IMG/VR virus record: IMGVR_UViG_3300049573_000247
Span: 1-64,000 of that record
Length of the DNA stretch: 64,000 bases
Origin: a virus
Lineage: Duplodnaviria; Caudoviricetes
Strand: one strand, 5' to 3'
The notes under the pieces are model-generated. The model was given only the letters and a program-made list of their open reading frames with translations, was not told the origin of the DNA and searched no databases. Made by a program: the position numbers and the translations under genes. Below, one piece after another: positions 1 through 64,000 of this stretch (positions are counted from its first letter, which is position 1; each line of letters starts with the position of its first letter).

Positions 1-63
1 TGACATTAGTTCCGCTGTGTTGAAGGCCCGGCGCTCTGGGGTGGGCGCCGGGCCTTTGTCGTG

Positions 64-1269
64 TCAGGTGGTTTGGGCGATGTGGGTGTTGGCGGTGGCT
101 TTGAGTTTGGCGATGCGGTGGGAGTTGATGCCTTCGAGGTGGGGGAGGACGCGTTTCCAGGTGGTGACGGCGTCGTCGAGGCGTCCTTGGTCGTGTTGGG
201 CTTGGGCGACGCGGGCGAGGGTGATGGCCCAGATGCGGGGGTTGGTGTCGCGGTTCCACAGTTCGAGGCCGTCGCGTGCTTTTTCTTCGGCTCCGGCGTG
301 GTCGCCGAGGGCTTTGAGGGTGACGCCGATCTGGTTGTGGACGCGGGCGAGGAGGGGGCCTCCGGCGGGGCCGTTGGGGGCGGCCCAGCGTGGTGGGGTG
401 TCGGGGTTGCGTTGGATGTGTTGTTCGGTGATGGTGATGGCGGCGTGGGCTTGGCGGTGGTTGCCTGCGGCGGCGTGGGCGCGGGCGGCGGTGATGGTGA
501 AGAGGGCTTCGGTGTAGGGGTCGACGCGGCCTTTGGCGAGTCGGCAGGCTTCTTCGGCGAGGTCGATGTGTTCGGCGCCGTGGCCGAGGGCGAAGGCTTG
601 GTGGCATTTGATGCGCATGACCCAGGCGGTGTGGGCGTGGGGGTCGGCGATGCGGGCGAGGGCGAGGGCGTTGTCGAAGTAGCGCTGGGCGACGCCGTCG
701 CGGCCGACGTCGTGGGATTTCCATCCGGCGAGGTAGACGGCTTCGGCGGCGGCGCCGAACATGTTGCGGCGGATGGTGTCGTTGGCGAAGGTGCCTTCGA
801 GGAGTGGGGGAAGTTCGGTGGCGCAGAATTCGGCGACGGTGCTGCGGCCGAAGTTGCCGCCGAAGCGTTCGTCGAGGTCGGCGAGGGAGGTGACCCATTG
901 GCGGACGCTGTCGACGTCGGTGTGGCCGACGTGGAGTCGTGTGGTGGGGATGGTGGTGGCGGGGATGGTGATTCCGGCGGCGATGTAGGCGGCGTTTCTG
1001 ATGAAGTCGCGGCGGTCCACGTCAGACCTTCCTAGTGTGGCGAGTAGGGCTATTGGGTCGCCTGTGGTGTTGAGTGTGGTGAGGGTTTCGGCGACGCGCT
1101 CATATTTCTCTATCAGGCCTGGGGGTGGGGGGGTGCGGCCGGTCTCGTAGTAGGAGAGGGCGACGTGGCTGTAGGGGGCGTCGTGTTTGGCCAGTTCTTT
1201 GGCCATGGCGCGCAGGCTCAGTTGGGCTGATGTGCGGATACGACGGAGGGTGGCGGGGGAGTCTTCCAT
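64..1269 (-). CDS. XRE-family HTH regulator with C-terminal helical/TPR-like domain
   Basis: N-terminal LRRIR..AQLSLRAMAKEL..SHVALSYYETGRTPP HTH; DRRDF and LDERFGG motifs typical of actinomycete regulators. Confidence 0.8.
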   Translation of the reverse strand: MEDSPATLRRIRTSAQLSLRAMAKELAKHDAPYSHVALSYYETGRTPPPPGLIEKYERVAETLTTLNTTGDPIALLATLGRSDVDRRDFIRNAAYIAAGITIPATTIPTTRLHVGHTDVDSVRQWVTSLADLDERFGGNFGRSTVAEFCATELPPLLEGTFANDTIRRNMFGAAAEAVYLAGWKSHDVGRDGVAQRYFDNALALARIADPHAHTAWVMRIKCHQAFALGHGAEHIDLAEEACRLAKGRVDPYTEALFTITAARAHAAAGNHRQAHAAITITEQHIQRNPDTPPRWAAPNGPAGGPLLARVHNQIGVTLKALGDHAGAEEKARDGLELWNRDTNPRIWAITLARVAQAQHDQGRLDDAVTTWKRVLPHLEGINSHRIAKLKATANTHIAQTT

Positions 1270-1484
1270 GGGCTGTGAACACCTTGTTAACGGGTAAGGG
1301 CTTCCGTTGGGGGAAGGGTGTGATTCAGACTAACACTCACGACTGGTTGTTCTGGTCTGGTCGCTGTAAGCCAATGGTGCTGCTCACCGTTGGGCCGGGC
1401 CGTGCGTCTCCCCCGTGAAAGGCACGGCCCGGCTGTCCACCCGATCCAGTCTCATCCGTTTCCCGTGGAGAGGAAGGTTCCGGC

Positions 1485-2105
1485 ATGGCCAGTGTAGAGC
1501 CCGTGACGATGTCGGCGTTGGAGCCGCACACGTTCGCCCAGTGGTTGCTGGTGTTCAACCAGCAGAGCAAGGAGCCCGGGGAGATGCAGATGTTGGCGAC
1601 CTGCCACGACGGAGCGCACGGGATCTGGATGGTGAATGCGCCGGTGGCGCGAGCGTGGCCGGTGGCGTGGCCCTGTGTCCGGGGGAACCTGCTGGCCGAC
1701 ATGAAGTTCATCGTCCCTCCGGGGGGCGCTGGTGGTTATTCTCCATTTTGGAGGAGCTATGTGCGGGCGATGTTCTACCCGCGCCTGCTGGACCATCTGC
1801 CCGCGTGTGGGGCGCGAGTGGTGAAGGAGGGTTCGATGCCGAACATTTCGACGGTGGGGACGTTCAAGGTCGACGGTCAGGTGTACGCGGTCGAGTGGCA
1901 TCCGGGGGAGATCCGGGTGACTAACGCCGACGGCCACGACATGGCGTTCATGTCGATGGGACGCGATCTCCACGTAGGGGAGGCTGTACCGAGCCGGTCG
2001 GCGCCGTCGGCGCTGCTGGACCGGCTGCGGCAGGGCGCGATCGAGGTGCTGCGATCGGCGGGGGCGAGCGGTCGCGGCCCGTGGGCGTTGTCGAAGACAG
2101 CCTGA
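1485..2105 (+). CDS. hypothetical protein
   Basis: 206-aa ORF with GGAAGG RBS, divergent from the regulator. Confidence 0.6.
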   Translation: MASVEPVTMSALEPHTFAQWLLVFNQQSKEPGEMQMLATCHDGAHGIWMVNAPVARAWPVAWPCVRGNLLADMKFIVPPGGAGGYSPFWRSYVRAMFYPRLLDHLPACGARVVKEGSMPNISTVGTFKVDGQVYAVEWHPGEIRVTNADGHDMAFMSMGRDLHVGEAVPSRSAPSALLDRLRQGAIEVLRSAGASGRGPWALSKTA

Positions 2106-2142
2106 GACGACGAGTGGGTTCCTCATTTCGGCGGCTTGCCCA

Positions 2143-2156
2143 GGTACGCTCACGCC
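2143..2156 (+). promoter_or_regulatory. putative -10 element for leaderless transcript
   Basis: GG-TACGCT exactly 6 nt before ATG 2157; no RBS. Confidence 0.5.
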
Positions 2157-3089
2157 ATGAATACGCACAAATGCGAAATTAACGCCAAAATGGTGCATTC
2201 GTGTCGGCTGCTGCTCGGCGCCCGAGCCGCCGGATACCCCGACATCCCCGACAACTTCGACGCCCAACACCTCGCCCACGCCCGCCGCATCAAACGCAGC
2301 CTCGACCTCGCCCACGCCTTCGCTACCCCCCGCCAGCTGCCCTTCGAAGACCGCCACGTGCACCTGTGGGCACGCGGCCACCGCACCGGGCGCGTCGTCC
2401 ACAACTGGAAGCCCGTGGCCCGATGGAAAGACGCCGACACCCCCGCCGCCCGCGAGCGCTTCCGCGTCGCCGCCCGGCGCATACGCCTGCTCGACCGGCA
2501 GGTGGCGATCATCCTTCACCACGAACCCGAGAACGACCTCGGCCAGCGCGGGGTCCGTAAGATCGCGGCCGGGACTCCCCAGGAGTACCGGCGCATGTGG
2601 TCGGTCGTGCGCGAGGTGTTCGCGAACGAGGGCGCCGACGACGTCGTCTGGGGCATGGCGTACATGAACTACCCGAAGTGGGACTTCGCGGTGGGCGAGT
2701 TGTATCCGGGCGATGAGCTGGTCGATTGGGTGTGGTGCAACGCGTACGGTTCACCCGAGCGCCCGGATCTGGCTGAGAACCTTGCGCATTTCGCGAATCT
2801 GATGCGCGCTTTCGCTATCGGGCAGGGCAAACCGTGGGGGGTTGCGGAGTGGAGCACGCCGGGGTTGCCGGTCGACTTGGCCGCCGATTACTTCGAGCAG
2901 GCCAGGGCGTTCCTTGACACGCCCGACGCTGAGGCGTTCAAAGCGTGGATGGTGTTTGACTCGCCGGGTGCGGAAAACCGGTCGGACCTGCGGTTGGGTT
3001 TCGATGCACAGGGGCGCCCCGTGGAGGACAAGCTGGAGGCCTACCGGCGGTTTGCGCGGCACCCCCGATTCCAGTGCGCCGACCGGTAA
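2157..3089 (+). CDS. glycoside hydrolase family 26-like (clan A TIM barrel)
   Basis: HHEPEN acid/base, YPGDELVDW, and GKPWGVAEW nucleophile motifs. Confidence 0.75.
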   Translation: MNTHKCEINAKMVHSCRLLLGARAAGYPDIPDNFDAQHLAHARRIKRSLDLAHAFATPRQLPFEDRHVHLWARGHRTGRVVHNWKPVARWKDADTPAARERFRVAARRIRLLDRQVAIILHHEPENDLGQRGVRKIAAGTPQEYRRMWSVVREVFANEGADDVVWGMAYMNYPKWDFAVGELYPGDELVDWVWCNAYGSPERPDLAENLAHFANLMRAFAIGQGKPWGVAEWSTPGLPVDLAADYFEQARAFLDTPDAEAFKAWMVFDSPGAENRSDLRLGFDAQGRPVEDKLEAYRRFARHPRFQCADR

Positions 3090-3228
3090 CATCGGGTTAC
3101 CCAATTCAGTGAGGTTGCAGGGTTGGGTTACCGAAGAAGCACCTAAGAAGCTCGGCAGGTCTTGAACTGTCGGGTGTTGCAAGATCGCTCCGGGGCCGCC
3201 ACTGCCGCTGGCGGCCCCATCAACATCG

Positions 3229-3633
3229 TTAGCGGGAGCCGCCCAGCTCGCCGAGTTCACCGAGGATGTCGCCGGTGATGCCGGGGCTGGGTCCGACGTA
3301 GTTCAGGCACACGCAGGGCACGTTCTCATACCCGGTCGCCTTCCCTTCGCCGTTCCACTGGCTGGGGCGCTGCACCGTTTCGACGCAGGCGCCGGTCCGG
3401 TCGTGGAAGTTCGCGCCGTGCCCGCATTCGCAGATCGGCCGGTTCGCGTTCAACCGCCCTTGTTCGAGTTCGAGTTTCTTTTTCTCCAGCTCGAAGGCGC
3501 GCTTGCGCTCGTCGGATTTGAGCTGGTGCCGGGCTTTGAACCGGTTACCGGTGGGCGGCCCCAGGACGAGGGCCAGAATGATGAGCGTCCAGGCGAAGCC
3601 TTCGGAGAAGATCGCGTCGATCAGTGGTTCCAT
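3229..3633 (-). CDS. membrane-anchored Cys/His-rich hypothetical protein
   Basis: N-terminal TM helix; CECGH..H and CVC motifs. Confidence 0.65.
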   Translation of the reverse strand: MEPLIDAIFSEGFAWTLIILALVLGPPTGNRFKARHQLKSDERKRAFELEKKKLELEQGRLNANRPICECGHGANFHDRTGACVETVQRPSQWNGEGKATGYENVPCVCLNYVGPSPGITGDILGELGELGGSR

Positions 3634-3720
3634 GGGCGCCTCGGGGGGGAGTGAGGTGTCATGATCATCTTTCTCGGGAAAGGGGCCGCGCAGGTAAGGA
3701 CACAGGCGCGCGGCCCGACA

Positions 3721-4245
3721 TCAGGATTCCGTGCTGGCCGCTTCAGCGGCTTCCAGCTCGGCGATCTTAGCCTTGGCGAGCTTCTCCTGCTCGACCATGG
3801 CATCCCACGCGCTGAGCAGCTTCTCGGCGTCCAGCGGCTTCGGCTCGTAAGTGCGCAGGTTGAACCCCGACAGGATCACTGGGCCGAACACCGGTCGGCC
3901 GTACTGGAACGGGGTGCGCGTCTCGCTCGCGATGAGCATGGCCGCGACCGCGTTGAACCGCTCGGGGTCGGCGCGGCGGTCCTCAGCGGTGTTGCAGAAG
4001 TAGGAGTGGCCGCTATGGGAGAACCGGAACACGGTGTCGCAGTCGCCGCCGGTGACCTTGTCGAAGAACGCGTACCAGTCCCGGTGGTCATCACCCAGGC
4101 CGATGGTGTCGCAGTTGTAGATCGTGACGTGGCGCTCCAGGTCCAGGACCATGATGGGGCGCTCGTTGGTCGCGAGGGTGGCGCGGAAGAGGGGGTCGTC
4201 GATGCTGACCTGGCGGGCCGGTTCGATCTCGGGAGTGTCAGCCAT
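3721..4245 (-). CDS. hypothetical protein, DUF3846-like
   Basis: FNAVAAML...PVFGPVILSG pattern; start coupled to the helicase stop. Confidence 0.55.
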   Translation of the reverse strand: MADTPEIEPARQVSIDDPLFRATLATNERPIMVLDLERHVTIYNCDTIGLGDDHRDWYAFFDKVTGGDCDTVFRFSHSGHSYFCNTAEDRRADPERFNAVAAMLIASETRTPFQYGRPVFGPVILSGFNLRTYEPKPLDAEKLLSAWDAMVEQEKLAKAKIAELEAAEAASTES

Positions 4246-5758
4246 GGGTGCCTGCTTTCTTGAGTTCACGTGGGTACCAGCGTCGCGGCTGGTCATCGGT
4301 CGCCTCGCCGGTGAGGTAGTCGTCGATCCAGGCGATGGCCTCATCATCGAGGTGCTGCTGGGCGCGGGTGACCGCGACGTAGCACAGCTGCAGCTCAGCG
4401 GGGTCCATCGGACGGAGCTGTCCTTCGCCGTCCAGTGACGGTTCGCGGAAGTCGGCGCCGATCTTGACCCGAGGGTACTGCAGGCCCTTGGCGCTGTGCC
4501 CGGTCATCACCGCCAGGTCGACCGGTCCCTTGTCGGTGTCTTTGAACTGATTGGCGATCTTCAGCAGTTGGGCTGCGCCCCATTTCTCGACCAGGCGCAC
4601 GAACACGGCCAGCTCTCCGGCGCTGGGGTCGGTCTCGATGTAGTGAAGTACCTCCCGCCAGGACGCGAACGTCGCCAGCTCCCGGTAGTCGCAGTGGAGA
4701 CCGGCCTGCAGTTGCAGCGCGGCCTTGCACATGTCCTTGATGTTGTCGGACACGCGCTTGGCCATGCCGACGCGCCGCCCGGCCTCCAGTGCTTCGTGGG
4801 CGGCCTCGACCGCACCGGCGTTGGTTCGGCACAAGACCACGTCGGGGTCGGCCAGGGGACCGACCGTCCCGGGTTCGCCTCGCCCCCTCAGGGGCAGCTC
4901 GCAGTCGAGCGCGGCCAGCCACCGGTTCGCACGATCGGCGATCTGGGGGCCGAACCGGAAGCTCTCGGTTAGGTGCAGCCGCTGCTGGGCAGGCCACTTG
5001 GTGAGTGCGTCGATCGAGTTCCGCCACTGGTAGAGCGCCTGATTGGAGTCGCCGACGGCGATGAGCTGGCAGTCTTGGCGCAGGAGCACGTCGAGGGTGA
5101 GCGCGTCGATGTCCTGGGCCTCGTCGAGCATGATGAAGTTGGCCTTCAGCCGGGGCTTTTTCAAGGCCCAGATCTTCCGGTAGTGGTCGTGCGAGCATTC
5201 GGCGCGGTCGGAGTGGGGGTCCTGCAGATCGTTCCACATCGCTTTCGCGTACGGCAGCACGTGGGTTTTCAGGGCCGCCATGGCGTCGCCGTCGATGCCC
5301 TCGACGGGGGCCACATGCCAGGCCGTCAGCTCCCGGTCGGCCGAGCGGGCGAAGCGCTGCACCGCGAGCTTGGCGAGGACGGCCACGCCGACGGAGGTGA
5401 TGGTGCGGTCCGGGGCCGGGGCGAACGGCTTCGTGCCGAACGCGTCGGCCAGTTGTGTACCGGTGCGCCCGGCGTCGCGCCCCGACCAGCGGCGCCGGTA
5501 GTAGCGGCCCACCTCCCAGGCCATGCTGTGGCTGGTGTGGCATTCGACAGTGCCGGGGAAGCGGTCTTTGGCATCGGCCCGGTTGTTCTTCCCGAACGCG
5601 ATGTAGAAGCCCATCTTCAGGCGCCGTTCCTTGGCCTCGGCGCCCAGCCGCAGGGTCTCGGTCTTCCCGGTTCCGGCCAGGGCCTGCACGGCGATGTTGT
5701 CGCCTGCCTCGATCGCGGTGACGATCTGGTCCTGCTCATCGGTGGGCGTGAAGCTCAT
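4238..5758 (-). CDS. UvrD/Rep-like SF1 helicase
   Basis: ALAGTGKT Walker A, LDEAQD, VGDSNQALY, LTESFRFG, TGHSAKGLQY, YVAVTRA. Confidence 0.92.
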   Translation of the reverse strand: MSFTPTDEQDQIVTAIEAGDNIAVQALAGTGKTETLRLGAEAKERRLKMGFYIAFGKNNRADAKDRFPGTVECHTSHSMAWEVGRYYRRRWSGRDAGRTGTQLADAFGTKPFAPAPDRTITSVGVAVLAKLAVQRFARSADRELTAWHVAPVEGIDGDAMAALKTHVLPYAKAMWNDLQDPHSDRAECSHDHYRKIWALKKPRLKANFIMLDEAQDIDALTLDVLLRQDCQLIAVGDSNQALYQWRNSIDALTKWPAQQRLHLTESFRFGPQIADRANRWLAALDCELPLRGRGEPGTVGPLADPDVVLCRTNAGAVEAAHEALEAGRRVGMAKRVSDNIKDMCKAALQLQAGLHCDYRELATFASWREVLHYIETDPSAGELAVFVRLVEKWGAAQLLKIANQFKDTDKGPVDLAVMTGHSAKGLQYPRVKIGADFREPSLDGEGQLRPMDPAELQLCYVAVTRAQQHLDDEAIAWIDDYLTGEATDDQPRRWYPRELKKAGTHG

Positions 5759-6179
5759 CGGCTCCCTTTCTGCGGGCGGCGCGGCGCATGGACTGCTGCT
5801 GGCGCTGCAGTCGGTAGCGCAGCACCTGCAAGTCGGTGTAGGCCAGTTGGAGTCGGTGTGTCGAGGGCGCCCACGCGCACCAGCGTTCAGCTCGCAGGTG
5901 CACGTGGGTGGCGTCATGACGCGCGGTCAGGCCCGCTCGGATGCCGAACAGGTACCCGTTCTCGGGGTCGAACTGCCACACGGTGCAGAACCAGCGGGTG
6001 GCGTCGCGCAGGACGGCCAAGATGGGGGCGACCTCGTCGCGTTCGATCGACCAGGCGCCTGCGGTGCGGGTGAAGCGGTGCTCGGGCGTGCCGTCGGGCC
6101 CCAGGGGCGCGTGCAGAATGAAACTGGCGGGGCGCATCTCCGCGCTCCAGCCGCCCATATCCGGCTTCGGGTCGATCAT
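5736..6179 (-). CDS. hypothetical protein
   Basis: ORF with AAGGA RBS and GC3-biased codons. Confidence 0.55.
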   Translation of the reverse strand: MIDPKPDMGGWSAEMRPASFILHAPLGPDGTPEHRFTRTAGAWSIERDEVAPILAVLRDATRWFCTVWQFDPENGYLFGIRAGLTARHDATHVHLRAERWCAWAPSTHRLQLAYTDLQVLRYRLQRQQQSMRRAARRKGADELHAHR

Positions 6180-6300
6180 GGTTCCTTGTCGTGGCCTCAT
6201 GTGAATAGTTCAGCGTAGACCCACCCGACAGCGAATGCGCGGTCGACTCGCTACCGAATGTGAGGATCGTTAGCGGCCAGCATAGCGGGATTCCGGGGAC

Positions 6301-6338
6301 AAGGAAAGGGCCTCGGAGCACCCCAACCTCCGAGGCCC
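6301..6338 (-). terminator. intrinsic terminator of the tRNA cluster
   Basis: 11-bp stem GGGCCTCGGAG/CTCCGAGGCCC followed by TTTCCTT, just after tRNA-Pro. Confidence 0.75.
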
Positions 6339-6341
6339 ATG

Positions 6342-6415
6342 TCGGGCTGACAGGATTCGAACCTGCGACCCCCCGCTCCCAAAGCGGGTGCGCTACCAAA
6401 CTGCGCCACAGCCCG
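6342..6415 (-). tRNA. tRNA-Pro(UGG)
   Basis: Full cloverleaf CGGGCTG...CAGCCCG-A; anticodon loop TT-TGG-GA; T-loop TTCGAAT. Confidence 0.95.
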
Positions 6416-6457
6416 GCCCGGCGCCAGCGTGCGGGCGCTGGCGCCGGAGTCTGCACG

Positions 6458-6530
6458 AGCGGCAACCGGGGATCGAACCCGAGACCTTCTGGTTGGAGGC
6501 CAGACGCTCTACCAGCTGAGCTACTGCCGC
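6458..6530 (-). tRNA. tRNA-Gly(UCC), C33 variant
   Basis: Cloverleaf GCGGCAG...TTGCCGC-U73; anticodon arm TCTGG-CCTCCAA-CCAGA. Confidence 0.88.
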
Positions 6531-6531
6531 G

Positions 6532-6604
6532 TGCCCAAGGCAGGATTCGAACCTGCAACCTTCCGGTCCGGAACCGGATGCTCTGTCCGTTGAGCTACCT
6601 GGGC
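6532..6604 (-). tRNA. tRNA-Arg(CCG)
   Basis: Cloverleaf GCCCAGG...CTTGGGC-A; loop TT-CCG-GA. Confidence 0.93.
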
Positions 6605-6605
6605 G

Positions 6606-6676
6606 TGGGCGGGCTTTGATCCGACTCGAACGGTAGGGGGCCCGCTTGACCCCTGTCCGGGTTTTTCACCGGCCTC
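6606..6676 (-). ncRNA. degenerate tRNA-like RNA ending in CCA
   Basis: tRNA-sized slot between Leu and Arg genes; CCG-TTCGAGT-CGG T-arm; GCGGGC/GCCCGC stem then CCA. Confidence 0.5.
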
Positions 6677-6677
6677 G

Positions 6678-6751
6678 TACCCAGGGTGGGGGTCGAACCC
6701 ACACTGTGCGGTGTTTGAAGCCGCTGCCTCTGCCGATTGGGCTACCCGGGC
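6678..6751 (-). tRNA. tRNA-Leu(CAA), short variable arm
   Basis: Leu-type D arm GCCCAATCGGCAGAGGC; loop TT-CAA-AC; T-arm GTGGG-TTCGACC-CCCAC; A73. Confidence 0.88.
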
Positions 6752-6796
6752 GTACTGTCTTGCTGTAGTCGTCACCTTACGCGATGCGTGGTGGTG

Positions 6797-6868
6797 TGCT
6801 CAGGGAGGGATTTGAACCCCCAACCCTCGGTATGTGACACCGATGCGCTGCCGTTGCGCCACCCGAGC
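6797..6868 (-). tRNA. tRNA-Val(CAC)
   Basis: Cloverleaf GCTCGGG...CCTGAGC-A; arm TCGGT-GTCACAT-ACCGA. Confidence 0.85.
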
Positions 6869-6898
6869 CGGTCGCGGCCGGTCGTGGGCCGCGCCTTC

Positions 6899-6927
6899 AC
6901 GATACCGGTGCGCAGCGCGGGCGCCAA
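6899..6927 (-). promoter_or_regulatory. putative promoter of the tRNA cluster
   Basis: TTGGCG-17 nt-TATCGT, 30 nt upstream of tRNA-Val. Confidence 0.55.
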
Positions 6928-6935
6928 CGGGTTTT

Positions 6936-6968
6936 TGGTGGGGCGCAACGGTTCGAATGTTGCGCCCC
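6936..6968 (-). ncRNA. tRNA minihelix-like hairpin A ending ACCA
   Basis: GGGGCGCAAC-ATTCGAACC-GTTGCGCCCC-ACCA. Confidence 0.6.
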
Positions 6969-7010
6969 AGATGTGCGGAAAGGCAAACTCACTGTAGCAG
7001 CAGGAGGGTG

Positions 7011-7292
7011 CTACAGCCCCTGCTGCCGCTGCCGCTGCTGCTGCGCGATGAGCGCGGTGCTCGCGGCCGTGTTCTTCAGGTTGATGTCCTGATTGGACTC
7101 GCGAACCAGGCGGTCCATGCGGAACATGTCGATGAACCACAGCATGAACAGTCCGCCGAACGAGAGGCTGTAGCCGACCCCGCGCGGCGTGTTGCCCAGG
7201 TAGTAGTGGTGGCCGCCGACCCAGCCGAGGGTCCAGTACCACAGGTAGGCGCGACCGAGGGTCTTGTTCTGCTGGTAACCGTGGGGGGGCAT
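7011..7292 (-). CDS. TM2-domain membrane protein
   Basis: AYLWYWTLGWVGGHHYYLG...SFGGLFMLWFIDMFRMDRLVRESN; GAAGGAG RBS. Confidence 0.85.
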   Translation of the reverse strand: MPPHGYQQNKTLGRAYLWYWTLGWVGGHHYYLGNTPRGVGYSLSFGGLFMLWFIDMFRMDRLVRESNQDINLKNTAASTALIAQQQRQRQQGL

Positions 7293-7426
7293 GAGAGCTC
7301 CTTCAGAGGGGCGCGCGAGCGCGCGGTGAGATTGTTTCACCCATGGTACGACCGAGGGCCGCCAGCGCGGTGCTGGCGCCCCTCAATGGATGCCTGGGTC
7401 GACGCGGGCGGTGCTCGCGGTCGTAG

Positions 7427-7837
7427 TGGTGGGGCGCAGCGAATCCCTTGCCGCGCCCCACCCTTTGAGTCGACGCCCATGATCAAGGCGTTTCCCATCG
7501 TGCTCCCGGAGGAACACGAGCGTAAGGCCTGGAGGCAGCGATTCGACCCGCTGCCCCCAGGGGGAGAGCACTCTGTTGCCTCAGAGCGATCTCCATGTGC
7601 TCGCGCCAGACGGAGGCTGCGTAGCGGAGAGAAAAGTGTGTGGTGGGGCGCAGCGTTCCAATCGCTGCGCCCCGGTGCCGCCGTCAGGAGCACGTTCTTG
7701 TCGGGACGCGGCGGTTGCAGACGCCGCGTCCCTTGTGCGGGTGATGCCCCAGATCAAGGTGTGGTGCCACTGCGGGGCGCGGCAGGCTTCGACTACCGCG
7801 CCCCGATTCCCATGTGGACACCCATGATCAAGGCATC
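7427..7837 (-). repeat. array of related minihelix-like hairpins B-F with interspersed UGAUC(A) elements
   Basis: Hairpins at 7427-7459, 7530-7558, 7641-7673, 7699-7732, 7773-7805; CCTTGATC(A)TGGG motif at about 7473-7492, 7743-7761, 7817-7837. Confidence 0.75.
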
Positions 7838-7868
7838 GGACCCCGCGTCCCGCGAGAGACGCAAGTAG

Positions 7869-7948
7869 TGGTGCGCCTGTGAAGAGACCGCTTCAATCCC
7901 GTGAACTGGCTTTCTTTGCACAACGGGGGTCGTGCGTGCGCCAGGCGC
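7869..7948 (-). ncRNA. 80-nt tRNA-like RNA with 7-bp acceptor stem and ACCA
   Basis: GCGCCTG...CAGGCGC-ACCA with stacked TGAAG/CTTCA arm and GCACGAC/GTTGTGC arm. Confidence 0.55.
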
Positions 7949-7960
7949 TGCGCAGCACCG

Positions 7961-7968
7961 ACTGTACC
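7961..7968 (-). promoter_or_regulatory. putative -10 element upstream of the structured-RNA array
   Basis: GG-TACAGT 12 nt upstream of the tRNA-like element. Confidence 0.4.
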
Positions 7969-8230
7969 CCATCCGCCGCAGGCCGAGCGAGGAACCTTCA
8001 CACGTCGTGTCCCCGGCGGCGCCGGGCCACATCGTCCAGGCGCGCAGCGATGCGCTCCCCGGGTGCGTGCGCGCCCTGATGGGCGTCCTGGCGCAGGCAT
8101 CCTTGGGGGTAGCGGCCCTGGAAGGCGCGGGCCGTGAGTGCGCCGCAGCGGCCCGGTGCGGCGACGGTGCTGCGTCCCCGGGGGACGGTCTCGGTGAACT
8201 CCTCGATGTCGATCCGCTCCAGCCACGGCA

Positions 8231-8716
8231 TCATGCCCGTGCCTCGCTTTCAGATAGGTCCGGTTCCCAGTCGATCGTGAGCGTGCGCGTCGGCCTGCGG
8301 TAGTGCAGGGGCGGTCCGGGGATGCCGATGAAGCCGAGGGTGGCGCCGGTGAGCTCGAAACCCACCGTGTACTCCTCGGCCGCGCCGATGCGCTCCATGT
8401 GGGGGTGCAGCATCGAGGCGTCCAGCTCGGCCATGACCGGGCCCATGATCTGGGCGGCGGTCGCGGGCAGGCGCGGGTGGTAGGGGGCGTCGAGGATCGC
8501 GCCGGTGGGCGGCCAGTACTGGCCGTGCCAGGTCGGACCGTATCCGGCGGTGAGCATCTCCGGGGGCATCTCCAGGGCCAGCGACAGGCGCAGCAGCAGC
8601 GGTTCGGTGCACCGGCGCATCAGCCGCGCGCAGCGCGCGGTGCCCCAGCGGCGGCACTCGGGCCCGAACTGCCTGCGGGCGGCACGCCGTTCGGCCTTGG
8701 TGGTGCGCTGGCCCAT
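8231..8716 (-). CDS. hypothetical protein
   Basis: Coupled ORF in the minus-strand gene run. Confidence 0.55.
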   Translation of the reverse strand: MGQRTTKAERRAARRQFGPECRRWGTARCARLMRRCTEPLLLRLSLALEMPPEMLTAGYGPTWHGQYWPPTGAILDAPYHPRLPATAAQIMGPVMAELDASMLHPHMERIGAAEEYTVGFELTGATLGFIGIPGPPLHYRRPTRTLTIDWEPDLSESEARA

Positions 8717-8948
8717 CACAGGCCCTCGTCGATCAGGAGCCGCTCGGTGGGTACGAAGAGGCCCGCGTCCCAGCGGGCGGCCACCCAATCGGGGGCCGTG
8801 CCGTCGGCGACAGCCTTCTTGATGGCGTCGTACAGCTGCGGCGGCACAATGGTGGGGGACGGCTGCAGGCTGTTCGCGTAGGCGGCGCGGCAGCCCCGGG
8901 CGTAGGCCGCGATGGCCTCGCGCATCTCATCCGCGCCGAAGGGCATGC

Positions 8949-9404
8949 TCATGGGCCGGTCACATCCTCGGTGATGAGCGTGACGTGCGATCCGATGGCC
9001 GGGTCCGAGATGCCGTACATGTCGCCGCCGTAGTAGCCGTTGGATGCGTTGCGGAAGGAGACGACGGCTGAGACGGGGCCGAAGGCGACGCTGGTGGTGG
9101 TGAGGCGGTACCCGTAGACCTGGACCTCGTCGTAGTCGACGGTGCCCACGCCCTGCTCCCACGTCTCAGGCCGGTAGCCCGGATCGCCGGGGGCGAGGTC
9201 GACGGCCTCGAAACCGGTGACCAGTTCACGGGCGAGCAGGTGCTTGACGCCGTAGAAGTCGTGGAAGTAGGAGCGGGAGCAGCAGTCGCCTTCGACGCAG
9301 TAGCCGACCAATCCCCGGTCGGTGTCGAAGATGAGCTGCTCCTCGCCCATGTAGATCGCCATGATCCGTGCGCCGATGAGCGCGTCGTAGTCGCGGGGAT
9401 ACAT
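8949..9404 (-). CDS. phage-type hypothetical protein (DCC motif)
   Basis: EGDCCSRSYF and RNASNGYYGG motifs. Confidence 0.7.
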   Translation of the reverse strand: MYPRDYDALIGARIMAIYMGEEQLIFDTDRGLVGYCVEGDCCSRSYFHDFYGVKHLLARELVTGFEAVDLAPGDPGYRPETWEQGVGTVDYDEVQVYGYRLTTTSVAFGPVSAVVSFRNASNGYYGGDMYGISDPAIGSHVTLITEDVTGP

Positions 9405-9496
9405 GCCCGGCCTCTCACTGGAAAGAAAATGCAAGACGCCGCGAAAGCGGCGATGCCTCTCATTATCGGATATTCCAGTTCGATTGGGGTGTTCCT

Positions 9497-11770
9497 TTAG
9501 CGGTGTGCCGCGACCCTTTCGGCCAGACCGGTGTACCGCTTCGCCGCGCTCACCGTTTTCACGGCCTTGGCGAGGGCCTTCGGGGAACCCACGAGCACCA
9601 CCCGCGACTGCGCCCGCGTGATGGCCGTGTAGATCAGGTTTCGCACCAGCATCTGGTACGACTGCATCGTCACAGGGATGACCACGCACGGGTACTGCGA
9701 CCCTTGCGATTTGTGGATGGTCACCGCGTACGCCAGCGCCAGCTCGCGGATCTCGCTGGCGGCGTAGGGGATCGTGTGGCCTTCATCGGTCTCGATGACG
9801 ACGGCCTCGTCGCCGCCTTGGGGGTTGACGCTCACCACCCGCGCCGGGGTGCCGTTGAAGACACCGGTGGGGGAGCCCCACTCGTCGGGGCCCTTCTCGT
9901 AGTTGTTCTTGACGACCATGACGCGGTCGCCAGGGCGGTAGCGGATCGCCTCCTCGCCGATGCTGGCGTCGTACTCGATGCCCTGGGAGGGGTTGAGTTC
10001 CTGCTGGAGGCGGGTGTTGAGCGCGACCACACCGCAGGAACCCTTGCGTTGGGGGGCCAGCACCTGGATGTCGGCGGCCGTGATGCCCTCTGGCCCGAAC
10101 TTCGCCGGGATGCGCTTGCAGACCATGTCCACGACGCCTTCGGCGGCGGCGTCGGCGTCGGTGACCGACCAGAAATGCAGGTCGGGCCAGCCTTTGAGCT
10201 GCGGGTAGGTTCCGGCGTTGACCTGGTGGGCGACCTGGACGATGCCCGAGGCCGCCTTCTGCCGGAAGATCTGCGTCAACGCGGTCGTGCGGGCGATACC
10301 GGAGGTGATGAGGTCGCGCAGCACACTGCCGGGGCCGACCGAGGGCAGCTGGTCGATGTCGCCGACCAGCAGCAGGCGCGCGCCGCGCTTGATCGCCCGG
10401 GTCAGGTACCGCGCCAGCGAGACGTCGAGCATCGACGATTCATCGCACACCACCAGGTCAGCGCTCAGCGGGTCCTCCGGGCCCACGCGGGCCGCGCCGT
10501 TCTCGCCGGTGCCCAGGCCGATCAGGCGGTGCACCGTCGCCGCCGGGGCGCCGTCGGCCAGTTCGGACATGCGCTTGGCGGCGCGCCCGGTGGGAGCGCA
10601 CAGCTCCACACGCCACCGGCAGATCGCGGCGGCCAGCGCCACCGTGGCCACGGTGTGGGATTTGCCCACGCCGGGGCCGCCGGTGAGAACTGTCAGCGGC
10701 TGCTCCAGGACCGCGCGCACGGCCTGCTCCTGCTCGGCCGTGAGGCCGCGTTCGGCCAGGAGCGCCTCGATCTGCGCCTGCTGCGTGGGCGATGGGGGGG
10801 CCACGGTCGCTTCGGCCAGGCGCCGCAGGTGCTGGGCCAGGTCGGATTCGAGGTAGTGCATGTGGCGGGTGTAGGCCCGCTCCTCCTCCACGACTACGCG
10901 CTCTTCGTCGACGGCCAAGGCCACGGCCTGCGCGCACTTGTCGGGGCGTACGCCCAGCAGCCGCACGGCCTGCTCGATGAGGACCGCGATCGGCAGGTAG
11001 CAGTGCCCGTCGGTCTGCGCGTTCTCCAGCGTGTACGCCAGGCCTGCGCTCACGCGCCGGGGGTCGCTGCGGTCCCAGCCCAGGGCCCCCATGGCGATCT
11101 TGTCGCACGTGGTGAACCCGATGCCTTTGGCTTTGGTGAGTGCGTACGGGTTGGTTCTGATCGTGGCGGCGCCGTCGGCGCCGAACGCCTCCCAGATCCC
11201 CGGCGCCAGCGACGTGGACGCGCCTACTTCCATCAACGCCAGCGCGATCGCGTGCTGCTTGGCCAAGCGCGTCCAGCCTTCGGCGATCACTTCCAGCTTC
11301 TTGGGGCTGATCCCCTTGATCTCGACCAGGCGCTCGATCTCCTCATCGAGGATGCGCAGCGTATCGTCGCCGAAGCGCTCCACGATCCGCCGGGCGATCG
11401 AGGGGCCGATGCCCTTGATACGGCCCTTGGCGAGGTACTCCTCAGCCTGGGCCGCGTCGGCGGGCGGCTGCGGGGCGTAGCTGGTGAACTTGAACTGGCG
11501 TCCCCAGTGCTTGTCGTTGACCCACTCGCCGTGGAGGGCGACCATGTCGCCCTCGTGCGGGTCCAGCATCGGCCCGACGGCCTTCTCGATCTGCCCGTCG
11601 GGGCAGCGGATGGACAGGACTGACCAGCCCGAGTCGGCCGAGGTGAACGTGACACGCTCGACCACGGCCCGCAGCGGCCCCTCGGTGTCCTCCTCGCCCG
11701 TCGAGGCCACGCGTCGATCGGCGGTGAACAGCGTGGGCTGGGACTCGACAGTGAACTCAAGGGCGGTCAT
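9497..11770 (-). CDS. recD2: RecD2/TraA-family SF1B helicase
   Basis: N-terminal OB fold (WGRQF), HhH GIKGIG, NPY, TGGPGVGKS, DESSM, VGDIDQLPSVGPG, TIHKSQGSQY, YTAITRA. Confidence 0.95.
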   Translation of the reverse strand: MTALEFTVESQPTLFTADRRVASTGEEDTEGPLRAVVERVTFTSADSGWSVLSIRCPDGQIEKAVGPMLDPHEGDMVALHGEWVNDKHWGRQFKFTSYAPQPPADAAQAEEYLAKGRIKGIGPSIARRIVERFGDDTLRILDEEIERLVEIKGISPKKLEVIAEGWTRLAKQHAIALALMEVGASTSLAPGIWEAFGADGAATIRTNPYALTKAKGIGFTTCDKIAMGALGWDRSDPRRVSAGLAYTLENAQTDGHCYLPIAVLIEQAVRLLGVRPDKCAQAVALAVDEERVVVEEERAYTRHMHYLESDLAQHLRRLAEATVAPPSPTQQAQIEALLAERGLTAEQEQAVRAVLEQPLTVLTGGPGVGKSHTVATVALAAAICRWRVELCAPTGRAAKRMSELADGAPAATVHRLIGLGTGENGAARVGPEDPLSADLVVCDESSMLDVSLARYLTRAIKRGARLLLVGDIDQLPSVGPGSVLRDLITSGIARTTALTQIFRQKAASGIVQVAHQVNAGTYPQLKGWPDLHFWSVTDADAAAEGVVDMVCKRIPAKFGPEGITAADIQVLAPQRKGSCGVVALNTRLQQELNPSQGIEYDASIGEEAIRYRPGDRVMVVKNNYEKGPDEWGSPTGVFNGTPARVVSVNPQGGDEAVVIETDEGHTIPYAASEIRELALAYAVTIHKSQGSQYPCVVIPVTMQSYQMLVRNLIYTAITRAQSRVVLVGSPKALAKAVKTVSAAKRYTGLAERVAAHR

Positions 11771-12308
11771 GGGCGGCCTCGGTTTCGAGCCACGGATGGG
11801 CGTCCTCGTCGCGCCACACCTCGATGAGCGGGTCCCCGAACGGCTGCCCGTTGTTGTAGACCGCGCCATCGGGCGTGGCCGGTTCGAGGTGCCAGACAGT
11901 CCAGTCCACCCCGTTCCCGAACGAGATCGTCGCGTCCTCGGGAGCGACCAGGATCTGGGTCACCGACGGTGCCCGACCGTCAGGGAACAGCCGCTGCTGC
12001 AGCTCGTCGAGGATGGGGTGCAGCTCGCGGCGCATCTGCGGCTTAGGCTCGTAGGGCTTGGGCTCGGGCCAGTACGTCTCGCCGCCGCCGCGCTGCATGG
12101 CCATGAGGTTCTGCATCCGCTCCCAGACGGCCGGGTCGGCCTCGAACAGGCGCTGGGCGTCGCGGAACAGGCTCAGGCGGCGCACCTCCTGCTCCTGGCC
12201 GTTCACGGCCGGGAAGCTGGCGTTCACCTGCGAGGCGTCCACGGTCATCGACTGCAGCGATTCGTCCCGCGTGCCGTCGTCCAGCAGCGGCACCAGTTCT
12301 ACCAGCAT
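11757..12308 (-). CDS. hypothetical protein
   Basis: 183-aa ORF, AAGGAG RBS. Confidence 0.65.
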   Translation of the reverse strand: MLVELVPLLDDGTRDESLQSMTVDASQVNASFPAVNGQEQEVRRLSLFRDAQRLFEADPAVWERMQNLMAMQRGGGETYWPEPKPYEPKPQMRRELHPILDELQQRLFPDGRAPSVTQILVAPEDATISFGNGVDWTVWHLEPATPDGAVYNNGQPFGDPLIEVWRDEDAHPWLETEAAHDRP

Positions 12309-12336
12309 GGGCTTCTCCTTGCGATCGGGCGTGCAT

Positions 12337-12531
12337 CTACGCCAGCGGTTCGGTGTCGTCGTTGTCGGTCTGCTCGATACTCCAGCCGCACCAGGCGCAC
12401 AGGCCCCGGTACACGCTGGTCGCCAGGTTCTCGCAGCCGCGCGAGGGTTCGCACGCGAAGCAGCGCACTAGGAAGAACCGGCCCTCGGCATTGCGGAAGT
12501 TGGGGCGCCGGTCGTTCACGTGTGCCTTCAT
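12337..12531 (-). CDS. small zinc-ribbon protein
   Basis: CFAC...CAWC. Confidence 0.6.
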   Translation of the reverse strand: MKAHVNDRRPNFRNAEGRFFLVRCFACEPSRGCENLATSVYRGLCAWCGWSIEQTDNDDTEPLA

Positions 12532-12731
12532 GCGATCACTGCGGCACGCTCGTTGGCGACCATGACCTGCTCGGCGATCAGTTCCAGGCGCACGAGGGAA
12601 TGGCCCCCGCGCGCCAGGACTTCAACGCTCTCCTGCAGGACGCTGCGCCCAATACCGGGCATCTCGACGCCGTCGATGAGCAACCGGAAGGTACGCCGGT
12701 CAGCGTTGATGATGGTGATCTCTTTGGCCAT
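12528..12731 (-). CDS. small hypothetical protein (probably leaderless)
   Basis: GG-TAAGTT 6 nt before ATG. Confidence 0.55.
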   Translation of the reverse strand: MAKEITIINADRRTFRLLIDGVEMPGIGRSVLQESVEVLARGGHSLVRLELIAEQVMVANERAAVIA

Positions 12732-12751
12732 TGCGCGAACTTACCGCACAT

Positions 12752-13147
12752 TTAGGCCCGTGCGTTACCATTGTGTGTTTCGTCGACGTGGCGTCCGTGG
12801 TCGTCTCCGCACTGGGCGCGATGCTCGAAACAGTACGTCGGCGACAACATCGCCGCATAGTCGTCCACTACCTGTTCAGCGACCAAGCTCGCCGTCGTGC
12901 CCGGCGGCAGGCTCGCCGCCAGCCGCCGCAATCGCGCCGCCGTCTCCGGTTCCACGATGACCGCCAACGGAACCGCCCCGTCGTAGTCGGGGATGCGGCT
13001 GATCGCCAGCTCGGCCGAGACGCCCAGCGCAGCCATCACGATCGCGATGTCTTCGGGCCCCAGCACCGCGACCCCGTCCCTGACGTGCAGTTCGATCTGG
13101 TTGTCAGCGAAGCGGTTGGTCAGATGCCAGGGGGGTTTACGATCCAT
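12752..13147 (-). CDS. hypothetical protein with possible ribbon-helix-helix domain
   Basis: LAVIVEPETAARLRRLAA...TTASLVAEQVVDDY. Confidence 0.5.
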   Translation of the reverse strand: MDRKPPWHLTNRFADNQIELHVRDGVAVLGPEDIAIVMAALGVSAELAISRIPDYDGAVPLAVIVEPETAARLRRLAASLPPGTTASLVAEQVVDDYAAMLSPTYCFEHRAQCGDDHGRHVDETHNGNARA

Positions 13148-13344
13148 GATCGTCCTCGTCGTTCTCGATGCTGACCTGGCCGTTGGTGATGGTCAAGTTA
13201 CCGTTGATGGTGTTGGCGGCGATGACCGTGCCTGGTCCGCTCGCGGTGATGACGACCGAGCCGTCGGCTGAGCGCCATTGCCGCCGCTGCTGCCGCCGTT
13301 CCCACTTCTGGGCCTTGCGCCGCAGATAACGCAACCGCAACCAG

Positions 13345-13674
13345 CTAAACATCGCGCTGCTCCCGCCGCGCTGCGGCTTCCGCTTCGGCCGCGAGCCGGG
13401 CTTCCTCGATCTTCCGTTCGCGCTCGGGACGCTCGCGCTCCTCGGCGCGCATCTCCTGGTGCATCTCCACCGCCTGGCTGATCGAGTGGATCAACAAGAA
13501 CCACCCAGCTGACCCCATCAGGTACGCAACGGCGCCCATGCGGATCTCCTCGGCCGAGTACGACACCGGGAACAGGATGCTCCACACCGCAAACGACGCG
13601 GTGAAACCAGCCATGCCGCCCATCGTCACGAGAAGCGAATCGAACCAGCGCCTGCGGTCGCTGCGCTCACGCAT
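13345..13674 (-). CDS. membrane protein
   Basis: Two TM helices then a charged coil. Confidence 0.6.
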   Translation of the reverse strand: MRERSDRRRWFDSLLVTMGGMAGFTASFAVWSILFPVSYSAEEIRMGAVAYLMGSAGWFLLIHSISQAVEMHQEMRAEERERPERERKIEEARLAAEAEAAARREQRDV

Positions 13675-14185
13675 CAGGTTCGTCCTCGCGCAGCTCCTCC
13701 AGCCGATGCCGCAACGTCTCCAGGTACCGCTCGCAGTCGGCCGCCTGATGCACCAGCAACATGTACTCGGTGGCGTGCTCCGGCGCGACCCCGGCCACAT
13801 CGAGCGGCCCCCCGGGCTTGAAAGCCTTCACGAAGCGCTCGTTGCCCTCGCCGTGACGCTGACGCAAATGCAGATAGCACGAGACCGCGCCGCTCACGTG
13901 TGAGCCGCCCAGCAGCCCGGGAATACCGATCACCAGATGGACGGCGAAGACCGCCACCATCAGAACCACCCACGCCAACAGCAACCCCATCCCAGTCTCG
14001 CCGAGGGCGAACTGCTTGACGGCGTTCAACGTTACGATGACCGCAAACGCGGCACCCCCCAGGACGTAGGCGCCAGTCCACCACCGCAGGACACCGTGGT
14101 GGTGCAGGCTCTGGCGGACCTCCTCGGAATTCGGCGCCTGCAGCAACAACGGCGTGTCGTCAAAGGCTGCCGCCGGTTCAGTCAC
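13667..14185 (-). CDS. membrane protein
   Basis: Two TM helices. Confidence 0.6.
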   Translation of the reverse strand: MTEPAAAFDDTPLLLQAPNSEEVRQSLHHHGVLRWWTGAYVLGGAAFAVIVTLNAVKQFALGETGMGLLLAWVVLMVAVFAVHLVIGIPGLLGGSHVSGAVSCYLHLRQRHGEGNERFVKAFKPGGPLDVAGVAPEHATEYMLLVHQAADCERYLETLRHRLEELREDEPDA

Positions 14186-14399
14186 TGACCCACTCCTCGA
14201 TGAGGTACCAGCCGACGAAGACGACCATGAAGCAGATGACGGCGCACAGCCACAGCGGCAGCACCGCCCCGAACACCGGCTCATCGATCCACCACAGGAC
14301 GAAGGTCAGCGCCGTGGCCACGGCGGCCTTGAGCACGAATTCCAACGCCTCCTCCCTGAGGAATTCGGCGACGGCGCGGCGTTTGCGGTAGTACCCCAT
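14178..14399 (-). CDS. small membrane protein
   Basis: Two hydrophobic helices; GGAGG RBS. Confidence 0.55.
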   Translation of the reverse strand: MGYYRKRRAVAEFLREEALEFVLKAAVATALTFVLWWIDEPVFGAVLPLWLCAVICFMVVFVGWYLIEEWVSD

Positions 14400-14824
14400 C
14401 AGAACCCCACCTCCCGTCGGGCCTGCTGCTCGGCGGCGAGACGGCGCCGCTGCGCCGCGTGCGTACGCTGGATGTCGCGCCGGGCCATCCACCAGTTCGC
14501 GGTGATCGCTCCGGCCCAGCACGCGGCGAACATGCTCAGGCGCACCGCGACCGCCAGCTGCAGCTCCTCAGCCGTGAAGTCCGCGTCGCTGGGAACTGGC
14601 CCCCCCAGCAGGAACAGGAGGTTGATCAGGTAGTACACCCCCAGGAACATGAGCGCTTGCCCGAACCCCCGGATGACGTGCAGGACCCACGCCCGTGGGC
14701 TCTGGCGGCGCTGTTCACGGAGCACCTCTTCGAGGGTGTTGCGTTCGATCTCGTCGAACTCGTCTTCGGTCTCTTCCATAGTCCGCTCAAAGATCCGGCC
14801 GTTGTCGTTGCTCTGGTCCATCAT
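14399..14824 (-). CDS. membrane protein
   Basis: Two TM helices. Confidence 0.6.
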   Translation of the reverse strand: MMDQSNDNGRIFERTMEETEDEFDEIERNTLEEVLREQRRQSPRAWVLHVIRGFGQALMFLGVYYLINLLFLLGGPVPSDADFTAEELQLAVAVRLSMFAACWAGAITANWWMARRDIQRTHAAQRRRLAAEQQARREVGF

Positions 14825-15225
14825 CGCCTTTCTTGGTCATCATCGCGTACCACCAGCATGTCGGCGAGCCCGACCAGATACGCCCCGGCGCACACGCGCG
14901 CGGGCGTCGGGTGCAGCACATCGACGACGAGGAGGTCCAACGCCCCCGGCGCGGCCATGGGCGTGTAGTTGAACGTCACCGTCCACCGCTCCTCCACAAT
15001 GGCTGCACTCGACGACCACAGCGGCCTGTCGTACGTCCGCGCACACACGACGCTGCCGAGGTAGGGCAGGTCTTTGACACCGCGTCGGACCAGGGAGTAG
15101 TACGTCGTTTCGGAGGCGATCCTGCTGTCGCAGTAATTGCGTTTGAGGATAACGCCCGCCCGCAGCGCTCGCTTTAGCAGCGCCCGCCACGAGTCCGGGA
15201 TGTCACTACTCGCTGAGGTGCTCAT
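14821..15225 (-). CDS. hypothetical protein
   Basis: Coupled ORF. Confidence 0.5.
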   Translation of the reverse strand: MSTSASSDIPDSWRALLKRALRAGVILKRNYCDSRIASETTYYSLVRRGVKDLPYLGSVVCARTYDRPLWSSSAAIVEERWTVTFNYTPMAAPGALDLLVVDVLHPTPARVCAGAYLVGLADMLVVRDDDQERR

Positions 15226-15583
15226 CCACGGCCTCCAGCAGGATCGTGAACTGCTCGCCCAGCGGCAACTCGATGTGCGCGAACCGTTCGGGAGTGTTCA
15301 CGCAGCACTGGTGCGCGAACAGTTCGGCGAGGAACGCATCGGTGCTCTGGCCAGGGCAGGCGTGGGAGAGGGCGAACATGTCCCACTGCATTCGCGCCAT
15401 CAGCGTCGCGGTGTAGGCCGCGAAATGCTGCAGGTCGTCTCTGCCGCAGTCGTCGACTTCACCGGGCAGGCAGTGGGCAACGGGGAGGCCGAGCGCTTCG
15501 ATCGCGGCGCGCTGGTTTTCGGCGGCCGTGCGCCAGCTGCGCGCCAACGGGTTGTCAGTCATGGAGGTCTCGCTTTCTGTCAT
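15206..15583 (-). CDS. hypothetical protein
   Basis: ORF with GC3-biased codons. Confidence 0.55.
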   Translation of the reverse strand: MTESETSMTDNPLARSWRTAAENQRAAIEALGLPVAHCLPGEVDDCGRDDLQHFAAYTATLMARMQWDMFALSHACPGQSTDAFLAELFAHQCCVNTPERFAHIELPLGEQFTILLEAVDEHLSE

Positions 15584-15859
15584 CGTGAATGGTCAGCGGT
15601 AGTCGGCTGCCAGGGCAGCCTCGGCGAGGCGCCGCAGACAGTGGATGCAGTCCACCGGGCGCTCGACCTCGTCGAAGTAGGTGTTGGTCTTGCGGACCTT
15701 CCCGCTGCGGCACAGCAGGAAGTGGGCGCGCAGCGGCCAGCCCTTCGCAGCGCCGTCAGGCCACTCGTCTACGAAACCCGCATGGATACGGGAGTCCTGG
15801 GAGCGCAGTGACGTGACGTTCTTCGTGCGGGTGGTGACGGGGTGGTTCACGCTTTCCTC

Positions 15860-16267
15860 TCATTCGGGGGCGTACGTGCGAGCGCAATCGTGGTTGCAGC
15901 ACCGGGCGGTCCTGGGGGCGGGCGGGGGCACGACTTCGGCTTCGTCCAGCTCCCGCCACTGGGGGGTGTCCATCAGGTAGACCACCTGGTCACCGCACGC
16001 TTGGCAACAGACGGCGTAGTGGGTGCGCACCGGATGGGCCGGGTAGTGGTGGGGAACGGACTTCAGCCGCTTGCCGTCGGCGATCCGCGAGGGGCTCACC
16101 ACCCGGCGTCCGGTCCGCGCCGGGGCGACGCTGGTCCCGAAGCACTGCAGGAGGGGCCCGGCGAAGCCACAGACGCTGCACGACAGGTCCAGGTGGGTGG
16201 CGCGGATCTGACGGCTCCAGGGGCCCCAGTCGGGGGATTGCCGCCAGGCCCCTTCGATAACGGTCAT
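15860..16267 (-). CDS. zinc-finger hypothetical protein
   Basis: CSVC...CQAC. Confidence 0.55.
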   Translation of the reverse strand: MTVIEGAWRQSPDWGPWSRQIRATHLDLSCSVCGFAGPLLQCFGTSVAPARTGRRVVSPSRIADGKRLKSVPHHYPAHPVRTHYAVCCQACGDQVVYLMDTPQWRELDEAEVVPPPAPRTARCCNHDCARTYAPE

Positions 16268-16269
16268 CC

Positions 16270-16647
16270 TCACATTGTCGCTGACGCCTCCGACATCGAG
16301 GGGCCCGCGCCGCCGTGGGTGCGGCGGTACAGCGGGACCTTGGCGCGCAGGTACTCGTGGTGGGCGTCGATGATCGACTTGGCCAGCGGTTCAGCCTCGG
16401 GGTTGAATTCCCAGATCATGATGTTCTTGCGGGTGGCGTCGTACCCGGTGTGAACGGCCAGATGGTGTCGCTCCAGGATCGCCATGCCGTACCGCACGCC
16501 GGACTCGCTGATGCCGTTCAGGTCGGCGGTGAGATCGCGGGCGCTGCGGAAGGGCGGACCGTCGTGCTCGCAGTCGTGGCGCAGCAGCCACAGCACGGCC
16601 ACGGCTGCACCGGTGACCTTGGGGTTTCTCGAATCGCGTGCACGCAT
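16270..16647 (-). CDS. winged-helix DNA-binding protein
   Basis: SARDLTADLNGISESGVRYGMAILERHHL; AAGGAG RBS. Confidence 0.6.
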   Translation of the reverse strand: MRARDSRNPKVTGAAVAVLWLLRHDCEHDGPPFRSARDLTADLNGISESGVRYGMAILERHHLAVHTGYDATRKNIMIWEFNPEAEPLAKSIIDAHHEYLRAKVPLYRRTHGGAGPSMSEASATM

Positions 16648-16676
16648 GGGCACTCCTTGTGGCTCGGTGATGGGCA

Positions 16677-16712
16677 ACGGCTCCGGACGCCTGCGTAGGC
16701 GTCCGGAGCCGT
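16677..16712 (-). terminator. perfect 16-bp inverted repeat after the GAF gene
   Basis: ACGGCTCCGGACGCCT-GCGT-AGGCGTCCGGAGCCGT. Confidence 0.6.
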
Positions 16713-16732
16713 GGTCGAATCGGTGGGATGTC

Positions 16733-17308
16733 TTAGCCGGTCAGGCCGCTGCGCTGGGCGACGCGGGCCTCGACCCTGCGTGCCCAGCCCTTGATCCATT
16801 CGAGGTGGGGCTGCTTCCACTCGTGCTCGACATCGGAGATGACCCAGACGGTCAACACGACGCGGCCGTCGGGGGCACACACCTCCTCGCCGAGGTAGGA
16901 GCGGACGCCGAACTCGACGGCGACGATGTTCGTGGAGAAACGGGCGTTGTCGTTCGTGTTGATCGCCAGCGGGCGGCGCCGCTCGGTCACCACGATGCCG
17001 CAGTAGCCCATCTCGCCGGTCATGGTCCGGTCGGACTCCACGACCGGACCGAGGTCGGCTCGCTTGGCCAGGCCGATGAAGTACTGCTCGCAGCCTTCCT
17101 GGACGAGGTTCACGCCGACCATCATGGCGTGCCCCTCACCCATCATCGCGTCGAACTCAGCGAGCATGGCCCGGGCGAACCGGTCGTACTCGCTGTCGGC
17201 TGCGGGCCGCAACCCGAGCTGGGCCTGCAGTGCGGCGCGTTCGGCGCCGTGCGGGTCCTGGGGGGCCATCAAACGGAAGTGGCCCTTGGATCGTTTCGGA
17301 TCGGTCAT
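16733..17308 (-). CDS. GAF-domain protein (conservon CvnF-like)
   Basis: LGL..YDRFA..MVGVN..QYFIGL..RTM..GYC..V..R..F..N..V..GVRSYLG. Confidence 0.8.
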   Translation of the reverse strand: MTDPKRSKGHFRLMAPQDPHGAERAALQAQLGLRPAADSEYDRFARAMLAEFDAMMGEGHAMMVGVNLVQEGCEQYFIGLAKRADLGPVVESDRTMTGEMGYCGIVVTERRRPLAINTNDNARFSTNIVAVEFGVRSYLGEEVCAPDGRVVLTVWVISDVEHEWKQPHLEWIKGWARRVEARVAQRSGLTG

Positions 17309-17345
17309 GATGCGCTCCTAAACAGGGTGGGTGGGGTGTGCGGGG

Positions 17346-17720
17346 TCAGAGGCGACGCTTGAGCCCTGCGAGCAGGGCCTCCAGCACCTCGATGTCGGCG
17401 GCATCGGTCAGCTGCGGCGAACGTGCTTGCACCGCACCGGTTTTGATCAGATCGGACACCAGTACTTTAACAACTGACCGGGGCAGGTGCAGGTGAGCGG
17501 ACACCTCCGCGACCGACATCGGCTTACTGCGGCACAGCAGCAGCACTTCGCTGTGCTCGCCGCCGAGCTCGCCGACGCCGTCGGTGAACCGCGCCCCCCG
17601 GACCGAGGTGACCATCGTGGCGATGTCCAGTTGCACGCTGGCCCTGGTGCGCCCTCCCGTAGCCGTGTAGGGGCGCACCAGGGAACTGTCACGGATCGGA
17701 CCGTCGTCGTCGGCGCTCAT
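17346..17720 (-). CDS. DUF742 protein (conservon CvnC-like)
   Basis: LVRPYTATGGRTR...SVAEVSAHLHLPRSVVKVLVSDL...LEALLAGLKR. Confidence 0.92.
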   Translation of the reverse strand: MSADDDGPIRDSSLVRPYTATGGRTRASVQLDIATMVTSVRGARFTDGVGELGGEHSEVLLLCRSKPMSVAEVSAHLHLPRSVVKVLVSDLIKTGAVQARSPQLTDAADIEVLEALLAGLKRRL

Positions 17721-17727
17721 GACGTCC

Positions 17728-18150
17728 TCACTTCGGGGCGGCACGCTCAGGGGTGGGGAGGAACGCCCGGACGCTGGCGACGAACTTCTGCGTCTCGAAC
17801 CCGACCAGCGCGGCGTCGGCCTCGCGGCTGGTCACCACGGCCAGGATGGTGCCCATCCCGGCGGAGGTGATGAACACCAGCGCTTCGTCCAGCTCGACGA
17901 GCACCTGGCGGACAGTTTCAGGCCTGCCCACGACGTTCGTGGCGCTGCGCGCCAGGGAAAACAGGCCCGAGGCGGTGGCGGCGAGCTGGTAGCCCTCCTC
18001 GGGGGCGAACCCCACGAAGCACCGGCTGATGCCGTCCGAGGACAGCAGCATCGCGCCCTGCGAGTGCCGGATGTCCGTGAGCAGCTGCTCCAGTCGCACG
18101 GTCAGGTCGTTGCCGTCGATGAGGGGCACGGGGAAAGAACGGTCGGACAC
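17728..18150 (-). CDS. roadblock/LC7 protein (conservon CvnB-like)
   Basis: AMLLSSDG...LAATASGLFSLA...VRQVLVELDEALVFITSAG. Confidence 0.92.
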   Translation of the reverse strand: MSDRSFPVPLIDGNDLTVRLEQLLTDIRHSQGAMLLSSDGISRCFVGFAPEEGYQLAATASGLFSLARSATNVVGRPETVRQVLVELDEALVFITSAGMGTILAVVTSREADAALVGFETQKFVASVRAFLPTPERAAPK

Positions 18151-18195
18151 GGGGTCTCCTTGACATTGATTGATATGGATGAGGTGGTTGAACAA

Positions 18196-18549
18196 TCAGG
18201 GGGGCGGCGGCAGTTCGGTGCCGTCGACACGGAGGACGGGTGTTTTCTCCCAGTCGATCGGGCCTGGACGCATGCCTCGGGCGTACTTGATCAACTGCCG
18301 TTCGATGACCGCGACCTGCTCCTCGGTGAACCGCTTTCGGAACACGCGCACCGAGGCCGGGACGCCCTCGCGCCAGCGGGCGACGGCTTCCAGCGGCTGC
18401 CCGGGTTCGTTGAGGATGGGGACCATCACGCGCCTCGCCTCGCCGTTGGCTTCGACAGTGCCGCTGAATCCCAGTTGCATCTGGTCGTCGCCCACGCCGA
18501 TGAGCAGGTCGATCGCCTCGACCGTCTGCCATTCGTTCTCAGGCGTCAC
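18196..18549 (-). CDS. hypothetical protein
   Basis: 117-aa ORF. Confidence 0.55.
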   Translation of the reverse strand: MTPENEWQTVEAIDLLIGVGDDQMQLGFSGTVEANGEARRVMVPILNEPGQPLEAVARWREGVPASVRVFRKRFTEEQVAVIERQLIKYARGMRPGPIDWEKTPVLRVDGTELPPPP

Positions 18550-18779
18550 AGCGGCACCCCGACCAATGTCCGATAGCGCCGACCAGCGTGAACAGGCTGA
18601 ACATTCCCAGGAACGCGAAACCGAGGAACCGGACGAACCCTTCGTCGTAGCCGGTCACGATGGTCGGGTCCCATACCCACAGGAATGCCGCGCCGATCGT
18701 CATGGTCGACATCGGGGTGGCGGCATGGGCGCCGCCGATGCTCAGCGAATGCCAGAGTCGCTGTTGCTTCGACATGGGA

Positions 18780-19439
18780 TCACGACCCTTCCGCGTCCGG
18801 GACCGACCCAAGCGCGTCGCGCAGGCGCCGCGCCGCGTCAGCCGGGGAGTGCCCGTCCCACTCAGGAGGGAGCGGGGCCTCGGGAACGGCGAACAGTTCC
18901 CATTCGGCGAGCCGGTAGTGGAAGCTGATCTGCCCGGTCGGCAACTGGGCGACCACAATGAAGTACGCGCCGTCGAAGCACGGCTCGCCGTCGTGGTGAC
19001 GGCGGGACTTGACGACTTCCCAGCCGCGCGCCAGCCACGCGGGTGTCGCGTGCGCGTGCAGCAGCAGCCGGGACTCGTAGAGTTCCTGGTGGGTGTGGAA
19101 CCCGTCCGAGGCGTTTCCAGCGGCGAGCTTGGCGCTCAGAGCGTCCATCTGGGCGACCACGGTGTTGTAACGGTCGATGGTCTGCTTCACGTAAGCGTCG
19201 CGGTCGCGGGCGTGCTGCTCAGCCTCGGCACGGAGCCGGTCCACCTCGGCACGGTAGCCGCGCAGCACCTCAAGCGCATTGGCGCTGAGCTTCTGCGGAG
19301 GGTCGGCAAAGTAGTCGGTGCCGCAGTCCATGCAGATCATGTGCGAGGTCTCGCGTGTCGGTCCAGAGCAAGTCGGACAGGCCTCCTCCGCCACCAGCTC
19401 TTCAACGACCGGCTGCCACGCCTCGGTCTGCTCAGCCAT
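18780..19439 (-). CDS. phage-type WDGH-motif protein with N-terminal Zn ribbon
   Basis: SDGFHTHQELY..KSRRHHDG..LPTGQISFHY..WDGH. Confidence 0.7.
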   Translation of the reverse strand: MAEQTEAWQPVVEELVAEEACPTCSGPTRETSHMICMDCGTDYFADPPQKLSANALEVLRGYRAEVDRLRAEAEQHARDRDAYVKQTIDRYNTVVAQMDALSAKLAAGNASDGFHTHQELYESRLLLHAHATPAWLARGWEVVKSRRHHDGEPCFDGAYFIVVAQLPTGQISFHYRLAEWELFAVPEAPLPPEWDGHSPADAARRLRDALGSVPDAEGS

Positions 19440-19963
19440 GGTTCTCACTCCCGTCCTGGTCGAGACCGAAATCGCGGATGCGGCTGTGAGGGCAAGCCGG
19501 TTCGGTCTCGAACCAGCCGTGCTCCTGGCAGTAGCCATGGTGGTCGAACGTGCACCAGCTGTCCTCGTAGAGGTCGAGCACCAACTCCCGGAGCCGCTCG
19601 ACTTCGGCCAGCGCGCGTCGCAGGTCGGCCACGGTGGCCTCATCGCAGACGTAATCGATCGAGTCGGCGATGTCAGCGCGGCGCTTCATATCAGCCAGTT
19701 CAGCGTTGGTAAGTGACTTGGTAGGCGTCATCGGCCGGTGCCCTTCTCGATGGCAAGGGAAGCGGCGCCCATGCCGCACGTGCAGGGGTCACTGGCCTCG
19801 ACCCGGCACCCCTCGTGGTGCCACCAGTCGGTGGACCCGGGCCGCGCCGTCGACAACGGCCCCAGCACCACCGTGGAACCGTCCAGCGCACACGAGCTGA
19901 TCGCCTCGGCCAGGATCATCGGACCGAATCGTATCTGCAGTGCCCACCAGGGGGGTATCGCTT

Positions 19964-20383
19964 TCATCGTTGTGCTCCGCTCGGGGGAAGTGCGAGGGAG
20001 CCGCCCTCGCTCGGAAAATCGTCCGCGATCGCCCGCGCCGCCGCACTCGCACCGGTGCCGATCCACTCGATCCGTTCCCTGCGGGTGACATCGCCGGACT
20101 CGCTGCGCAGCTGTGCACCGTGGTAGCCCATGTGCGGCCACCGGTCGCACCGATACTCGCCGTAGACAGCATCGCACTTGGGCACCGGCTGCGCCAGCCC
20201 CGACTTCCGGCCGACCGTCCACCGCGACCCATCGGCCGCGATGTGATGGCGCGGGCTGCGCGCCCTGCTCTGCTCGTGCCCCTCCTGGCGTCTGCAGCGC
20301 CTGCCCTCATGCACAGACTCGCACCGGGGCCTGCCATCGGGCAGCGGGGCATCGTTAGGAAAATCGAAGGGAAGGGTGGACAT
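19964..20383 (-). CDS. Cys/His-rich hypothetical protein
   Basis: Two C..C..H..H..W repeats. Confidence 0.5.
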   Translation of the reverse strand: MSTLPFDFPNDAPLPDGRPRCESVHEGRRCRRQEGHEQSRARSPRHHIAADGSRWTVGRKSGLAQPVPKCDAVYGEYRCDRWPHMGYHGAQLRSESGDVTRRERIEWIGTGASAAARAIADDFPSEGGSLALPPSGAQR

Positions 20384-20907
20384 GCGATAACGCTCCGCGC
20401 GGTAATGAAGTCGGTCGGGTGGGCGGCATCAGCCGCACCTTCCGGGTGTACTGCCAGTTCGTCTCCCACATCCGGATCGACCACTGCGTGTTGTAGTCGT
20501 CGGTAGCTGCAGCAGCCGCCTCAGGATCGACGTAGGCCATCAGCGGCTCATCCGCGCCACCGTCGGTAACGGCCAGCAGCACCGTCACCTCCTCCGGCCA
20601 GCCGCCGTTCACGACGCCCCCTGCACTGACTCTTGCGCCAGCCGGTTGCGGCGCTGGCGGTCATAGCAGCAGGCCTCACGGGTCTGGCCGTTCTCGATCT
20701 CGTCGGCGGCCGTCATGATCGCGTCGGTGACGGCGTCGATCAGGGCCCACCGGGACAGGTTGCCATCGGGAAGGTCGTCGAACAGGCGACCATGCAGGGA
20801 TTCGCATTCGAGCCATTCGGCGACGGCGCGCCACTGCGGCGCATCGGCGGGAGGGCCGTAGCCGTTCCACAGGTTGTTGGCCATTACGGTCTCCTTCGAC
20901 GTCGTGA

Positions 20908-21297
20908 TCAGGCGCTTTCGCGTTGTTCGAGGCCGACGCCCTGGCGAAGTTCGATAGCGGCGTCGACGGCGTCGACACCGTCGATCTGCTCGATCAATTC
21001 AGCGAGTGCTTGGGCGATGGCGTTGAGTTTATGCTGCACGGCCGCGTCGGCGCGCGTCTGGGTGTTCTGCAGGAGCGCGACGAGCAGGAACGTGACGATG
21101 GTGGTGGCGGTGTTGATGATCAGCTGCCACGTGTCAAGGGGGAACCACACGATCGAGGGCACCCACATGACGATCAGCAGGATGCACAGGCTGAAGAACC
21201 ACGCCCGGGAGGCGAAGGCCGCGACGGCTGAGGCCAGCCGGTCGAAGAACCCCACACGGGCGTCCACGTCCGAAGGCATCGTCGGCGTCTCGTCCAT
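20908..21297 (-). CDS. low-affinity iron permease (Fet4-like) family protein
   Basis: DTWQLIINTATTIVTFLLVALLQNTQTR..AVQHKLN. Confidence 0.88.
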   Translation of the reverse strand: MDETPTMPSDVDARVGFFDRLASAVAAFASRAWFFSLCILLIVMWVPSIVWFPLDTWQLIINTATTIVTFLLVALLQNTQTRADAAVQHKLNAIAQALAELIEQIDGVDAVDAAIELRQGVGLEQRESA

Positions 21298-21337
21298 CAC
21301 CACCACCTCACTCCAACAGCATGAACCGGGGCAAATG

Positions 21338-22222
21338 CTACCGGGAGTCGTCAGCGGCCTGCTGCTCTTTCGCGGCCCGTCGCGCCTTCTTCGCCTCCGC
21401 ACGTTCGGCACGGACTTGGCGCCGCTCGCGGGCGTACCGCTGCAGTGCTCGCGTCACCACCAACGACATCTCCGCGCGGTTGTGTTTGGAATTCAGCTCC
21501 TTGGCGTCCTGGTCGCTGAGCAGCACCGCCACCTCCACGTAGTGCCATGTGCGTCCCGGCTCCCGTTCCTTCTCGGGAGCGATCGGCGGCGGCGCATCGC
21601 ACTGCTCCCGCAAGAACGCGTTCATCGCTCGCCCGATTCGCATCCGCGCCGTGCCTTCGGCGCTGGTCGCGCCCTCGGCGAGGATCTGCAGGTCGACTTC
21701 TGGGAAGCGGTTGACGGTGAAATACAGCCGGTACCAGATCCGCTTGCCCTTCGACCCGGCGACGACGCCGGTCTCGGCCACGATGCGCGTGATCTCCTGC
21801 AGCGGCGCCCCCGGGTAGTCGAAGATGACCGTGCGGGCCGTAGCCCCACCGGGTTCGGACGGCTCCAGCGTCTCCCACTCGTACGGGGGTGCCTTCCGGT
21901 AGGCTCCCGGCAGCTTGTACAGCTGCTGGGCCGACAGCAGCCGCCGCTCTTCCTCGGCTGACTGGCGCATCTGGATTGCGCTGACCGGCGGCACCGGCTC
22001 GGGAGGATTCGCACCCCGCAGCTTGCACCGGCCCAGCAGGGCGATGAAGTCGCCGGGCATGAGATGGCCGGGACCCTGCTGGCCCGTGGCCTTCTGGATC
22101 TCGTGAGCGACGAGCCGCAGGTCGTACGCCTTGGGGTCCGACTGCCATTCGACGATCATGTCGGACAGGGTCTGGAAATACGAATGGCGCGCCAGCGCGG
22201 CCTTCATCTCGGGGTCCGTCAT
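21338..22222 (-). CDS. hypothetical protein
   Basis: 294-aa ORF, strong GC3 bias. Confidence 0.65.
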   Translation of the reverse strand: MTDPEMKAALARHSYFQTLSDMIVEWQSDPKAYDLRLVAHEIQKATGQQGPGHLMPGDFIALLGRCKLRGANPPEPVPPVSAIQMRQSAEEERRLLSAQQLYKLPGAYRKAPPYEWETLEPSEPGGATARTVIFDYPGAPLQEITRIVAETGVVAGSKGKRIWYRLYFTVNRFPEVDLQILAEGATSAEGTARMRIGRAMNAFLREQCDAPPPIAPEKEREPGRTWHYVEVAVLLSDQDAKELNSKHNRAEMSLVVTRALQRYARERRQVRAERAEAKKARRAAKEQQAADDSR

Positions 22223-22284
22223 CGTTCAGTACCGGCCTTTCGCAATGTTGTGGGGGAGGAGTGGGGGAATGCGCGGTTGACACA

Positions 22285-22680
22285 TCATTCGTTCATTGTT
22301 CCCTGTGATCGGGGGGCGGGGGACACGGTGTAGACCGCGAGGTAGTCGAACACGGTGGAGCGTCCGATCATCGCCCCGGCCGCCCAGCCGTTGGCGGCGG
22401 CCTTGCGTTCGATCTCTTCGTGGTGCCACGATTCCAGCGGCACATTGTGGCATGACTCGTCGATCCGGGCGCAGTACCCGCAGTACACGGTCATCTCGTC
22501 GCCCGCCAGCATCAGTCGCCAGCCGTCGCCGCGCATGTCGATGCCGACCTCGTCGGATTGGCCACGGATGCAGTCCATGACCAGGGACATCGGTCGGCCC
22601 AGCAGCCCACAGAACCAGCATGGGCTGGTCAGTTCGGCGATGAGCGCCAGCGTGTTGAAGTCGCCGTCGTCGTTGTTCAT
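22285..22680 (-). CDS. zinc-finger hypothetical protein
   Basis: CWFC...CGYC. Confidence 0.55.
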   Translation of the reverse strand: MNNDDGDFNTLALIAELTSPCWFCGLLGRPMSLVMDCIRGQSDEVGIDMRGDGWRLMLAGDEMTVYCGYCARIDESCHNVPLESWHHEEIERKAAANGWAAGAMIGRSTVFDYLAVYTVSPAPRSQGTMNE

Positions 22681-22713
22681 GTGGGAAGCGTAGAAAGGCA
22701 GCGAACCAGTCCG

Positions 22714-23130
22714 TCAGGATGCGGAGCGCAGCAGGTGGGAAACGTCGTCGGCCAATCCGAGATCGGCGGTGGCGGCGGTGACGTGGGACCACAGCAGGTC
22801 GCTGTCCATCGGCCAGCTGTCACCGCTGCCGATGCGGTGCTGCTCCCAGCGGCGCCCGTCAGCGGTGCGCCACAGCGACCGGCGCACCTGCTGCTCCTCG
22901 GTCTCGCCGTCGATGCAACGACAGACCGAGACCGTGCGCGTGAACGTGGCCTCCCACGGTCCATCATCGCCGTGGGGCTTGACCATCCGGTAGTGGAAAC
23001 CGTCACCGGGGAGCGTGTCCTCCGGCGGCGATGCGGCGACCAGACCCCAGGAAAGGAGGCCGTAGCGGCCGAACTCGACGATGTGACCGACCACGGGCGC
23101 CACGTGCGGACCTTCCAGCCGCGTGGTCAC
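22714..23130 (-). CDS. hypothetical protein
   Basis: GTGA-coupled ORF. Confidence 0.55.
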   Translation of the reverse strand: MTTRLEGPHVAPVVGHIVEFGRYGLLSWGLVAASPPEDTLPGDGFHYRMVKPHGDDGPWEATFTRTVSVCRCIDGETEEQQVRRSLWRTADGRRWEQHRIGSGDSWPMDSDLLWSHVTAATADLGLADDVSHLLRSAS

Positions 23131-23600
23131 GACGTGGCCTTCGCGAAACCGGCAGGCCACTCCCGGCAGCCGCACGGAGAATCGTCACCGCGTCGACGCC
23201 ATTCGGCGTAAGCGGCGTCGGCCTGCTCCTCGCTCCACGCCTCGGTGATCGACAGGATCGCGATCGCGACATGCAGCACCTCGGGTGTTTCCGCGTACCA
23301 GTAGGCAAAGTTGCGGCCCTCTGATCCCGGCCGCCAGCCCCCGCCCTCCGCAAGGGAGCGCGGACCCTCCGACTCGGTGGGCACCTGTCCGGAGCCGATG
23401 ATCACGAGCGCTTCGGCCATGGCCGCTTTCGTTGCAGCAGCAGCCTCACCGACCAGCAGCTCGGTGTTGTGGTCTTCCAACTCCACGTGGAGGGGGCCTC
23501 CCATGTCCTGCCCCAGCTCACCGTAGAGGCGTGAAGCGAGGTCACAGAAGGCATCCAGGCCTGCAGGTTCGGCTACGAACACATGGTCAGTGCGGGTCAT
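23127..23600 (-). CDS. hypothetical protein
   Basis: 157-aa ORF. Confidence 0.55.
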   Translation of the reverse strand: MTRTDHVFVAEPAGLDAFCDLASRLYGELGQDMGGPLHVELEDHNTELLVGEAAAATKAAMAEALVIIGSGQVPTESEGPRSLAEGGGWRPGSEGRNFAYWYAETPEVLHVAIAILSITEAWSEEQADAAYAEWRRRGDDSPCGCREWPAGFAKATS

Positions 23601-23617
23601 TGGGGTACCTTACGCTC

Positions 23618-23947
23618 TCACTCGTCGCTTTCAGCTGCGCGACGTTCCCACAACTGCCGATACGAGGGCTCCTGCTGCCAGCGGCGCGCGTGCTCAGCCA
23701 TTCGCGGGCCTCTGACCAGCGCAATGAACAAGTTCACGAACACCATGGCGGCGGCCACGACGATGTTGAACAAGGCTGCCACGATAGGCGACACCGGCAG
23801 CATGGACACGAGGCCAATAAGCGCGCAGGCCATGAACCCATGGAAAACCATCACGAGGACGATTCCGGCGCGAGTGTTTGCGGGAGATTGCGCGGGCACC
23901 GGCAGGAGATGGGGGCCGACTTTGCGGTACTTGGTTTGCTGATTCAC
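23618..23947 (-). CDS. membrane protein
   Basis: Two TM helices. Confidence 0.6.
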   Translation of the reverse strand: MNQQTKYRKVGPHLLPVPAQSPANTRAGIVLVMVFHGFMACALIGLVSMLPVSPIVAALFNIVVAAAMVFVNLFIALVRGPRMAEHARRWQQEPSYRQLWERRAAESDE

Positions 23948-24143
23948 GGAGAACAGTCCTTTCGGGGGGATTGAGGGTAGTGTCCCGGTCTGTCATTCGT
24001 AGAGGGAGACCTCATCCAAATCACGCTCAGGCTCGGGATTCAGCGCTTGTTCCAGCCGCGCCACGCGTGTCCGCAGATCCACGATCGCGGCCTTCATGAA
24101 CATCGCACCGACGTACAGGCCTACCACCAGACCAAACAGCACA

Positions 24144-24959
24144 CTAGTCGACATCCGAAACCTCCTCCGTCGCCTGCCAGTGCCGCTGGTGCGCACTCAC
24201 CGACCACACCGAGAGCCGCTCCCAGTCCGGCGCCGAAGGCAGCGGTGTCCGCCCCGTCTCCGCCATCTCCATCATCCGAGCCCGCAGCGACCGAATCTCT
24301 CGCAGCACCTGCTCCAAATCCGGCACACCGCCCGATTTGACCTGCAGCACGCGCTGGCGTTCGGGCTCCGGCATCGGCAACGTGAGGCGCCCGTGTTCGG
24401 CGATCTCCAGCCCCTGATATCCCAGGCGAAGCGCATGCGACGCGAACTTCGTGTCGTACCCGTACTTCTCCACCAGCTCCGGGCGCTTCGGCATCGAGCC
24501 CCGGGGGCCCTTCCCCAACAGTTTCTGCACCTGGCTGTCGAGGTAGTGCGCCGACCGGTCCACGACCTTCAACGACAAGAACGCGGGCGCCAACGCCCGC
24601 AGCTCCTCGCCCAGCTCGCTTGTGGCATACACCGACTGCTCCGGCGCGAACAGCATCGCCAGCACCGTCGGGTTCCCCTCCGTCGCTAGCCGCAGGTACT
24701 TCCGCAGCGCATACAGCACCAGATCCGTGTCGCCCGGCCGCGAACGACGCCCCTCAGGCTGCGTCCGGTACGTGTAGGTGTCCATCGGTTTCGCCAATCC
24801 GACGACGCAGCGAGCGGGCTCGATGAACACTCCCATCTCGTCATGGTCGTCGGTGCCCTTGACCGCAATGCCATGCAGCCCCGACCCCACTTCGGTGAGC
24901 AGGATCTGGCCTGCTCGCGCGATGGTCGCATCCCCGTGCTCGGTGTGGTCCTTGGCCAT
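24144..24959 (-). CDS. Pol-beta-superfamily nucleotidyltransferase (Nuc-transf/RlaP-like)
   Basis: VGSGLHG...DDHDEMGV, GNPTVLAML, GYDTKFASHALRL. Confidence 0.88.
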   Translation of the reverse strand: MAKDHTEHGDATIARAGQILLTEVGSGLHGIAVKGTDDHDEMGVFIEPARCVVGLAKPMDTYTYRTQPEGRRSRPGDTDLVLYALRKYLRLATEGNPTVLAMLFAPEQSVYATSELGEELRALAPAFLSLKVVDRSAHYLDSQVQKLLGKGPRGSMPKRPELVEKYGYDTKFASHALRLGYQGLEIAEHGRLTLPMPEPERQRVLQVKSGGVPDLEQVLREIRSLRARMMEMAETGRTPLPSAPDWERLSVWSVSAHQRHWQATEEVSDVD

Positions 24960-25075
24960 AGTCGTCCTTCCGGTTCCGTTTCAGGCGTCAGCGCCCCACC
25001 GTAGTGCAAGGCCCCGCTCAGCGGAGGCCCTGCACACGAGGTGTCGATCTCTGGTTACCGCCGCACGTCTGCTTT

Positions 25076-25654
25076 CTACGGTCGGAACGAATTTCCCAGC
25101 GACTCACGGTCGGGCGCCGGGATGTACAGACTGGGGTGGCCGAAGATCTGCAGCTTTCCCTGCAGCACCGAAAGGTCGAGATCCCACTGGTAGTGGCCGC
25201 GCCACTTGAATCGCTCCTCGGCGCCCCGGATCGCGGTGTCGATCTCGGCGTCAGTCCACCGATTGACCCTCTTCAGCTGTGCTCGCACCTGCCACATCTG
25301 GTTCTTCAGCTGCGCGAGACCGATGTGCTGCACCTGATGGCACTCCACGCACAACGCGATCAGCCGCAGCAGCCGCTGCACGTACCGGTCGCCCAGCACA
25401 TCGAAATGCCACAGCTCGTGACAGTCCGGCGTGCGCCGGGCTTGCGTCTGGCCGTTGCGGCTGGGTTGCTTGCAGACCTCGCAGCGCATATTGGCCGCCT
25501 GCGCCACCGGCATGCGCAGCTGGTCCCATTCGTTCCGCGACAGGATGCCGCGCAGGTTCGACCCCCACACGTTGCTCGGCAGCAGGTCCGGGTAGAGCAC
25601 ACCGGGTCCGATGGGGAGGACGCCAACGTCGGGCCTCAGGGGTTCCACGGTCAC
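25076..25654 (-). CDS. HNH-family endonuclease
   Basis: RCEVC...CHELW...LIALCVECHQVQH. Confidence 0.8.
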   Translation of the reverse strand: MTVEPLRPDVGVLPIGPGVLYPDLLPSNVWGSNLRGILSRNEWDQLRMPVAQAANMRCEVCKQPSRNGQTQARRTPDCHELWHFDVLGDRYVQRLLRLIALCVECHQVQHIGLAQLKNQMWQVRAQLKRVNRWTDAEIDTAIRGAEERFKWRGHYQWDLDLSVLQGKLQIFGHPSLYIPAPDRESLGNSFRP

Positions 25655-26403
25655 TCGCTTCCTTGGAGCCGCTCGATGCGGCCATCGGGGTAGAGACGCA
25701 CCAGCGGCGCATCGAAGGGATAGTCGACCGGATCAACCCGGCCTCCAGGCGGCGGATAGCAACCGCTCAACATCACGTACAGCAGCCGCGCCTCCTCCGA
25801 CTTCGAGGAGGCCACGAGCCAGTCGACGACCTCTTCCATCTCCTCCGCGCGCACAGCTGCGTCGCGCTTCTCCATGGCTTCTTCGACCTGACGCAGCAAC
25901 GAACGCGTCTGCGCGGGCCGATGCCCGCGCTGGGGAAGCTTCACTCCTCGTCCTCCTCATACACGACACGGCGGAACCCTCCACCGATGTCTTCGAACTT
26001 CGGCGGTTTCAGCGGCCCCACCACAACGTAGGAGAACGTCTCCCCCCGCTGGCGATGGTGGAGGCCATGCACGGATACCCATTCTTGGTGGGCGAGCGGA
26101 TCAGAGACGCGCTGCACCACGTTGCAGTCGTTGCAGCTGAGGAAGCCCGGGTAGTCCATGGCCGCTTCGTGTTGCGGTTCATCGCTGTCAGAGTGCCCGG
26201 TCATAGGGCTCTTCCTTCACGTAGGGCACAGTTCGGCGCCGCAGCGCCGCGAGGGTCATGCCGATGACGATGCCGACGACGAGCGCCGCCGCCAGCAACA
26301 ACAGGTTCAACATCTCATACATGAGATTTATTCTCCCTGGGGGATGTGGGGGAGACGGCAGCGGGGAGGTGCACCCGCGCGGGCGCACCTCCCCGGACCG
26401 GCG

Positions 26404-26724
26404 TCAGTTGGCCGGGGCCTGCCCACCGTCGTGGGCGGCGATCACGCGATCGCGGAAGTTGAGCGCCACGCGGAACACCGGGACGGTCCGCGCGGGAACG
26501 GTCGTGGCCTCCCCGCTCTGGGGGTTCCGCGCCGCGCGGGGCGCCCGCTTCACGGGCTGGAAGACCCCGAAGTCCGTGAAGGCGACCTTCTCGCCGCCCA
26601 TCACCGCCGACTGGATCTCCTCGATGAGCGCGTTCACGACCTTGTGGACCTCCCGCTGCCCCATCCCGGTGCGCGCAGCGACGCGCCCGGCCAACTCCTT
26701 CTTATTCAAGCGAGGATTCGTCAT
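26404..26724 (-). CDS. hup: HU-family DNA-binding protein
   Basis: LNKKELA..GEKVAFTDFGVF..RAARNPQSGE..VPVF. Confidence 0.93.
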   Translation of the reverse strand: MTNPRLNKKELAGRVAARTGMGQREVHKVVNALIEEIQSAVMGGEKVAFTDFGVFQPVKRAPRAARNPQSGEATTVPARTVPVFRVALNFRDRVIAAHDGGQAPAN

Positions 26725-26843
26725 GATGTCATATCCCTTTTCTTCGTTCTTGCGATGATGGCCGTTGGGCCAGAACCAGACCGGCCCGCACTCATAGAGT
26801 GGCGGACCGGCCGGGCAAAACGCTGCACATTGCAGCGGAATTT

Positions 26844-27242
26844 CTACTCGATCGACTGCGCGGTACGCACCGCCAGCGCCTCGATCTCGAACTTGAGGTG
26901 GGGATGGGTGAGGGCGGCGCAGACCGTAGCCCGAGCGGGCACTGTCTCGCCGGTGACGTACTCCTCGTAGACGAGGTTGAAGACGGTGATGGCATCCGGG
27001 TCGGTCAGGTAGGCACGGATCTGGACGACCTCCTCCAAGGAGGACCCAGAGGCGGCGAGAACCGTCACGAGGTTGTCCATGGCCTGCCGAATCTGCCCTT
27101 CAACACCCCGGATGATCTGCCCCGTTATCGGGCTGATACCGACCTGACCGGCGACAGCGATGATACCGCCGCGTTCGGCTGCTTGGGCGTACCGACCGGC
27201 AGGTTCGGGGGCGTCCGGCGTGAGGTAGTTGATGGTGTGCAT
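26844..27242 (-). CDS. RidA/YjgF family protein
   Basis: APEPAGRYAQA..AGQ..FNLVY..PARATV..FEIEA. Confidence 0.9.
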   Translation of the reverse strand: MHTINYLTPDAPEPAGRYAQAAERGGIIAVAGQVGISPITGQIIRGVEGQIRQAMDNLVTVLAASGSSLEEVVQIRAYLTDPDAITVFNLVYEEYVTGETVPARATVCAALTHPHLKFEIEALAVRTAQSIE

Positions 27243-27275
27243 GCGACTCCTTCTAGCGGCTGAAGTGGTATCGGT

Positions 27276-27806
27276 TCATTGGTTCCCTCCCGGGCACGTG
27301 AGCATCTTGTGCCCCAGCGGATGCCGGTCAGTTCCCTGGTGCCGCTGCAACCGTCCATCCTTGTTGACCGAGAACATCCTGCCGCAGTGCCCGCACTCCC
27401 TTCGGGGCTTACTCGTCGATGTTGAACCGACCGTAAAATCCGGGCAGAACGGGTCTTTGCACGTTTCCGTGAGATACGACCCGTGCTGGCACCTCGGCCG
27501 GTTGTACTCCGGGTTCTCCTCCCGGCGGGGTGCCTTCCGCACGGCGGAACCGGGCCGCTTATGCCAGCCCAGCGGCTCGTCCTGGGTGTCCGGGTCGAAG
27601 GCCGCCAGGGCGTCCAGCACGGCGGGTTCGTCGCGCGGGTAGCACCAGGCGTAGTCGGGGCCGTTGCGCTCCCCGTGCGGCACCGCGATGAGCCGCAGAT
27701 TGAAGCCGTACGACAGCAGCAGCCAGCGGTAGGTGGCGTCTTCGGACAGCAACTGCCCAACCCACTCGGTATCCCATACCGGCTCGGGCAGGAGAAACGG
27801 TTTCAT
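27276..27806 (-). CDS. hypothetical protein with C-terminal Zn-binding motifs
   Basis: AWCY..EPLGWHK; CGHC..H..C. Confidence 0.6.
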   Translation of the reverse strand: MKPFLLPEPVWDTEWVGQLLSEDATYRWLLLSYGFNLRLIAVPHGERNGPDYAWCYPRDEPAVLDALAAFDPDTQDEPLGWHKRPGSAVRKAPRREENPEYNRPRCQHGSYLTETCKDPFCPDFTVGSTSTSKPRRECGHCGRMFSVNKDGRLQRHQGTDRHPLGHKMLTCPGGNQ

Positions 27807-28228
27807 CCGCGTGGGTGACGGCCACGAACCGGCACCATGGAGAGCCTACCGAGCGGTTCGAGCTTGGCGAGGTAGTACAGCAGGCGCTGGCGGGCGGCTT
27901 CCCGGTTGGCGAAGTCGTGCTTGCCTTCGTCGAGACCGTGCCAGACCTCGACGGCGTAGCGCTCCTCGCTGGTCTCGGGATCGGTGTACTTAGTCATGCA
28001 GACCTCGCGCAGTCCCCGGTCGGCCTGGTTGGAGTGACAGCGCAGCTGCATGCCTGCGCAGATCGCCTGCGAGACCGCTTCGTAGCGCTGCTCACGAATC
28101 TCGTCCTGAGCCAGGTAGAGCTCGGGGTCGTCCTGGGTGACGTCGGCGGTGTCGAAGAACTCGGCGGGGTCGTTCTCGGAGTCCAGGCGCGCGGCCAGCA
28201 GCACGCGGTGGGCGGGAAGGCGGGGCAT
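27803..28228 (-). CDS. hypothetical protein
   Basis: 141-aa ORF. Confidence 0.55.
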   Translation of the reverse strand: MPRLPAHRVLLAARLDSENDPAEFFDTADVTQDDPELYLAQDEIREQRYEAVSQAICAGMQLRCHSNQADRGLREVCMTKYTDPETSEERYAVEVWHGLDEGKHDFANREAARQRLLYYLAKLEPLGRLSMVPVRGRHPRG

Positions 28229-28284
28229 CGCGATCGGTTCCTAACTATTTGTAGACATTTCCTGACATAGATTTCATAGGTAGC

Positions 28285-28785
28285 TCAGGAGAATTCCGCG
28301 TCGATGGTGTCCACGACGCTTCGGAGCGTCTCCTTGAGGTTCCCGATCTGGTCCTGCTTCTCGTCGGGGCCGTCGACGTAGCCCATCTCGGTGTCGAAGA
28401 TGCCCATCTTGATGCGGTTGTAGAGCACCGCAGCAGCGATCAGCCCTTTCAGAGTGTCGTCTTCCGCCAGCTCAGCTGTCAGCCTGAGCTTGATCTCCCT
28501 CCACCACGAGGGGCTCATCTGGACAGGCGCCCCGTCGTTGACAGCCCCTTCGAACATGGCCCACTGCACGCTGCTGGCGTACTGCGGGGCGGCAACCGCG
28601 ATGTCGGACACGTTGAGTTCGTTGTCCAGGACCACCTCGGACATGAGGAAGTCAACCTCGCAGTCCACCTGTCCGGCGAGCTGCACGGTGTCCAGTTCCT
28701 TGCCAGGGTCGAGTCCGATCGCGTCGGCGATCTTACGCAAGGTGGTTTCGGCCGGTTCCGAAGCTACGTCGGCGTCGATGTTCAC
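28285..28785 (-). CDS. acidic hypothetical protein
   Basis: 166-aa D/E-rich ORF. Confidence 0.6.
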   Translation of the reverse strand: MNIDADVASEPAETTLRKIADAIGLDPGKELDTVQLAGQVDCEVDFLMSEVVLDNELNVSDIAVAAPQYASSVQWAMFEGAVNDGAPVQMSPSWWREIKLRLTAELAEDDTLKGLIAAAVLYNRIKMGIFDTEMGYVDGPDEKQDQIGNLKETLRSVVDTIDAEFS

Positions 28786-28847
28786 GAATGCTCACTTTCT
28801 GTAAGACATGAGCCTGGGAGGCTCAACTTGAGGCGATGTGAGGACCA

Positions 28848-29195
28848 CTAACGAGAATAATTCTTCGCAGGGTTGGGGCGGTAGTGCGTGCCGAGCATGT
28901 CAAAGTGCGCCGCCTGGTGGGCGTCGATGATGCGCCGCGCCTGCTCGGCGGCCTTGGGGGTTAGCTTCCAGGTCATCTGGTTGCGCAGATGACCGCCGCT
29001 GTAGCCGGTGCACACGAGCCAGGCATGGCAGCGCAGCCGGTCGATGGCGGCGCGGGCCACGGAGGTCTGCATGTGGGCGCGGTCGGCCAGGTCGGCAACT
29101 GTGGTCTCGTCGTCGGGGCGCTGCGCCAGGTGCCACAGCACCAGCAGCATGCGCGATGTCAGCCGGAATGGTGGCGGCGCGTAAGGTTCGGTCAA
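28848..29195 (-). CDS. winged-helix DNA-binding protein
   Basis: TVADLADRAHMQTSVARAAIDRLRCHAWL...WKLT. Confidence 0.7.
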   Translation of the reverse strand: MTEPYAPPPFRLTSRMLLVLWHLAQRPDDETTVADLADRAHMQTSVARAAIDRLRCHAWLVCTGYSGGHLRNQMTWKLTPKAAEQARRIIDAHQAAHFDMLGTHYRPNPAKNYSR

Positions 29196-29563
29196 TGGGC
29201 ACTCACTTTCTGCATAGGTGAGCCTGGTGGGATCAACTTTGTTGGGCTACAACGTAACTTATGAGAAGTGTGCTTCCCGCAACCTAAGTTTCCCGTGAGC
29301 CTATGGAGACGTAGCAGCATGGCGCGTCGCCTCTTGAGTTCGTGGAGTTCGGTTTGATCCTGGTCAGCACAGTGCAGCAGTCCACCGATCGCCATGAGTT
29401 GGAGCAGTGCCCACACACCAGGATTAGCAGCATCGATCCCAGGCGTGTGCATCGCTCCCCACACCGTGTAGAAGAAGAGTGGCGCGAGCACCGCAGCCCC
29501 GATGCGATCGCGAACTATTGACCGACGTAGATATTGGATTTCGGCATCCAGGTCTTCAGACAT
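29192..29563 (-). CDS. membrane protein
   Basis: Two hydrophobic segments; coupled to both neighbours. Confidence 0.5.
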   Translation of the reverse strand: MSEDLDAEIQYLRRSIVRDRIGAAVLAPLFFYTVWGAMHTPGIDAANPGVWALLQLMAIGGLLHCADQDQTELHELKRRRAMLLRLHRLTGNLGCGKHTSHKLRCSPTKLIPPGSPMQKVSAH

Positions 29564-30278
29564 TCTCGCCGCCCACTCGATCCGTGGGTTGCCTTCGTCG
29601 GTTCGTGCAGTTCCAGCAGTTCACCTCATACTCAGCTTCGGCTTCGTCGGTGGCCTGCTCGATGCTTTCGTCGGCCAGATCCATGCCGTCGGAGGCTGTG
29701 TAAGAACTACGGCGCGCATCCCCTTGGCTCTCCTGGCGTGCGATACGGGCGATGTTGGTTTGCGGCGGCGGTGGATCTACGGCGATCCGGTATTTGAACC
29801 AGTCGGTGTCGGCTTCGTAACGGAGCATCTGGAGTGCCTGCTTCTCAGCTCTCGTGACGTCGATGCGGCCGTCCTGGACGTAAGCGACAAGCTCCCCGAC
29901 GACGATGCCGCCCTCGCCGCAACGGTGGGTTTCCCGCATGTGTTCGGCTGCACCGTCCGGCAGGCGGTCTTCGAGCCAGTCGATGACATGGTCGATCAGG
30001 AATCCGAAGTCTTCCAAGACGGGCCAGTCGGGAAGCGTCTGCGCATCGCGTAGCGGCGCAGGGTCAATGCCGTAGGCAACAGCGGCGCGAAGCAGCACGT
30101 GCTCGTGCCAGCGGTGCACCACGACGGTGCGTTCGGCCGCCATCCGCATCAGCGCTGCAGTGGCCTCCCCGTACTGGTCTTGCTTGCAGAGCCGATACAC
30201 CGGCTCCATGGCGGCCTCGCCGCTCCAGCGCACCAACCCCAGCATCGCCCGGCGAATATCGCGTTCGAGTTCCTTCAC
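29556..30278 (-). CDS. hypothetical helical protein
   Basis: GTGA-coupled ORF. Confidence 0.55.
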   Translation of the reverse strand: MKELERDIRRAMLGLVRWSGEAAMEPVYRLCKQDQYGEATAALMRMAAERTVVVHRWHEHVLLRAAVAYGIDPAPLRDAQTLPDWPVLEDFGFLIDHVIDWLEDRLPDGAAEHMRETHRCGEGGIVVGELVAYVQDGRIDVTRAEKQALQMLRYEADTDWFKYRIAVDPPPPQTNIARIARQESQGDARRSSYTASDGMDLADESIEQATDEAEAEYEVNCWNCTNRRRQPTDRVGGENV

Positions 30279-30615
30279 GCGTCTCCTTCCGTTCCCTCGG
30301 CTGCGATCGCTGCTTCGGGGGCGAACTGCGCTAGGGCACGTCGGACCGGGCGTCCGTGAAGGGCGACGTCGTCGAAACTGTCGAGCCGCAGGTGCTGCAG
30401 CAGGCGCTGCATGTTCTCCTTGAGCTTCGCCTCGTCGACCTCGGGGAGGGCGAGCTTGGCGACGATCTCGGCGTCGCTCTTGCCCGCCAAGGTCATTGCC
30501 AGCGCTATCTTGTAGTCGCGGTGCAACTTCCGGATTTTCGCGCCGAGGTCGTTGTGGGTGCGCATGTCGCCCCCCTTGGGGCCTCGGTTCTGAGAGATGG
30601 TTGAAGCTTTTGCTT

Positions 30616-31233
30616 TCATGATCCTTCTTTCGGTCGCGGTCGGAGCTGTTCAGTCGGATATCCCGCTTCGGCCTCTTGTGCGAGCTTCGCAACGAGATCG
30701 TCGGTCAGCTCGACACCGCCGAAGGTGCCGTTGGTTGGAGCGTTCTCTGAGTGCGCCCCGGACGCGCAGCTGCGACACTGCCACTCCTGCATAAGAATCG
30801 CCTCCCCACGTTTCTCGTCGTAGTGAGTGTCGACGACAATTCGCCATCCGGTAATTACCGCTGACACTTTCGGCACCGTGTCATCACAAGCGCCACATCT
30901 AATTTCATTGCCCGGTTCTGTCCAGCCCCGGATGTTTCGATTCGGATCGATCTGATCCAGCCAGTGATCGTGTCGGATGACCTCGCCGCGAATGAACTCC
31001 ACTGGGAACCCGAGCACATCAGTGCTGGCTTCGGCGGCACGGCGGCAAGCGGTAGCGAATAGAACGTCGCTGGAAGAGTGGTCGGCGTCGGCCATGAATT
31101 CCAGTAGGTTGTCTGCCAGATGCGAGACCATGGTGAATTCAGGTCGCGCGTCGTGGATGCTGGTAACGGTGTCGTCGGTGATGACGGCGCCGCGAGGTGC
31201 TTGCAAAATGATGGTGACATGCCAAGTGCCCAT
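30616..31233 (-). CDS. hypothetical protein with Zn ribbon
   Basis: CGAC...CRSC; AAGGA RBS. Confidence 0.55.
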   Translation of the reverse strand: MGTWHVTIILQAPRGAVITDDTVTSIHDARPEFTMVSHLADNLLEFMADADHSSSDVLFATACRRAAEASTDVLGFPVEFIRGEVIRHDHWLDQIDPNRNIRGWTEPGNEIRCGACDDTVPKVSAVITGWRIVVDTHYDEKRGEAILMQEWQCRSCASGAHSENAPTNGTFGGVELTDDLVAKLAQEAEAGYPTEQLRPRPKEGS

Positions 31234-31252
31234 TGCTTCCTTTCGTTGTTTT

Positions 31253-31672
31253 TCACGCGGGCGGCCGCCCTTTGTACAGTTGGGCCTCAGTGGTTCCACT
31301 GGATCGTATGATGGATGCCGCTCCCAGCTCCATCACGATGTTGGAATGAAGGTGAGAAACTTGGTGCTCGGGAACGATTCCGGAGTTCACGAATTCGAGC
31401 TGCTCTGCGACGTCCCTTACCGTGATCTTGAGATCGTCCCGGTTCCCTCCGTCGATGGCCCAGTACAGGTCGGAGGCGACGTAGGCCGCTTGCTCCGCAG
31501 CACCTTCTCTGGTTTCGTTTTGCATGAATCCTTGAACGATCAGTGTGGCTTGGTTCAGCACTAGCAGGGACCGGTCGTTGTGTTTTCCGATCCAGTCCAT
31601 CGCCGCTTCCTGAATGGCGTCGTTGCCGCTGTAGTCGGCAGGGAACCATGTCTCGTAAAAGAAAAACTCCAT
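31253..31672 (-). CDS. hypothetical protein
   Basis: 139-aa ORF. Confidence 0.55.
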   Translation of the reverse strand: MEFFFYETWFPADYSGNDAIQEAAMDWIGKHNDRSLLVLNQATLIVQGFMQNETREGAAEQAAYVASDLYWAIDGGNRDDLKITVRDVAEQLEFVNSGIVPEHQVSHLHSNIVMELGAASIIRSSGTTEAQLYKGRPPA

Positions 31673-31689
31673 CAGCGCTGTTCCTGCTT

Positions 31690-32112
31690 CTACTTGTACG
31701 AGGGAATCTCGAAGACGAAGTACGCCTTCTCAGGGTCGGCAAAGTGGGTGAGGAAGGCTTCGTGGGTGTGGTCTGTTGCGTACTTCGCGACCTCGTCCCA
31801 GTTCATGCAGCCGACGAAGTCATCTACCGGCAATGGCCAGGTGAGCTGGTGTTTCACAGCGTACGTGTTCGATGCTTCCTGCATCTTGGGGGCGAAGGCG
31901 TGGGCGAGATATTCGGACAGATCCTCCCAGGTGCCTCGGTAGTACTCCATGGTGCGCTTGTAGGCTTCGGCGACGGAGTAGTCCCTGTGGTTGGCGATGA
32001 AGCCGAAGACTGCCGGAACGGCGTCTTTGCCGTACTTCTCTACGAGTTTCGCCACGGCGTCGGCTCCGACTTCAGCGGTCAGGGTGTGCTCGCCTCGCGT
32101 AGGTCCGTTCAT
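31690..32112 (-). CDS. ArdA-like antirestriction protein (partial similarity)
   Basis: YYRGTWEDLSEYL...MNWDEVAK...YFVFE resembles the ArdA C-terminal half. Confidence 0.45.
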   Translation of the reverse strand: MNGPTRGEHTLTAEVGADAVAKLVEKYGKDAVPAVFGFIANHRDYSVAEAYKRTMEYYRGTWEDLSEYLAHAFAPKMQEASNTYAVKHQLTWPLPVDDFVGCMNWDEVAKYATDHTHEAFLTHFADPEKAYFVFEIPSYK

Positions 32113-32302
32113 GTGCTTTCCTCTTCTTCGTGGATGTTGAGCTGTTCGGTTTCTTTCTGCTTGCATGGAGCGCACACATTCCAGCGGAGCCCGTCGGTCG
32201 GGTCAATAGCCAGGTCTTCTTCGCGGGTCTTCTTGGTGCAGTGCTCGCAGAGGACCCACAGCTGGCCGTCGTCGTCGAACCAAGACTTGAGGCGCGAGTC
32301 CA

Positions 32303-32797
32303 CTACCAGCCCTCCGGGACCTGGAGTTTAGCGATGTTCGTGCGGTACCAGGGGCAGCCGTCCCAGCCGCAGAGGATCTGCGGCCGGTGCTCGGGACACC
32401 CCTCGCGCTGGCGTTGCAGCGCCGCCAGCAGGCTCGGGTGCGCGGGTGTTGCCAGTCCGACGCTGCCGGTCTCCCCTTGGCCATTCCACGTGGAGCGGAC
32501 CTCGTGACCCCACTGCTCGATCTGGGCCTGGAGCCTGGCGAGCTCGCCGGGCTCCAGGGGGTTGACGAGCGTCTGGTTGCCAAGCGGCCCCGTGTAGCGG
32601 GGGTGGAAGACATCGACCACGACGACCGGCGAGCGGTGGAACCCCGAGGGGATGAACCGGTACCGACGCTCGTCCACCACGGGAGCGCTGACCCCGTGGT
32701 GGTCTACGATGGATTCGTTGTCGGTCTGCTCGGTGCTGTACAGCCAGTCAAGACCGGCACGGAGCACATCCAATGCGGTTGCAGTCATTTCGATCAT
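32303..32797 (-). CDS. hypothetical protein
   Basis: GGAGG RBS, GC3 bias. Confidence 0.55.
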   Translation of the reverse strand: MIEMTATALDVLRAGLDWLYSTEQTDNESIVDHHGVSAPVVDERRYRFIPSGFHRSPVVVVDVFHPRYTGPLGNQTLVNPLEPGELARLQAQIEQWGHEVRSTWNGQGETGSVGLATPAHPSLLAALQRQREGCPEHRPQILCGWDGCPWYRTNIAKLQVPEGW

Positions 32798-32847
32798 GCT
32801 GTGCTTTCCTCCTCGTTGTTCGCGGTTGCCTGCCGGTAGCTCGTGTC

Positions 32848-33276
32848 TCAGTCGCGGGCGAGGATCGGGGCGTAGGAAATGCCAAGGCTCCCACCGGCTC
32901 GGATTGCTTCGGCGTAGGTCATGCCCCACAATTCGATGTCGCCGTATCCTGCATCCGAGGCGGCATCCCAGGCCTCCTCTTCAATCACGCCGCAGTCGAC
33001 CATGTCGGCAACGAACCGCTCGATGGAGACGCCATCCACGCAGGCCGCGACGCGCTCCCGGATTTCTTCTTCAGTGGCGAGTCGATGGCGTTTCCCCGGT
33101 TTTTCCTGCACCGTCATGAGCTGGTTTATGGTGATGAACTGGAGTGCGGCCCCGTGGAGTTCCCTGATGGCGCTGCTGCGGGCCGACCGCGTGAGGTCGG
33201 CGTCGCCTTTGACGGCTTGCAGGCGGTCGCGAAGGTATTCGAGGTATTGGCCGTAAGGTGATTTCAGGGTTGGCAT
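32848..33276 (-). CDS. hypothetical protein
   Basis: 142-aa ORF. Confidence 0.55.
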   Translation of the reverse strand: MPTLKSPYGQYLEYLRDRLQAVKGDADLTRSARSSAIRELHGAALQFITINQLMTVQEKPGKRHRLATEEEIRERVAACVDGVSIERFVADMVDCGVIEEEAWDAASDAGYGDIELWGMTYAEAIRAGGSLGISYAPILARD

Positions 33277-33397
33277 TCGGGAGTTCCGTTCGATATGGCT
33301 TGCGGGTTCCACCAGGGGTCAGACGGCAGCAGCGCTCGCAAGACGGTAGTGAGGTCCACTCTATTATGGGTTCGTATCCGTGACTGAAGGAGTCGCC

Positions 33398-33670
33398 ATG
33401 CCAATCCCATCCTCCCCCGAGGAGCACCCGAAGCCCTGGTACCGGCGCCCGTGGGTCATTGCGCTCGCCGCCGTTGTCGCCGCCGTCGCCATCGCGTGCG
33501 CCATGGGCGACGACGATGATGATGATGACGATGACGATGACGATGACGGGATCTCGGAGCGGTTCGAGGATGACGAGGCCGATGACGACGAGGGGTTGGG
33601 CAACGACGGCGCCCTGTTCGCGGTCGTTACGATCGTCGACAGCGGGTCTTGGAAGATCACCGCCCCGTAG
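33398..33670 (+). CDS. small membrane protein with poly-Asp tract
   Basis: AAGGAG RBS; KPWYRRPW, TM helix, then 13 consecutive Asp in mixed GAC/GAT codons. Confidence 0.65.
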   Translation: MPIPSSPEEHPKPWYRRPWVIALAAVVAAVAIACAMGDDDDDDDDDDDDDGISERFEDDEADDDEGLGNDGALFAVVTIVDSGSWKITAP

Positions 33671-33724
33671 GGGTGAAGGCTCGTGGTTGCCGGGGGTGGG
33701 CGCATGCCCCCGGCAGCACCTTGT

Positions 33725-34144
33725 TCAGTGGTCGTCGGCGCCAGAATCGGTAAGACGATCCGCCAGCTCATCACGCTCAGCCATTGCCGCTTTTGCGATG
33801 TCGGCCAGGGCGAATGCTGCCGTGAGAGCGTTGTCGTGATGGTTCTCCAGCTCATCGGCCGCCTCGTCGCGCCAGGCGCGGTACTGCTCGCGCTCGGCCG
33901 CGCACCGCTCAGCGAACTTCCGGGTGGCCACCAGCTGTTCTTCGAGCCGGTCGACATGGGCGATGAGTGCACGCCGGTCGGCGTCGGCCATGAGGTGGTC
34001 GTATCCGAGGGCGGTCCGTGAAGGGATGGGCCGGATCGCGTTGGCATCGCGCATGCGGATGGCGTCCATCTGAGTGCGGGTGAGATCGTCGGCGCCAGGG
34101 GCCCAGATCAGGTCCCGGTTGATCAGGTGCTCTTCTTCGTCCAT
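33725..34144 (-). CDS. coiled-coil hypothetical protein
   Basis: DRRALIAHVDRLEEQL heptads. Confidence 0.55.
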   Translation of the reverse strand: MDEEEHLINRDLIWAPGADDLTRTQMDAIRMRDANAIRPIPSRTALGYDHLMADADRRALIAHVDRLEEQLVATRKFAERCAAEREQYRAWRDEAADELENHHDNALTAAFALADIAKAAMAERDELADRLTDSGADDH

Positions 34145-34164
34145 GGATTCGCGCCCTTCTCGTC

Positions 34165-34731
34165 CTATTCGGTGCTCTCGCGCCAGGGGGCGGTATGGCT
34201 GACACCGAAGTTTGGGAGGTCGCCCCGTTTGAGGGTATGCTCCCAAACCTCGACGAACTCGCTGTAGGCCACATCGAATGCCTCGTACCGGTGCTCGGTG
34301 GTGATCTTCATGGCCAGGTACAGCCACCCCTGAGGCGGCTGCTTGCAGCGGATGAGGTTCGGCATCGCCTGCCGCAGCGTCTGCTCCTCGTCTGCCGTGA
34401 GAGGGGCCGTGGGGACCTCGATCTCGACGTACCACTGCTGCAGCGGGTAGCGCTGGCGGAAGCGGTCGACGCGCGCTTGGACGTAGTCGCGCTGCTCGCA
34501 GGCGACGGTGAACGTCCGTTCCGCACCCAGCCGTTCGGGGTCGTAGGGTCGGTCAGCCTCCATGAATCCTTCTTGTTCCATCCGTTCGAGCGACGCCTGC
34601 ACGTTGGCGCGCAGCAGATGCAGCGCCCGCGCGATCGACATCGGTGTGCGCGGGACGTCGCTGGCCAGCAGGAACTCCGCGATCAAGACGCGCTCGCGGC
34701 TCCAGATGAACGAGGGTCGTCGTAGTGCCAT
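34165..34731 (-). CDS. winged-helix regulator with extra C-terminal domain
   Basis: TPMSIARALHLLRANVQASLERMEQEGFM. Confidence 0.6.
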   Translation of the reverse strand: MALRRPSFIWSRERVLIAEFLLASDVPRTPMSIARALHLLRANVQASLERMEQEGFMEADRPYDPERLGAERTFTVACEQRDYVQARVDRFRQRYPLQQWYVEIEVPTAPLTADEEQTLRQAMPNLIRCKQPPQGWLYLAMKITTEHRYEAFDVAYSEFVEVWEHTLKRGDLPNFGVSHTAPWRESTE

Positions 34732-35186
34732 CAGGGTGCCTTCGGGTGGGTGGGGTCGAGCAGGTCCAGCAGGGCGGTGACGCGGCCCCTGGCCGCCCAG
34801 ATGCGCTCGTCGCACCGGTCGGGAGGGCCGTTGGTGTCGGCTGCGGCGAGGAACTCGCGCTGCTGCAATCCGTCGGGCCCTCTCTCGTACATCAGGCCCT
34901 CGGTGTCGCGAGCGCAGCTCTTGAGATCGGCACGGATGGCCTTGAGTTCGGCGATCACGTACGCGGTGGACGGGGTGGTGTCGGGGGCATCAGCCGGTGT
35001 TTCGGGTTCGGGGTGCTCGACGCTGGTGATGTGTCCGCATCCTCGGCATTGGAATCCGATGTAGGTCGGATCGTCGCCCCGGTCGTAGCCGGGGTTCCAG
35101 TCGTCCTGGCCGCATTGGTCGCATTCGCCGGGTGCGAGGGCGCCTTCGCGGTGCAGGTTGAGGAGGTGCTGGTTAGCTCTGGTCAT
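34731..35186 (-). CDS. Zn-ribbon hypothetical protein
   Basis: CDQC...CRGC. Confidence 0.55.
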   Translation of the reverse strand: MTRANQHLLNLHREGALAPGECDQCGQDDWNPGYDRGDDPTYIGFQCRGCGHITSVEHPEPETPADAPDTTPSTAYVIAELKAIRADLKSCARDTEGLMYERGPDGLQQREFLAAADTNGPPDRCDERIWAARGRVTALLDLLDPTHPKAP

Positions 35187-35471
35187 GTGATCGTTCCTGT
35201 TCGGGGCAGAGACCGAGACCTTCCCGGTGGGCCATTTCGGGAACCAGCTGAGTCAGTTGCTGGAGGGCGCGGCCGATGATGCGGTAGTCGCTCTCGGCGG
35301 TGAGCAGGTCCACGAGCGGCCGGTACAGATCGTAGGGGTGCAGGACGGGCGCCTCGGGGTGCTCGCTTCGGTCCTGCAGGGGCCACAGCAGATGGTGGGT
35401 CTGCATCAAGGTCAACGGCGTCGAGTACGCCAGATCCTTGCCCAGGTCGTCCCACCCGTATTCGTTGCGGT

Positions 35472-36251
35472 TCACGACACCTGCGACTCTCGGGCAGCGG
35501 TCGTGTCCAGCGCTCCGAGCAGCTGCTTGACGGCTGCCTCGATGTCGCGGATCTGCCGGTGCAGCAGCTCGTGGTCGGCGTCGCCGATGGTGCCTTCGCG
35601 GATGATGCCCTCCAGCGCCCACTGCACCGGCTGAGCCAGGTCCCGCAGCCGATCCAGCTTGTCGACCGTCTCCCCTTCCTCAGCCTCCCAGATCTGCGCA
35701 AAGCCCTCGGCGACGCGCCCGTCGAAGTGCTCGTTGAGCATGTACGCCGAACCCGTCAGGTCCCCGGTGATCGTCGCCAGTGCGAATCCCTGCTCTTCGG
35801 CCGCCCAGGGGTTGATGAGGTCGGCGCCGATGACGTGGGTGAGGTTGGTGTCGTCCAGGAGGGCGCTGAAGATGCTGAGGCGGGTGGCTTCCTCCCGCAG
35901 CCATGCGTCTTCGCGTTGGCGCTTTTCGGTGATGAGGGTGTAGGTGATGCCGGGTCCGCAGTGGGCTTCGAGGTCTTCGAGGAAGCCTTCTTCGGGCGGC
36001 GGGCAGCCGATGACGTTGATGACGACGTGTGCGCCCGGCTGCGGTGAGAGCACGCTGGCGAGGCCGTAGCCGCCCTCGCAAGTGGGTGTGAGGTCTTGCT
36101 TGTGGACGTGGTGGATGACCTGCTGGCCCGTGTCGGGCGAGTGGAAGCGGGTGGTGGTGCCGTACCGGGATTGGTAGGCGGGTTCGGGGTGGAGCTCGAA
36201 GAAGTCGGGGCGGATGTCGGGCATGGAAGCGGCGTCGGGGGTGATCGGCAT
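35472..36251 (-). CDS. hypothetical protein
   Basis: 259-aa ORF, strong GC3 bias. Confidence 0.65.
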   Translation of the reverse strand: MPITPDAASMPDIRPDFFELHPEPAYQSRYGTTTRFHSPDTGQQVIHHVHKQDLTPTCEGGYGLASVLSPQPGAHVVINVIGCPPPEEGFLEDLEAHCGPGITYTLITEKRQREDAWLREEATRLSIFSALLDDTNLTHVIGADLINPWAAEEQGFALATITGDLTGSAYMLNEHFDGRVAEGFAQIWEAEEGETVDKLDRLRDLAQPVQWALEGIIREGTIGDADHELLHRQIRDIEAAVKQLLGALDTTAARESQVS

Positions 36252-36317
36252 GATAGCTCTCTCTCAGTGGTGGATGGAGGTGTCGGTCGGGGGGATGGTG
36301 GAGTTAGGTCGTGACGG

Positions 36318-36587
36318 TCACCGGGGCCCTTCCTGCGGCGCCCGGTAGCGGACGCGGGCCGGATAGCCGTTGCCCCCGGAGACGAGCCAGCCTTCGGCGA
36401 TGAGCGCTTTGATGACACGCCCGACGGTGGCGGTACTGACTCCCAGTTGAGCGCCCAGGGTGCTGGCGGCCGGAATCGCCTCACCAGGGGCGTACATGCC
36501 CTCGCCTTCCTGCAGGCGCTCCAGGAGGGTGTCGTATGCCTTCTGGAACTGCGCAGCGGTGCGAACAGGCTTCAAGTGGCGCGGCAT
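36318..36587 (-). CDS. GntR-family HTH regulator
   Basis: YAPGEAIPAASTLGAQLGVSTATVGRVIKALIAEGWLVS. Confidence 0.85.
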   Translation of the reverse strand: MPRHLKPVRTAAQFQKAYDTLLERLQEGEGMYAPGEAIPAASTLGAQLGVSTATVGRVIKALIAEGWLVSGGNGYPARVRYRAPQEGPR

Positions 36588-36605
36588 GATAGGTCTCCTC
36601 ACATT

Positions 36606-37064
36606 CTATCCTCGGACGGTGCAGCGGCATTGGCCCTCGCACCCGCAATCGGATGCGGGCAGCGACAGGTCATACCGCAGAAAATCCATGTAGTGCGCAG
36701 GAAGGGCACCCCAGCCGGTGAGCGGCGCGATGCCTTCGTTCACCCTGGCAGAGGCCAGGATAGTCGGACTGGCCAGGTCAGCCATTATCGCCAGCAGCTC
36801 CCGCGCCTTCTTCCGCGCGGGAACCAGCCCGTGCACGGTGAACACGAGCCCGACAGTGCGGCCGTGCCAGATGAACCAGCGGCGGCGCAGCCGCACCGTG
36901 CACGGTCGGTGCCGGTCGTGGTCGACCGGGTCCTCGCCGCGTCGGATACGCCGGTGGTCGTCGAACAGCTCCTTCCATGGGCGCCTCCAGTAGGAGACCA
37001 CCACGACATAGTCGGGTATGTCGTCATGCCAGTAGGTGTCGGTGAACCGCCATGGGACGCTCAC
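36606..37064 (-). CDS. hypothetical protein
   Basis: 152-aa ORF. Confidence 0.45.
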   Translation of the reverse strand: MSVPWRFTDTYWHDDIPDYVVVVSYWRRPWKELFDDHRRIRRGEDPVDHDRHRPCTVRLRRRWFIWHGRTVGLVFTVHGLVPARKKARELLAIMADLASPTILASARVNEGIAPLTGWGALPAHYMDFLRYDLSLPASDCGCEGQCRCTVRG

Positions 37065-37128
37065 GTGCCAGGCTCCGTTTCGATGTTCGCAGGGCCGCCC
37101 AGCGCCGCGCTGGGCGGCCCGGTGGGGA

Positions 37129-38298
37129 CTACTCCCCCTTGACGTTGACGATCTGGCGCAGTTTGTGCACTACGCTCACGAGGTCGGCCGCGTCTTCCAT
37201 GATCTGGTCGATCGGCTTGTACGCGTCGGGGATCTCGTCCAGGAACGCCGCGCTGTCACGCCATTCGATGCCGATCATGCGCTCACGCAGCTGCTCGTGG
37301 GTGAACGCGGCTTTCGCCTTCGTCCGCGAGTAGTTGCGGCCCGCGCCGTGGGGGCTGGAGTTGAACGCGACCGCGTTCCCCTTGCCTTCCACGACGTAAG
37401 AGGCAGTGCCCATCGAGCCGGGGATGAGTCCCATGCGGCCCGCCTCGGCGTTGATGGCGCCCTTGCGGGTGACCCACAACTGCTTGCCCCAGTGCTGCTC
37501 CTTGGCGGTGTAGTTGTGGTGGCAGTTGATCTCCTGGTCCACCACGATCTCGGAGTCGCTCCACGCCTCGAACGCGGTGATCATGCGGCGCATCATCTCC
37601 ACGCGGTTCTGTTCGGCGAAATCCTGGGCCCACATCATTTCGCGGATGTAGTCCCAGAACTCGGGCGTCCCCTCGGCGAGGTAGGCGAGATCCTTGTCGG
37701 GCAGGTCGATCCACCACTGCTCGCACAGTCGCTGTGCGACCTTGATGTGGTGCTGGGCGATGCGGTTGCCGATGCCTCGGCTGCCCGAATGCAGGAACAA
37801 CCAGACAAACCCTTCCTCGTCTACGCAAAGCTCACAGAAGTGGTTGCCCGATCCTAGGGAACCGAGGTGCATCTGCCAGTTCCCCAGGTAGGAGGAGGGC
37901 GTGAAGCGGGCCGTGACGGCCTTGGCTTCGAGGTACTCGATCGCCTGCTCGGCCGTCTCGGTCAGGTGCGTGTTGATGCCGCCCTTCCCCAACGGGATGG
38001 CCTGCTCGATGGCCTGGCGCACCACCGACAGATCCAGGTGGGCGATCTGGTCGATGTGGTGGCGGGTGCGGACGGCGGCCATGCCGCAGCCGATGTCGAC
38101 GCCGACGGCGGCGGGGATGATCGCGCCGTCGGTGGGGATGACGCTCCCGACGGTGGCGCCCTTGCCGTGGTGGGCGTCGGGCATGACCGCCATGTGCGGC
38201 CACACGAACGGCATCGACGCCGTCCGCTCGACCTGCTCGCGGGCGCCCTCTTCAAGGATCGACGCCCAGCTCTTCGCCTTGTCAGTGAGTTCTTCCAT
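37129..38298 (-). CDS. rtcB: RtcB RNA ligase
   Basis: MPDAHHG, VGVDIGCG, LGSLGSGNHF, LHSGSRG, HHN, RKGA, IPGSMG, SPHGAGR, DEIPDAYK. Confidence 0.97.
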   Translation of the reverse strand: MEELTDKAKSWASILEEGAREQVERTASMPFVWPHMAVMPDAHHGKGATVGSVIPTDGAIIPAAVGVDIGCGMAAVRTRHHIDQIAHLDLSVVRQAIEQAIPLGKGGINTHLTETAEQAIEYLEAKAVTARFTPSSYLGNWQMHLGSLGSGNHFCELCVDEEGFVWLFLHSGSRGIGNRIAQHHIKVAQRLCEQWWIDLPDKDLAYLAEGTPEFWDYIREMMWAQDFAEQNRVEMMRRMITAFEAWSDSEIVVDQEINCHHNYTAKEQHWGKQLWVTRKGAINAEAGRMGLIPGSMGTASYVVEGKGNAVAFNSSPHGAGRNYSRTKAKAAFTHEQLRERMIGIEWRDSAAFLDEIPDAYKPIDQIMEDAADLVSVVHKLRQIVNVKGE

Positions 38299-38321
38299 TA
38301 GGTTCCTTTCGATCGTGCCGG

Positions 38322-38630
38322 TCAGTCGTTGTCGTCGCCGTCGGTGTAAGCGTCACCGACCTTGAGCTTGTCCCAGTCGGCCTTGGGGACGCAGTCGGAG
38401 TACTCGTAGGTGTCGTCTTCGAAGACGACGAGGTAGCAGTCCTCCTCGACGTCGGCGGTGCAGCTGGGGCCGTCGGAGTCGACGACGCAGTCGGTCTCGA
38501 TCCAGCCGTCGGGGTGGTGCTCCAGGCGGGTGATCTCGCCGGTGGCCTCCTTGGGGCCGCTGATCCCGCATGCCCCGAGGGCGAGCATGGCAGTGCCGTA
38601 GGCGGCGATGGCAGTGGCTTTCGTTTTCAT
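38322..38630 (-). CDS. lipoprotein
   Basis: Signal peptide with LGAC lipobox. Confidence 0.75.
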   Translation of the reverse strand: MKTKATAIAAYGTAMLALGACGISGPKEATGEITRLEHHPDGWIETDCVVDSDGPSCTADVEEDCYLVVFEDDTYEYSDCVPKADWDKLKVGDAYTDGDDND

Positions 38631-38657
38631 CGGGTTCCGTTCGCTAGTCGTGTTTGG

Positions 38658-39269
38658 TTACTGCAGCTCGTCGCAACGCTTGAGCCACAGGGATTCGAAG
38701 GCGTCGAACTGCTCAGCGGTGATCTGCCCGGCGTCGTGGGCGACGTCGGCGCGGAACATCGCCTGGTCGAGTTCGACGCGCGTCGCGCTGTCGGCGAACT
38801 CCTGCTGGATCTGCGCCAGCGTGGCCCCCGCCGGGATCTGCGCGAGGGCTTCGGCCCACGATCGGCGCTTTTCGACCAGGAAGAACCAGACCCGGAAGTC
38901 GCGGTGGTCGATCCACCAGGACGCCTCCCGGGACTGGGCCAGTATCCCCATCACGGCCGCCTGCTCCAACTCCGGCGTGGACACGTACGCGTCCCTCACC
39001 CGGGCAGTGACAACGTCGACCGCGTCAGCGCGGATCGCGTGCGCCCATGCCACCTGCCGCTTCGATCCCTGCAACGGGGGCCAGCCTTCGGCTGCCGACC
39101 GCTCGGCCGCCAGCCGGTTGCGTTCGTCGTTCGCCTGCCGCAGGCAGTCGGAGCACGGGCGCTCACCGAGCCCGTCGGCCTTGCGTTCGCGCTCGCCGTT
39201 GACGTTGGTGCCGTAGATCTGCTGCTGGCGGGTGTGGCCGCAGGAGTGGTGAATGTCGTACCAGACCAT
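38658..39269 (-). CDS. phage-type hypothetical protein
   Basis: SCGH..CSDC; LQGSKRQVAWAHAIR..ASWWID. Confidence 0.7.
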   Translation of the reverse strand: MVWYDIHHSCGHTRQQQIYGTNVNGERERKADGLGERPCSDCLRQANDERNRLAAERSAAEGWPPLQGSKRQVAWAHAIRADAVDVVTARVRDAYVSTPELEQAAVMGILAQSREASWWIDHRDFRVWFFLVEKRRSWAEALAQIPAGATLAQIQQEFADSATRVELDQAMFRADVAHDAGQITAEQFDAFESLWLKRCDELQ

Positions 39270-39344
39270 GGTTGCCTCTCGGGAGGTGCGGGGATCAGTT
39301 GAAGGGGCCGACACGATCGGCTTTGCGGCGCTGGAAGGTGGATC

Positions 39345-40505
39345 TCAGGCACTGTCTCCGGGGGTGGCGTCGGGCTCGCGGGCGATGGTGACGGTTTCGA
39401 CCTTGGGCTTGGGCGGTTTGCCTTCGCCTTTGGTGTACTGCTTGATGAAGACGCGCTTAACCACGTTGCCGTCGGCATCGCGGTAGCGGCGCCAGTGGCC
39501 CGGCTGCCACACCAGTTCGCCGTGTTCGTCCGGCGCCCAGTCCCAGGTGTGACCCACCTTGAACTCCCAGTTGATGGTGCGCTCGGTCGGTTCACCAGAA
39601 GCACGCTGAGGCGCCGGGGGGTCTTCGACTTCCAGCTCCAGCGTGCGCACCGGCGGGAAGTACCAGCGCTTCACACCGGCCGATTTGGCCTTGCGCTGGA
39701 CTTCGCGTGGGATCGGTTCGGCCCTGCCTTCGGCCGCCCGCGCGAGCGCGACGCGCAGGAAGTCTCCGAGCGTGCGTCCCTCTTCGTCAAGCGGCGCTTC
39801 CAGCTCGTCGATCAGTGTCGGCGGCCACATCAGGGTCTGCTGGCGCATGTGGGCGATCTGCTTCAACGCGCCTGCCGGGTCGACCGGTTCGTTCTTGGCA
39901 TCGCGCATCTCGAACAGGTATCGGGTGTTGGGGTTGGAGTACAACTGCTCCTGGTCGATGAGGCGCGAGTAAGCGGTGTAGCCGTGGAAGGGCGTGCCGT
40001 CGGTCAGGACGTCCTCGAAGGGCATTCCCTGCGATTCGTACCTGACCACGATGGACACGGGTCGGGAGACGACCTCGCCGGTGGCACGGTTGACGACGTC
40101 GAGGAAACGGGGTCGCTCGAACCCGAAGATCGTGTCTGTCGGCAACGGGGGCAGCTGCTCCAGCTGCTCCTTGCTCATCCTTTCCCACGCATGCTCACTG
40201 CGGTTGAGGAGGTCGTGTTTGAACATCAGCAGGTCGCATGCCTGCATGCGTTCGCGCATGTAGTCCGCCCAGGCGATCATCTGCTCGGGGCTGACGGCGT
40301 CGGCGTCTTCGCCGAAGAGGCTGAACAGGATCGAGCGCAGCAGTCCCGCGTTGATGCCCAAAGCGCTCTTGCACATCAGGGCCCGTTCGCGTGCGAACGC
40401 CGTCGGACCCATGGTCGTGAAGTACTGAAAGTAGTCGGCGCTAGTGGGGTCCACACTGACGTGTGGTACCTCAGGGCGCGCGGGATCGGCGTTCATGGGG
40501 TGCAC
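39345..40505 (-). CDS. hypothetical protein with C-terminal GHWR motif
   Basis: 386-aa ORF; QPGHWRRY..VFIKQYTKG. Confidence 0.7.
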   Translation of the reverse strand: MHPMNADPARPEVPHVSVDPTSADYFQYFTTMGPTAFARERALMCKSALGINAGLLRSILFSLFGEDADAVSPEQMIAWADYMRERMQACDLLMFKHDLLNRSEHAWERMSKEQLEQLPPLPTDTIFGFERPRFLDVVNRATGEVVSRPVSIVVRYESQGMPFEDVLTDGTPFHGYTAYSRLIDQEQLYSNPNTRYLFEMRDAKNEPVDPAGALKQIAHMRQQTLMWPPTLIDELEAPLDEEGRTLGDFLRVALARAAEGRAEPIPREVQRKAKSAGVKRWYFPPVRTLELEVEDPPAPQRASGEPTERTINWEFKVGHTWDWAPDEHGELVWQPGHWRRYRDADGNVVKRVFIKQYTKGEGKPPKPKVETVTIAREPDATPGDSA

Positions 40506-40623
40506 TCCTTCTTGCGTCGAGGCGACGCGGATCAGCTCTTAGGGTGGTTGTTGCTGTCGCTTATAGGTGGCCACGAGCGTCGAACTCACGGGCTGAGGCC
40601 ATGTCCGTGGCCACACGATGTGG

Positions 40624-41499
40624 TCAGTGTTCGGGCGCGACCGGGATGAAGGACGCCCCTAGGTCGGGGAAGTAATGCTGCACCAGTGGTGCCGCGACGT
40701 CGGGGTCGAGCGCGCGGACCTGCTCGTTGATCTTGTCGCCGTCCCAGATGCTCCATGGGGTCCCTGCGGCGCGCGCTTTGACGGTTTCGCTCATTGAGGT
40801 GGCCACGAGCAGCAGGCAGATGTCTGCGTCAACATGGGCGGTTTCGCGCATCACCCGTTCGAAGCTCGTCGGGTGGAACTTGCGGAGACGTTCGCATTTC
40901 ACGGCGACCCGCTCACCGCCGGGCAATACCAGGCGCACGTCAACAGAGGTACGCTGCCGCTGCTGGCGCGGCTCGTGGTCGATGATCGCTCCGGGATGGC
41001 AGGCGCGCAGCAGACTCGCTGCGAAGTTGACGAAGTCGCTCTGCTCCAATTGCATCAACGGCAAGCGTCTCGGCGGCGGCAACGTTGCAGCCTCATGCGT
41101 CTCCTCGGGTGATGTGGGTGCAGCGACGGAGGTGAACCCCAGTGCTTGCCGCACACGTTCGAGGTCGGCGCCCTGTGCGGTGGTGCGGCCTCGCTCCCAC
41201 CCGCTGACGGCCTGCTGTCCGACGCCGACCACGTCGGCGAGATCCTGCTGGGACCATCCCAGCTGGCGGCGGGCGTCCTGGATCTGGGTGCCGAAAGTGT
41301 CCAGAGAAAGTACGCGGTTCCAGGGATGGCACCCGCAGATGCAGCGGGTACCGCAGAACTTGCATTCGGCTGGCCGCTTGGACCCGGCGTGGCCGGTGTC
41401 GCCTTGGCAGTACTCGTGGCCGGTGCGACCATCCGGAAGCATCATGTCGCCGTGCAGGCAGCCGGTGGACAGGTACTCGTGCTCGATATGGCCTGTCAT
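40624..41499 (-). CDS. Zn-binding + XRE HTH + Mrr-like restriction-endonuclease-fold fusion
   Basis: CLHG..HEYC..CKFC..CICGCH; WSQQDLADVVGVGQQAVSGWERG; VDVRL..VAVKCER..IWDGDKI. Confidence 0.7.
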   Translation of the reverse strand: MTGHIEHEYLSTGCLHGDMMLPDGRTGHEYCQGDTGHAGSKRPAECKFCGTRCICGCHPWNRVLSLDTFGTQIQDARRQLGWSQQDLADVVGVGQQAVSGWERGRTTAQGADLERVRQALGFTSVAAPTSPEETHEAATLPPPRRLPLMQLEQSDFVNFAASLLRACHPGAIIDHEPRQQRQRTSVDVRLVLPGGERVAVKCERLRKFHPTSFERVMRETAHVDADICLLLVATSMSETVKARAAGTPWSIWDGDKINEQVRALDPDVAAPLVQHYFPDLGASFIPVAPEH

Positions 41500-41807
41500 C
41501 GGCCGGTGCCCAGTACGAGTCGCACGTCTTCGCGGTGGGCGGCGGCGATGCGGTAGAACCGGCGGCGAGGCTGCCAGCCGCCGCCGTCGCGAGGCTGGAC
41601 TTCTTCCCAGCTGCTGGCTACCCATTGGAGACGTTCGAGCCTCATCAACTCGATGTGTACCTTTCCCGAGGGGATGCGGAACAAGCCCCACCGGCGCGGG
41701 AGGGACTTGGCGATCTTGAGTCCGTACATCTGGCCGTCGTCATGGTCGAACAGCAGGCGCAGAATCGAACGGTTGGTGCGGTTGAGGGCGAACGGCGGCG
41801 CGCTCAC
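41496..41807 (-). CDS. PadR-family regulator
   Basis: MYGLKIAK..SGKVHIELMRLERLQWVASSWE..PRRRFYRI. Confidence 0.8.
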   Translation of the reverse strand: MSAPPFALNRTNRSILRLLFDHDDGQMYGLKIAKSLPRRWGLFRIPSGKVHIELMRLERLQWVASSWEEVQPRDGGGWQPRRRFYRIAAAHREDVRLVLGTGR

Positions 41808-42292
41808 GGCGGCTCCTTCACAATGGGATACGACAGGATCTCACGTCGATGCAGTAGAAACACTGTAATGGCCCCCACCGACAGGGAGATGCACTCAACG
41901 GACGGGGTCGGCGTACTCGGGCCGGAACGGCTCCAGCGGACAGCCCGCATCGCACGGGTCCTCCTCGCACACCGGGCACTGGGAGTAGCCGTCGTCGCGT
42001 TCGACCGCGTACGCGACCTCTTCCAGCTCGTCCGGGGATAGCGCATCGGGATACCACTGGGCAACTTCGCGCATGGTCGCGGCAATGATGGCGCGCGGGT
42101 CACGCGGGTTGGTTACCGGCGGTGTGCCCTGATGGTTGCTGGTCATGGTTACAGCACCCACTTGAACAGGGCCGCGAGGCCCCACGCGAATCCCAGCACG
42201 AGGGCCAGGATGGCGGCGAGCGCGCCGATGCCGCGTGACAGGCTCGGCTCGCGTGTGGGTTCGGACTTGTCGGATGGTTCGTTTCGCATGGT

Positions 42293-43372
42293 TCAGTTTC
42301 CCCTGGATGCCCTTGGCAATGTACCTGATTGGACGGTGTCGCGGTCCTCGTCGGACAGCAGTTCGGGGTGGCGGTAGCAGGTGGTGCCCCGGCGCGTGAT
42401 CACGCCGGTCTCGGGGTCGCGGGTAGGGCGGCGTTCCCACAGCGGGAGGGTGTAGCGGCGCGACGGGCGCTCGATGACGCCGTCGCTGCTGGTGTGCTGG
42501 CTTTCCTCGTGCAACAGCTGCTGCGCGCGCGGGCGCAGGCTCATGACCCGGACCTGCTGGTCGGGTCGGGCGCCCAGGCGCGCGGCCCGTTTCCGCAGCC
42601 CTTGCGAGACGGGCTGGTGTTCGTCGCTGCCGAGGGAACGGGCGGTCGCGATCATGAACGCGATGCGCAGCATCCGGGGAACGGCGTACCGGTTGGATCG
42701 GCCCACATGCGGCAGCTCGGCGATGTCGGTGTTGCAGTTGACGATGTGGTCGAGTTCCTCGATGATCTCGGGGTACTCCCCCCTGACCCCTTCGTGCATG
42801 GCGGTGGCGTAGGTGAACAACCGCAGGTGCATCTGCTTGCTGGGGCGCTCGCGGATGACGATGGTCTGGTGCTCCCCCGCTTGGCCGAGGTGCTCGGTGA
42901 ACGGGCCGGAGACGGCGGGGAGGAACCCGCAGTCGTCGATCGGCCCCCACGCGGCGGCGCAGATCGGCGTCCAGTCCCCGCGATCGTTCAACGGCAGCTT
43001 CAGCGCCTGACCGAACACGCAGAAACCGTAGTCGGAGGGGAAGGCGTCGTCGAACCGGCACGGCCCGAACTGCTCCTCGCACGCCCACGCGTGGGCCACG
43101 AGCGGCCCGGACAAGTGGTAGAGGTCGGCGCGGGTGATCATGCGCCGGTGCCACGCGGCCAGGCGCCTCGCGGCGTCGTCCAGCAGCGGGTCGCCGATGT
43201 CCAACGGGGTCGCGCCGACGGCTTCGACGGGGCGCAGCAGCTGCCGTTCGGTGGCCAGCCCGGACAGCTCTTCGATAGGCACCGTCGTGCCCGGCCGCAT
43301 CGGGTGCTCCCCGAGGAGGACGTTGCGCAGGTAGGCGGTGGCGGTGGGACTGTAGCGGGGGTAGGTGGTCAT
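42293..43372 (-). CDS. hypothetical protein
   Basis: 359-aa ORF, strong GC3 bias. Confidence 0.7.
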   Translation of the reverse strand: MTTYPRYSPTATAYLRNVLLGEHPMRPGTTVPIEELSGLATERQLLRPVEAVGATPLDIGDPLLDDAARRLAAWHRRMITRADLYHLSGPLVAHAWACEEQFGPCRFDDAFPSDYGFCVFGQALKLPLNDRGDWTPICAAAWGPIDDCGFLPAVSGPFTEHLGQAGEHQTIVIRERPSKQMHLRLFTYATAMHEGVRGEYPEIIEELDHIVNCNTDIAELPHVGRSNRYAVPRMLRIAFMIATARSLGSDEHQPVSQGLRKRAARLGARPDQQVRVMSLRPRAQQLLHEESQHTSSDGVIERPSRRYTLPLWERRPTRDPETGVITRRGTTCYRHPELLSDEDRDTVQSGTLPRASRGN

Positions 43373-43382
43373 GGCAGGCCTT

Positions 43383-44042
43383 TCACTGCTCTGGGGGGAT
43401 GCGGTCGTAGACGAAGACGAGATCGCGTATGCCCCACCACTGCACCGGCACGTGGTATTCGACCTCAACCCACTCCGTCTCCAAGATCTTGTGGAACGCC
43501 TCATCGCCGGTGCACCCGCCGTCGCCTTCGCCGATGTAGATGATCCGCTGCCCGGCATAGGCACGGACGGCGTCGGCCCCGTCGGCGGTGTTGTAGGGCG
43601 GCCACGACAGCAGGAGCGTCACGCCGGACCCGGCAGCGGCGACGGTGTCGGCCGCTTCACCGGGGAGGACCCGCGTCCAGTGCTCCACACCTCGGTGCCA
43701 GTCGTTGCATTGCGGTGTGGCTGCGTGCCGGTCGTAGGCGAGGGTGAATACGCCGCGCTCGGTGAGCAGCCGCGCCCAGTAGCCGCTTCCGGCCATCGGA
43801 TCGATCACTGTGTCGCCGCAGAACCGAAGGACGAAATCGACCGTCGCCGGATCGGAGACCGTCCAGGCGTAACGCGGGACCAGCTGCTTACGCAGGCTCG
43901 TGGAGGCCGAGATGGACCAGACCATGTCGGGGTCGTCAGGATGGTCAGGATGGGGTGGAAGCACGGCGTGCTGGCGCATGAGGCGGTCCCATCCGATGTG
44001 GTCCTTGACCTCATCCCAGTACGGGTTCCAGTGTGCTTCCAC
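43383..44042 (-). CDS. SAM-dependent methyltransferase-fold protein
   Basis: VIDPMAGSGYWA motif I; LLLSWPPY. Confidence 0.75.
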   Translation of the reverse strand: MEAHWNPYWDEVKDHIGWDRLMRQHAVLPPHPDHPDDPDMVWSISASTSLRKQLVPRYAWTVSDPATVDFVLRFCGDTVIDPMAGSGYWARLLTERGVFTLAYDRHAATPQCNDWHRGVEHWTRVLPGEAADTVAAAGSGVTLLLSWPPYNTADGADAVRAYAGQRIIYIGEGDGGCTGDEAFHKILETEWVEVEYHVPVQWWGIRDLVFVYDRIPPEQ

Positions 44043-44052
44043 GATCCGCCTC

Positions 44053-44301
44053 CTACCCCGCGAAGTTGACGCGGGCCTCGTGCGCGAGCTGCTGGCCCCT
44101 GTCGGCGGCCAGCACGTACAGGACGCTGCGGGTGTCCCACACCTCCGCGCCCTCGATGCCGACCTCGACCACGTCGATGTCGCCGATGGCGTATTCCATG
44201 GGCTTCTTCACGCCCATCGTTGCCACGCGCACCGGAGTCTCGTCCCCAGTGGCAGCAGCGAACCCTTCAAGGGTATCGATCAGATCGCGGATAGTGTTCA
44301 T
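44053..44301 (-). CDS. small hypothetical protein
   Basis: MNTIRDLIDTLE..TPVRVA phage-type pattern. Confidence 0.6.
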   Translation of the reverse strand: MNTIRDLIDTLEGFAAATGDETPVRVATMGVKKPMEYAIGDIDVVEVGIEGAEVWDTRSVLYVLAADRGQQLAHEARVNFAG

Positions 44302-44341
44302 CAGAGTGAGAGTGCCTTTCGTGAATCGGTATTCTTACACA

Positions 44342-44764
44342 ATGACAGTGCGAGTTCTGGCAACCGGCGGGCGTGGCTTCCCAGGGCGCGCCGCAGTCGC
44401 CCGAGCGCTGGCCCACGTCGAAGGGCTCTTCCCCCATACAGCACCCGGCGATTTCGTACTCGTCCACGGCGACTGCAAGTACCGCCGCGCCGACGGCACC
44501 ATCGACTACGACCGCAGCGCCGACCAGCTCGCCAAGCAGGAAGCCACCAAACGGGGCTGGCAGACCGAAGACCACCCCGTGGACTGGGACAGCATCCCCC
44601 CAAGCCAGTACAGTGCGGCCGGGCGCGGACGCAACGCACACATGGTCAGCCTCGGGGCCGCGATCTGCATCGCATTCCCCGGCGGCGGCGGCACACGCAA
44701 TTGCCGCAACACCGCCGAGCGAGCGGGCATCCCCGTCATCACCCTGGCCCATGTGCCAGTGTGA
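44342..44764 (+). CDS. SLOG-superfamily (DUF2493/YspA-like) protein
   Basis: RVLATGGR..LVHG..AD..AAGRGRN..M..IAFPGGGGT..AGIPV; GG-TATTCT 6 nt before ATG. Confidence 0.85.
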   Translation: MTVRVLATGGRGFPGRAAVARALAHVEGLFPHTAPGDFVLVHGDCKYRRADGTIDYDRSADQLAKQEATKRGWQTEDHPVDWDSIPPSQYSAAGRGRNAHMVSLGAAICIAFPGGGGTRNCRNTAERAGIPVITLAHVPV

Positions 44765-44899
44765 GGAGACCACGCTTACAGTGACAGGGTTTACACTGAC
44801 TGTTCTGCTGCGGGTGCTGGTACACGCCGGGACGCGCTGACCCTGCTCAACCACGGCTCTTTGAGCCGCTATCAGAACCGACCTTCGTTGGAGAACCAC

Positions 44900-45943
44900 A
44901 TGAAGCGCGCACTTTCCTACGGCGACCTAGGCGTCTACGTCAACAACCGGCGGATCGCCGACAAGCACGACAAGAAGATCGCGGGCGTCTACAACGCCTG
45001 GAACGCCTTTGCCCACCGGGTACCGGGACTGGCGGCGACCACCATCAGCGACGAGGCCACCGATAAAATCCTCCGGCAGTTCGCTGAGAACGCCCAATCC
45101 GAACTCAAAGAATCAACGATCAACACCTATTCGAGTGACTTCCGGCGCGGCCTCGCGTTCATGCTCCAGCACGTCGAACTCACCGGCAGCCTCGACGTCG
45201 AACCCGCCGGTGAGGAGACCGTCCCGGCCGCACCGGAGATCCGCGTCGCGCCCAAGCGCAAGCCGATCTACGACGACTTCGGCGAATACCTCGTCGCCTA
45301 CCAAGAGGACAACCCCGGAGACGAAACGGCGAAGCGCTGGGCCGGTGCCTACAAGGCCGTGATGCTGCGCGTACCCGACGCGGCCGAAGAGCACATCGAC
45401 CCTGAGACAACCGAGCAGATCCTCACCAACTTCGGCAAGATCGCGATCGACGCCAAGGCCACCAAGGCGGCGGCCAAAGCCATCGACTACGACGACGCCG
45501 CCGCTGAGGCCCTCAAACGCGCCCCGATCATCAAGATCAGCACCATGCGGCACTACCAGGGCTGCTTCCGCAAGGCCCTGGAGCACTACTGCGAAGTCCG
45601 CCATTTCCCCTACACGCCGATCGACACCGAAGAGCGACGCCAGCGGTCCCTTGCCTTCACCCGCGAACGCAAAGCACGCCAGGCGCAAGAAGCTGCTGAA
45701 GCTGAGGAGCGCACGGCGGCGAAGATCGAAGCCGCACGAATCGCGGCAGCCGCTGAGGTCGCCCGCGCGCAAACCGAAGCGGCATTGGGCGCTGAGACCG
45801 CAGTCGAGGATGAAGCGGCGCTGGCCGAATACACCTTCCTCCTACGCCCCGGGGTCATCGTCGGCCTCAACCTGCCCGACGACCTCACCCGCGACGAATC
45901 CGACAGGCTCAGCCAGTGGATCGGCGCTTTCGTCATCGAATAG
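44900..45943 (+). CDS. protein with duplicated integrase core-binding (SAM-like) domain, no catalytic domain
   Basis: Two repeats Y.D.G.Y..RVP..I..E.T..IL..F..ST...Y...FR..L; C-terminal LNLPDDLTRDESDRL. Confidence 0.6.
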   Translation: MKRALSYGDLGVYVNNRRIADKHDKKIAGVYNAWNAFAHRVPGLAATTISDEATDKILRQFAENAQSELKESTINTYSSDFRRGLAFMLQHVELTGSLDVEPAGEETVPAAPEIRVAPKRKPIYDDFGEYLVAYQEDNPGDETAKRWAGAYKAVMLRVPDAAEEHIDPETTEQILTNFGKIAIDAKATKAAAKAIDYDDAAAEALKRAPIIKISTMRHYQGCFRKALEHYCEVRHFPYTPIDTEERRQRSLAFTRERKARQAQEAAEAEERTAAKIEAARIAAAAEVARAQTEAALGAETAVEDEAALAEYTFLLRPGVIVGLNLPDDLTRDESDRLSQWIGAFVIE

Positions 45944-46339
45944 TAAGCGCGGTGCGGGGCGGCGGTTACGCTTGATGGTGGCTCGCCGCCTCGCCGCGTA
46001 GGCATTCTTCAGGGGTGCGCACAGCTCACAGCGGCAGTTTTTCTTGCCGGTTGCTCCTTCGCCATGCCCGACCGAGAGCTCTCGCCTGGATTTCTCCTGG
46101 TGATGCTTCCGGCAGAGAAGCTGGCAGAGAGTTAGCTCAGACTCGAATCGAGCCTGGGATACCGACCATAGCCTTGCCAAGTTGATCGTCTTCCTGGACG
46201 GATCGACATGGTCGATCTCCAACTCTTCGGTGGTTCCGCATTCCACGCAGGCCCCTCCAAGCTGGGCCACGGCGTGGCTGCGCCGAGCGTGGTACCGGCG
46301 CAGCATGTACTGCCGCATGTATTCGTTGCTATTGGGCAC
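45842..46339 (-). CDS. HNH endonuclease
   Basis: LGGACVECG..LEIDHVDP..CQLLCRKHH..K; CRCELC. Confidence 0.85.
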   Translation of the reverse strand: MPNSNEYMRQYMLRRYHARRSHAVAQLGGACVECGTTEELEIDHVDPSRKTINLARLWSVSQARFESELTLCQLLCRKHHQEKSRRELSVGHGEGATGKKNCRCELCAPLKNAYAARRRATIKRNRRPAPRLLFDDESADPLAEPVGFVAGEVVGQVEADDDPGA

Positions 46340-46375
46340 ACCTCAGTATAGCGGTGCCCTCTTAATCGGTTGGTC

Positions 46376-46451
46376 TGGTGCGCCGCCTGGGAATCGAACC
46401 CAGGACCTGCAACTTAAAAGGAAGCGGCTCTGCCAGCTGAGCTAGCGGCGC
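46376..46451 (-). tRNA. tRNA-Lys(UUU) with encoded CCA
   Basis: GCGCCGC...GCGGCGC-ACCA; loop CT-TTT-AA; anticodon stem with two U.U mismatches. Confidence 0.92.
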
Positions 46452-46527
46452 TCGACCGGCTCGACACGTGAACGCCGAGCCGGTCGTTCAATTCTGAACC
46501 ATATCGTGGCCTGTGGCCACAGCGCGG

Positions 46528-47012
46528 TCACTCCTCGGTTCCGGCGCTCTCGATGAGCATCTGCCGCAGGTCAGTGACGAGACCCGTACGACCCGCGCAC
46601 GCATCCAGGTATTCCTCCAGTTTCACCGCCAGCTCATGCGCATGGTTCACATCCTTCCCGGCCATGCGCAACCCGTCGATCGCGGCGTGCAGCATCTCGG
46701 CCAGCAACGCCAGCGCAGCCATAGTCTGCTGGTCGGGGTCGGTGCGCACGATGTCGAACCATTCCATGCTCACCCCTTGGGCGAACTCGTGTTGCTCGCG
46801 CTTTCCGGCCGGTCCCGTAAGCTCCAGGCCGTTGAGGGCGACGCGGTAGAGGGTCTCCCCGAAGTAGTGGCCGAGCTCGCGGGTGTCTTCGGCGGCGGGG
46901 CCCCCGGAGTGCGTTCGGTCGTGTAGTGCCCCACGGCGCCACTCCACATGGAGATCAGGCGCCAGGTGGGATCGTCCTGTTCGTCGGTGTCGGTGTCGGG
47001 CATGCAGGTCAT
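46528..47012 (-). pseudogene. frameshifted hypothetical gene
   Basis: Codon-biased frame changes by -1 at CCGGGGGCCCC (about 46897-46907). Confidence 0.5.
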
Positions 47013-47854
47013 CCTTCTTCCAATGTGCGGATGGCGGTATCGATGGTGCCGGGCCGTTCGAACAGGTACTGCACCAGCGGGTAGCCCACCCCCGCGTGGT
47101 TGTCCATCTTGAACAGGTGGTCACCGAACAGTTTCTGGTGTTCGAGGCCGAGCTTGTCGATACGGTAACCGGCGGCGACCATCAGCTCCAGCAGGTAGTT
47201 CAGGCGTTTCGGTCGTTTGCCCAGGGGGGTGCGGTTCGTCTCGTGGCGGTGCAGGTGCTCGGCGAGGCCGTCGATGAGGTGCTCGACCAGCTCGGGGGTC
47301 ATGTGGCCCAACTCGATGGAGAGGTGCCCATCGACCCACCAGTTGATCTCGCCGAAGACCCGGCGCCCGCGAGCGGCTCGTTCTACCCTGAGGCCGCCGA
47401 GGTTGTTGGCGACCTGCCATTCCCCTCCGAGGCGTTCGGCGACGGCTGCGGCGTGGCCGCGCTGGGCCTCGCGCTGGGCTTTCGCCCAGTCTTGTTCGTG
47501 CTGCATGCGGTCGAGGTGTCGCCGGTACTTGGGCAGCACGTGCTCTTTGAGGTGCGCGGCCATGTGCGAGGGCAGCTGGAAAAGGTTCATTCTGGCGTCG
47601 AGGACGGCTTTGCCGTGGTGGTCGAGCGCGAACAGCGCCACCAGGTGCTGCTCGTTTTTGTAGTCGTAGTGCATGCGCAGGCGACGGCCACTGTTGTCGT
47701 GGAGCACCATGGCCAGCGGCTGGTGTTCGATGCGCACCTCCCAGGAGGGGCCCAGGTGGGCGGCAACGCGATTCGCCACGGTGAACATGCCGTGCGTCGG
47801 GGACATGGCGTCGATGATGGTCAGGGGCTGGTCATCTAGATGGGGTCGGTCCAT
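47009..47854 (-). CDS. hypothetical protein
   Basis: 281-aa ORF, AAGGA RBS. Confidence 0.7.
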   Translation of the reverse strand: MDRPHLDDQPLTIIDAMSPTHGMFTVANRVAAHLGPSWEVRIEHQPLAMVLHDNSGRRLRMHYDYKNEQHLVALFALDHHGKAVLDARMNLFQLPSHMAAHLKEHVLPKYRRHLDRMQHEQDWAKAQREAQRGHAAAVAERLGGEWQVANNLGGLRVERAARGRRVFGEINWWVDGHLSIELGHMTPELVEHLIDGLAEHLHRHETNRTPLGKRPKRLNYLLELMVAAGYRIDKLGLEHQKLFGDHLFKMDNHAGVGYPLVQYLFERPGTIDTAIRTLEEG

Positions 47855-47996
47855 GTGGTGTTCCTTTCAGTCCGGGCGCACCGGTGCCCGGCAGAGTGCG
47901 AGGAAGATTCTCAGCTTACGGTGAAGGGGTGACATGCCAGTGCCCGGCGCGATGATGGATGCGCCGGGCAACAGCGTGTAGGGAGTCGGGTGGAGT

Positions 47997-48212
47997 TCAG
48001 TCGGTGAGGCTGGCTGTCCCCTTGCGGCCGACTTTTGAGCCCGAGAGGGCGATGGCGACTTCGAGGACGGCGGCGGTAAGTGGGATGCCGACGACGACTT
48101 CCCAGCCGAGGTCCCACAGGAGGGCTTCGGCGCCGAAGGCGGCGACGAATGAGGTCGCGGCGTTGCGGATAGCTCTTTCGGAGGTGTCTTTCCAGAACTC
48201 CTTCGTGAACAT
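47997..48212 (-). CDS. holin (r1t-like family)
   Basis: MFTKEFWKDTSERAIRNAA, two short TM segments, GTASLT. Confidence 0.8.
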   Translation of the reverse strand: MFTKEFWKDTSERAIRNAATSFVAAFGAEALLWDLGWEVVVGIPLTAAVLEVAIALSGSKVGRKGTASLTD

Positions 48213-48279
48213 GATGACCTGCTTCCCTTGAAGGGCCTACAGGTCAATTGTCCCACTATGTCGGGTTTTCTGGTAGGTG

Positions 48280-48960
48280 TTACTGGTCGCCCTGCGTCGC
48301 TGTGGCGATCTTCGCCTCGACTCGGGCGACCGCCTGCTGCAGCCGTTCGGGGCTGACCCCGCGCTCGCTGCCGGGGTTGAACAGCTGCTCGACGAAACGA
48401 TCGACGGGGGTCGCGTGGGGCTCGTGCTGCGCCAGCAGCGCGCCGGGCGGCTCCTCGGTGGCCACGCCGTTCTTGACGCGCCACTGCCCGCACACCTGGT
48501 CGGCGGTGCCATCGCTGATCAGCTGCGCCGTTAGGTCCAGGTAGGGGAACGCGGCGGCGATCTGGGACCACTCGCTGCCGACCTCCTCTATGGAAGGCCA
48601 CTTGCCGATGTTGTAGTTCGCTGTCCCGATGTGTCCGTCCCAGTCGCACCACCCGCGCGGGCCGCCGATCCAGGAGGAGGAGATCCGGTAGTTGTCCAGG
48701 TACTCCAGGTTGAGGTTGCGCAGCTCTTCGGCGCGCTTGAGCGCTCGCTGGAACGGGAAGTCGTGCTCGGCGGCGCGCTCGTCTCGGAAGACGATGCGCG
48801 CGACGATGTGGTCCCACTCGTGGTCGTTGCAGTGGAGGTAGTAGAGGGCGGCCGTGCGGATGAGGATCTCGTCGGCCTGCGCCTCGGTGACCGGCGCACC
48901 GGCCACGATCAGGCGTGGCCACTTGCCGGGGTCGATGAAGGTGGTCTCGGATGCGGACAT
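48280..48960 (-). CDS. phage-type hypothetical protein
   Basis: KWP..VTEAQADEILIRT..SSWIGGPRGWCDWDG..NIGKWP. Confidence 0.7.
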   Translation of the reverse strand: MSASETTFIDPGKWPRLIVAGAPVTEAQADEILIRTAALYYLHCNDHEWDHIVARIVFRDERAAEHDFPFQRALKRAEELRNLNLEYLDNYRISSSWIGGPRGWCDWDGHIGTANYNIGKWPSIEEVGSEWSQIAAAFPYLDLTAQLISDGTADQVCGQWRVKNGVATEEPPGALLAQHEPHATPVDRFVEQLFNPGSERGVSPERLQQAVARVEAKIATATQGDQ

Positions 48961-48977
48961 GTGGTTGCCTCTCAAAC

Positions 48978-49010
48978 GAAAGCCCCGGACGCGCATGCGT
49001 CCGGGGCTTC
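48978..49010 (-). terminator. intrinsic terminator
   Basis: AAGCCCCGGACGC/GCGTCCGGGGCTT stem followed by TCGTTT on the minus strand. Confidence 0.65.
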
Positions 49011-49024
49011 ACTGGTCAGGATGT

Positions 49025-49252
49025 TCAGGATGTGGTGTTCTCGGGCATCTTGGGGCCGTACCGCTGCAGGTGCGCCAGGGCGGCGTCGAGGTGGGCCTGC
49101 GTGGTCGCGGTGGGCCAGTTCGGTCCACCCTCCCCGACTTCCCACGAGCTATCTTTCGCGACGGCGAAGGCGGCGCTGTTGCGGTCGTCGAAGTGGATAA
49201 ACCCCCAGGGCGGTTCGGCGTGGGCTCGGTTGTCGACGGAGACGACCTTCAC
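49025..49252 (-). CDS. hypothetical protein (one copy of a repeated module)
   Basis: PPWGFIHFDD module; GTGA-coupled. Confidence 0.55.
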   Translation of the reverse strand: MKVVSVDNRAHAEPPWGFIHFDDRNSAAFAVAKDSSWEVGEGGPNWPTATTQAHLDAALAHLQRYGPKMPENTTS

Positions 49253-49737
49253 GCGGCCACCGCCTGGTCGACCGGCACCGTTTTGCTTGCGGCGGGAAGA
49301 GCACTCCAGTCGGTTTCGACGAGTGCCTGGGTGAGTTCGTCCACGAGCCACCTGATGTAGTCGGGGGTGTTCTCCCGCTGATGCCGGGGCGCCACCGTGA
49401 CGGCGTCGGTCTCTCCCGGGCGCGTGATGTCGAAGTCGGCCACGGTCCCGTCGGAGATCCGGATGACGCCCCACGGCCGCTCGGGGGTGCCCTCGTTGCT
49501 GATGTCGATGGTGCGCTCCAGCTCGACCGGGCCGTGGGTGCGCAGGTAGTGGCTGACGACCTGCAGGCGCAGCGGTGTCGGTTCGGGCCAGTACTTGCCG
49601 CCGCCGAAGGTCTGCCAGCCCTCTCCCAGGCGTCGGTAGCCGACGCGGACGCCGTCGCTGAAGTAGAAGTGGCCGAAGTCGGCCTCACCTCGGGTGTCGA
49701 TTTCGGTGATCACGATGGTGGTCTGCTGCTTGGGCAT
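49249..49737 (-). CDS. hypothetical protein (two copies of the same module)
   Basis: DFGHFYFSDG and RPWGVIRISDG; AAGGAG RBS. Confidence 0.65.
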   Translation of the reverse strand: MPKQQTTIVITEIDTRGEADFGHFYFSDGVRVGYRRLGEGWQTFGGGKYWPEPTPLRLQVVSHYLRTHGPVELERTIDISNEGTPERPWGVIRISDGTVADFDITRPGETDAVTVAPRHQRENTPDYIRWLVDELTQALVETDWSALPAASKTVPVDQAVAA

Positions 49738-49817
49738 AGTGCTCCTTTCGTTTCGGGATATTCTCTCACGTTCAACTGACGTTACGATATGTCCGTTTTG
49801 TGCGGTAAACTTCCCGT

Positions 49818-50561
49818 ATGTCTGGTTGGCGGGTGGCGCGAAGTCTCGAAGTCCTCAGGGCCGAGATCAACCAGGTCGCACCCAGTCGCAGCACCGCCTC
49901 CGACGGCGCTATCGGCGACGCGGCCCATGCCGCATCCGACTCCGACCACAACCCCAACGACCAGGGCGTCGTCTGCGCCCGCGACTTCACACACGACCCC
50001 GACGACGGAGCGGACATGCACCGCATCTCCCGCCGCATCGTCGCCGTCGCCCCACCGGCACTCAAATACGTCATCTGGAACCGCCAAATCTGGTCGCGCG
50101 CCCGCGCCTCCGAAGGCTGGCGCCGCTACTCCGGCTCCAACCCCCACACCAAACACATGCACGTCTCCGTGGGACGCGGACCCGACGGCCACTCCACCGG
50201 CCCCTACGACGACACCAGCCCGTGGGGCATTGCCACCGGCGCACCGACCCCACCGAAACCGTCGGTGCCCAGCCGCCCCCGACTGATCGAGGAGATCATC
50301 ATGGCGCTCCCGACCATCGACAACAACAACGCGCCAACGGCCGACAAAAAACGCGCCCAGTCCCTCCTCGCCGCGAACGGCTTCCCACCAGCGAACTCGT
50401 TCAACTCGCGAGGCGAACCCGACGGGCAGTGGGGGCCGGGATCAGAGGCCGCACTCAAACGCTTCCAGGTGGCGCGCAAGGTCCGTAACAGCATCCTGCC
50501 CAACGGACAGGGCGACGGCATCCTCGGCGACAACTCCTGGGCCGCGCTGCTGGGCGCCTAA
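49818..50561 (+). CDS. endolysin-like Zn peptidase (M15-like) with peptidoglycan-binding domain
   Basis: SDHNP..ARD..YVIWNRQIW..HTKHMHVS; DGQWGP..ALKRFQ..DGILGDNSW. Confidence 0.8.
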   Translation: MSGWRVARSLEVLRAEINQVAPSRSTASDGAIGDAAHAASDSDHNPNDQGVVCARDFTHDPDDGADMHRISRRIVAVAPPALKYVIWNRQIWSRARASEGWRRYSGSNPHTKHMHVSVGRGPDGHSTGPYDDTSPWGIATGAPTPPKPSVPSRPRLIEEIIMALPTIDNNNAPTADKKRAQSLLAANGFPPANSFNSRGEPDGQWGPGSEAALKRFQVARKVRNSILPNGQGDGILGDNSWAALLGA

Positions 50562-51016
50562 GCCGCGCTGGCCGATGCCGAGGGCGCGACCGTCGGCGAC
50601 GGGGACGGGCTGCCGGAAGAAGACGGCGAGGTCGACGGAGAGGGCGACGGCGTCAGCCACGGCGTGTGCGTGGCGGCCTCGTCCATCCCCTCGATGTACA
50701 CGTCGCCGACCGCCAGGCCCTCGAAGACCTCCTCGTCGGCGCACTCCTCCAGCTCGTCCCCCTCAGGGGTCACGAAGTCGACCTCGTTGCACTCCGACAC
50801 CCAGCGGTCGCTGCACACCTGCTTGCTCTCGTAGGTGCGCGTACGGGAGTTGTACACCGACTGGGTGTAGCAGTCCTCCTTCCAGTACCCGGGCTCGTAC
50901 TCCAATTCGGTGACGGTGCCCGCACGAGGCTCCGGGGGTTCCCAGTCGGAGGCGCTGCACGCGGCGCCGACAGCGAGTACGGCGGCACCGGCCGCCGCGA
51001 TCAGGACAGGTTTCAT
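50558..51016 (-). CDS. lipoprotein
   Basis: Signal peptide ending GAAC; P/S-rich tail. Confidence 0.7.
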   Translation of the reverse strand: MKPVLIAAAGAAVLAVGAACSASDWEPPEPRAGTVTELEYEPGYWKEDCYTQSVYNSRTRTYESKQVCSDRWVSECNEVDFVTPEGDELEECADEEVFEGLAVGDVYIEGMDEAATHTPWLTPSPSPSTSPSSSGSPSPSPTVAPSASASAA

Positions 51017-51297
51017 TCGGTGGGTTCCTCTTTCAGGATTCAGTAGGGTCGCCGCGCAGCAGGTAGATGGGGCGCCCGTCGGGGTCGTAGAGAGCGACGC
51101 CGCCGGTGGACCCGATGGCGAGGCGTTCGATCTTGATGCGATGCCGCTCGGGCACGCTCGGGGCGTGGCCGCAGCCCATGGTCAGGCGTATCCAGGCCTC
51201 GCCGCTGCCGTCGACCTCGTCGATTGACAGCAGCGGCGCGATCTGGCGGCATTCCAGGCAGGTGATGGCGAACGGGTAGGCCATGCGGTCGTGTCTA

Positions 51298-51808
51298 TCA
51301 GGCGTCCTGCGGGGCGCTCTCGTGCTGGGGGTGACGTTCGAGGCCGACCGCCCACGCGAGCATATCGTCGATGTGGGCGTACGCGGCGATGTCCTTGCCG
51401 CTGAACAGGGCCACGCGGTCGTTGCCCGGCTGGGGCACGGCGGTGAGCGGCCGACCGGCCATGACGTGGTCGAGCCAGCAGAGCTTGTAGTCCTGCAGAT
51501 CAGTGAGCATCTGACCGGCCCAGCGCGCGGTGGTGCTGAGGTCGCTGATCACGTCCTTGCAGACGCAGATCGTGCTGTAGTCCTCGTCGATGCCGTTGCC
51601 GTTCTTGGCGGTGATCGTGTAGTACACGCCGTCGCAGGCGTCGGTGTGGCGATCGCTTTCGTAGACGCCGTAGTGGGTCTTGCGTCGCGGCTCTGCGTAG
51701 GCCTCGACGATCCTCACGGTGCCCTCGGTCCACTCGGGGACCCGGGAGTCAGCGGTGCGGAACAGGACCGGCTCGTTGACCGCGAACCGGTTGGGGTGGT
51801 CAGGCATA
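51298..51808 (-). CDS. hypothetical protein
   Basis: GAGGAG RBS, GC3 bias. Confidence 0.6.
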
Positions 51809-52713
51809 GTATCTCCTCGCATATATCGCAAAAGCCCCCAGATGGGGGCGATAGACTTACAATGGGTGGAAGTCGATCAGGGCTGGCATCTCACCGCCAG
51901 CCCAGACCTCCAGGCACCGGACAGCCGGTGCCTACCTTCTCGGGTCGCCGCCCCATCGGGAGGAGCGGCGGCCCGACCTCCACCCAGGATGGTGGGTGGT
52001 CTGCGCCGACTTGCACCAGCGCGTCAACGACCGCTTCCACTCGGCGGCACCCTCCTTCGGCGAGTAGCCGGGGTAGCGCCCGGTTTCGACCACTAGGTCG
52101 ATGATGCGGTGGGCCTCGGCGCGGATCTCCTCGCACGTGCCCTCCGCAACCCGCAGCTCGTCCGCCACCCACCCCTCGGCGTCGATGATGTCCGCTCGGT
52201 CCACGCCTTCGTAGAAGCCGACGCGGAACGCGCCGCCGACGACGGTGATGCGAGTGTAGAACGGAGCCTCGGGCTCGTTCGTGTCGGTCATAGGCGATCC
52301 TTCACGTGGTCGAACGCGTCCTCCCAGCTCGCCCCTTTTTCGATCAGGGCGGTGACCTCTTCGACGAGGTCGGCGTTGTCGAGGTCCCAGACGTCGTCGG
52401 GGATCTCGCCGGAGTACCACTCCTCCTTGTCGTAGACGCCCAGCGCCCAGCAGGCGAGTTGGATGATCTCCGGTCGGTCGACGAGGTAATCGTTGTCCTC
52501 ACGCAGCCACGACGGCAGCATGGTGTACATGATGTTCCCCTTTCCGGTATGCGAAAGCCGCCAGCGCACATCCGTGCACCGGCGGCAATAACCGACAATA
52601 AGGTAGTAAAGCCTCACAAGTGGAAGATTGTGTGTTGTTTCAGGTTCGGGTTGCGCCTCGTGGTGCCTGCTCCAGAGCCGTCACCGCAGGAAGCGCCGCC
52701 CTTCCCCCGTCCA

Positions 52714-53133
52714 TCACCCAGAGGACGCCGTCTCCAGCGCCAGGCCCATCGCCGTCCGGGTGATCACGTACGTCTCGCACGCTCGGGGCCGCAGCTGCCA
52801 CACCCGTGCGTTGCCCTCCCCCCGGAACCGCGACTCCAGCACCACCAGCCGCACGTGCTCGACCAGCGGCGGCACTGGACGGTCGAAGCCCAGCTTGACC
52901 AGCCACGACTCTTCCGACCCCCACGGCAGGCGCACCCCCACTCGCACCGGTGCGTTCGTCGCTCCAATGGCCACCTCCTTGGAGGTCATCGGCACTCGCG
53001 CCAGCAGCTGCTGACGCAACGCGTCCACGCTCGGCCAGGTCAGTACCTGCCGCAGCTCGACTTCCCCGTCTCCGGCCGCATCGGCCAGGACCGCGAAGAT
53101 CCGATCCGCTCCATGCCCTTTCGGCTTAACCAC
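52714..53133 (-). CDS. hypothetical protein
   Basis: 139-aa ORF. Confidence 0.5.
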   Translation of the reverse strand: MVKPKGHGADRIFAVLADAAGDGEVELRQVLTWPSVDALRQQLLARVPMTSKEVAIGATNAPVRVGVRLPWGSEESWLVKLGFDRPVPPLVEHVRLVVLESRFRGEGNARVWQLRPRACETYVITRTAMGLALETASSG

Positions 53134-53202
53134 GAACGCCCTTCCTGTTATACGATGGTCACGAGTTCACTGCTGCGGCCCGGTTCGACGTCACCGGCCG
53201 CG

Positions 53203-53481
53203 CTAGCGCGAGCGGGCCTCAACCCGCTCGCGCTTCTCCTTGTAGAGGGCGATGATCGCCCTGGCCACTGCTTCCTCCTTGTTCTCCTCCAGCGGGAACA
53301 GGTAGGGCGGTCGCTCCTTGCGCCAGTACTTCACCGCGAAGACGGCGAACCACTCGATCGGGTCGTCGACGCCGGTCCACAGCTCCCGGACGAGCCACGG
53401 CTCGACGCCCGTGGCCATCCGGTCGGCGAGACGCTGCAGCCTCGGATCGGCCTTGAGCGTCTTGATTTCTTCGGTGTACAT
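53203..53481 (-). CDS. hypothetical protein
   Basis: 92-aa ORF, AAGGA RBS. Confidence 0.6.
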   Translation of the reverse strand: MYTEEIKTLKADPRLQRLADRMATGVEPWLVRELWTGVDDPIEWFAVFAVKYWRKERPPYLFPLEENKEEAVARAIIALYKEKRERVEARSR

Positions 53482-53538
53482 GAGGTGTTCCTTCCGTAGC
53501 GTTCACAGCCGCCCCGAGCATCACGCTCGGGGCGACGG

Positions 53539-53820
53539 TCAGCGCTCGGCGAGGGCGTTGAGCTTCGCGGTCTCGACGGCAGCCAGACGGGCGCCCTCCT
53601 TGCGGATGAGCGCGGCGTCCATCGCAAGGCCCTGGGCCTGCCGGTGCACTTCGTCCTTGAGCCCTGAGCGCTCACGCTCGCGGCTCAGCCCGGCGAACAC
53701 GCGCCACAGCATCGCCACGAACCCGAGCGCCAGCATGCCTATCAGGACATACAGCACAGCCGGGAACAGAACGGCGATCACGAGGATGACGGCCCCGATC
53801 CAGAACCAGATACGCAACAT
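53539..53820 (-). CDS. membrane protein
   Basis: Long N-terminal hydrophobic stretch. Confidence 0.6.
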   Translation of the reverse strand: MLRIWFWIGAVILVIAVLFPAVLYVLIGMLALGFVAMLWRVFAGLSRERERSGLKDEVHRQAQGLAMDAALIRKEGARLAAVETAKLNALAER

Positions 53821-53845
53821 GATTTCTTCACCTCCTCTCAACGAA

Positions 53846-53879
53846 CTGCGCCCCCGAGCCGAACGGCTCGGGGGCGCAG
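53846..53879 (-). terminator. strong intergenic inverted repeat
   Basis: CTGCGCCCCCGAGCCG/CGGCTCGGGGGCGCAG. Confidence 0.55.
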
Positions 53880-54129
53880 CAACACTTCACGCGCTAGGCG
53901 TCGTTTTGCGCTTGCATGGTTTTGTACAAGGCAATACCCTCCTGCACCGTCACCAGCAGCTGATCGACGTTCTTGTCGAACACCCTGAACTCGATCGGTG
54001 TGGTGTTGCCCTGAGGGTCAAGTGCGTGCATCCTCAACACGAGATCCATGCGCCCGGGGAAGGGGCTGCTGACGCCGCCGACCTCTATGCCCTCCAACGC
54101 GAACTGCTTGGTGCGTTTGACCTTCTTCT

Positions 54130-54741
54130 TCACTGCGCCTGCCGTTTCGTCTCTACCGCGATCAGGACACTGGCCACATCCTCCGGGTCGACCACGCCCT
54201 CGCCTTCCAAGTAGACGGTGACCGCCTCGAAGAAGTGGTCAGCGCGGCGCCCGAGGACCGACGCCTCGTGCGACTGGGACAGCGTCTGTGATGCGAGGGA
54301 TTCGGCCTCCACTGTCAGCCGCAGCAGCGCCCGCAGCCCCGGGGATACGGAGGGATACTCGACGGCGGCCTCGGCCATGGCGGTCAACGCGACCTGCGCG
54401 ACCGCGCACACGTGACGGCGAGCGAGCTTGTCGAGCGTCCCCAGGGCGTTGACGACCGGCAGGTCGTCCATGTCCCAGGTCTTCAGCTCCTCGCAGATGG
54501 CCAGCACCCGGCTGATCGAAATGATCGGGGCCATCGCCTCCTTCGCGGCGTGGTCGCCCACCCACGCTTCGAGCTGTTCGGCGTCGAAACTGTGCAGCAG
54601 GGCGGTGTTGTTCATGACGATCGCCGCCAGATCCCACAGCCACGCCATCGTCTGCGGGCAGGCGCCGATGGCGTTTGCTTCGCGGCTGGAGACGCACGCG
54701 GCCCAGCCGCGCTGCATCAGCTTGCTACGGTCGGTCACCAA
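54130..54741 (-). CDS. hypothetical helical protein
   Basis: 203-aa ORF. Confidence 0.6.
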   Translation of the reverse strand: MVTDRSKLMQRGWAACVSSREANAIGACPQTMAWLWDLAAIVMNNTALLHSFDAEQLEAWVGDHAAKEAMAPIISISRVLAICEELKTWDMDDLPVVNALGTLDKLARRHVCAVAQVALTAMAEAAVEYPSVSPGLRALLRLTVEAESLASQTLSQSHEASVLGRRADHFFEAVTVYLEGEGVVDPEDVASVLIAVETKRQAQ

Positions 54742-55160
54742 CGGTCTCCCGCGTCCTTGAGCCCATTCGAGGTGAACAGCTGGGCCGCGACCTTAGCCGC
54801 CGCGCAGGTCAGGCGCAGCCGCGCCAGCTCCAGGAGATCACCCTCGGCCACCGGCTCTTCGCCGAGCCCGGGGTACCCGAAGGGCAGCTTGTAGTTCCAG
54901 ATCTCAGCGAGGCCGACAACCACGAACACCTTCGGGGGGTGCAGCCGCTCGACCTCGGAGCGGACCTGCTCCCACTGCCACGCGGCGTAGGTGACCGAGG
55001 GGTCCTCCCACCACGTCCTTTCCTCCTGCTCGTGGCCGTAGCTGACGGCGTCGACGACTTCGCTGAAGAACTGCAGCACGTCCTCGTACTCGCCCCACGT
55101 GCCGCGCCACCGCACGTTCGCGTCGCGCATCGCCCGCTTGAGGGCTGCGGTCTTGATCAT
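54735..55160 (-). CDS. hypothetical protein
   Basis: Coupled ORF. Confidence 0.55.
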   Translation of the reverse strand: MIKTAALKRAMRDANVRWRGTWGEYEDVLQFFSEVVDAVSYGHEQEERTWWEDPSVTYAAWQWEQVRSEVERLHPPKVFVVVGLAEIWNYKLPFGYPGLGEEPVAEGDLLELARLRLTCAAAKVAAQLFTSNGLKDAGDRW

Positions 55161-55792
55161 GTGTCGTGCCTTTCTTCCAGGTTGCGTGGGAGGAGCGTGA
55201 AGGATCGATGCTCGTCGATGTCAGCGACGAACGTGGTCTGCGCCGACCGGTTGCGGACCGCGACCATGTACTTGCCCGCAGGCCAGTCGGTCTGGGATGC
55301 GATGTTCCCGACCGCGTACATGGCCGCCTCGCGTCGCTGCGCGGCGATCTGCTCGGTCTCGCTGTCGCGGCGGGGGATGTCGTCCTCGGCGAGGACGACC
55401 TCGAACTGGACCCCCCGCACCGGGAGGACCCCGATGGTGAACCCCATGGTGCCGGTGACCGGGGCGGCGTGCGAGCGGAGGTCGACGGAGTACCAGTTCT
55501 CCTCGGGGCGCGCCTTCGCCGTCTTCGTGACCCGGTCGGATGCCGTGCTCGTGCGACGGCGCGGCCGGGTGCCCTGCTCGTCTTTGACCTTGACGCCGGT
55601 CGCGGTGCGCACGACGATCCAGCCCTCGTGCTCGTGTCGTTCCCCTTCGGGGGCGTCGGTCATGTCGATGTCGGTGCCGTTGAGGGTGACTATCGTGCTG
55701 GTGGTGGTCGACCATTCAGGGCCGACCGTGAAGGGTCCGTTGGCGACGAAGCCTCGGGAGCCGTCGCCGATCGTGTCGTAGTAACGGGGCAT
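55157..55792 (-). CDS. hypothetical protein
   Basis: 211-aa ORF. Confidence 0.6.
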   Translation of the reverse strand: MPRYYDTIGDGSRGFVANGPFTVGPEWSTTTSTIVTLNGTDIDMTDAPEGERHEHEGWIVVRTATGVKVKDEQGTRPRRRTSTASDRVTKTAKARPEENWYSVDLRSHAAPVTGTMGFTIGVLPVRGVQFEVVLAEDDIPRRDSETEQIAAQRREAAMYAVGNIASQTDWPAGKYMVAVRNRSAQTTFVADIDEHRSFTLLPRNLEERHDT

Positions 55793-55794
55793 GT

Positions 55795-56358
55795 CTAGTT
55801 CTCCAGTTTGCTGTCGATCTGAGGGGCGAACACTTCGCGGAGCACGAGGTACCCGGCGTAGCCGAGCAGCTGTTCCGAGAGGTCCAGGAGCGCACGGCGC
55901 GGGCCTCCGGTGTCCGTGTTCCCGAGGTGCGCCTTCGCGTCCTCGGTGCCCTCGTTGACGCCGAGGTCGGCAACGCACACCAGCACGTGGCCCGGGGTCT
56001 CCATCATCGCAACGAGGCGGTCGGCCTCGTCCTGCAGGTGCTCGCGCGCCTGGTCGTAGTCCATCGCCTCAAACCATTCGGTACCGATGTCGTTCCCGGC
56101 GACCCGGTCGCACAGGTCCCGCAGGAACTTCCAGCCCGGCGAGAGATGCCCGGCCGCGAACCCGCGTGGCCCCGCCTCGGGGTAGGTGTTGCCGGAGACG
56201 ACAGAGTACGCCAGCGAGTGGCAGTCGTCGTTCTCCCAGTCCTCGTCCCCGTCCTCGTCGAAGGCAAGATCGACGTTGTAAACGACGGGGACGCGCCCGA
56301 CCGGGTCGAGGTCGTACACCTTGCAGGCGGCGCGGATTTGTTCGTCGGTGATCAGCAT
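55795..56358 (-). CDS. acidic hypothetical protein
   Basis: 187-aa ORF, AAGGAG RBS. Confidence 0.65.
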   Translation of the reverse strand: MLITDEQIRAACKVYDLDPVGRVPVVYNVDLAFDEDGDEDWENDDCHSLAYSVVSGNTYPEAGPRGFAAGHLSPGWKFLRDLCDRVAGNDIGTEWFEAMDYDQAREHLQDEADRLVAMMETPGHVLVCVADLGVNEGTEDAKAHLGNTDTGGPRRALLDLSEQLLGYAGYLVLREVFAPQIDSKLEN

Positions 56359-56720
56359 GGTCAGATGCTCCTTATCCGTATACGGGGGGTCGCGACTTGT
56401 CGACCGTTACCTTGACGTCGATCCCGTCCCACTTGCAGATGAACGAGTGCCAGCCTTTGTTGCCCTCGACGTGAGCGCGCATCGGTGACGTCGCCGTGCG
56501 GCGCAGCGCCCGGTAGGCGGTCTCGGCCGCGAAGCGGCGCTGCTCGGTGATGAATTCGGTGATGTCGGCGTGCGGGTTGACGCGCGCTTGGAGCGCGTCG
56601 GCGTCGATGTCGACCATGACCGACACCGATCGCAGTCCTACCCCGTCCACGGTCATGACGTCGCCGTCGCGTTTGACGGTGTGGAACGTGACTTCGTATC
56701 CCATCCGGTTTTCTCTCTCG

Positions 56721-57098
56721 CTAGTAGACGACCTGGCCGAGCAGGGCCACCTGCATGACGGTGTCAACGTCGGGCGCGTTGAAGTGGATCTGGTCCAGGT
56801 CCCGCTCGTAGACAATCTGCTGGCACTTCTGGACGACGTCCAGGCGCATCGGCTCGATCTTGTTCGACGCGCAGGCCAGGATCGCGGCCCACAGCAGGGC
56901 CGCGTGCAGCCGCCTGCGCGCGAAACCGTTCTCCCTGTCGCCGATGTCGACGACCACGTACCAGTCGTCAGGGACCGGGTCCTGGCTGTCGTCGTCGTCG
57001 ACCAGCACCCAGTGCGGGTAGAGGTCGAGCACGTCACGGCGGATGAACAACCGGTACAAGTCCTGCGCGGTCGCGCTGCCGTACCTCTTCTTGGGCAT
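56721..57098 (-). CDS. phage-type hypothetical protein (paralog of next gene)
   Basis: LWAAILAC..FNAPDVDTVMQVALLGQVVY. Confidence 0.65.
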   Translation of the reverse strand: MPKKRYGSATAQDLYRLFIRRDVLDLYPHWVLVDDDDSQDPVPDDWYVVVDIGDRENGFARRRLHAALLWAAILACASNKIEPMRLDVVQKCQQIVYERDLDQIHFNAPDVDTVMQVALLGQVVY

Positions 57099-57112
57099 GA
57101 TGTCTCCTCTGA

Positions 57113-57532
57113 CTACAGTCCGAATCGGACTCTGCTGTACGCGACGACCTGCAGGATCTGGTCGGCCGTCGCCGAATCGATGCTCCCGGCGGACTTCCAC
57201 ACATCCGGGTTGTTCAGCTGCGTCAACTGCCGGGCCGCGTCGCGGGTGTGGGCGTGCACGCCGGGGACGCAGCCGGTGCCGCATGCCAGCAGCGCGGCCC
57301 ACATCCGGTAGGCGTTGACGACCTGCGTGCCCATCTCAGCTCCCGTCTCCGGGTGGAACAGCCACAGCCGCATCTGCCACGTCGGGTCGACCGCCGCCTG
57401 GGTGACACCGCGCTCACCACCCCACGCGAGCCACGTGCACCAGTCGGCGTCGAAGACACCCGATCCGGCGATCGGGTCGTACAACGCCTGCGGGGGAATC
57501 GCCCCCTCAGGCCAGTCGGTGATGGCTCTCAT
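57113..57532 (-). CDS. phage-type hypothetical protein (paralog of previous gene)
   Basis: MWAALLAC..IDSATADQILQVVAYSRVRFG. Confidence 0.65.
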   Translation of the reverse strand: MRAITDWPEGAIPPQALYDPIAGSGVFDADWCTWLAWGGERGVTQAAVDPTWQMRLWLFHPETGAEMGTQVVNAYRMWAALLACGTGCVPGVHAHTRDAARQLTQLNNPDVWKSAGSIDSATADQILQVVAYSRVRFGL

Positions 57533-57900
57533 GCCAATCCTTTCGGTGGGTTCCAGGTGGTGGAGGGAGGTAGGACTTCGACCACGGCGCCCCGCTGGTC
57601 GGCGAACCGCAGCGGCCACGACCGGTACCGGCCCTGGCCTTGGTGCCAGAAACCGTGGCAGACGGCCGGAGGCGCGTCGTATGCGCTGGCCGGGATGGTC
57701 TGGTGGCAGGGGATGAACGTGTCGTCGGCGATGGCATCGGTCTCCATCTGCTCGCGCCGCCCCTCGTCGAGGGACATGCGGTTTTCCTTGAAGTAGATGC
57801 AGGTCCCGCACCGGCGCTTGTTGACCCGCACACGCCCCTGTTCGTCGAGCAGGTCGAGCAGGTACACGTGGCCGTCGCTGTCCTCAGTGTTGTCGTTCAC
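57529..57900 (-). CDS. Cys/His-rich hypothetical protein
   Basis: CGTCIY..IPCHQT..AVCHGF. Confidence 0.65.
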   Translation of the reverse strand: MNDNTEDSDGHVYLLDLLDEQGRVRVNKRRCGTCIYFKENRMSLDEGRREQMETDAIADDTFIPCHQTIPASAYDAPPAVCHGFWHQGQGRYRSWPLRFADQRGAVVEVLPPSTTWNPPKGLA

Positions 57901-57912
57901 CGCGTGCGCTCC

Positions 57913-58434
57913 TCAGGGGAGGTGGAGGCTGAGGAACTCGTCGCTGTAGCCCAGTTCGGAGAGGTACGCGTCGAGGGCTTCGCCGGGCGACGGGTCGGGG
58001 TTGTCGGGGCTTCCCCACGCGTCGAAGGGGACCGCGAGGTATCGCTCCTGGAAGGCGGCGAGGTCTTCCGGTCGCATCCGGAAGGCCATCTCCCCGAGCC
58101 AGCCGAGGACGCTCTGGTCGTAGTCGCGCAGGTTCTCCACCCGCAGCCCCTGCATCCACTCGATGGCCTTGGCCACGGCAACCTCGCGACTGAGGGCGGT
58201 GAACTTGTCGATCGACCTGAGCCGGTCGGTGATGTGGTCGAGGACGTACAGGCCCTGAACGATGAGGGCCGGGTCGACAACGGAAGGGGACCGCTCGGCG
58301 CAGGCGAAGAGGACGCGCCCCGCCGGGAGCGTCCAGATGTCGGTGATGAACCGGTCGTCCCGACCGTCGGCAGACCCGAAGAACCGGGGCTGGATACGTC
58401 GTACTGCGTGGTGCAGTTCGCTTTCGGTGAACAC
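57913..58434 (-). CDS. hypothetical protein
   Basis: AAGGAG RBS before GTG. Confidence 0.6.
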   Translation of the reverse strand: MFTESELHHAVRRIQPRFFGSADGRDDRFITDIWTLPAGRVLFACAERSPSVVDPALIVQGLYVLDHITDRLRSIDKFTALSREVAVAKAIEWMQGLRVENLRDYDQSVLGWLGEMAFRMRPEDLAAFQERYLAVPFDAWGSPDNPDPSPGEALDAYLSELGYSDEFLSLHLP

Positions 58435-58503
58435 TGGATCTCCTTGTCGTAGCGGATTCGGCGGGCGCACCCCGAGCCGGGACGGGGTGCGCCACCGGGA
58501 CCG

Positions 58504-59025
58504 CTACGTCTGCGGTCCGGGCACGGCGTGAGCTTCACACCAGGCCTGCAGGGCTTCGACCCCCCAGTTGTAGGCGACCCTCCGGGCAGCGCCGGACAGG
58601 TACGCCTCGGCGACGGCGCTGAGCTTGAGCATTTGCGCGCACCGCTGCTTGTGTTCGCGCTCGGCGTCCTTGCCGCGCAGGTTCGGGTGCTCGAACGCGG
58701 AGGTCAGGCGCATGTAGATCTCGTCGTCGAAGGGGTCGTCCATGACCTCATCGAGGTGCGAGGACTCGCACAGGCGCAACACCTTCTTGAAGGACCGCGC
58801 CTGCCCGAGGCCTCGGTGGACCGCGCTGTCGACGATGGCGTTCATGCGGTCCTCCCAGAACTCCTCGGCGTCCCACTTCTCGTAGTTGTTGACCGATGTG
58901 GTCACGTGCCCCAGCAGGTCGATCCACCAGGATCGTTCGCCTGCGGTGTCCTCGCCGTCAGGCCACATCTTGTGGGATTCGATGTGCTCGCGTGCCGTAT
59001 CGGCATCGAATGCGGGTGTGGTCAT
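58504..59025 (-). CDS. hypothetical protein
   Basis: 173-aa ORF. Confidence 0.65.
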   Translation of the reverse strand: MTTPAFDADTAREHIESHKMWPDGEDTAGERSWWIDLLGHVTTSVNNYEKWDAEEFWEDRMNAIVDSAVHRGLGQARSFKKVLRLCESSHLDEVMDDPFDDEIYMRLTSAFEHPNLRGKDAEREHKQRCAQMLKLSAVAEAYLSGAARRVAYNWGVEALQAWCEAHAVPGPQT

Positions 59026-59028
59026 GTG

Positions 59029-59433
59029 TTACTCCGTTTCCTGGTCGTCGGTGCGGGGGTGGGTACCGACCCATTCGACGCCGGAGATGAGACCGGTTTC
59101 GGGCGTGGCCATGAACGAGGGTGCGTACCCCTCGTTGATGAAGTTCAGGTACGTCTCCTTCGACAGGCCCGAACCGTGCCACGTGTAGGCGGGGGAGGCC
59201 ATCCATTCGGCGAGTTCGTCGGGGGTGGCGAAGACCGGGCTGATCGGCGATCCCTCCGTGACGGTCTCCCACAGCTGGTAACCGTCGCCGGGTGGGGGCT
59301 CGGTCTTGCCGTGCTCGTACCACCAGTCGTAGTCCTCTTCGGTGACCAGTCCTGGGGGTGGCAGGTAGCCGGGCCACGCCTTGTCGAGGGGGTGGGAGAA
59401 GTCGAGGTCGACGCGCTTGATCTCACGTCCCAT
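59029..59433 (-). CDS. phage-type hypothetical protein
   Basis: MGREIKRV..EPPPGDGYQLWETVTEGSPISPVFATPDELAEW. Confidence 0.75.
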   Translation of the reverse strand: MGREIKRVDLDFSHPLDKAWPGYLPPPGLVTEEDYDWWYEHGKTEPPPGDGYQLWETVTEGSPISPVFATPDELAEWMASPAYTWHGSGLSKETYLNFINEGYAPSFMATPETGLISGVEWVGTHPRTDDQETE

Positions 59434-59685
59434 CAGTGGTCTCCTTGCTGCGGTCGGGCGGTAGGTGGTAGGTGAACTGGGCGTCGTCGACCATGACCCG
59501 GGTGCCGACCGGGTTGCCGTTCTCGTCCTTCTGGAGGAAGCTGACGGACCGGTGCATCGCGTAGCCGTCGTTGCGCATCTCCTGGATCGTCAGCTCGCCG
59601 CGCAACGGGAGCTTGTCGGCCAGGTAGGGGTTGGACGTCGCGGTCAAGGTGACCATGAGCGGCCGGTTCCATCCCGTGTAGTGGC

Positions 59686-60300
59686 TCACGAGAACGTTGC
59701 CTCCTCCTCTGCGTCTTTCAGGTAGTAGCGGCCCAGGTCGTCGGTGTCGACGTGGTCGAAGAAGCGGCGCACCAGGCGCGCGACCGGAGCCATCGGCGTG
59801 TCCATACTCGCGATCAGCGGCACCGGCTTGATGAACAGCTCGGCGATCTCCTTGCCCAGCTCGACCGCGCGCTCGCGCTCGGCCAGCCATGTCGCCTTGT
59901 GGGCGCGGAGCGCCAGCTCCATGACTTGTTCGCGCAGGGCCCGCTCGTTGTCGATCATCTCGCACAGGTCCTGGAGGTAGACACCGCCGATGGTGTCGGG
60001 GGTCCGGTACCAGACGCTGATCCACTCGCCCCGGATCTTGTTGGCTGGGACGCGGTAGTGCCGCTCGCCGGTGTCGAACTCGTCGTCGAGTTCGACGGCG
60101 TGGATCGGCATGACCACGCGCACGCAGCCCTCCCCGTACCCGGCGGCGTAGTAGCCCTGGTCCCGGTTGGAGAAGTAGACCGGGCCGGTGTCCTTGTCGC
60201 CCTCCTTCGACTGGAAGCGCCGCACGCGGCCGATCAGCTCGGCCGTCTCGGCGCTCGTGCGGTGGAACAGCTCGATCCACCCGTCGGGAACATCGCTCAT
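59686..60300 (-). CDS. possible ADP-ribosyltransferase-fold protein
   Basis: LFHRTS..A..I..F..VYFS..A.GYG..E pattern; GGAAGG RBS. Confidence 0.45.
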   Translation of the reverse strand: MSDVPDGWIELFHRTSAETAELIGRVRRFQSKEGDKDTGPVYFSNRDQGYYAAGYGEGCVRVVMPIHAVELDDEFDTGERHYRVPANKIRGEWISVWYRTPDTIGGVYLQDLCEMIDNERALREQVMELALRAHKATWLAERERAVELGKEIAELFIKPVPLIASMDTPMAPVARLVRRFFDHVDTDDLGRYYLKDAEEEATFS

Positions 60301-60944
60301 GAAACCTTCCTTACTGTCGGTAGCGCTCAGTCAGGGCACGGGCACCCTCGGGGTTCGCCCGGCACCAGGCCAAGATGACCGCGAGATTCGCGGTCGCCTT
60401 GAGCTGCGAACGGCACACCCTCGTGACGCCGGGGATGCCCTCGACCCACGACTGGAAGAACCAGCGGCCCTGTGTCGGGGTCATGTGCTCGGAGTACAGG
60501 AACACGTCCTCCACCCCGATCCCCGCCAACTGCGCGACATCGGCCAGCGCTATAGCGTTAGCCTCCTGGAACGACGGATCAGTACTAGCCACGAGGGTCC
60601 TTACTCTTCGAGTTTTTGCAGGTAGTAGTAGCCGAGGTCGCCCCGGTTGACGTGGCGCAGCAGCTGGTCCAGCAGACGCCCGAGCGCGTCGTCGCGCTGG
60701 GCCGGTGAGAGGTAACCCGTGAAGGTGTGCAGCACCTTCTCGCCGACGGCGCGGGCCCGGTCGATCTCGCTGGAGTAGGTGGTCGCCCAGCGCGCTTTCC
60801 GGGCCGTGTCCAGCGCGAAGCGCAGCAGGCGCTGGTCGTTGTTGACCACAATGGTCACGTCCTGCATGCAGGCGGTGTCGATCGCGTCGCTCACCTGCGC
60901 TTCGGTGTAGAACCCCACCGGCGGTGCTCCTCCCTCATGAACGG

Positions 60945-61382
60945 TCACTGGCTGCGCTCCTGCTGCCAGGCATCGGCCAGCATCGCGCCGACCGCGTGGG
61001 CCAGGTGCGCCCCGGCCTCGTCGAGGTGGGCGTACACCACCCGGTGCAGGTCGGTGACGTCCTCGACGTCCACCTCGTAGTGGGCCTGCCACAGCGAGAT
61101 CTCGGTGGCGATGAGGAACCCGTCGCCGGTGAACGGCAGCCAGTTCTCGGCCGGGCCGAGGACGCTTCGCGCCCACTCCCAGTCCTCGGCCCACGTGTCC
61201 GGCTCCCAGGACTCAACCGCCCTGGTGCACACCTGTTCGGCCCAACGCCATCCCTTGGACACCTCGGTGGTGCCGGAGATCCCGGTGTGCTTCTTGACCT
61301 TGAGCCGGGACCGCTCCGACGCAGCGCGCAGCATCTGCGCGCTGACGGGGAAACTGATCCACAGCACTTCCAGATCGTCCAT
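60945..61382 (-). CDS. hypothetical protein
   Basis: GGAGGAG RBS. Confidence 0.6.
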   Translation of the reverse strand: MDDLEVLWISFPVSAQMLRAASERSRLKVKKHTGISGTTEVSKGWRWAEQVCTRAVESWEPDTWAEDWEWARSVLGPAENWLPFTGDGFLIATEISLWQAHYEVDVEDVTDLHRVVYAHLDEAGAHLAHAVGAMLADAWQQERSQ

Positions 61383-61856
61383 CTAGTGCTCCTCCTCGTA
61401 CGGGTTGGTCTTCTCAATGAGGGCGCCGGGAGCATACTCGGCGACCCGTTCGTTCTCCTCGCCCTCGTTCAGGCGCACTCGCACCCACTCGCGGCCCTCC
61501 CCGGTGCGACCGGAGTCGAGCACGACACCGTACTCGGCTCCGTGCCACCACGTGTCGCCTTCGCCGCGTGGAATAGCGACCGCGTCGTCCTCACACCACC
61601 AGTCGAACTCGGATTCGGTGAAGGCGCGCCGCATCTTGGGGCCCACCCAGAACCGTGCCTTGCCGAGCGCGACCGCATTTTCCCACGAGGCCTCGCCGTT
61701 GGCGCACATGTCGCAGGTGGGCACCGGTTCACCGGCCCAACCCGGGGCCGGTTCGACCGCACCCATCTCCTCGTCGGCCTGGTCGGCTGGGTGTGCGCCG
61801 CAGAGCGCGCACTGCTGGTCCTGGTGCAGTTGCTTCAGCTTCAGCTGCTGGTTCAC
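61383..61856 (-). CDS. Zn-finger hypothetical protein
   Basis: CALC...CDMC. Confidence 0.55.
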   Translation of the reverse strand: MNQQLKLKQLHQDQQCALCGAHPADQADEEMGAVEPAPGWAGEPVPTCDMCANGEASWENAVALGKARFWVGPKMRRAFTESEFDWWCEDDAVAIPRGEGDTWWHGAEYGVVLDSGRTGEGREWVRVRLNEGEENERVAEYAPGALIEKTNPYEEEH

Positions 61857-62194
61857 GCGTCCTACCTTTCGGGGGTCTGGGTGGTCGAGTACTTGCGCCA
61901 GGCGGCGTCGAAGCATTCGGGGTTGACGAACACTTCGCGGCTGTTGCACACGTGCACCTGCACGTACCCGGTCTCGGACCGCTTCTTGTACTTGGGTTTC
62001 AGCGAGCTGATGGTGACCATCGCACCGCCGACGGCGACAAGATTCTCGCCGCAGCCAGCGCACTCGGGATACGCCATGATAATGATTCGCCTTTCTGTCG
62101 AAACGATATCGGAGAGGGCCGACATGGACGCCAGGCCAATGGCACGCGTGCCCCGGCCAGCGGCCGGGGCACGATGCGAAAGGACCAGCGAGCG

Positions 62195-62818
62195 CTACTC
62201 GCTCGGTTCGGCGACGGCGACCCACGAGAGTTCGCTCATGTACGAATCGCTCCAGCGCGCCGGGTTGTCCGCCCAGGTGATGCACGTCCGGGGCCCCCAG
62301 TACCGGTCGCTGTAGTCGCGTTTGGTGGACAGGACCGTGCGCGGCGCGTCAGTGAAACTGCGGTTCTCGAAAGCCACGACGACGTCCCCCTCTCGGAGGT
62401 CATCGGCCCGCTTCCACCGGCCGATGTCGCCCAGGCGCGGCACCGCGTGCTTGCCGAACAGCACCCCCGCCAGGACCCGCTCTCGGCGCGGCGCGTAGGT
62501 GTACTCCTCGGGCCGGAAGGTCATAGCTTCCAGGTCTTCGATGAGCAGCCGCTCGACCGTGCTCTCGGTCCCGGTCACCGGCCACTGGGCGGTGCCGGTC
62601 TCCACCCACAGGCGCGAGAAGACGACCGTCTCGACGCCGTCGTGGTCCTCGGGCTTGTCGTGCGAAAACACGAACGCCTCGGCCGGGTGCGCTTCCCAGG
62701 TGTACTCCTCGCCGATCCACCGCTCGGCCATCGGCACCGCGAGCGCGGGCTCCAGTTGGTGCTGCTGCTCCCAGTACATCAGCGACAGCGCTTTCCGCTT
62801 GCCTTCCTCCTTCGTCAT
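62195..62818 (-). CDS. hypothetical protein
   Basis: AAGGAG RBS, 207 aa. Confidence 0.6.
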   Translation of the reverse strand: MTKEEGKRKALSLMYWEQQHQLEPALAVPMAERWIGEEYTWEAHPAEAFVFSHDKPEDHDGVETVVFSRLWVETGTAQWPVTGTESTVERLLIEDLEAMTFRPEEYTYAPRRERVLAGVLFGKHAVPRLGDIGRWKRADDLREGDVVVAFENRSFTDAPRTVLSTKRDYSDRYWGPRTCITWADNPARWSDSYMSELSWVAVAEPSE

Positions 62819-63063
62819 GCTGCTCCTTTCAGGGGTGTGTCCTTGTAGGCGACGATGCCGGGGATCGGCTCGATCCCGGTCATGCGCCCCTTGTGGGTCG
62901 CGATGCCGGTGTGCCCCCCGCACACGGCCAGCGCGGCCGTACCCGCGTCGCCGCCGGGGTTGTCGATCTCGTAGTACTCGATCTGCACGGGCACGCGCCC
63001 GCACGAGGCCACGACACAGCGCTGCGGCTGCTTCTGCTCACTCATCTGTTCTCGTTCCTTGGG

Positions 63064-63321
63064 TTAGACACCCACGACCAGAGCAGTCGGGGTGGTCTTG
63101 CTCGCGCGGGCGGCGAAGCTCGACGCCTTGGCGACGATGAGGCCGTCCTTCTTGGCCCCCCCCGTGATGCGGGCGACGATGAGCAGGCCGATCGGGCTGC
63201 GTCGCGCGCCCACCACTTTCACCTTGGTGCCGCTGCTCTTGTGCAGGGCCAGCTGGCCCGTGCCGAACGCGAACACGCTGCTGCGCTTGCCGTTGGGGTT
63301 GGGGTTGGGGTTGTGGTTCAT
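63064..63321 (-). CDS. small basic hypothetical protein
   Basis: GGAGG RBS; NPNPNPN start; K/R-rich. Confidence 0.5.
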   Translation of the reverse strand: MNHNPNPNPNGKRSSVFAFGTGQLALHKSSGTKVKVVGARRSPIGLLIVARITGGAKKDGLIVAKASSFAARASKTTPTALVVGV

Positions 63322-63389
63322 GAGTATCCTCCATCTTGCTGACGTTGATGTGGCCCGCAGGGTGCGGACGTGAGTGGGCTCCCGTTTCG

Positions 63390-63440
63390 GGCGCACGAAC
63401 AAGCCCACCCGCCAGACGACGGGTGGGCTTGTTCCTGCGC
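63390..63440 (-). terminator. long intergenic inverted repeat
   Basis: GAACAAGCCCACCCG/CGGGTGGGCTTGTTC core. Confidence 0.6.
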
Positions 63441-63469
63441 CCGGCGCATCAGCGCCGGGCTCGGACTTG

Positions 63470-63982
63470 CTAGTGGTAGCGGGGATCGTCCTCCTCGTAC
63501 CAGCGCTCGCCCGCGTACGCCGGATCGAAGTCGCCCGGCTCGGTGTCGGGGTAGCGCTGGCGGATCTCCTCGTGGCGCTTGCAGGAGGCGGCCCAGTGGC
63601 CGTCGCACCGGTTCGACCCGTTGCCGGTGCCGGACAGGAACGCGTGGTAGTTGACGGTGCCGGAGCAGTCGGGGCCGGGGCCGTCGGAGCAGGTGCGCTC
63701 CTCGCGGCGCACGATCCAGCGCTTGCCGTGGAGGATGATCTCCGCGTCGTGTCCGGCGGCGCCCGAGGCGGTGAAGCGTCGCCACTTCGCGGCCTTCTCG
63801 TCCGCGTCGCGCTCGCCGTAGGGCGGCCTGATGGTGTCGATGCTGTCGCTGAAGGTGAGGTCGCCGTTGTCTTCGCTGATGAGTTGGCCGAGCTTCCAGT
63901 ACAGCGCGCCGACTGCCTCCAGCGGCGTGGCGCACTCAAAGCCCCAGCCGGAGCTGTCGCGGCCGGTGGCGTCGTATTCCAT
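63470..63982 (-). CDS. hypothetical protein (start may lie beyond the window)
   Basis: ORF with GC3 bias; DFDPAYAGERW tail. Confidence 0.6.
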   Translation of the reverse strand: MEYDATGRDSSGWGFECATPLEAVGALYWKLGQLISEDNGDLTFSDSIDTIRPPYGERDADEKAAKWRRFTASGAAGHDAEIILHGKRWIVRREERTCSDGPGPDCSGTVNYHAFLSGTGNGSNRCDGHWAASCKRHEEIRQRYPDTEPGDFDPAYAGERWYEEDDPRYH

Positions 63983-64000
63983 GCGCGCCTCGAACGCGAC

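Follow-up and report, generated by a model that had tools for sequence, protein, structure and literature searches.

Gene content and layout of the locus

The window, meaning the complete stretch of 64,000 nt that was analyzed, belongs to the 141,154-bp genome of an uncultured soil-type phage. A GC content of 66% and the gene content suggest an actinobacterium as the host; a search of genome contigs with a host-like phage protein gave no match. Three related phage genomes of about 140 kb were compared, the one containing the window and those designated L007 and L024, with CheckV completeness estimates of 97 to 100% and nucleotide identities of 75 to 90% across the aligned segments. Further relatives were searched for in viral contigs with a helicase protein and its alignment and with the motif M described below, and in metagenome contigs with a conserved block of 23 nt, and each search returned only L007 and L024. 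The GenBank phages and PLSDB contained no close phage or plasmid record.

Nearly every gene between about 3 and 91 kb is located on the minus strand. Within this long block, and between the genes for a UvrD-like helicase (4238-5917) and a RecD2-like helicase (9497-11869), about 705 nt without a plausible open reading frame (7293-7997) separate the stop codon of an upstream gene (8000-7998) from the gene for a TM2-domain protein. This leader is a string of at least 11 stable hairpins, counting the hairpins A to F and at least five others, and is followed by the TM2 gene and hairpin A, then by five tRNA genes and a canonical terminator with a U tract. Leader, TM2 gene, hairpin A, and the tRNAs are all on the minus strand. 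The extra hairpins besides A to F are at 7842-7865, 7563-7594, 7498-7519, 7339-7399, and 6417-6448. A coding function of the leader was rejected: the short open reading frames are all rich in Arg, Pro, and Ala and are broken by indels in the relatives, so that none looks coding. The features, in the 5'-to-3' direction of the minus strand, are the following.

7961-7966, minus strand: candidate −10 element TACAGT (TANNNT), 31 nt past the stop codon of the upstream gene
7866-7956, minus strand: multi-stem 5' element of about 90 nt, about 95% identical in the three genomes
7842-7865, minus strand: hairpin H, 10 bp with three G.U pairs, loop UCGC
7818-7836, minus strand: small hairpin of motif M1, AUGCCU-UGAUCAU-GGGUGU, preceding F
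7770-7805, minus strand: hairpin F, 12 to 13 bp, loop UCGAAGC, tail GCAG
7744-7762, minus strand: small hairpin of motif M2, ACACCU-UGAUCUG-GGGCAU, preceding E
7699-7732, minus strand: hairpin E, 11 bp, GGGACGC/GCGUCCC, loop UCUGCAAC, tail GACA
7641-7673, minus strand: hairpin D, 11 bp, loop AUUGGAA, tail ACCA
7563-7594, minus strand: extra hairpin, 12 pairs and one mismatch, outside the GGGGCGC family
7528-7561, minus strand: hairpin C, 13 to 14 bp, CCUGGGGG.../...CCUCCAGG, loop GGUCGAAU
7498-7519, minus strand: extra hairpin, 9 bp, loop UCCG
7473-7491, minus strand: small hairpin of motif M3, ACGCCU-UGAUCAU-GGGCGU, preceding B
7427-7462, minus strand: hairpin B, core of 10 bp plus three outer pairs GGU/ACC, tail ACCA
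7339-7399, minus strand: long hairpin I, immediately 5' of the TM2 ribosome-binding site
7011-7292, minus strand: TM2-domain protein gene, 93 codons from ATG, GAAGGAG before the ATG
6936-6969, minus strand: hairpin A, 10 to 11 bp, loop AUUCGAACC, tail ACCA
6341-6868, minus strand: tRNA cluster Val-Leu-Arg-Gly-Pro, no tRNA encoding CCA
6417-6448, minus strand: hairpin G0, 13 bp, ending 2 nt 5' of tRNA-Pro, kept in the three genomes
6306-6340, minus strand: canonical intrinsic terminator, hairpin plus UUUCCUUGU, directly 3' of tRNA-Pro

A scan found no sigma-70 consensus promoter. The candidate −10 element near 7966 is kept as TACAGT in L007 and TAGAGT in L024, and the putative leader transcript may start there. 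The consensus fold of the 5' element pairs a “CACCAC” sequence inside the closing stem; this element showed no compensatory pairs, the three sequences being too similar. Hairpin H underwent C-G to U.G transitions in either direction in L024 and folds with −13.8 kcal/mol in sense compared to −8.3 kcal/mol in antisense orientation. For the hairpin at 7498-7519, these values are −12.8 and −8.5 kcal/mol, and its L007 copy (5248-5269) is changed at four stem positions, every one of them still paired. The 3' arm of hairpin I is invariant across the three genomes, with an uninterrupted stem of 20 bp in L024 (1144-1188).

The TM2 gene (Pfam TM2, E value of 2.3e-9; PHROG 8793) is also present in both relatives. 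Hairpin A begins 42 nt past its stop codon, and tRNA-Val begins 71 nt past the stem of A. In the region 6200-8400, a scan identified one terminator-like site, that after tRNA-Pro. The 5' end of tRNA-Lys is also abutted by a hairpin, with a gap of 1 to 2 nt as in the case of tRNA-Pro. The hairpin between tRNA-Gly and tRNA-Pro is not the remnant of a missing tRNA-Thr, since it stands beside a tRNA-Thr in both relatives.

A single-locus family of hairpins

All six hairpins A to F were found on the minus strand as originally predicted, except that F had been placed slightly off: its GGGG...CCCC core is at 7804-7774 and its GCAG tail at 7773-7770. The folding energies of A to F were −21.7, −30.8, −28.9, −25.7, −25.4, and −28.3 kcal/mol, respectively, with Z scores of −5.0 to −6.7 in comparison to dinucleotide shuffles, none of 200 of which folded as well. 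None of the six is directly followed by a U tract, again as predicted, which rules them out as intrinsic terminators; a U-rich run begins only 9 nt downstream of D.

Hairpins A to F represent one paralogous family. The outer stem is GGGGCGC/GCGCCCC in five of them, with the deviating pairs of E given above and with C diverged. The three genomes contain six (window), four, and four copies, 14 in total, and the family was confined to this locus in all three genomes, as judged by a pattern search and a covariance model, with the copies within 870 bp. A dispersed, REP-like repeat, which was a concern at the outset, can be dismissed on these grounds: the family occupies a single locus at the head of the tRNA operon in the three genomes searched.

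Individual copies differ strongly between the relatives. An ortholog of F exists in L024 (978-1008) and is missing at the corresponding place in L007. E is degenerate in L007, with nine pairs and one mismatch, and carries a 2 × 2 internal loop in L024. D is missing in L007, and L024 possesses a single D/B hybrid (1109-1138), followed by ACCC. The stem of C extends 3 bp past the base previously taken as G1, so that the proposed discriminator A is paired; its L007 ortholog (5278-5310) contains two compensatory pair changes, U-A to C-G and A-U to G-C, and the loop UUCGAAC. In B, the GGU/ACC extension pairs three of the four bases of “ACCA.” An F-like hairpin stands at its place in L007 (5181-5211), with GGGGUGC.../...GCACCCC, a C-G to U-A change, an F-like inner stem, and the tail ACCC. 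The stem of A is kept in the three genomes amid diverging flanks, apart from a single A-U to G.U substitution in L024; its loop core UUCGA is invariant, and the L024 version reads G-UUCGAAC-C with the tail ACAA. Copies evidently arise, fuse, and vanish through recombination between copies. Among the small M hairpins, the L024 copy of M2 maintains its pairing via two double changes, and the distance from the start of the CCUUGAUC of M1 to the GGGG core of F is 29 nt.

No known family in Rfam 15 matched the hairpins, and only tRNAs in the window passed the gathering threshold. With an E value of up to 10, the best subthreshold match at the locus reached 26 bits compared to a threshold of 60. The pattern GGGGCGC-N14-20-GCGCCCCACCA gave 23 matches in viral contigs, L007 being the sole relative and the other matches not adjoining tRNA clusters. 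In bacterial genomes, the same pattern occurred at 120 or more loci from many phyla, about half of them without a stem extension among the matches listed, which also comprised one match per genome, except for two loci with a palindrome matching both strands. Because these matches are scattered or unextended and mostly unrelated, the GGGGCGC hairpin is neither a widespread element nor a host repeat.

Other repeat classes were also rejected. The copies are 68 to 76% identical over 38 nt with start-to-start spacings of 58 to 491 nt, unlike a CRISPR array or a solitary repeat mimic, and the best match to a CRISPR direct-repeat family had an E value of 3.1 and 17.6 bits, below the threshold of 35. 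Integron attC sites and IS200/IS605-type ends were ruled out on repeat identity, motifs, and distribution.

Selected pairing on one strand

The core stem, represented by 14 copies with 11 pair positions each, was paired in 95.4% of these cells, and 7 of the 11 pairs were changed on both sides. The covariation score was 0.353, compared to 0.216 ± 0.022 after shuffling (0 of 500 shuffles reached the observed score) and 0.07 to 0.12 in slid registers, part of it being paralogue history because just three closely related genomes exist. Compensatory changes between orthologs occurred in B, C, and the 7498-7519 hairpin.

The original argument for the strand, that the internal mismatches of B, C, and F are G.U on the minus strand and A.C on the plus strand, proved sound and could be extended to 24 leader hairpins. 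These contained 26 G.U pairs in sense compared to 5 in antisense orientation, and their mean folding energy was −22.6 compared to −20.9 kcal/mol (Wilcoxon P = 0.016, the copies not being independent). The pairing is evidently under selection, being maintained by compensatory substitutions and G.U-type changes that preserve it on the minus strand only. The hairpins are strand-specific structures, most simply of RNA.

Resemblance to the top half of a tRNA

The original prediction had interpreted the hairpins as tRNA minihelices, with a stem of about 12 bp, a 7-nt loop, and an NCCA tail. If they were true mimics of the tRNA top half, RNase P would cut at G1, trimming would follow, and the CCA would be kept or added, yielding free RNAs of about 30 to 36 nt that imitate the acceptor/T-arm stack and occupy enzymes or toxins reading the tRNA 3' end, as in the predicted decoys for toxSAS, MenT, and GNAT toxins, or serve as RNase P punctuation. 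Stems of 10 to 14 bp and loops of 7 to 9 nt are indeed near to a minihelix, although the stem length varies. The exact combination of 12 bp and 7 nt is present in F, in the F copy of L024, and in the B copy of L007. Stem and loop measure 11 bp and 7 nt in D, 11 bp and 8 nt in E, 10 to 11 bp and 9 nt in A (11 bp plus 7 nt in its L024 copy), and 10 bp, or 13 with the outer pairs, and 9 nt in B. A of each of the three genomes and C of L007 have a T-loop-like sequence, UUCGAAC or UUCGACC, which is closed by a G-C pair as in a T arm only in A of L024 and C of L007, and among the 123 strong hairpins of the genome, a TTCRA loop is present in A alone, besides the antisense reading of A. The loops of F and of the B copy of L007 are UCGAAGC and UCGAAAC; D, E, and the B copy of the window have no T-loop.

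G1 to G3 and C70 to C72 hardly vary, and in 12 of the 14 copies, all except F of L024 and E of L007, the next base after the stem is a purine. The predicted NCCA tail fared less well. ACCA follows A, B, and D of the window, but among the relatives it is kept only in A of L007; the B copy of L007 and the D/B hybrid continue with ACCC, A of L024 with ACAA, and the window copies of E and F with GACA and GCAG. The supposedly free tail is base paired in B and C, and the outer extension of C includes a compensatory change. A missing CCA alone does not disqualify the hairpins, since seven of the eight phage tRNAs also lack it, and the position at the head of a tRNA operon would suit mimics.

Several other results argue against mimics. 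The Rfam tRNA model RF00005 had no match in 6850-8250 at an E value of up to 10, while the five true tRNAs scored 47 to 70 bits. The G3.U70 pair of C is not kept and is a G-C pair beside an A.C mismatch in L007, and a U at position −1 exists in only 3 of the 14 copies. In 301 sampled Actinomycetes genomes, tRNA-shaped matches to GGGGCGC...UUCRA...GCGCCCC occurred in two, both to a tRNA with a CAU anticodon, which is a sample and not a proof. A gene for a CCA-adding enzyme, for RelA/SpoT, or of the AbiEii/MenT type was not found in the phage genomes searched, and individual hairpins were gained, lost, and fused between close relatives. The interpretation as minihelices is partly supported, by the size and the loops of A and C; the tail, the tRNA model, and the loops of D, E, and the window copy of B speak against it. 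A release of true top-half mimics is on balance doubtful. More elaborately, the array might supply a natural set of independent tRNA top halves of about 30 to 36 nt, excised by the host RNase P and 3'-end machinery and provided with CCA where unencoded, which would soak up host factors acting on tRNA acceptor ends, such as defense toxins targeting the CCA end, while intact phage tRNAs replace damaged host tRNAs and the copy number tunes the dosage to different hosts; this scenario seems unlikely. The variant with RNase P punctuation would be close to the explanation preferred below. Literature searches gave no paper joining phage, tRNA-like, decoy, and acceptor stem, and only general tRNA papers for minihelix and bacteriophage.

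A possible processing and stability leader

Because the likeness of the hairpins to a tRNA top half is only loose, modules for RNA processing and stability are more likely than true tRNA mimics. With a probability of roughly 0.45, they may be cis-acting processing and stability modules of one long structured transcript that forms the leader of the tRNA operon. Transcription would begin at the conserved TANNNT near 7966 and read through every hairpin because none has a terminator-type U tract. According to a published account, the mycobacterial RNA polymerase requires a U tract for termination (PMC3993855), which applies only if the host is actinobacterial. The primary transcript would be cut by RNase P and by 3' trimming at the tRNAs. 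Endonucleases might cut the few single-stranded linkers richer in A and U, for instance the UGAUCAU loops of motif M, with the 20-bp stem of hairpin I as a possible further site. The GC-rich hairpins would block exonucleases and so define and stabilize the resulting fragments of the leader, the mRNA of TM2, and the precursor tRNAs. The same principle may operate elsewhere in the phage, as suggested by the hairpins that end 1 to 2 nt 5' of tRNA-Pro and tRNA-Lys.

The variable copy number and the hybrid hairpins fit redundant modular elements. Some copies recall a tRNA, with about 12 bp, a UUCGAAC loop, and a purine followed by CC. This likeness may go back to an ancestral tRNA top half or reflect use as auxiliary RNase P sites; it neither is conserved across the array nor defines it. 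A role as pure stabilizers leaves three observations unexplained: the near invariance of the outer 7 bp among paralogues with divergent inner stems, the recurrence of the loop core UCGAA in 8 of the 14 copies, and the restriction of loop variation in A to positions that are free in a T-loop. The explanation is also weakened by a promoter assignment that consists of a TANNNT match and by the compatibility of the sequence with a function in single-stranded DNA.

Such a DNA-level function would mean that the gene-free interval flanked by the two helicase genes holds strand-specific single-stranded hairpins or cruciforms for replication, either in priming or as an origin, or else palindromes bound by proteins. 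The neighborhood of the UvrD-like and RecD2-like helicase genes fits this, as do the conserved half-sites GGGGCGC/GCGCCCC, the clustering of the repeats in noncoding DNA, and the toleration of G.T pairs also in single-stranded DNA. The covariation of the inner stem positions is unneeded for a duplex binding site, and neither the gene orientation nor the cumulative GC skew, in coarse profiles, turns at the array. Moreover, the hairpins share the polarity of transcription and form one series with the tRNAs and with H, which is of the RNA type with its three G.U pairs. A role in DNA is very unlikely. The hairpins could also be mere by-products of a functionless local palindrome expansion by slippage or recombination in a nonessential spacer. 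The rapid turnover of copies, which were gained, lost, and fused among genomes with 75 to 90% identity in the aligned segments, would agree with this origin, and palindromic hexamers in the loops (TTCGAA, TGATCA) are expected from once-perfect palindromes. Compensatory changes and the G.U bias of the sense strand point instead to selected pairing, the stem of A remained almost unchanged in three genomes with diverged flanks, and the family is absent from every other intergenic region; an expansion without function is accordingly just as improbable as a role in DNA.

Alternatively, an M hairpin and the large hairpin that follows after a linker of about 13 nt may together be a regulatory signal, similar to nut sites with boxA and boxB or to a factor-dependent pause or termination site, that sets the level of transcription into TM2 and the tRNAs. 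Bacterial antitermination systems act in the leaders of tRNA operons, and here three two-part units of fixed geometry, with 27 to 29 nt from CCUUGAUC to the stem, precede a tRNA operon, with motif M unique to the locus. On the other hand, a U tract is absent, M is missing at D, C, and A, and units are lost in the relatives with no obvious substitute. M is unlike the boxA of Escherichia coli and lambda when compared by eye to the consensus, and no candidate antiterminator protein was found. Such regulatory signals are quite unlikely.

If the hairpins act only in stabilization or processing, the locus is a clean example of a large GC-rich phage that builds a long structured leader before its tRNA genes and adds an undescribed, lineage-specific family of RNA elements. 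If some copies are released as mimics of tRNA ends, they would represent a natural equivalent of the minihelices used in the laboratory and offer a testable route by which a phage may interfere with enzymes and defense toxins that read the tRNA acceptor end.

Comparison with known systems

Small RNAs are cotranscribed with phage tRNA genes in T4, the species 1 and 2 RNAs (rnaC/rnaD), and in T5, where they are known as stable RNAs. They are single RNAs of about 100 to 140 nt with tRNA-like ends, presumably matured by the tRNA-processing enzymes of the host. The array would likewise encode non-tRNA structured RNAs in the transcription unit of a phage tRNA cluster, although as many hairpins of 30 to 35 nt in the leader that precedes a protein gene and in an actinophage-like genome, and the Rfam scans found no sequence relation to known stable RNAs. 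REP/BIME elements of enterobacteria are intercistronic palindromes that stabilize mRNA 3' ends against 3' exonucleases. Both are GC-rich imperfect palindromes without a U tract, transcribed in the case of REP/BIME and probably also in the array, in small clusters and with a copy number varying by recombination, but REP/BIME exist in hundreds of dispersed chromosomal copies and the array family at a single phage locus; the bacterial matches listed included no host-genome repeat family matching the array.

Processing signals that resemble tRNAs are known as mitochondrial tRNA punctuation, plant mitochondrial t-elements, and the MALAT1 mascRNA, and hairpin substrates of RNase P as the precursor of 4.5S RNA and the C4 RNA of phages P1 and P7. 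As in the tRNA-like signals, which recruit RNase P or RNase Z for cleavage at set places, partial tRNA shapes occur here within a putative longer transcript. The known elements keep the features required by the enzymes, whereas tail and T-loop are inconsistent in the array. In the lambda nut sites and the antiterminators of rrn leaders, boxA is followed by a boxB hairpin (PMC2724277). The array shares with them a repeated two-part unit in which a short conserved element precedes a hairpin at a set distance, located within the leader of an operon for stable RNAs. It differs from nut sites by hairpins of 11 to 13 bp instead of 5 bp with a pentaloop, by the lack of the first element in half of the cases, and by a boxA not being recognized by eye.

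Synthetic acceptor-TΨC minihelices are model substrates of RNase P, the CCA-adding enzyme, and some synthetases. Minihelices have been discussed (PMC9976931), and RNase P measures the stack of T-stem-loop and acceptor stem (PMC4919913). In contrast to these constructs, the array hairpins are natural, arranged in series, variable in stem length, and mostly without a T-loop, with an NCCA that is unconserved and partly paired. They share with the minihelices one GC-rich helix of about 11 to 13 bp with a loop of 7 to 9 nt, the combination of G1 to G3 with C70 to C72, and a subsequent purine and, in some copies, CCA, and the loop of A and of the C copy of L007 is the T-loop-like UUCGAAC.

Structure and distribution of the hairpin family

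All six minus-strand hairpins of the original prediction, A to F, were present and matched letter for letter on minus-strand reading, although the core of F was located at 7804-7774, a few bases from the position first assigned. The folding energies of A to F lay between −21.7 and −30.8 kcal/mol (z-scores, −5.0 to −6.7); none of 200 shuffles folded as well. The outer stem GGGGCGC/GCGCCCC is common to A, B, D, and F, that of E (GGGACGC/GCGUCCC) is a compensated variant of it, and C is a more diverged member.

The window covers the first 64 kb of a virus genome that IMG/VR records as one contig of 141,154 bp (65.6% GC, 8 tRNAs, CheckV completeness 99%), with almost all likely genes from about 3 to 91 kb on the minus strand; from GC content and gene content, we infer an actinobacterial host. 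Two related phage genomes were recovered: L007 (G001), a contig of 142,477 bp bearing direct terminal repeats, by a pattern scan of viral contigs, and L024 (G002), a 138,035-bp contig, by a scan with the repeated motif M described below. Both are syntenic with the window, with a DNA identity of 75-90% across aligned segments, and no further relatives were found in the viral, metagenome, phage, or plasmid collections searched. Searches with a regular expression, a degenerate pattern, and a covariance model built from 14 copies found no member of the GGGGCGC family elsewhere in the source genome, and none occurred outside this locus in L007 or L024 either. Only tRNAs passed the Rfam gathering thresholds; at E ≤ 10, the best match in the locus reached 26 bits where 60 are required, and there was no match at all to the tRNA model. 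Scattering through the replicon and a match to a known Rfam family had been named as arguments against the prediction; the family was confined to one locus, and the Rfam search matched no family.

The hairpins form a paralogous family that is strand specific and under selection for pairing. In the alignment of 14 copies, the 11-pair core helix was paired in 95.4% of the cells, with 7 of the 11 pairs changed on both sides. The covariation score was 0.353; shuffling the partners gave 0.216 ± 0.022 (0 of 500 shuffles reached 0.353), and sliding the register gave 0.07-0.12. Orthologous comparison with L007 revealed compensatory changes from C5-G to U-A in hairpin B and from U-A to C-G and A-U to G-C in C, while hairpin 7498-7519 differed at four stem positions with pairing kept at all of them. 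Among 24 leader hairpins from the three genomes, 26 G·U pairs were on the transcribed strand versus 5 on the opposite strand, and the mean stability was −22.6 kcal/mol in sense versus −20.9 kcal/mol in the opposite orientation (Wilcoxon P = 0.016, the copies not being independent). This bias and the greater sense-strand stability indicate that the structures form within one strand, that of minus polarity, which would most simply be RNA.

Organization of the locus

The hairpins belong to a longer series of hairpins in a noncoding leader, which is followed by a gene for a small membrane protein, a tRNA cluster, and, at the far end, one real terminator. This leader of 705 nt, between the stop of the upstream gene (7998) and the TM2 gene, contained no credible open reading frame.

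Features of the locus and of related sites
7966-7961, minus: conserved TANNNT (TACAGT in the window), just upstream of the ~90-nt element
7866-7956, minus: ~90-nt multi-stem element, ~95% identical in the three phages (neighboring DNA ~80%)
7818-7836, minus: motif M, copy M1
7744-7762, minus: motif M, copy M2
7473-7491, minus: motif M, copy M3
7339-7399, minus: long hairpin I, just ahead of the TM2 ribosome-binding site; 3′ arm identical in three genomes
7292 to 7011, minus: TM2-domain gene (Pfam E value 2.3e-9), preceded by a GAAGGAG ribosome-binding site
6417-6448, minus: strong GC hairpin G0, ending 2 nt ahead of tRNA-Pro
46453-46486, minus: strong GC hairpin, ending 1 nt before tRNA-Lys (46 kb)
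4238-5917, minus: UvrD-like helicase gene (PHROG 1967)
9497-11869, minus: RecD2-like helicase gene (AAA_30, HHH_RecD2, OB_YrrC; PHROG 4412, “exonuclease V”)

Along the minus strand (5′ to 3′), the order of elements in the leader is TANNNT, the ~90-nt element, hairpin H, M1-F, M2-E, D, 7563-7594, C, 7498-7519, M3-B, and I. The TM2 gene is followed by hairpin A, the tRNAs for Val, Leu, Arg, and Gly, G0, tRNA-Pro, and a hairpin with UUUCCUUGU, which is the only terminator-like site in this region. The consensus fold of the ~90-nt element is a closed multi-stem RNA with “CACCAC” paired in the closing stem, so that its “ACCAC” is not a free tRNA-like tail. Hairpin I forms 20 uninterrupted pairs in L024 (1144-1188); its 5′ arm carries a 33-nt insertion in the window, and its stem is as long as an RNase III substrate.

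The window contains three copies of motif M (CCUUGAUCAUGGG), all at this locus, with 0.04 copies expected by chance. The motif was not found elsewhere in the whole genome within one mismatch, and the few look-alikes with two mismatches were in unrelated sequence. It folds as a weak 6-bp hairpin with the loop UGAUCAU. Since UGAUCA and UUCGAA, the loop core of several large hairpins, are each self-complementary, loop-loop (kissing) contacts among these hairpins are conceivable.

The two helicase genes flank the locus at a distance. A tRNA-Thr(CGU), located between tRNA-Gly and tRNA-Pro in L007 (4138-4209) and L024 (2095-2167), is missing in the window (6416-6456, minus) due to a clean deletion that left the adjoining hairpin intact. 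Outside the window, at genome positions 139,759-139,830 (minus), a further local family of hairpin repeats, UCCAUUUCCUG-loop-CAGGAAGUGG(A/G), was present as two copies within 70 nt, inside another hairpin-dense stretch at 139.2-139.9 kb.

According to the three-way alignment, the array contains F, E, D, C, B, and A in the window; a degenerate E, then C, B, and A in L007; and F, E with a 2 × 2 internal loop, a single D/B hybrid, and A in L024. The “B” of L007 has the flanks of B but the inner stem and loop of F. These differences indicate that recombination between the repeats has swapped, fused, and removed copies.

Possible functions of the hairpins

The hairpins had been interpreted as anticodon-less tRNA mimics, composed of acceptor and T arm with an NCCA end. 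Their dimensions come near those of such a mimic (helices of 10-14 bp and loops of 7-9 nt, exactly 12 bp plus 7 nt in three copies), G1-G3 hardly varies, and the nucleotide after the stem is a purine in 12 of 14 copies. Hairpin A has UUCGA as its loop core in each of the three genomes, varies solely at the nucleotide preceding the loop and at the equivalent of tRNA position 59, and is the only one of 123 strong hairpins of the genome with TTCRA in its loop; A of L024 and C of L007 read G-UUCGAAC-C, a textbook T arm. The T-loop is, however, absent from D, E, and the B of the window and is seen in a minority of the copies, and the defining tail fails: it is ACCC after B of L007 and the D/B hybrid of L024, ACAA after A of L024, and GACA or GCAG instead of ACCA in E and F. 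In the window, the ACC behind B is paired with an upstream GGU, and the stem of C runs three pairs past the presumed G1 both here and in L007, where a compensatory change has occurred; B and C as folded are thus unable to present a free acceptor end. The G3·U70 pair noted earlier in C is lost in L007, being replaced by G-C beside an A·C mismatch. A missing CCA is by itself not decisive because 7 of the 8 phage tRNAs do not encode it. A gene for a CCA-adding enzyme was not found in the window's own genome, nor a RelA/SpoT or AbiEii/MenT-type gene in the three phage genomes. Sequences of tRNA shape with a GGGGCGC acceptor were found in only 2 of 301 sampled Actinomycetes genomes, and among the matches listed for “GGGGCGC...GCGCCCCACCA” in unrelated viruses and bacteria, sites were scattered, often not hairpins, and unlinked to tRNA genes. 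Mimicry of tRNA is an unlikely function, kept alive by an outer stem that scarcely varies, a UCGAA loop core that recurs, and the T-loop of A, which remain puzzles; a full decoy role is somewhat less probable still.

As judged from sequence, the hairpins may instead be cis-acting processing and stability elements of the leader transcript (probability about 0.45). They lack the U tract needed for intrinsic termination, a requirement shown for mycobacterial RNA polymerase in PMC3993855, which suggests a single read-through transcript across the leader, the TM2 gene, and the tRNAs. This transcript would then be cut at the tRNAs and within the few linkers that are single stranded, and the hairpins would block exonucleases and so define and stabilize the resulting fragments. 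In the same phage, hairpins directly abut the sites at which RNase P would cut tRNA-Pro and tRNA-Lys; after cleavage, they would form the 3′ end of the upstream fragment. Redundancy of the hairpins would account for the loss of individual copies in one relative or another. Alternatively, the hairpins may be regulatory, nut-like signals, may act in single-stranded DNA, or may result from neutral palindrome expansion; these share the remaining probability.

Comparison with known systems

The observation underlying the original prediction was confirmed, and its interpretation held for strand-specific paired structures but not for a conserved acceptor tail. No description of natural minihelix arrays or tRNA-end decoys in phages was found in the literature. 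The locus contains a genuine and previously undescribed family of RNA hairpins that is specific to this lineage; a leader for processing and stability is its likeliest role. The nearest known systems are acceptor/T-arm minihelices made in the laboratory and hairpin substrates of RNase P, the still unexplained stable RNAs from the tRNA regions of T4 and T5, REP-type stabilizer palindromes, tRNA-like processing signals, and nut/boxA-boxB sites, and the locus is not assignable to any of these.

Follow-up and report, generated by a model that had tools for sequence, protein, structure and literature searches.

Does a stretch of phage DNA that opens and closes like a tRNA, with a 7-bp acceptor-type helix and an encoded 3' ACCA, hold a tRNA gene overlooked by the standard finders, or an RNA of another kind that carries a tRNA-like end? 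We analyzed this question for an 80-nt element (76 nt plus ACCA) in the window, the 64,000 nt of DNA that form the first 64 kb of a 141,154-bp IMG/VR virus record with 65.6% G+C and an estimated completeness of 99%. The element, here called the Y element, lies on the minus strand inside a ~650-nt non-coding stretch, begins 49 nt past the stop codon of a 78-aa gene, and has the same orientation as all neighboring genes; RecD2-like and UvrD-like helicase genes flank the region. When the window was searched at the nucleotide level against deposited phages, the only matches were true tRNAs and no cultured relative was recovered, and the best match of the helicase in a phage collection is below 40% identity, so that no deposited phage is close. 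The first-pass annotation had described a tRNA-shaped RNA at this locus; the strings it quoted are all present, letter for letter, but on the minus strand, running from 7948 to 7869. The parts of the element and the genes around it are as follows.

8000-7998, minus strand: stop codon of the 78-aa ORF, the upstream neighbor of the Y element
7961..7968, minus strand: -10-like box GGTACAGT (TANNNT), with the end of the hexamer 12 nt before the closing stem
7949..7960, minus strand: 12-nt spacer from box to stem, which would hold the transcription start and a leader of ~4-6 nt
7942..7948, minus strand: 5' strand of the closing stem, GCGCCUG (acceptor-like, 7 bp), invariant in 8 of 8 distinct versions
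7936..7941, minus strand: junction strand GCGCAC, invariant in the near clade of relatives except for C to U in contig L072
7918..7935, minus strand: hairpin 1, GCACGAC-CCCC-GUUGUGC, 7 bp including one G.U pair
7880..7917, minus strand: hairpin 2, whose purine-rich 5' strand (AAAGAAAG..) pairs with a pyrimidine-rich 3' strand (..UCUCUU)
7873..7879, minus strand: 3' strand of the closing stem, CAGGCGC, invariant in all versions
7869..7872, minus strand: ACCA tail, directly after the closing stem
Downstream of the non-coding stretch, minus strand: TM2-domain gene
6868-6341, minus strand: tRNA cluster Val-Leu-Arg-Gly-Pro (ARAGORN), ~1 kb downstream of the Y element
37135-38235, minus strand: intact RtcB-family RNA ligase gene (402 bits)

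The placement of the start and leader within 7949..7960 is deduced from the usual spacing between a -10 box and its start. Hairpin 2 contains an inner UUCA/UGAA helix and an apical loop with GGGAU, and the last two bases of its segment (CA) are unpaired. As first described, the stem of GCGCCTG (7948-7942) and CAGGCGC (7879-7873) is followed by ACCA (7872-7869), the arm GCACGAC-CCCC-GTTGTGC is found at 7935-7918 with one G.U pair, the central A-rich segment is present as purine-rich AAAGAAAG, and a -10-like element (GGTACAGT, 7968-7961) stands 12 nt upstream of the stem; the 3' flank ACCACTAC is likewise identical to the flank of a hairpin at 7459-7427.

The element had been expected to escape tRNA finders, and it does. 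ARAGORN made no call at the Y element at its default setting, with -ps95, -ps80 or -ps60, or in its -mt, -mtmam and tmRNA modes; Rfam returned nothing there at the gathering threshold or at E<=10, and the models RF00005, tmRNA, YrlA, Tymo_tRNA-like and mascRNA gave no score at this position. For a tmRNA, the third stem pair is moreover G-C and not G3.U70. For a bacterial Y RNA of the YrlA type there was no match at the Y element, and the single weak YrlA match in the scan falls on true tRNAs at 6470-6590; domain searches of the phage found neither a Ro (TROVE) protein nor a CCA-adding enzyme. A retron msr-msd RNA was ruled out, as the RVT_1 (reverse transcriptase) domain is absent throughout the 141-kb record. 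What the element does share with tRNAs is a 7-bp acceptor stem, an A discriminator and a 3' CCA (GCGCCUG/CAGGCGC + ACCA). The reported absence of canonical tRNA loops was accurate, with no T-loop or D-loop motif, no anticodon arm and no cloverleaf, and the likeness to tRNA accordingly holds for the acceptor-like stem and ACCA but not for the overall shape, since the conserved architecture is a three-way junction. We conclude that the Y element is a candidate non-tRNA small RNA of phage with a tRNA-like end, not a hidden tRNA, and that it matches no Rfam family and is so far confined to one uncultured phage lineage. The end resembles that of the phage's own tRNA-Lys(UUU) gene (46451-46376, minus strand): stem pairs one to five are the same in both, as are the A discriminator and CCA (GCGCC.../...GGCGC-ACCA); judged from the sequences, this likeness could be due to chance, common descent or mimicry. 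ACCA is directly encoded after both the tRNA-Val and the tRNA-Lys genes of the phage.

The 7+5 geometry of a tRNA top half, which had been read from a 5-bp arm (TGAAG-CGGTCT-CTTCA) stacked on the stem, did not survive. The arm does abut the 3' strand of the stem, but it occupies 7880-7895, inside the hairpin 2 segment, where it competes with the hairpin 2 helix; its ensemble probability in the window is ~0.01, and the fold that contains it is 4.5 kcal/mol worse than the fold that pairs the A-rich segment with UCUCUU. Its loop of 6 nt has no T-loop motif. The fourth pair of the arm is a C.U mismatch in the related contigs L002, L003, L072 and L074, and in L075 the arm is absent and cannot be drawn. 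As it is disfavored here and mismatched in relatives, the top-half geometry is accidental and owes its presence in this genome to a single base, A7892. Conservation of pairing among related elements, the test that had been proposed for the structure, is therefore seen for the Y-shaped fold, which occurs in all versions, but not for the T-like arm.

Relatives of the locus were gathered in two ways. A helicase search led to the near contigs L002 and L003 (~82-90% nucleotide identity) and to the more distant L004, and searches with the neighboring 78-aa and TM2 proteins added four more near-clade contigs, L072, L073, L074 and L075, and four that form a sister clade, L076, L078, L079 and L080. Together these provide eight distinct versions of the element, all from uncultured phages, with lengths of 80, 81, 83, 85, 86, 101, 106 and 108 nt. 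Because these lengths differ by numbers of nucleotides that three does not divide, a reading frame is ruled out and the element is non-coding; two small ORFs that run over it (7793-8032 and 7828-8226) were rejected because indels in relatives break the frame.

The minimum-free-energy fold of all eight versions is a Y, made of the closing stem, hairpin 1 and the long hairpin 2, with a strand of 5-6 nt before hairpin 1 and 1-2 unpaired bases before the 3' stem strand. In the isolated window element the pairs of the closing stem have a probability of 0.97-1.0. Throughout the near clade, the outer helix of hairpin 2 is an imperfect one in which a purine-rich segment is paired with the pyrimidine-rich segment before the 3' stem strand. 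Two compensatory pairs were counted in hairpin 2, both in this outer helix (A:U exchanged with G:C in L074, and G:C with A:U in L002), and several further hairpin 2 pairs change on one side and remain paired. More distant versions rebuild the same parts from other sequences: L075 has a GC-rich stem of wholly different sequence as hairpin 2 and keeps the base of hairpin 1 with an inserted GCCC-GCAA-GGGC tip, and the sister clade has the same GNRA-capped tip on a hairpin 1 of different sequence in the same position, together with a hairpin 2 whose sequence is different again. The apex of hairpin 2 (GRGAUKG) is the only motif conserved across this deep divergence, which makes it the likeliest contact site. 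G.U pairs in both hairpins identify the minus strand as the strand that folds.

Covariation was counted with end-anchored registers because both available alignments were flawed: MAFFT/RNAalifold on six versions misaligned the variable center and predicted a spurious helix, and the model-based alignment handled L075 and L076 poorly. In a shuffling test with three sequences, 190 of 500 shuffles reach the observed covariation value. Fold z-scores of the isolated element are -1.4 to -2.0 for the window, about -1.4 for L002 and L072, and -2.7 to -4.05 for most relatives. The closing stem never varies and so receives no support from covariation; its invariant sequence could instead reflect a constraint at the DNA level or recognition by a protein. 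The near-clade versions are close kin, and the features they have in common may have been inherited rather than selected. On this evidence we consider it very probable that the Y element is a functional structured RNA element on the minus strand.

Constraint on the element can be compared with that on its neighbors in the three-genome alignment of the window, L002 and L003, in which 80% of the columns of the Y element are invariant vs 55-67% of third codon positions in two adjacent genes; the stem strands and ACCA are 100% invariant, and the 59 nt downstream of the element are also 80% invariant. ACCA is kept in the six near-clade versions (window, L002, L003/L073, L072, L074 and L075), and the sister-clade contigs L076, L078, L079 and L080 have GCAA in its place after the same stem. 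A second copy was sought in the 141-kb genome with a covariance model and none was found, so that the element is single-copy there; one weak match within the neighboring hairpin array (7545-7619, minus strand, 17.6 bits, E 0.16) is probably spurious.

The distant contig L004 has an 82-nt Y-shaped spacer directly between its tRNA-Trp and tRNA-Leu genes, with the motif UUCA..GGGAUKGACGCGGUC in common with the Y element. Shuffled sequences score as high as this spacer in 5 of 300 cases for L002 and L003 and in 119 of 300 for the window, and the covariance model gave no match to L004. It is possible, from this marginal sequence likeness, that the Trp-Leu spacer is an embedded relative of the Y element, which would speak for a connection with tRNA processing. 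Elsewhere in the tRNA array of L004 (5949-6815), four inter-tRNA spacers have a spanning stem; they fold very stably, with the stem spanning nearly the whole spacer, and their z-scores are -3.3 to -4.5 for three and -2.5 for another. The tRNA arrays of these phages may generally carry structured 'passenger' RNAs of tRNA size.

Whether the element is transcribed on its own bears directly on its structure. The upstream box reads TACAGT or TAGAGT within a longer GCGGTA(C/G)AGTC, and its 12-nt spacing from the stem is fixed in both clades and in all relatives. Elsewhere in the genome, at 138553 (minus strand), GGTAGAGTCGG follows a TTGACG hexamer at a canonical promoter spacing of 17 nt; at the Y element itself no -35 hexamer was recognizable and a consensus promoter scan was silent. 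We would give about even odds that the element yields an independent transcript. The box is present twice in the sister clade (L076 2440-2480 and 2605-2734; L078 130-170 and 296-423), the first copy being joined to a 3' stem strand with no other part of the element (CACAGGCGC, then ACCG or GCCG), and from its sequence this first copy looks like the deletion remnant of a second copy of the element.

As modeled, the Y fold depends on the start and end positions of the transcript, and its closing stem is formed with confidence only by an RNA that begins no more than ~7 nt before it and stops not far beyond ACCA. The closing stem forms (P 0.8-0.92) when the leader is 5-7 nt and the 3' end lies 4 nt past ACCA, but it is out-competed when at least 12 nt of upstream RNA are included, and a downstream extension of 40 nt has the same effect except where the transcript starts exactly at the stem (P 0.45). 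In the disfavoring contexts its probability falls to 0.0-0.13 in the window and to at most 0.05 in four relatives. Two alternative foldings compete: the 5' stem strand is placed in the loop of a UGCGC/GCGCA hairpin, or the 3' stem strand pairs with a downstream UGCGUCU and the C-rich hairpin-1 region with a downstream GCGGGG. The 40 nt after ACCA (7829-7868, minus strand) are as conserved as the Y element and can pair with it. The models thus allow a possible two-state arrangement of the element and these 40 nt, which is not conserved in L074; there the downstream partners are missing and the region's last hairpin comes immediately after the Y element. Since the element is intact in L074 without these partners, the Y fold is the conserved one.

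The explanation we favor, with a probability of roughly 45%, is that the locus encodes a small RNA with a transcript of its own, and that RNase P and the machinery for tRNA 3' ends act on its helix-plus-ACCA end. It would be a non-coding RNA gene of ~80 nt on the minus strand, folded as a three-way junction in which a 7-bp helix joins both ends, hairpin 1 takes the position of a tRNA D-arm, and hairpin 2 takes that of a T-arm at a distance of 1-2 unpaired bases from the closing helix. Transcription would start a few bases past the TACAGT box; the short leader, the 7-bp helix and the 3' ACCA would then be recognized by RNase P and the 5' end trimmed, while the 3' end would be trimmed back to ACCA and protected there, as for a tRNA gene that encodes its CCA, leaving a stable small RNA as the product. 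Maturation of this tRNA-like kind is proposed because a leader, a 7-bp helix and ACCA make up the minimal signature of an RNase P hairpin substrate; a helix followed by 3' RCCA is found in the window and in five relatives. Taken by itself, end formation by RNase P or of the CCA type is argued by analogy with such substrates and is a tentative part of the proposal.

The main rival is that the Y element acts in cis, as a structured segment of a longer transcript, either in the 3' UTR of the 78-aa gene or in a leader that precedes the hairpin array, the TM2 gene and the tRNA cluster, where it could serve as an RNA stabilizer, as processing punctuation or as a conformational switch. Its position so soon after the 78-aa stop, on the strand of its neighbors, suits such a role, and no intrinsic terminator was found in a scan at or after the element, whose tail is ACCACUAC. 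A second conformation is as stable or more so in the longer context, the next 59 nt are equally conserved, and the stem-ACCA hairpins downstream resemble repeated punctuation. Against these observations stand the -10-like box, which keeps its fixed 12-nt distance in both clades and is duplicated together with what appears to be an element remnant, the intact element of L074, which has neither the partners of the alternative folds nor the hairpin array, and the sister-clade element, which lies ~230 nt from the gene, behind another hairpin. We regard the cis-acting role as possible, though on the unlikely side.

Hairpins downstream of the Y element also end in ACCA. Between 7997 and 6869 the minus strand has eight ACCA, six of them outside the TM2 coding sequence, and a stem of at least 7 bp directly precedes five of these six, a strong enrichment over the 4.9% seen genome-wide. 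Three of the five are members of a single repeat family, which leaves as independent cases this family, the Y element and a second tRNA-sized element at 7424-7344. The ACCA after two small hairpins is not conserved even among close relatives. A hairpin of the form GGGGCGC..GCGCCCC has four copies in the 141-kb genome, all within 6869-7997 (minus strand), and several loops of the hairpins in this interval resemble T-loops (TTCGAAC). This second element (7344-7424, minus strand, 81 nt), just upstream of the TM2 gene, has a 7-bp stem ACGACCG/CGGTCGT followed by ACCA and an 11-bp hairpin stacked on that stem; in the same place L002, and largely L003, have a long hairpin (with a 19-bp perfect stem in L002) and ACCA, and the window version has a 36-nt insertion in its 5' strand.

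From the Y element to the TM2 gene, the array is highly variable among relatives. L074 (2810-2848) lacks it, L003 (12060-12330) has it rearranged, and in L002 (12240-12310) it is shortened, apparently by recombination between two repeat hairpins; only the Y element and the last hairpin stay constant across these variants. Array hairpins are also preceded, at three places (7814-7834, 7740-7760 and 7469-7489), by copies of a 12-bp box that is nearly palindromic (CCTTGATCATGG, minus strand) and that from its sequence resembles an operator to which a dimeric protein would bind, or else an RNA motif.

A more far-reaching idea, and a decidedly speculative one, is that the Y RNA and the neighboring stem-ACCA hairpins would form a set of phage-encoded tRNA 3'-end mimics without anticodon, whose targets would be host enzymes that recognize nothing of a tRNA but its acceptor end. 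They could be decoys or sponges for defense toxins by which tRNA 3' ends are modified or cut (nucleotidyltransferases of the MenT/AbiEii type or pyrophosphokinases of the CapRel type), or, alternatively, mini-substrates that are CCA-repaired or even charged. The tRNA-Lys-like stem, with its first five pairs, and the phage RtcB would fit an arms race centered on tRNA; a literature search for phage tRNA-end decoys found nothing relevant.

The locus could also work at the level of DNA, as a promoter with an operator, a single-strand initiation site or another replication signal, with the GCGCCTG/CAGGCGC inverted repeat and the palindrome GCGCCTGGCGC serving as protein-binding sites. In favor of such a role, neither stem strand shows any change among relatives that have otherwise diverged, palindromic GCGCCTGGCGC stands right after the -10-like box, and helicase genes lie on either side. 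Against it, the repeat arms are separated by anything from 62 to 94 bp, as would be expected of the closing stem of an RNA but not of a paired operator; the two interior hairpins keep G.U pairs that are mismatches on the other strand, and in the sister clade the palindrome is no longer perfect. GC skew does not switch near 7-8 kb, and an origin of replication at the Y element was dropped for lack of a skew change. We judge a DNA-level function to be quite improbable.

A decayed tRNA gene, in which the acceptor stem and CCA were kept and the D, anticodon and T arms mutated away, would account for the tRNA-like size, 7-bp stem, A discriminator and CCA, for the location ~1 kb upstream of a tRNA cluster, and for the five leading stem pairs and ACCA identical to those of tRNA-Lys(UUU). 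However, there is no residual score with Rfam at E<=10 or with ARAGORN down to 60% thresholds and neither T-loop nor D-loop motif; relatives reach 108 nt, and the interior has been selected for a different fold, the Y, with compensatory changes that are unexpected in a decaying gene. This origin we hold to be highly unlikely.

Stems with such an end are in themselves frequent. A 7-bp stem followed by NCCA has 278 instances in the 141-kb genome, and scans of IMG/VR and the JGI metagenomes with the exact-end pattern returned 15 unrelated, mostly coding stretches of public contigs, the only true matches being two already known relatives. A motif scan for hairpin 2 gave 45 loci; all except L003 and L004 are unrelated, and several of the unrelated ones recur in apparent coding DNA. 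Stems of 7 Watson-Crick pairs with ACCA that span 60-95 nt number 12, and a directly stacked 5-bp arm accompanies just two of them, the genuine tRNA-Lys and the Y element. That an inverted repeat arose here by chance in GC-rich intergenic DNA and does nothing of its own is nevertheless scarcely credible, for although these counts and the modest z-score of the window fold would allow it, conservation is above the level of synonymous sites, eight versions have the same architecture with compensatory changes, and the upstream box stays at a fixed distance.

Several known RNAs resemble the Y element in part. The tRNA gene cluster of phage T4 includes stable small RNAs of unknown function, the species 1 and 2 RNAs, which are likewise structured non-tRNA RNAs associated with tRNA genes of a phage and presumably depend on tRNA-processing enzymes for their maturation; in L004, the possibly related element directly between two tRNAs extends this likeness. 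There is no homology between them, however, and the Y element lies ~1 kb upstream of its cluster with a -10-like box of its own. GOLLD and ROOL are large, ornate phage RNAs that adjoin tRNA genes. The Y element is also a structured phage RNA candidate near a tRNA cluster, and some of its versions have a GNRA-capped hairpin, but it is smaller by an order of magnitude and has no Rfam match, and the 650-nt non-coding region around it is fast-evolving and rearranged between close relatives. With tRNAs and tRNA-like structures (the tmRNA domain, YrlA, viral TLS and mascRNA) it has in common the 7-bp terminal helix, the A discriminator, CCA and the size, and with the tRNA-Lys of the phage 5 of 7 stem pairs; it differs in having no cloverleaf, T-loop, D-loop or anticodon arm.

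The closest parallel for the proposed maturation comes from RNase P itself. Bacterial RNase P cuts non-tRNA hairpin substrates through the RCCA-RPR interaction, and among phage non-tRNA RNAs it cuts the M3 RNA of phi80 and the C4 antisense RNA of P1/P7 (PMC11143913). Like these, the Y RNA would be a small phage RNA whose ends pair into a helix with an RCCA-type tail behind it. It is not related to them by sequence or by Rfam family, and the status of the Y element as a substrate is predicted; M3 and C4 belong to enterobacterial phages, whereas the Y element belongs to an uncultured high-GC phage and its CCA is absent in the sister clade. The three-way junction of the Y element is presumably a further contrast with the phi80 and P1/P7 RNAs.

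If the Y element is only a cis-acting structured spacer, it would be an ordinary feature of phage intergenic regions. If it is transcribed, it would represent a new family of small RNAs, carried by large (~140 kb) high-GC phages of an uncultured lineage. Its interest lies in the joining of a non-tRNA body to a tRNA-style end, beside a stem-ACCA array, a tRNA cluster and an RtcB ligase, the last of which suggests that tRNAs or other RNAs cut in the course of infection are repaired. This raises the question of whether phages use the tRNA end machinery of the host, RNase P and CCA maintenance, to make or stabilize RNAs that are not tRNAs, or alternatively whether phage RNAs may distract the enzymes that read tRNA ends.
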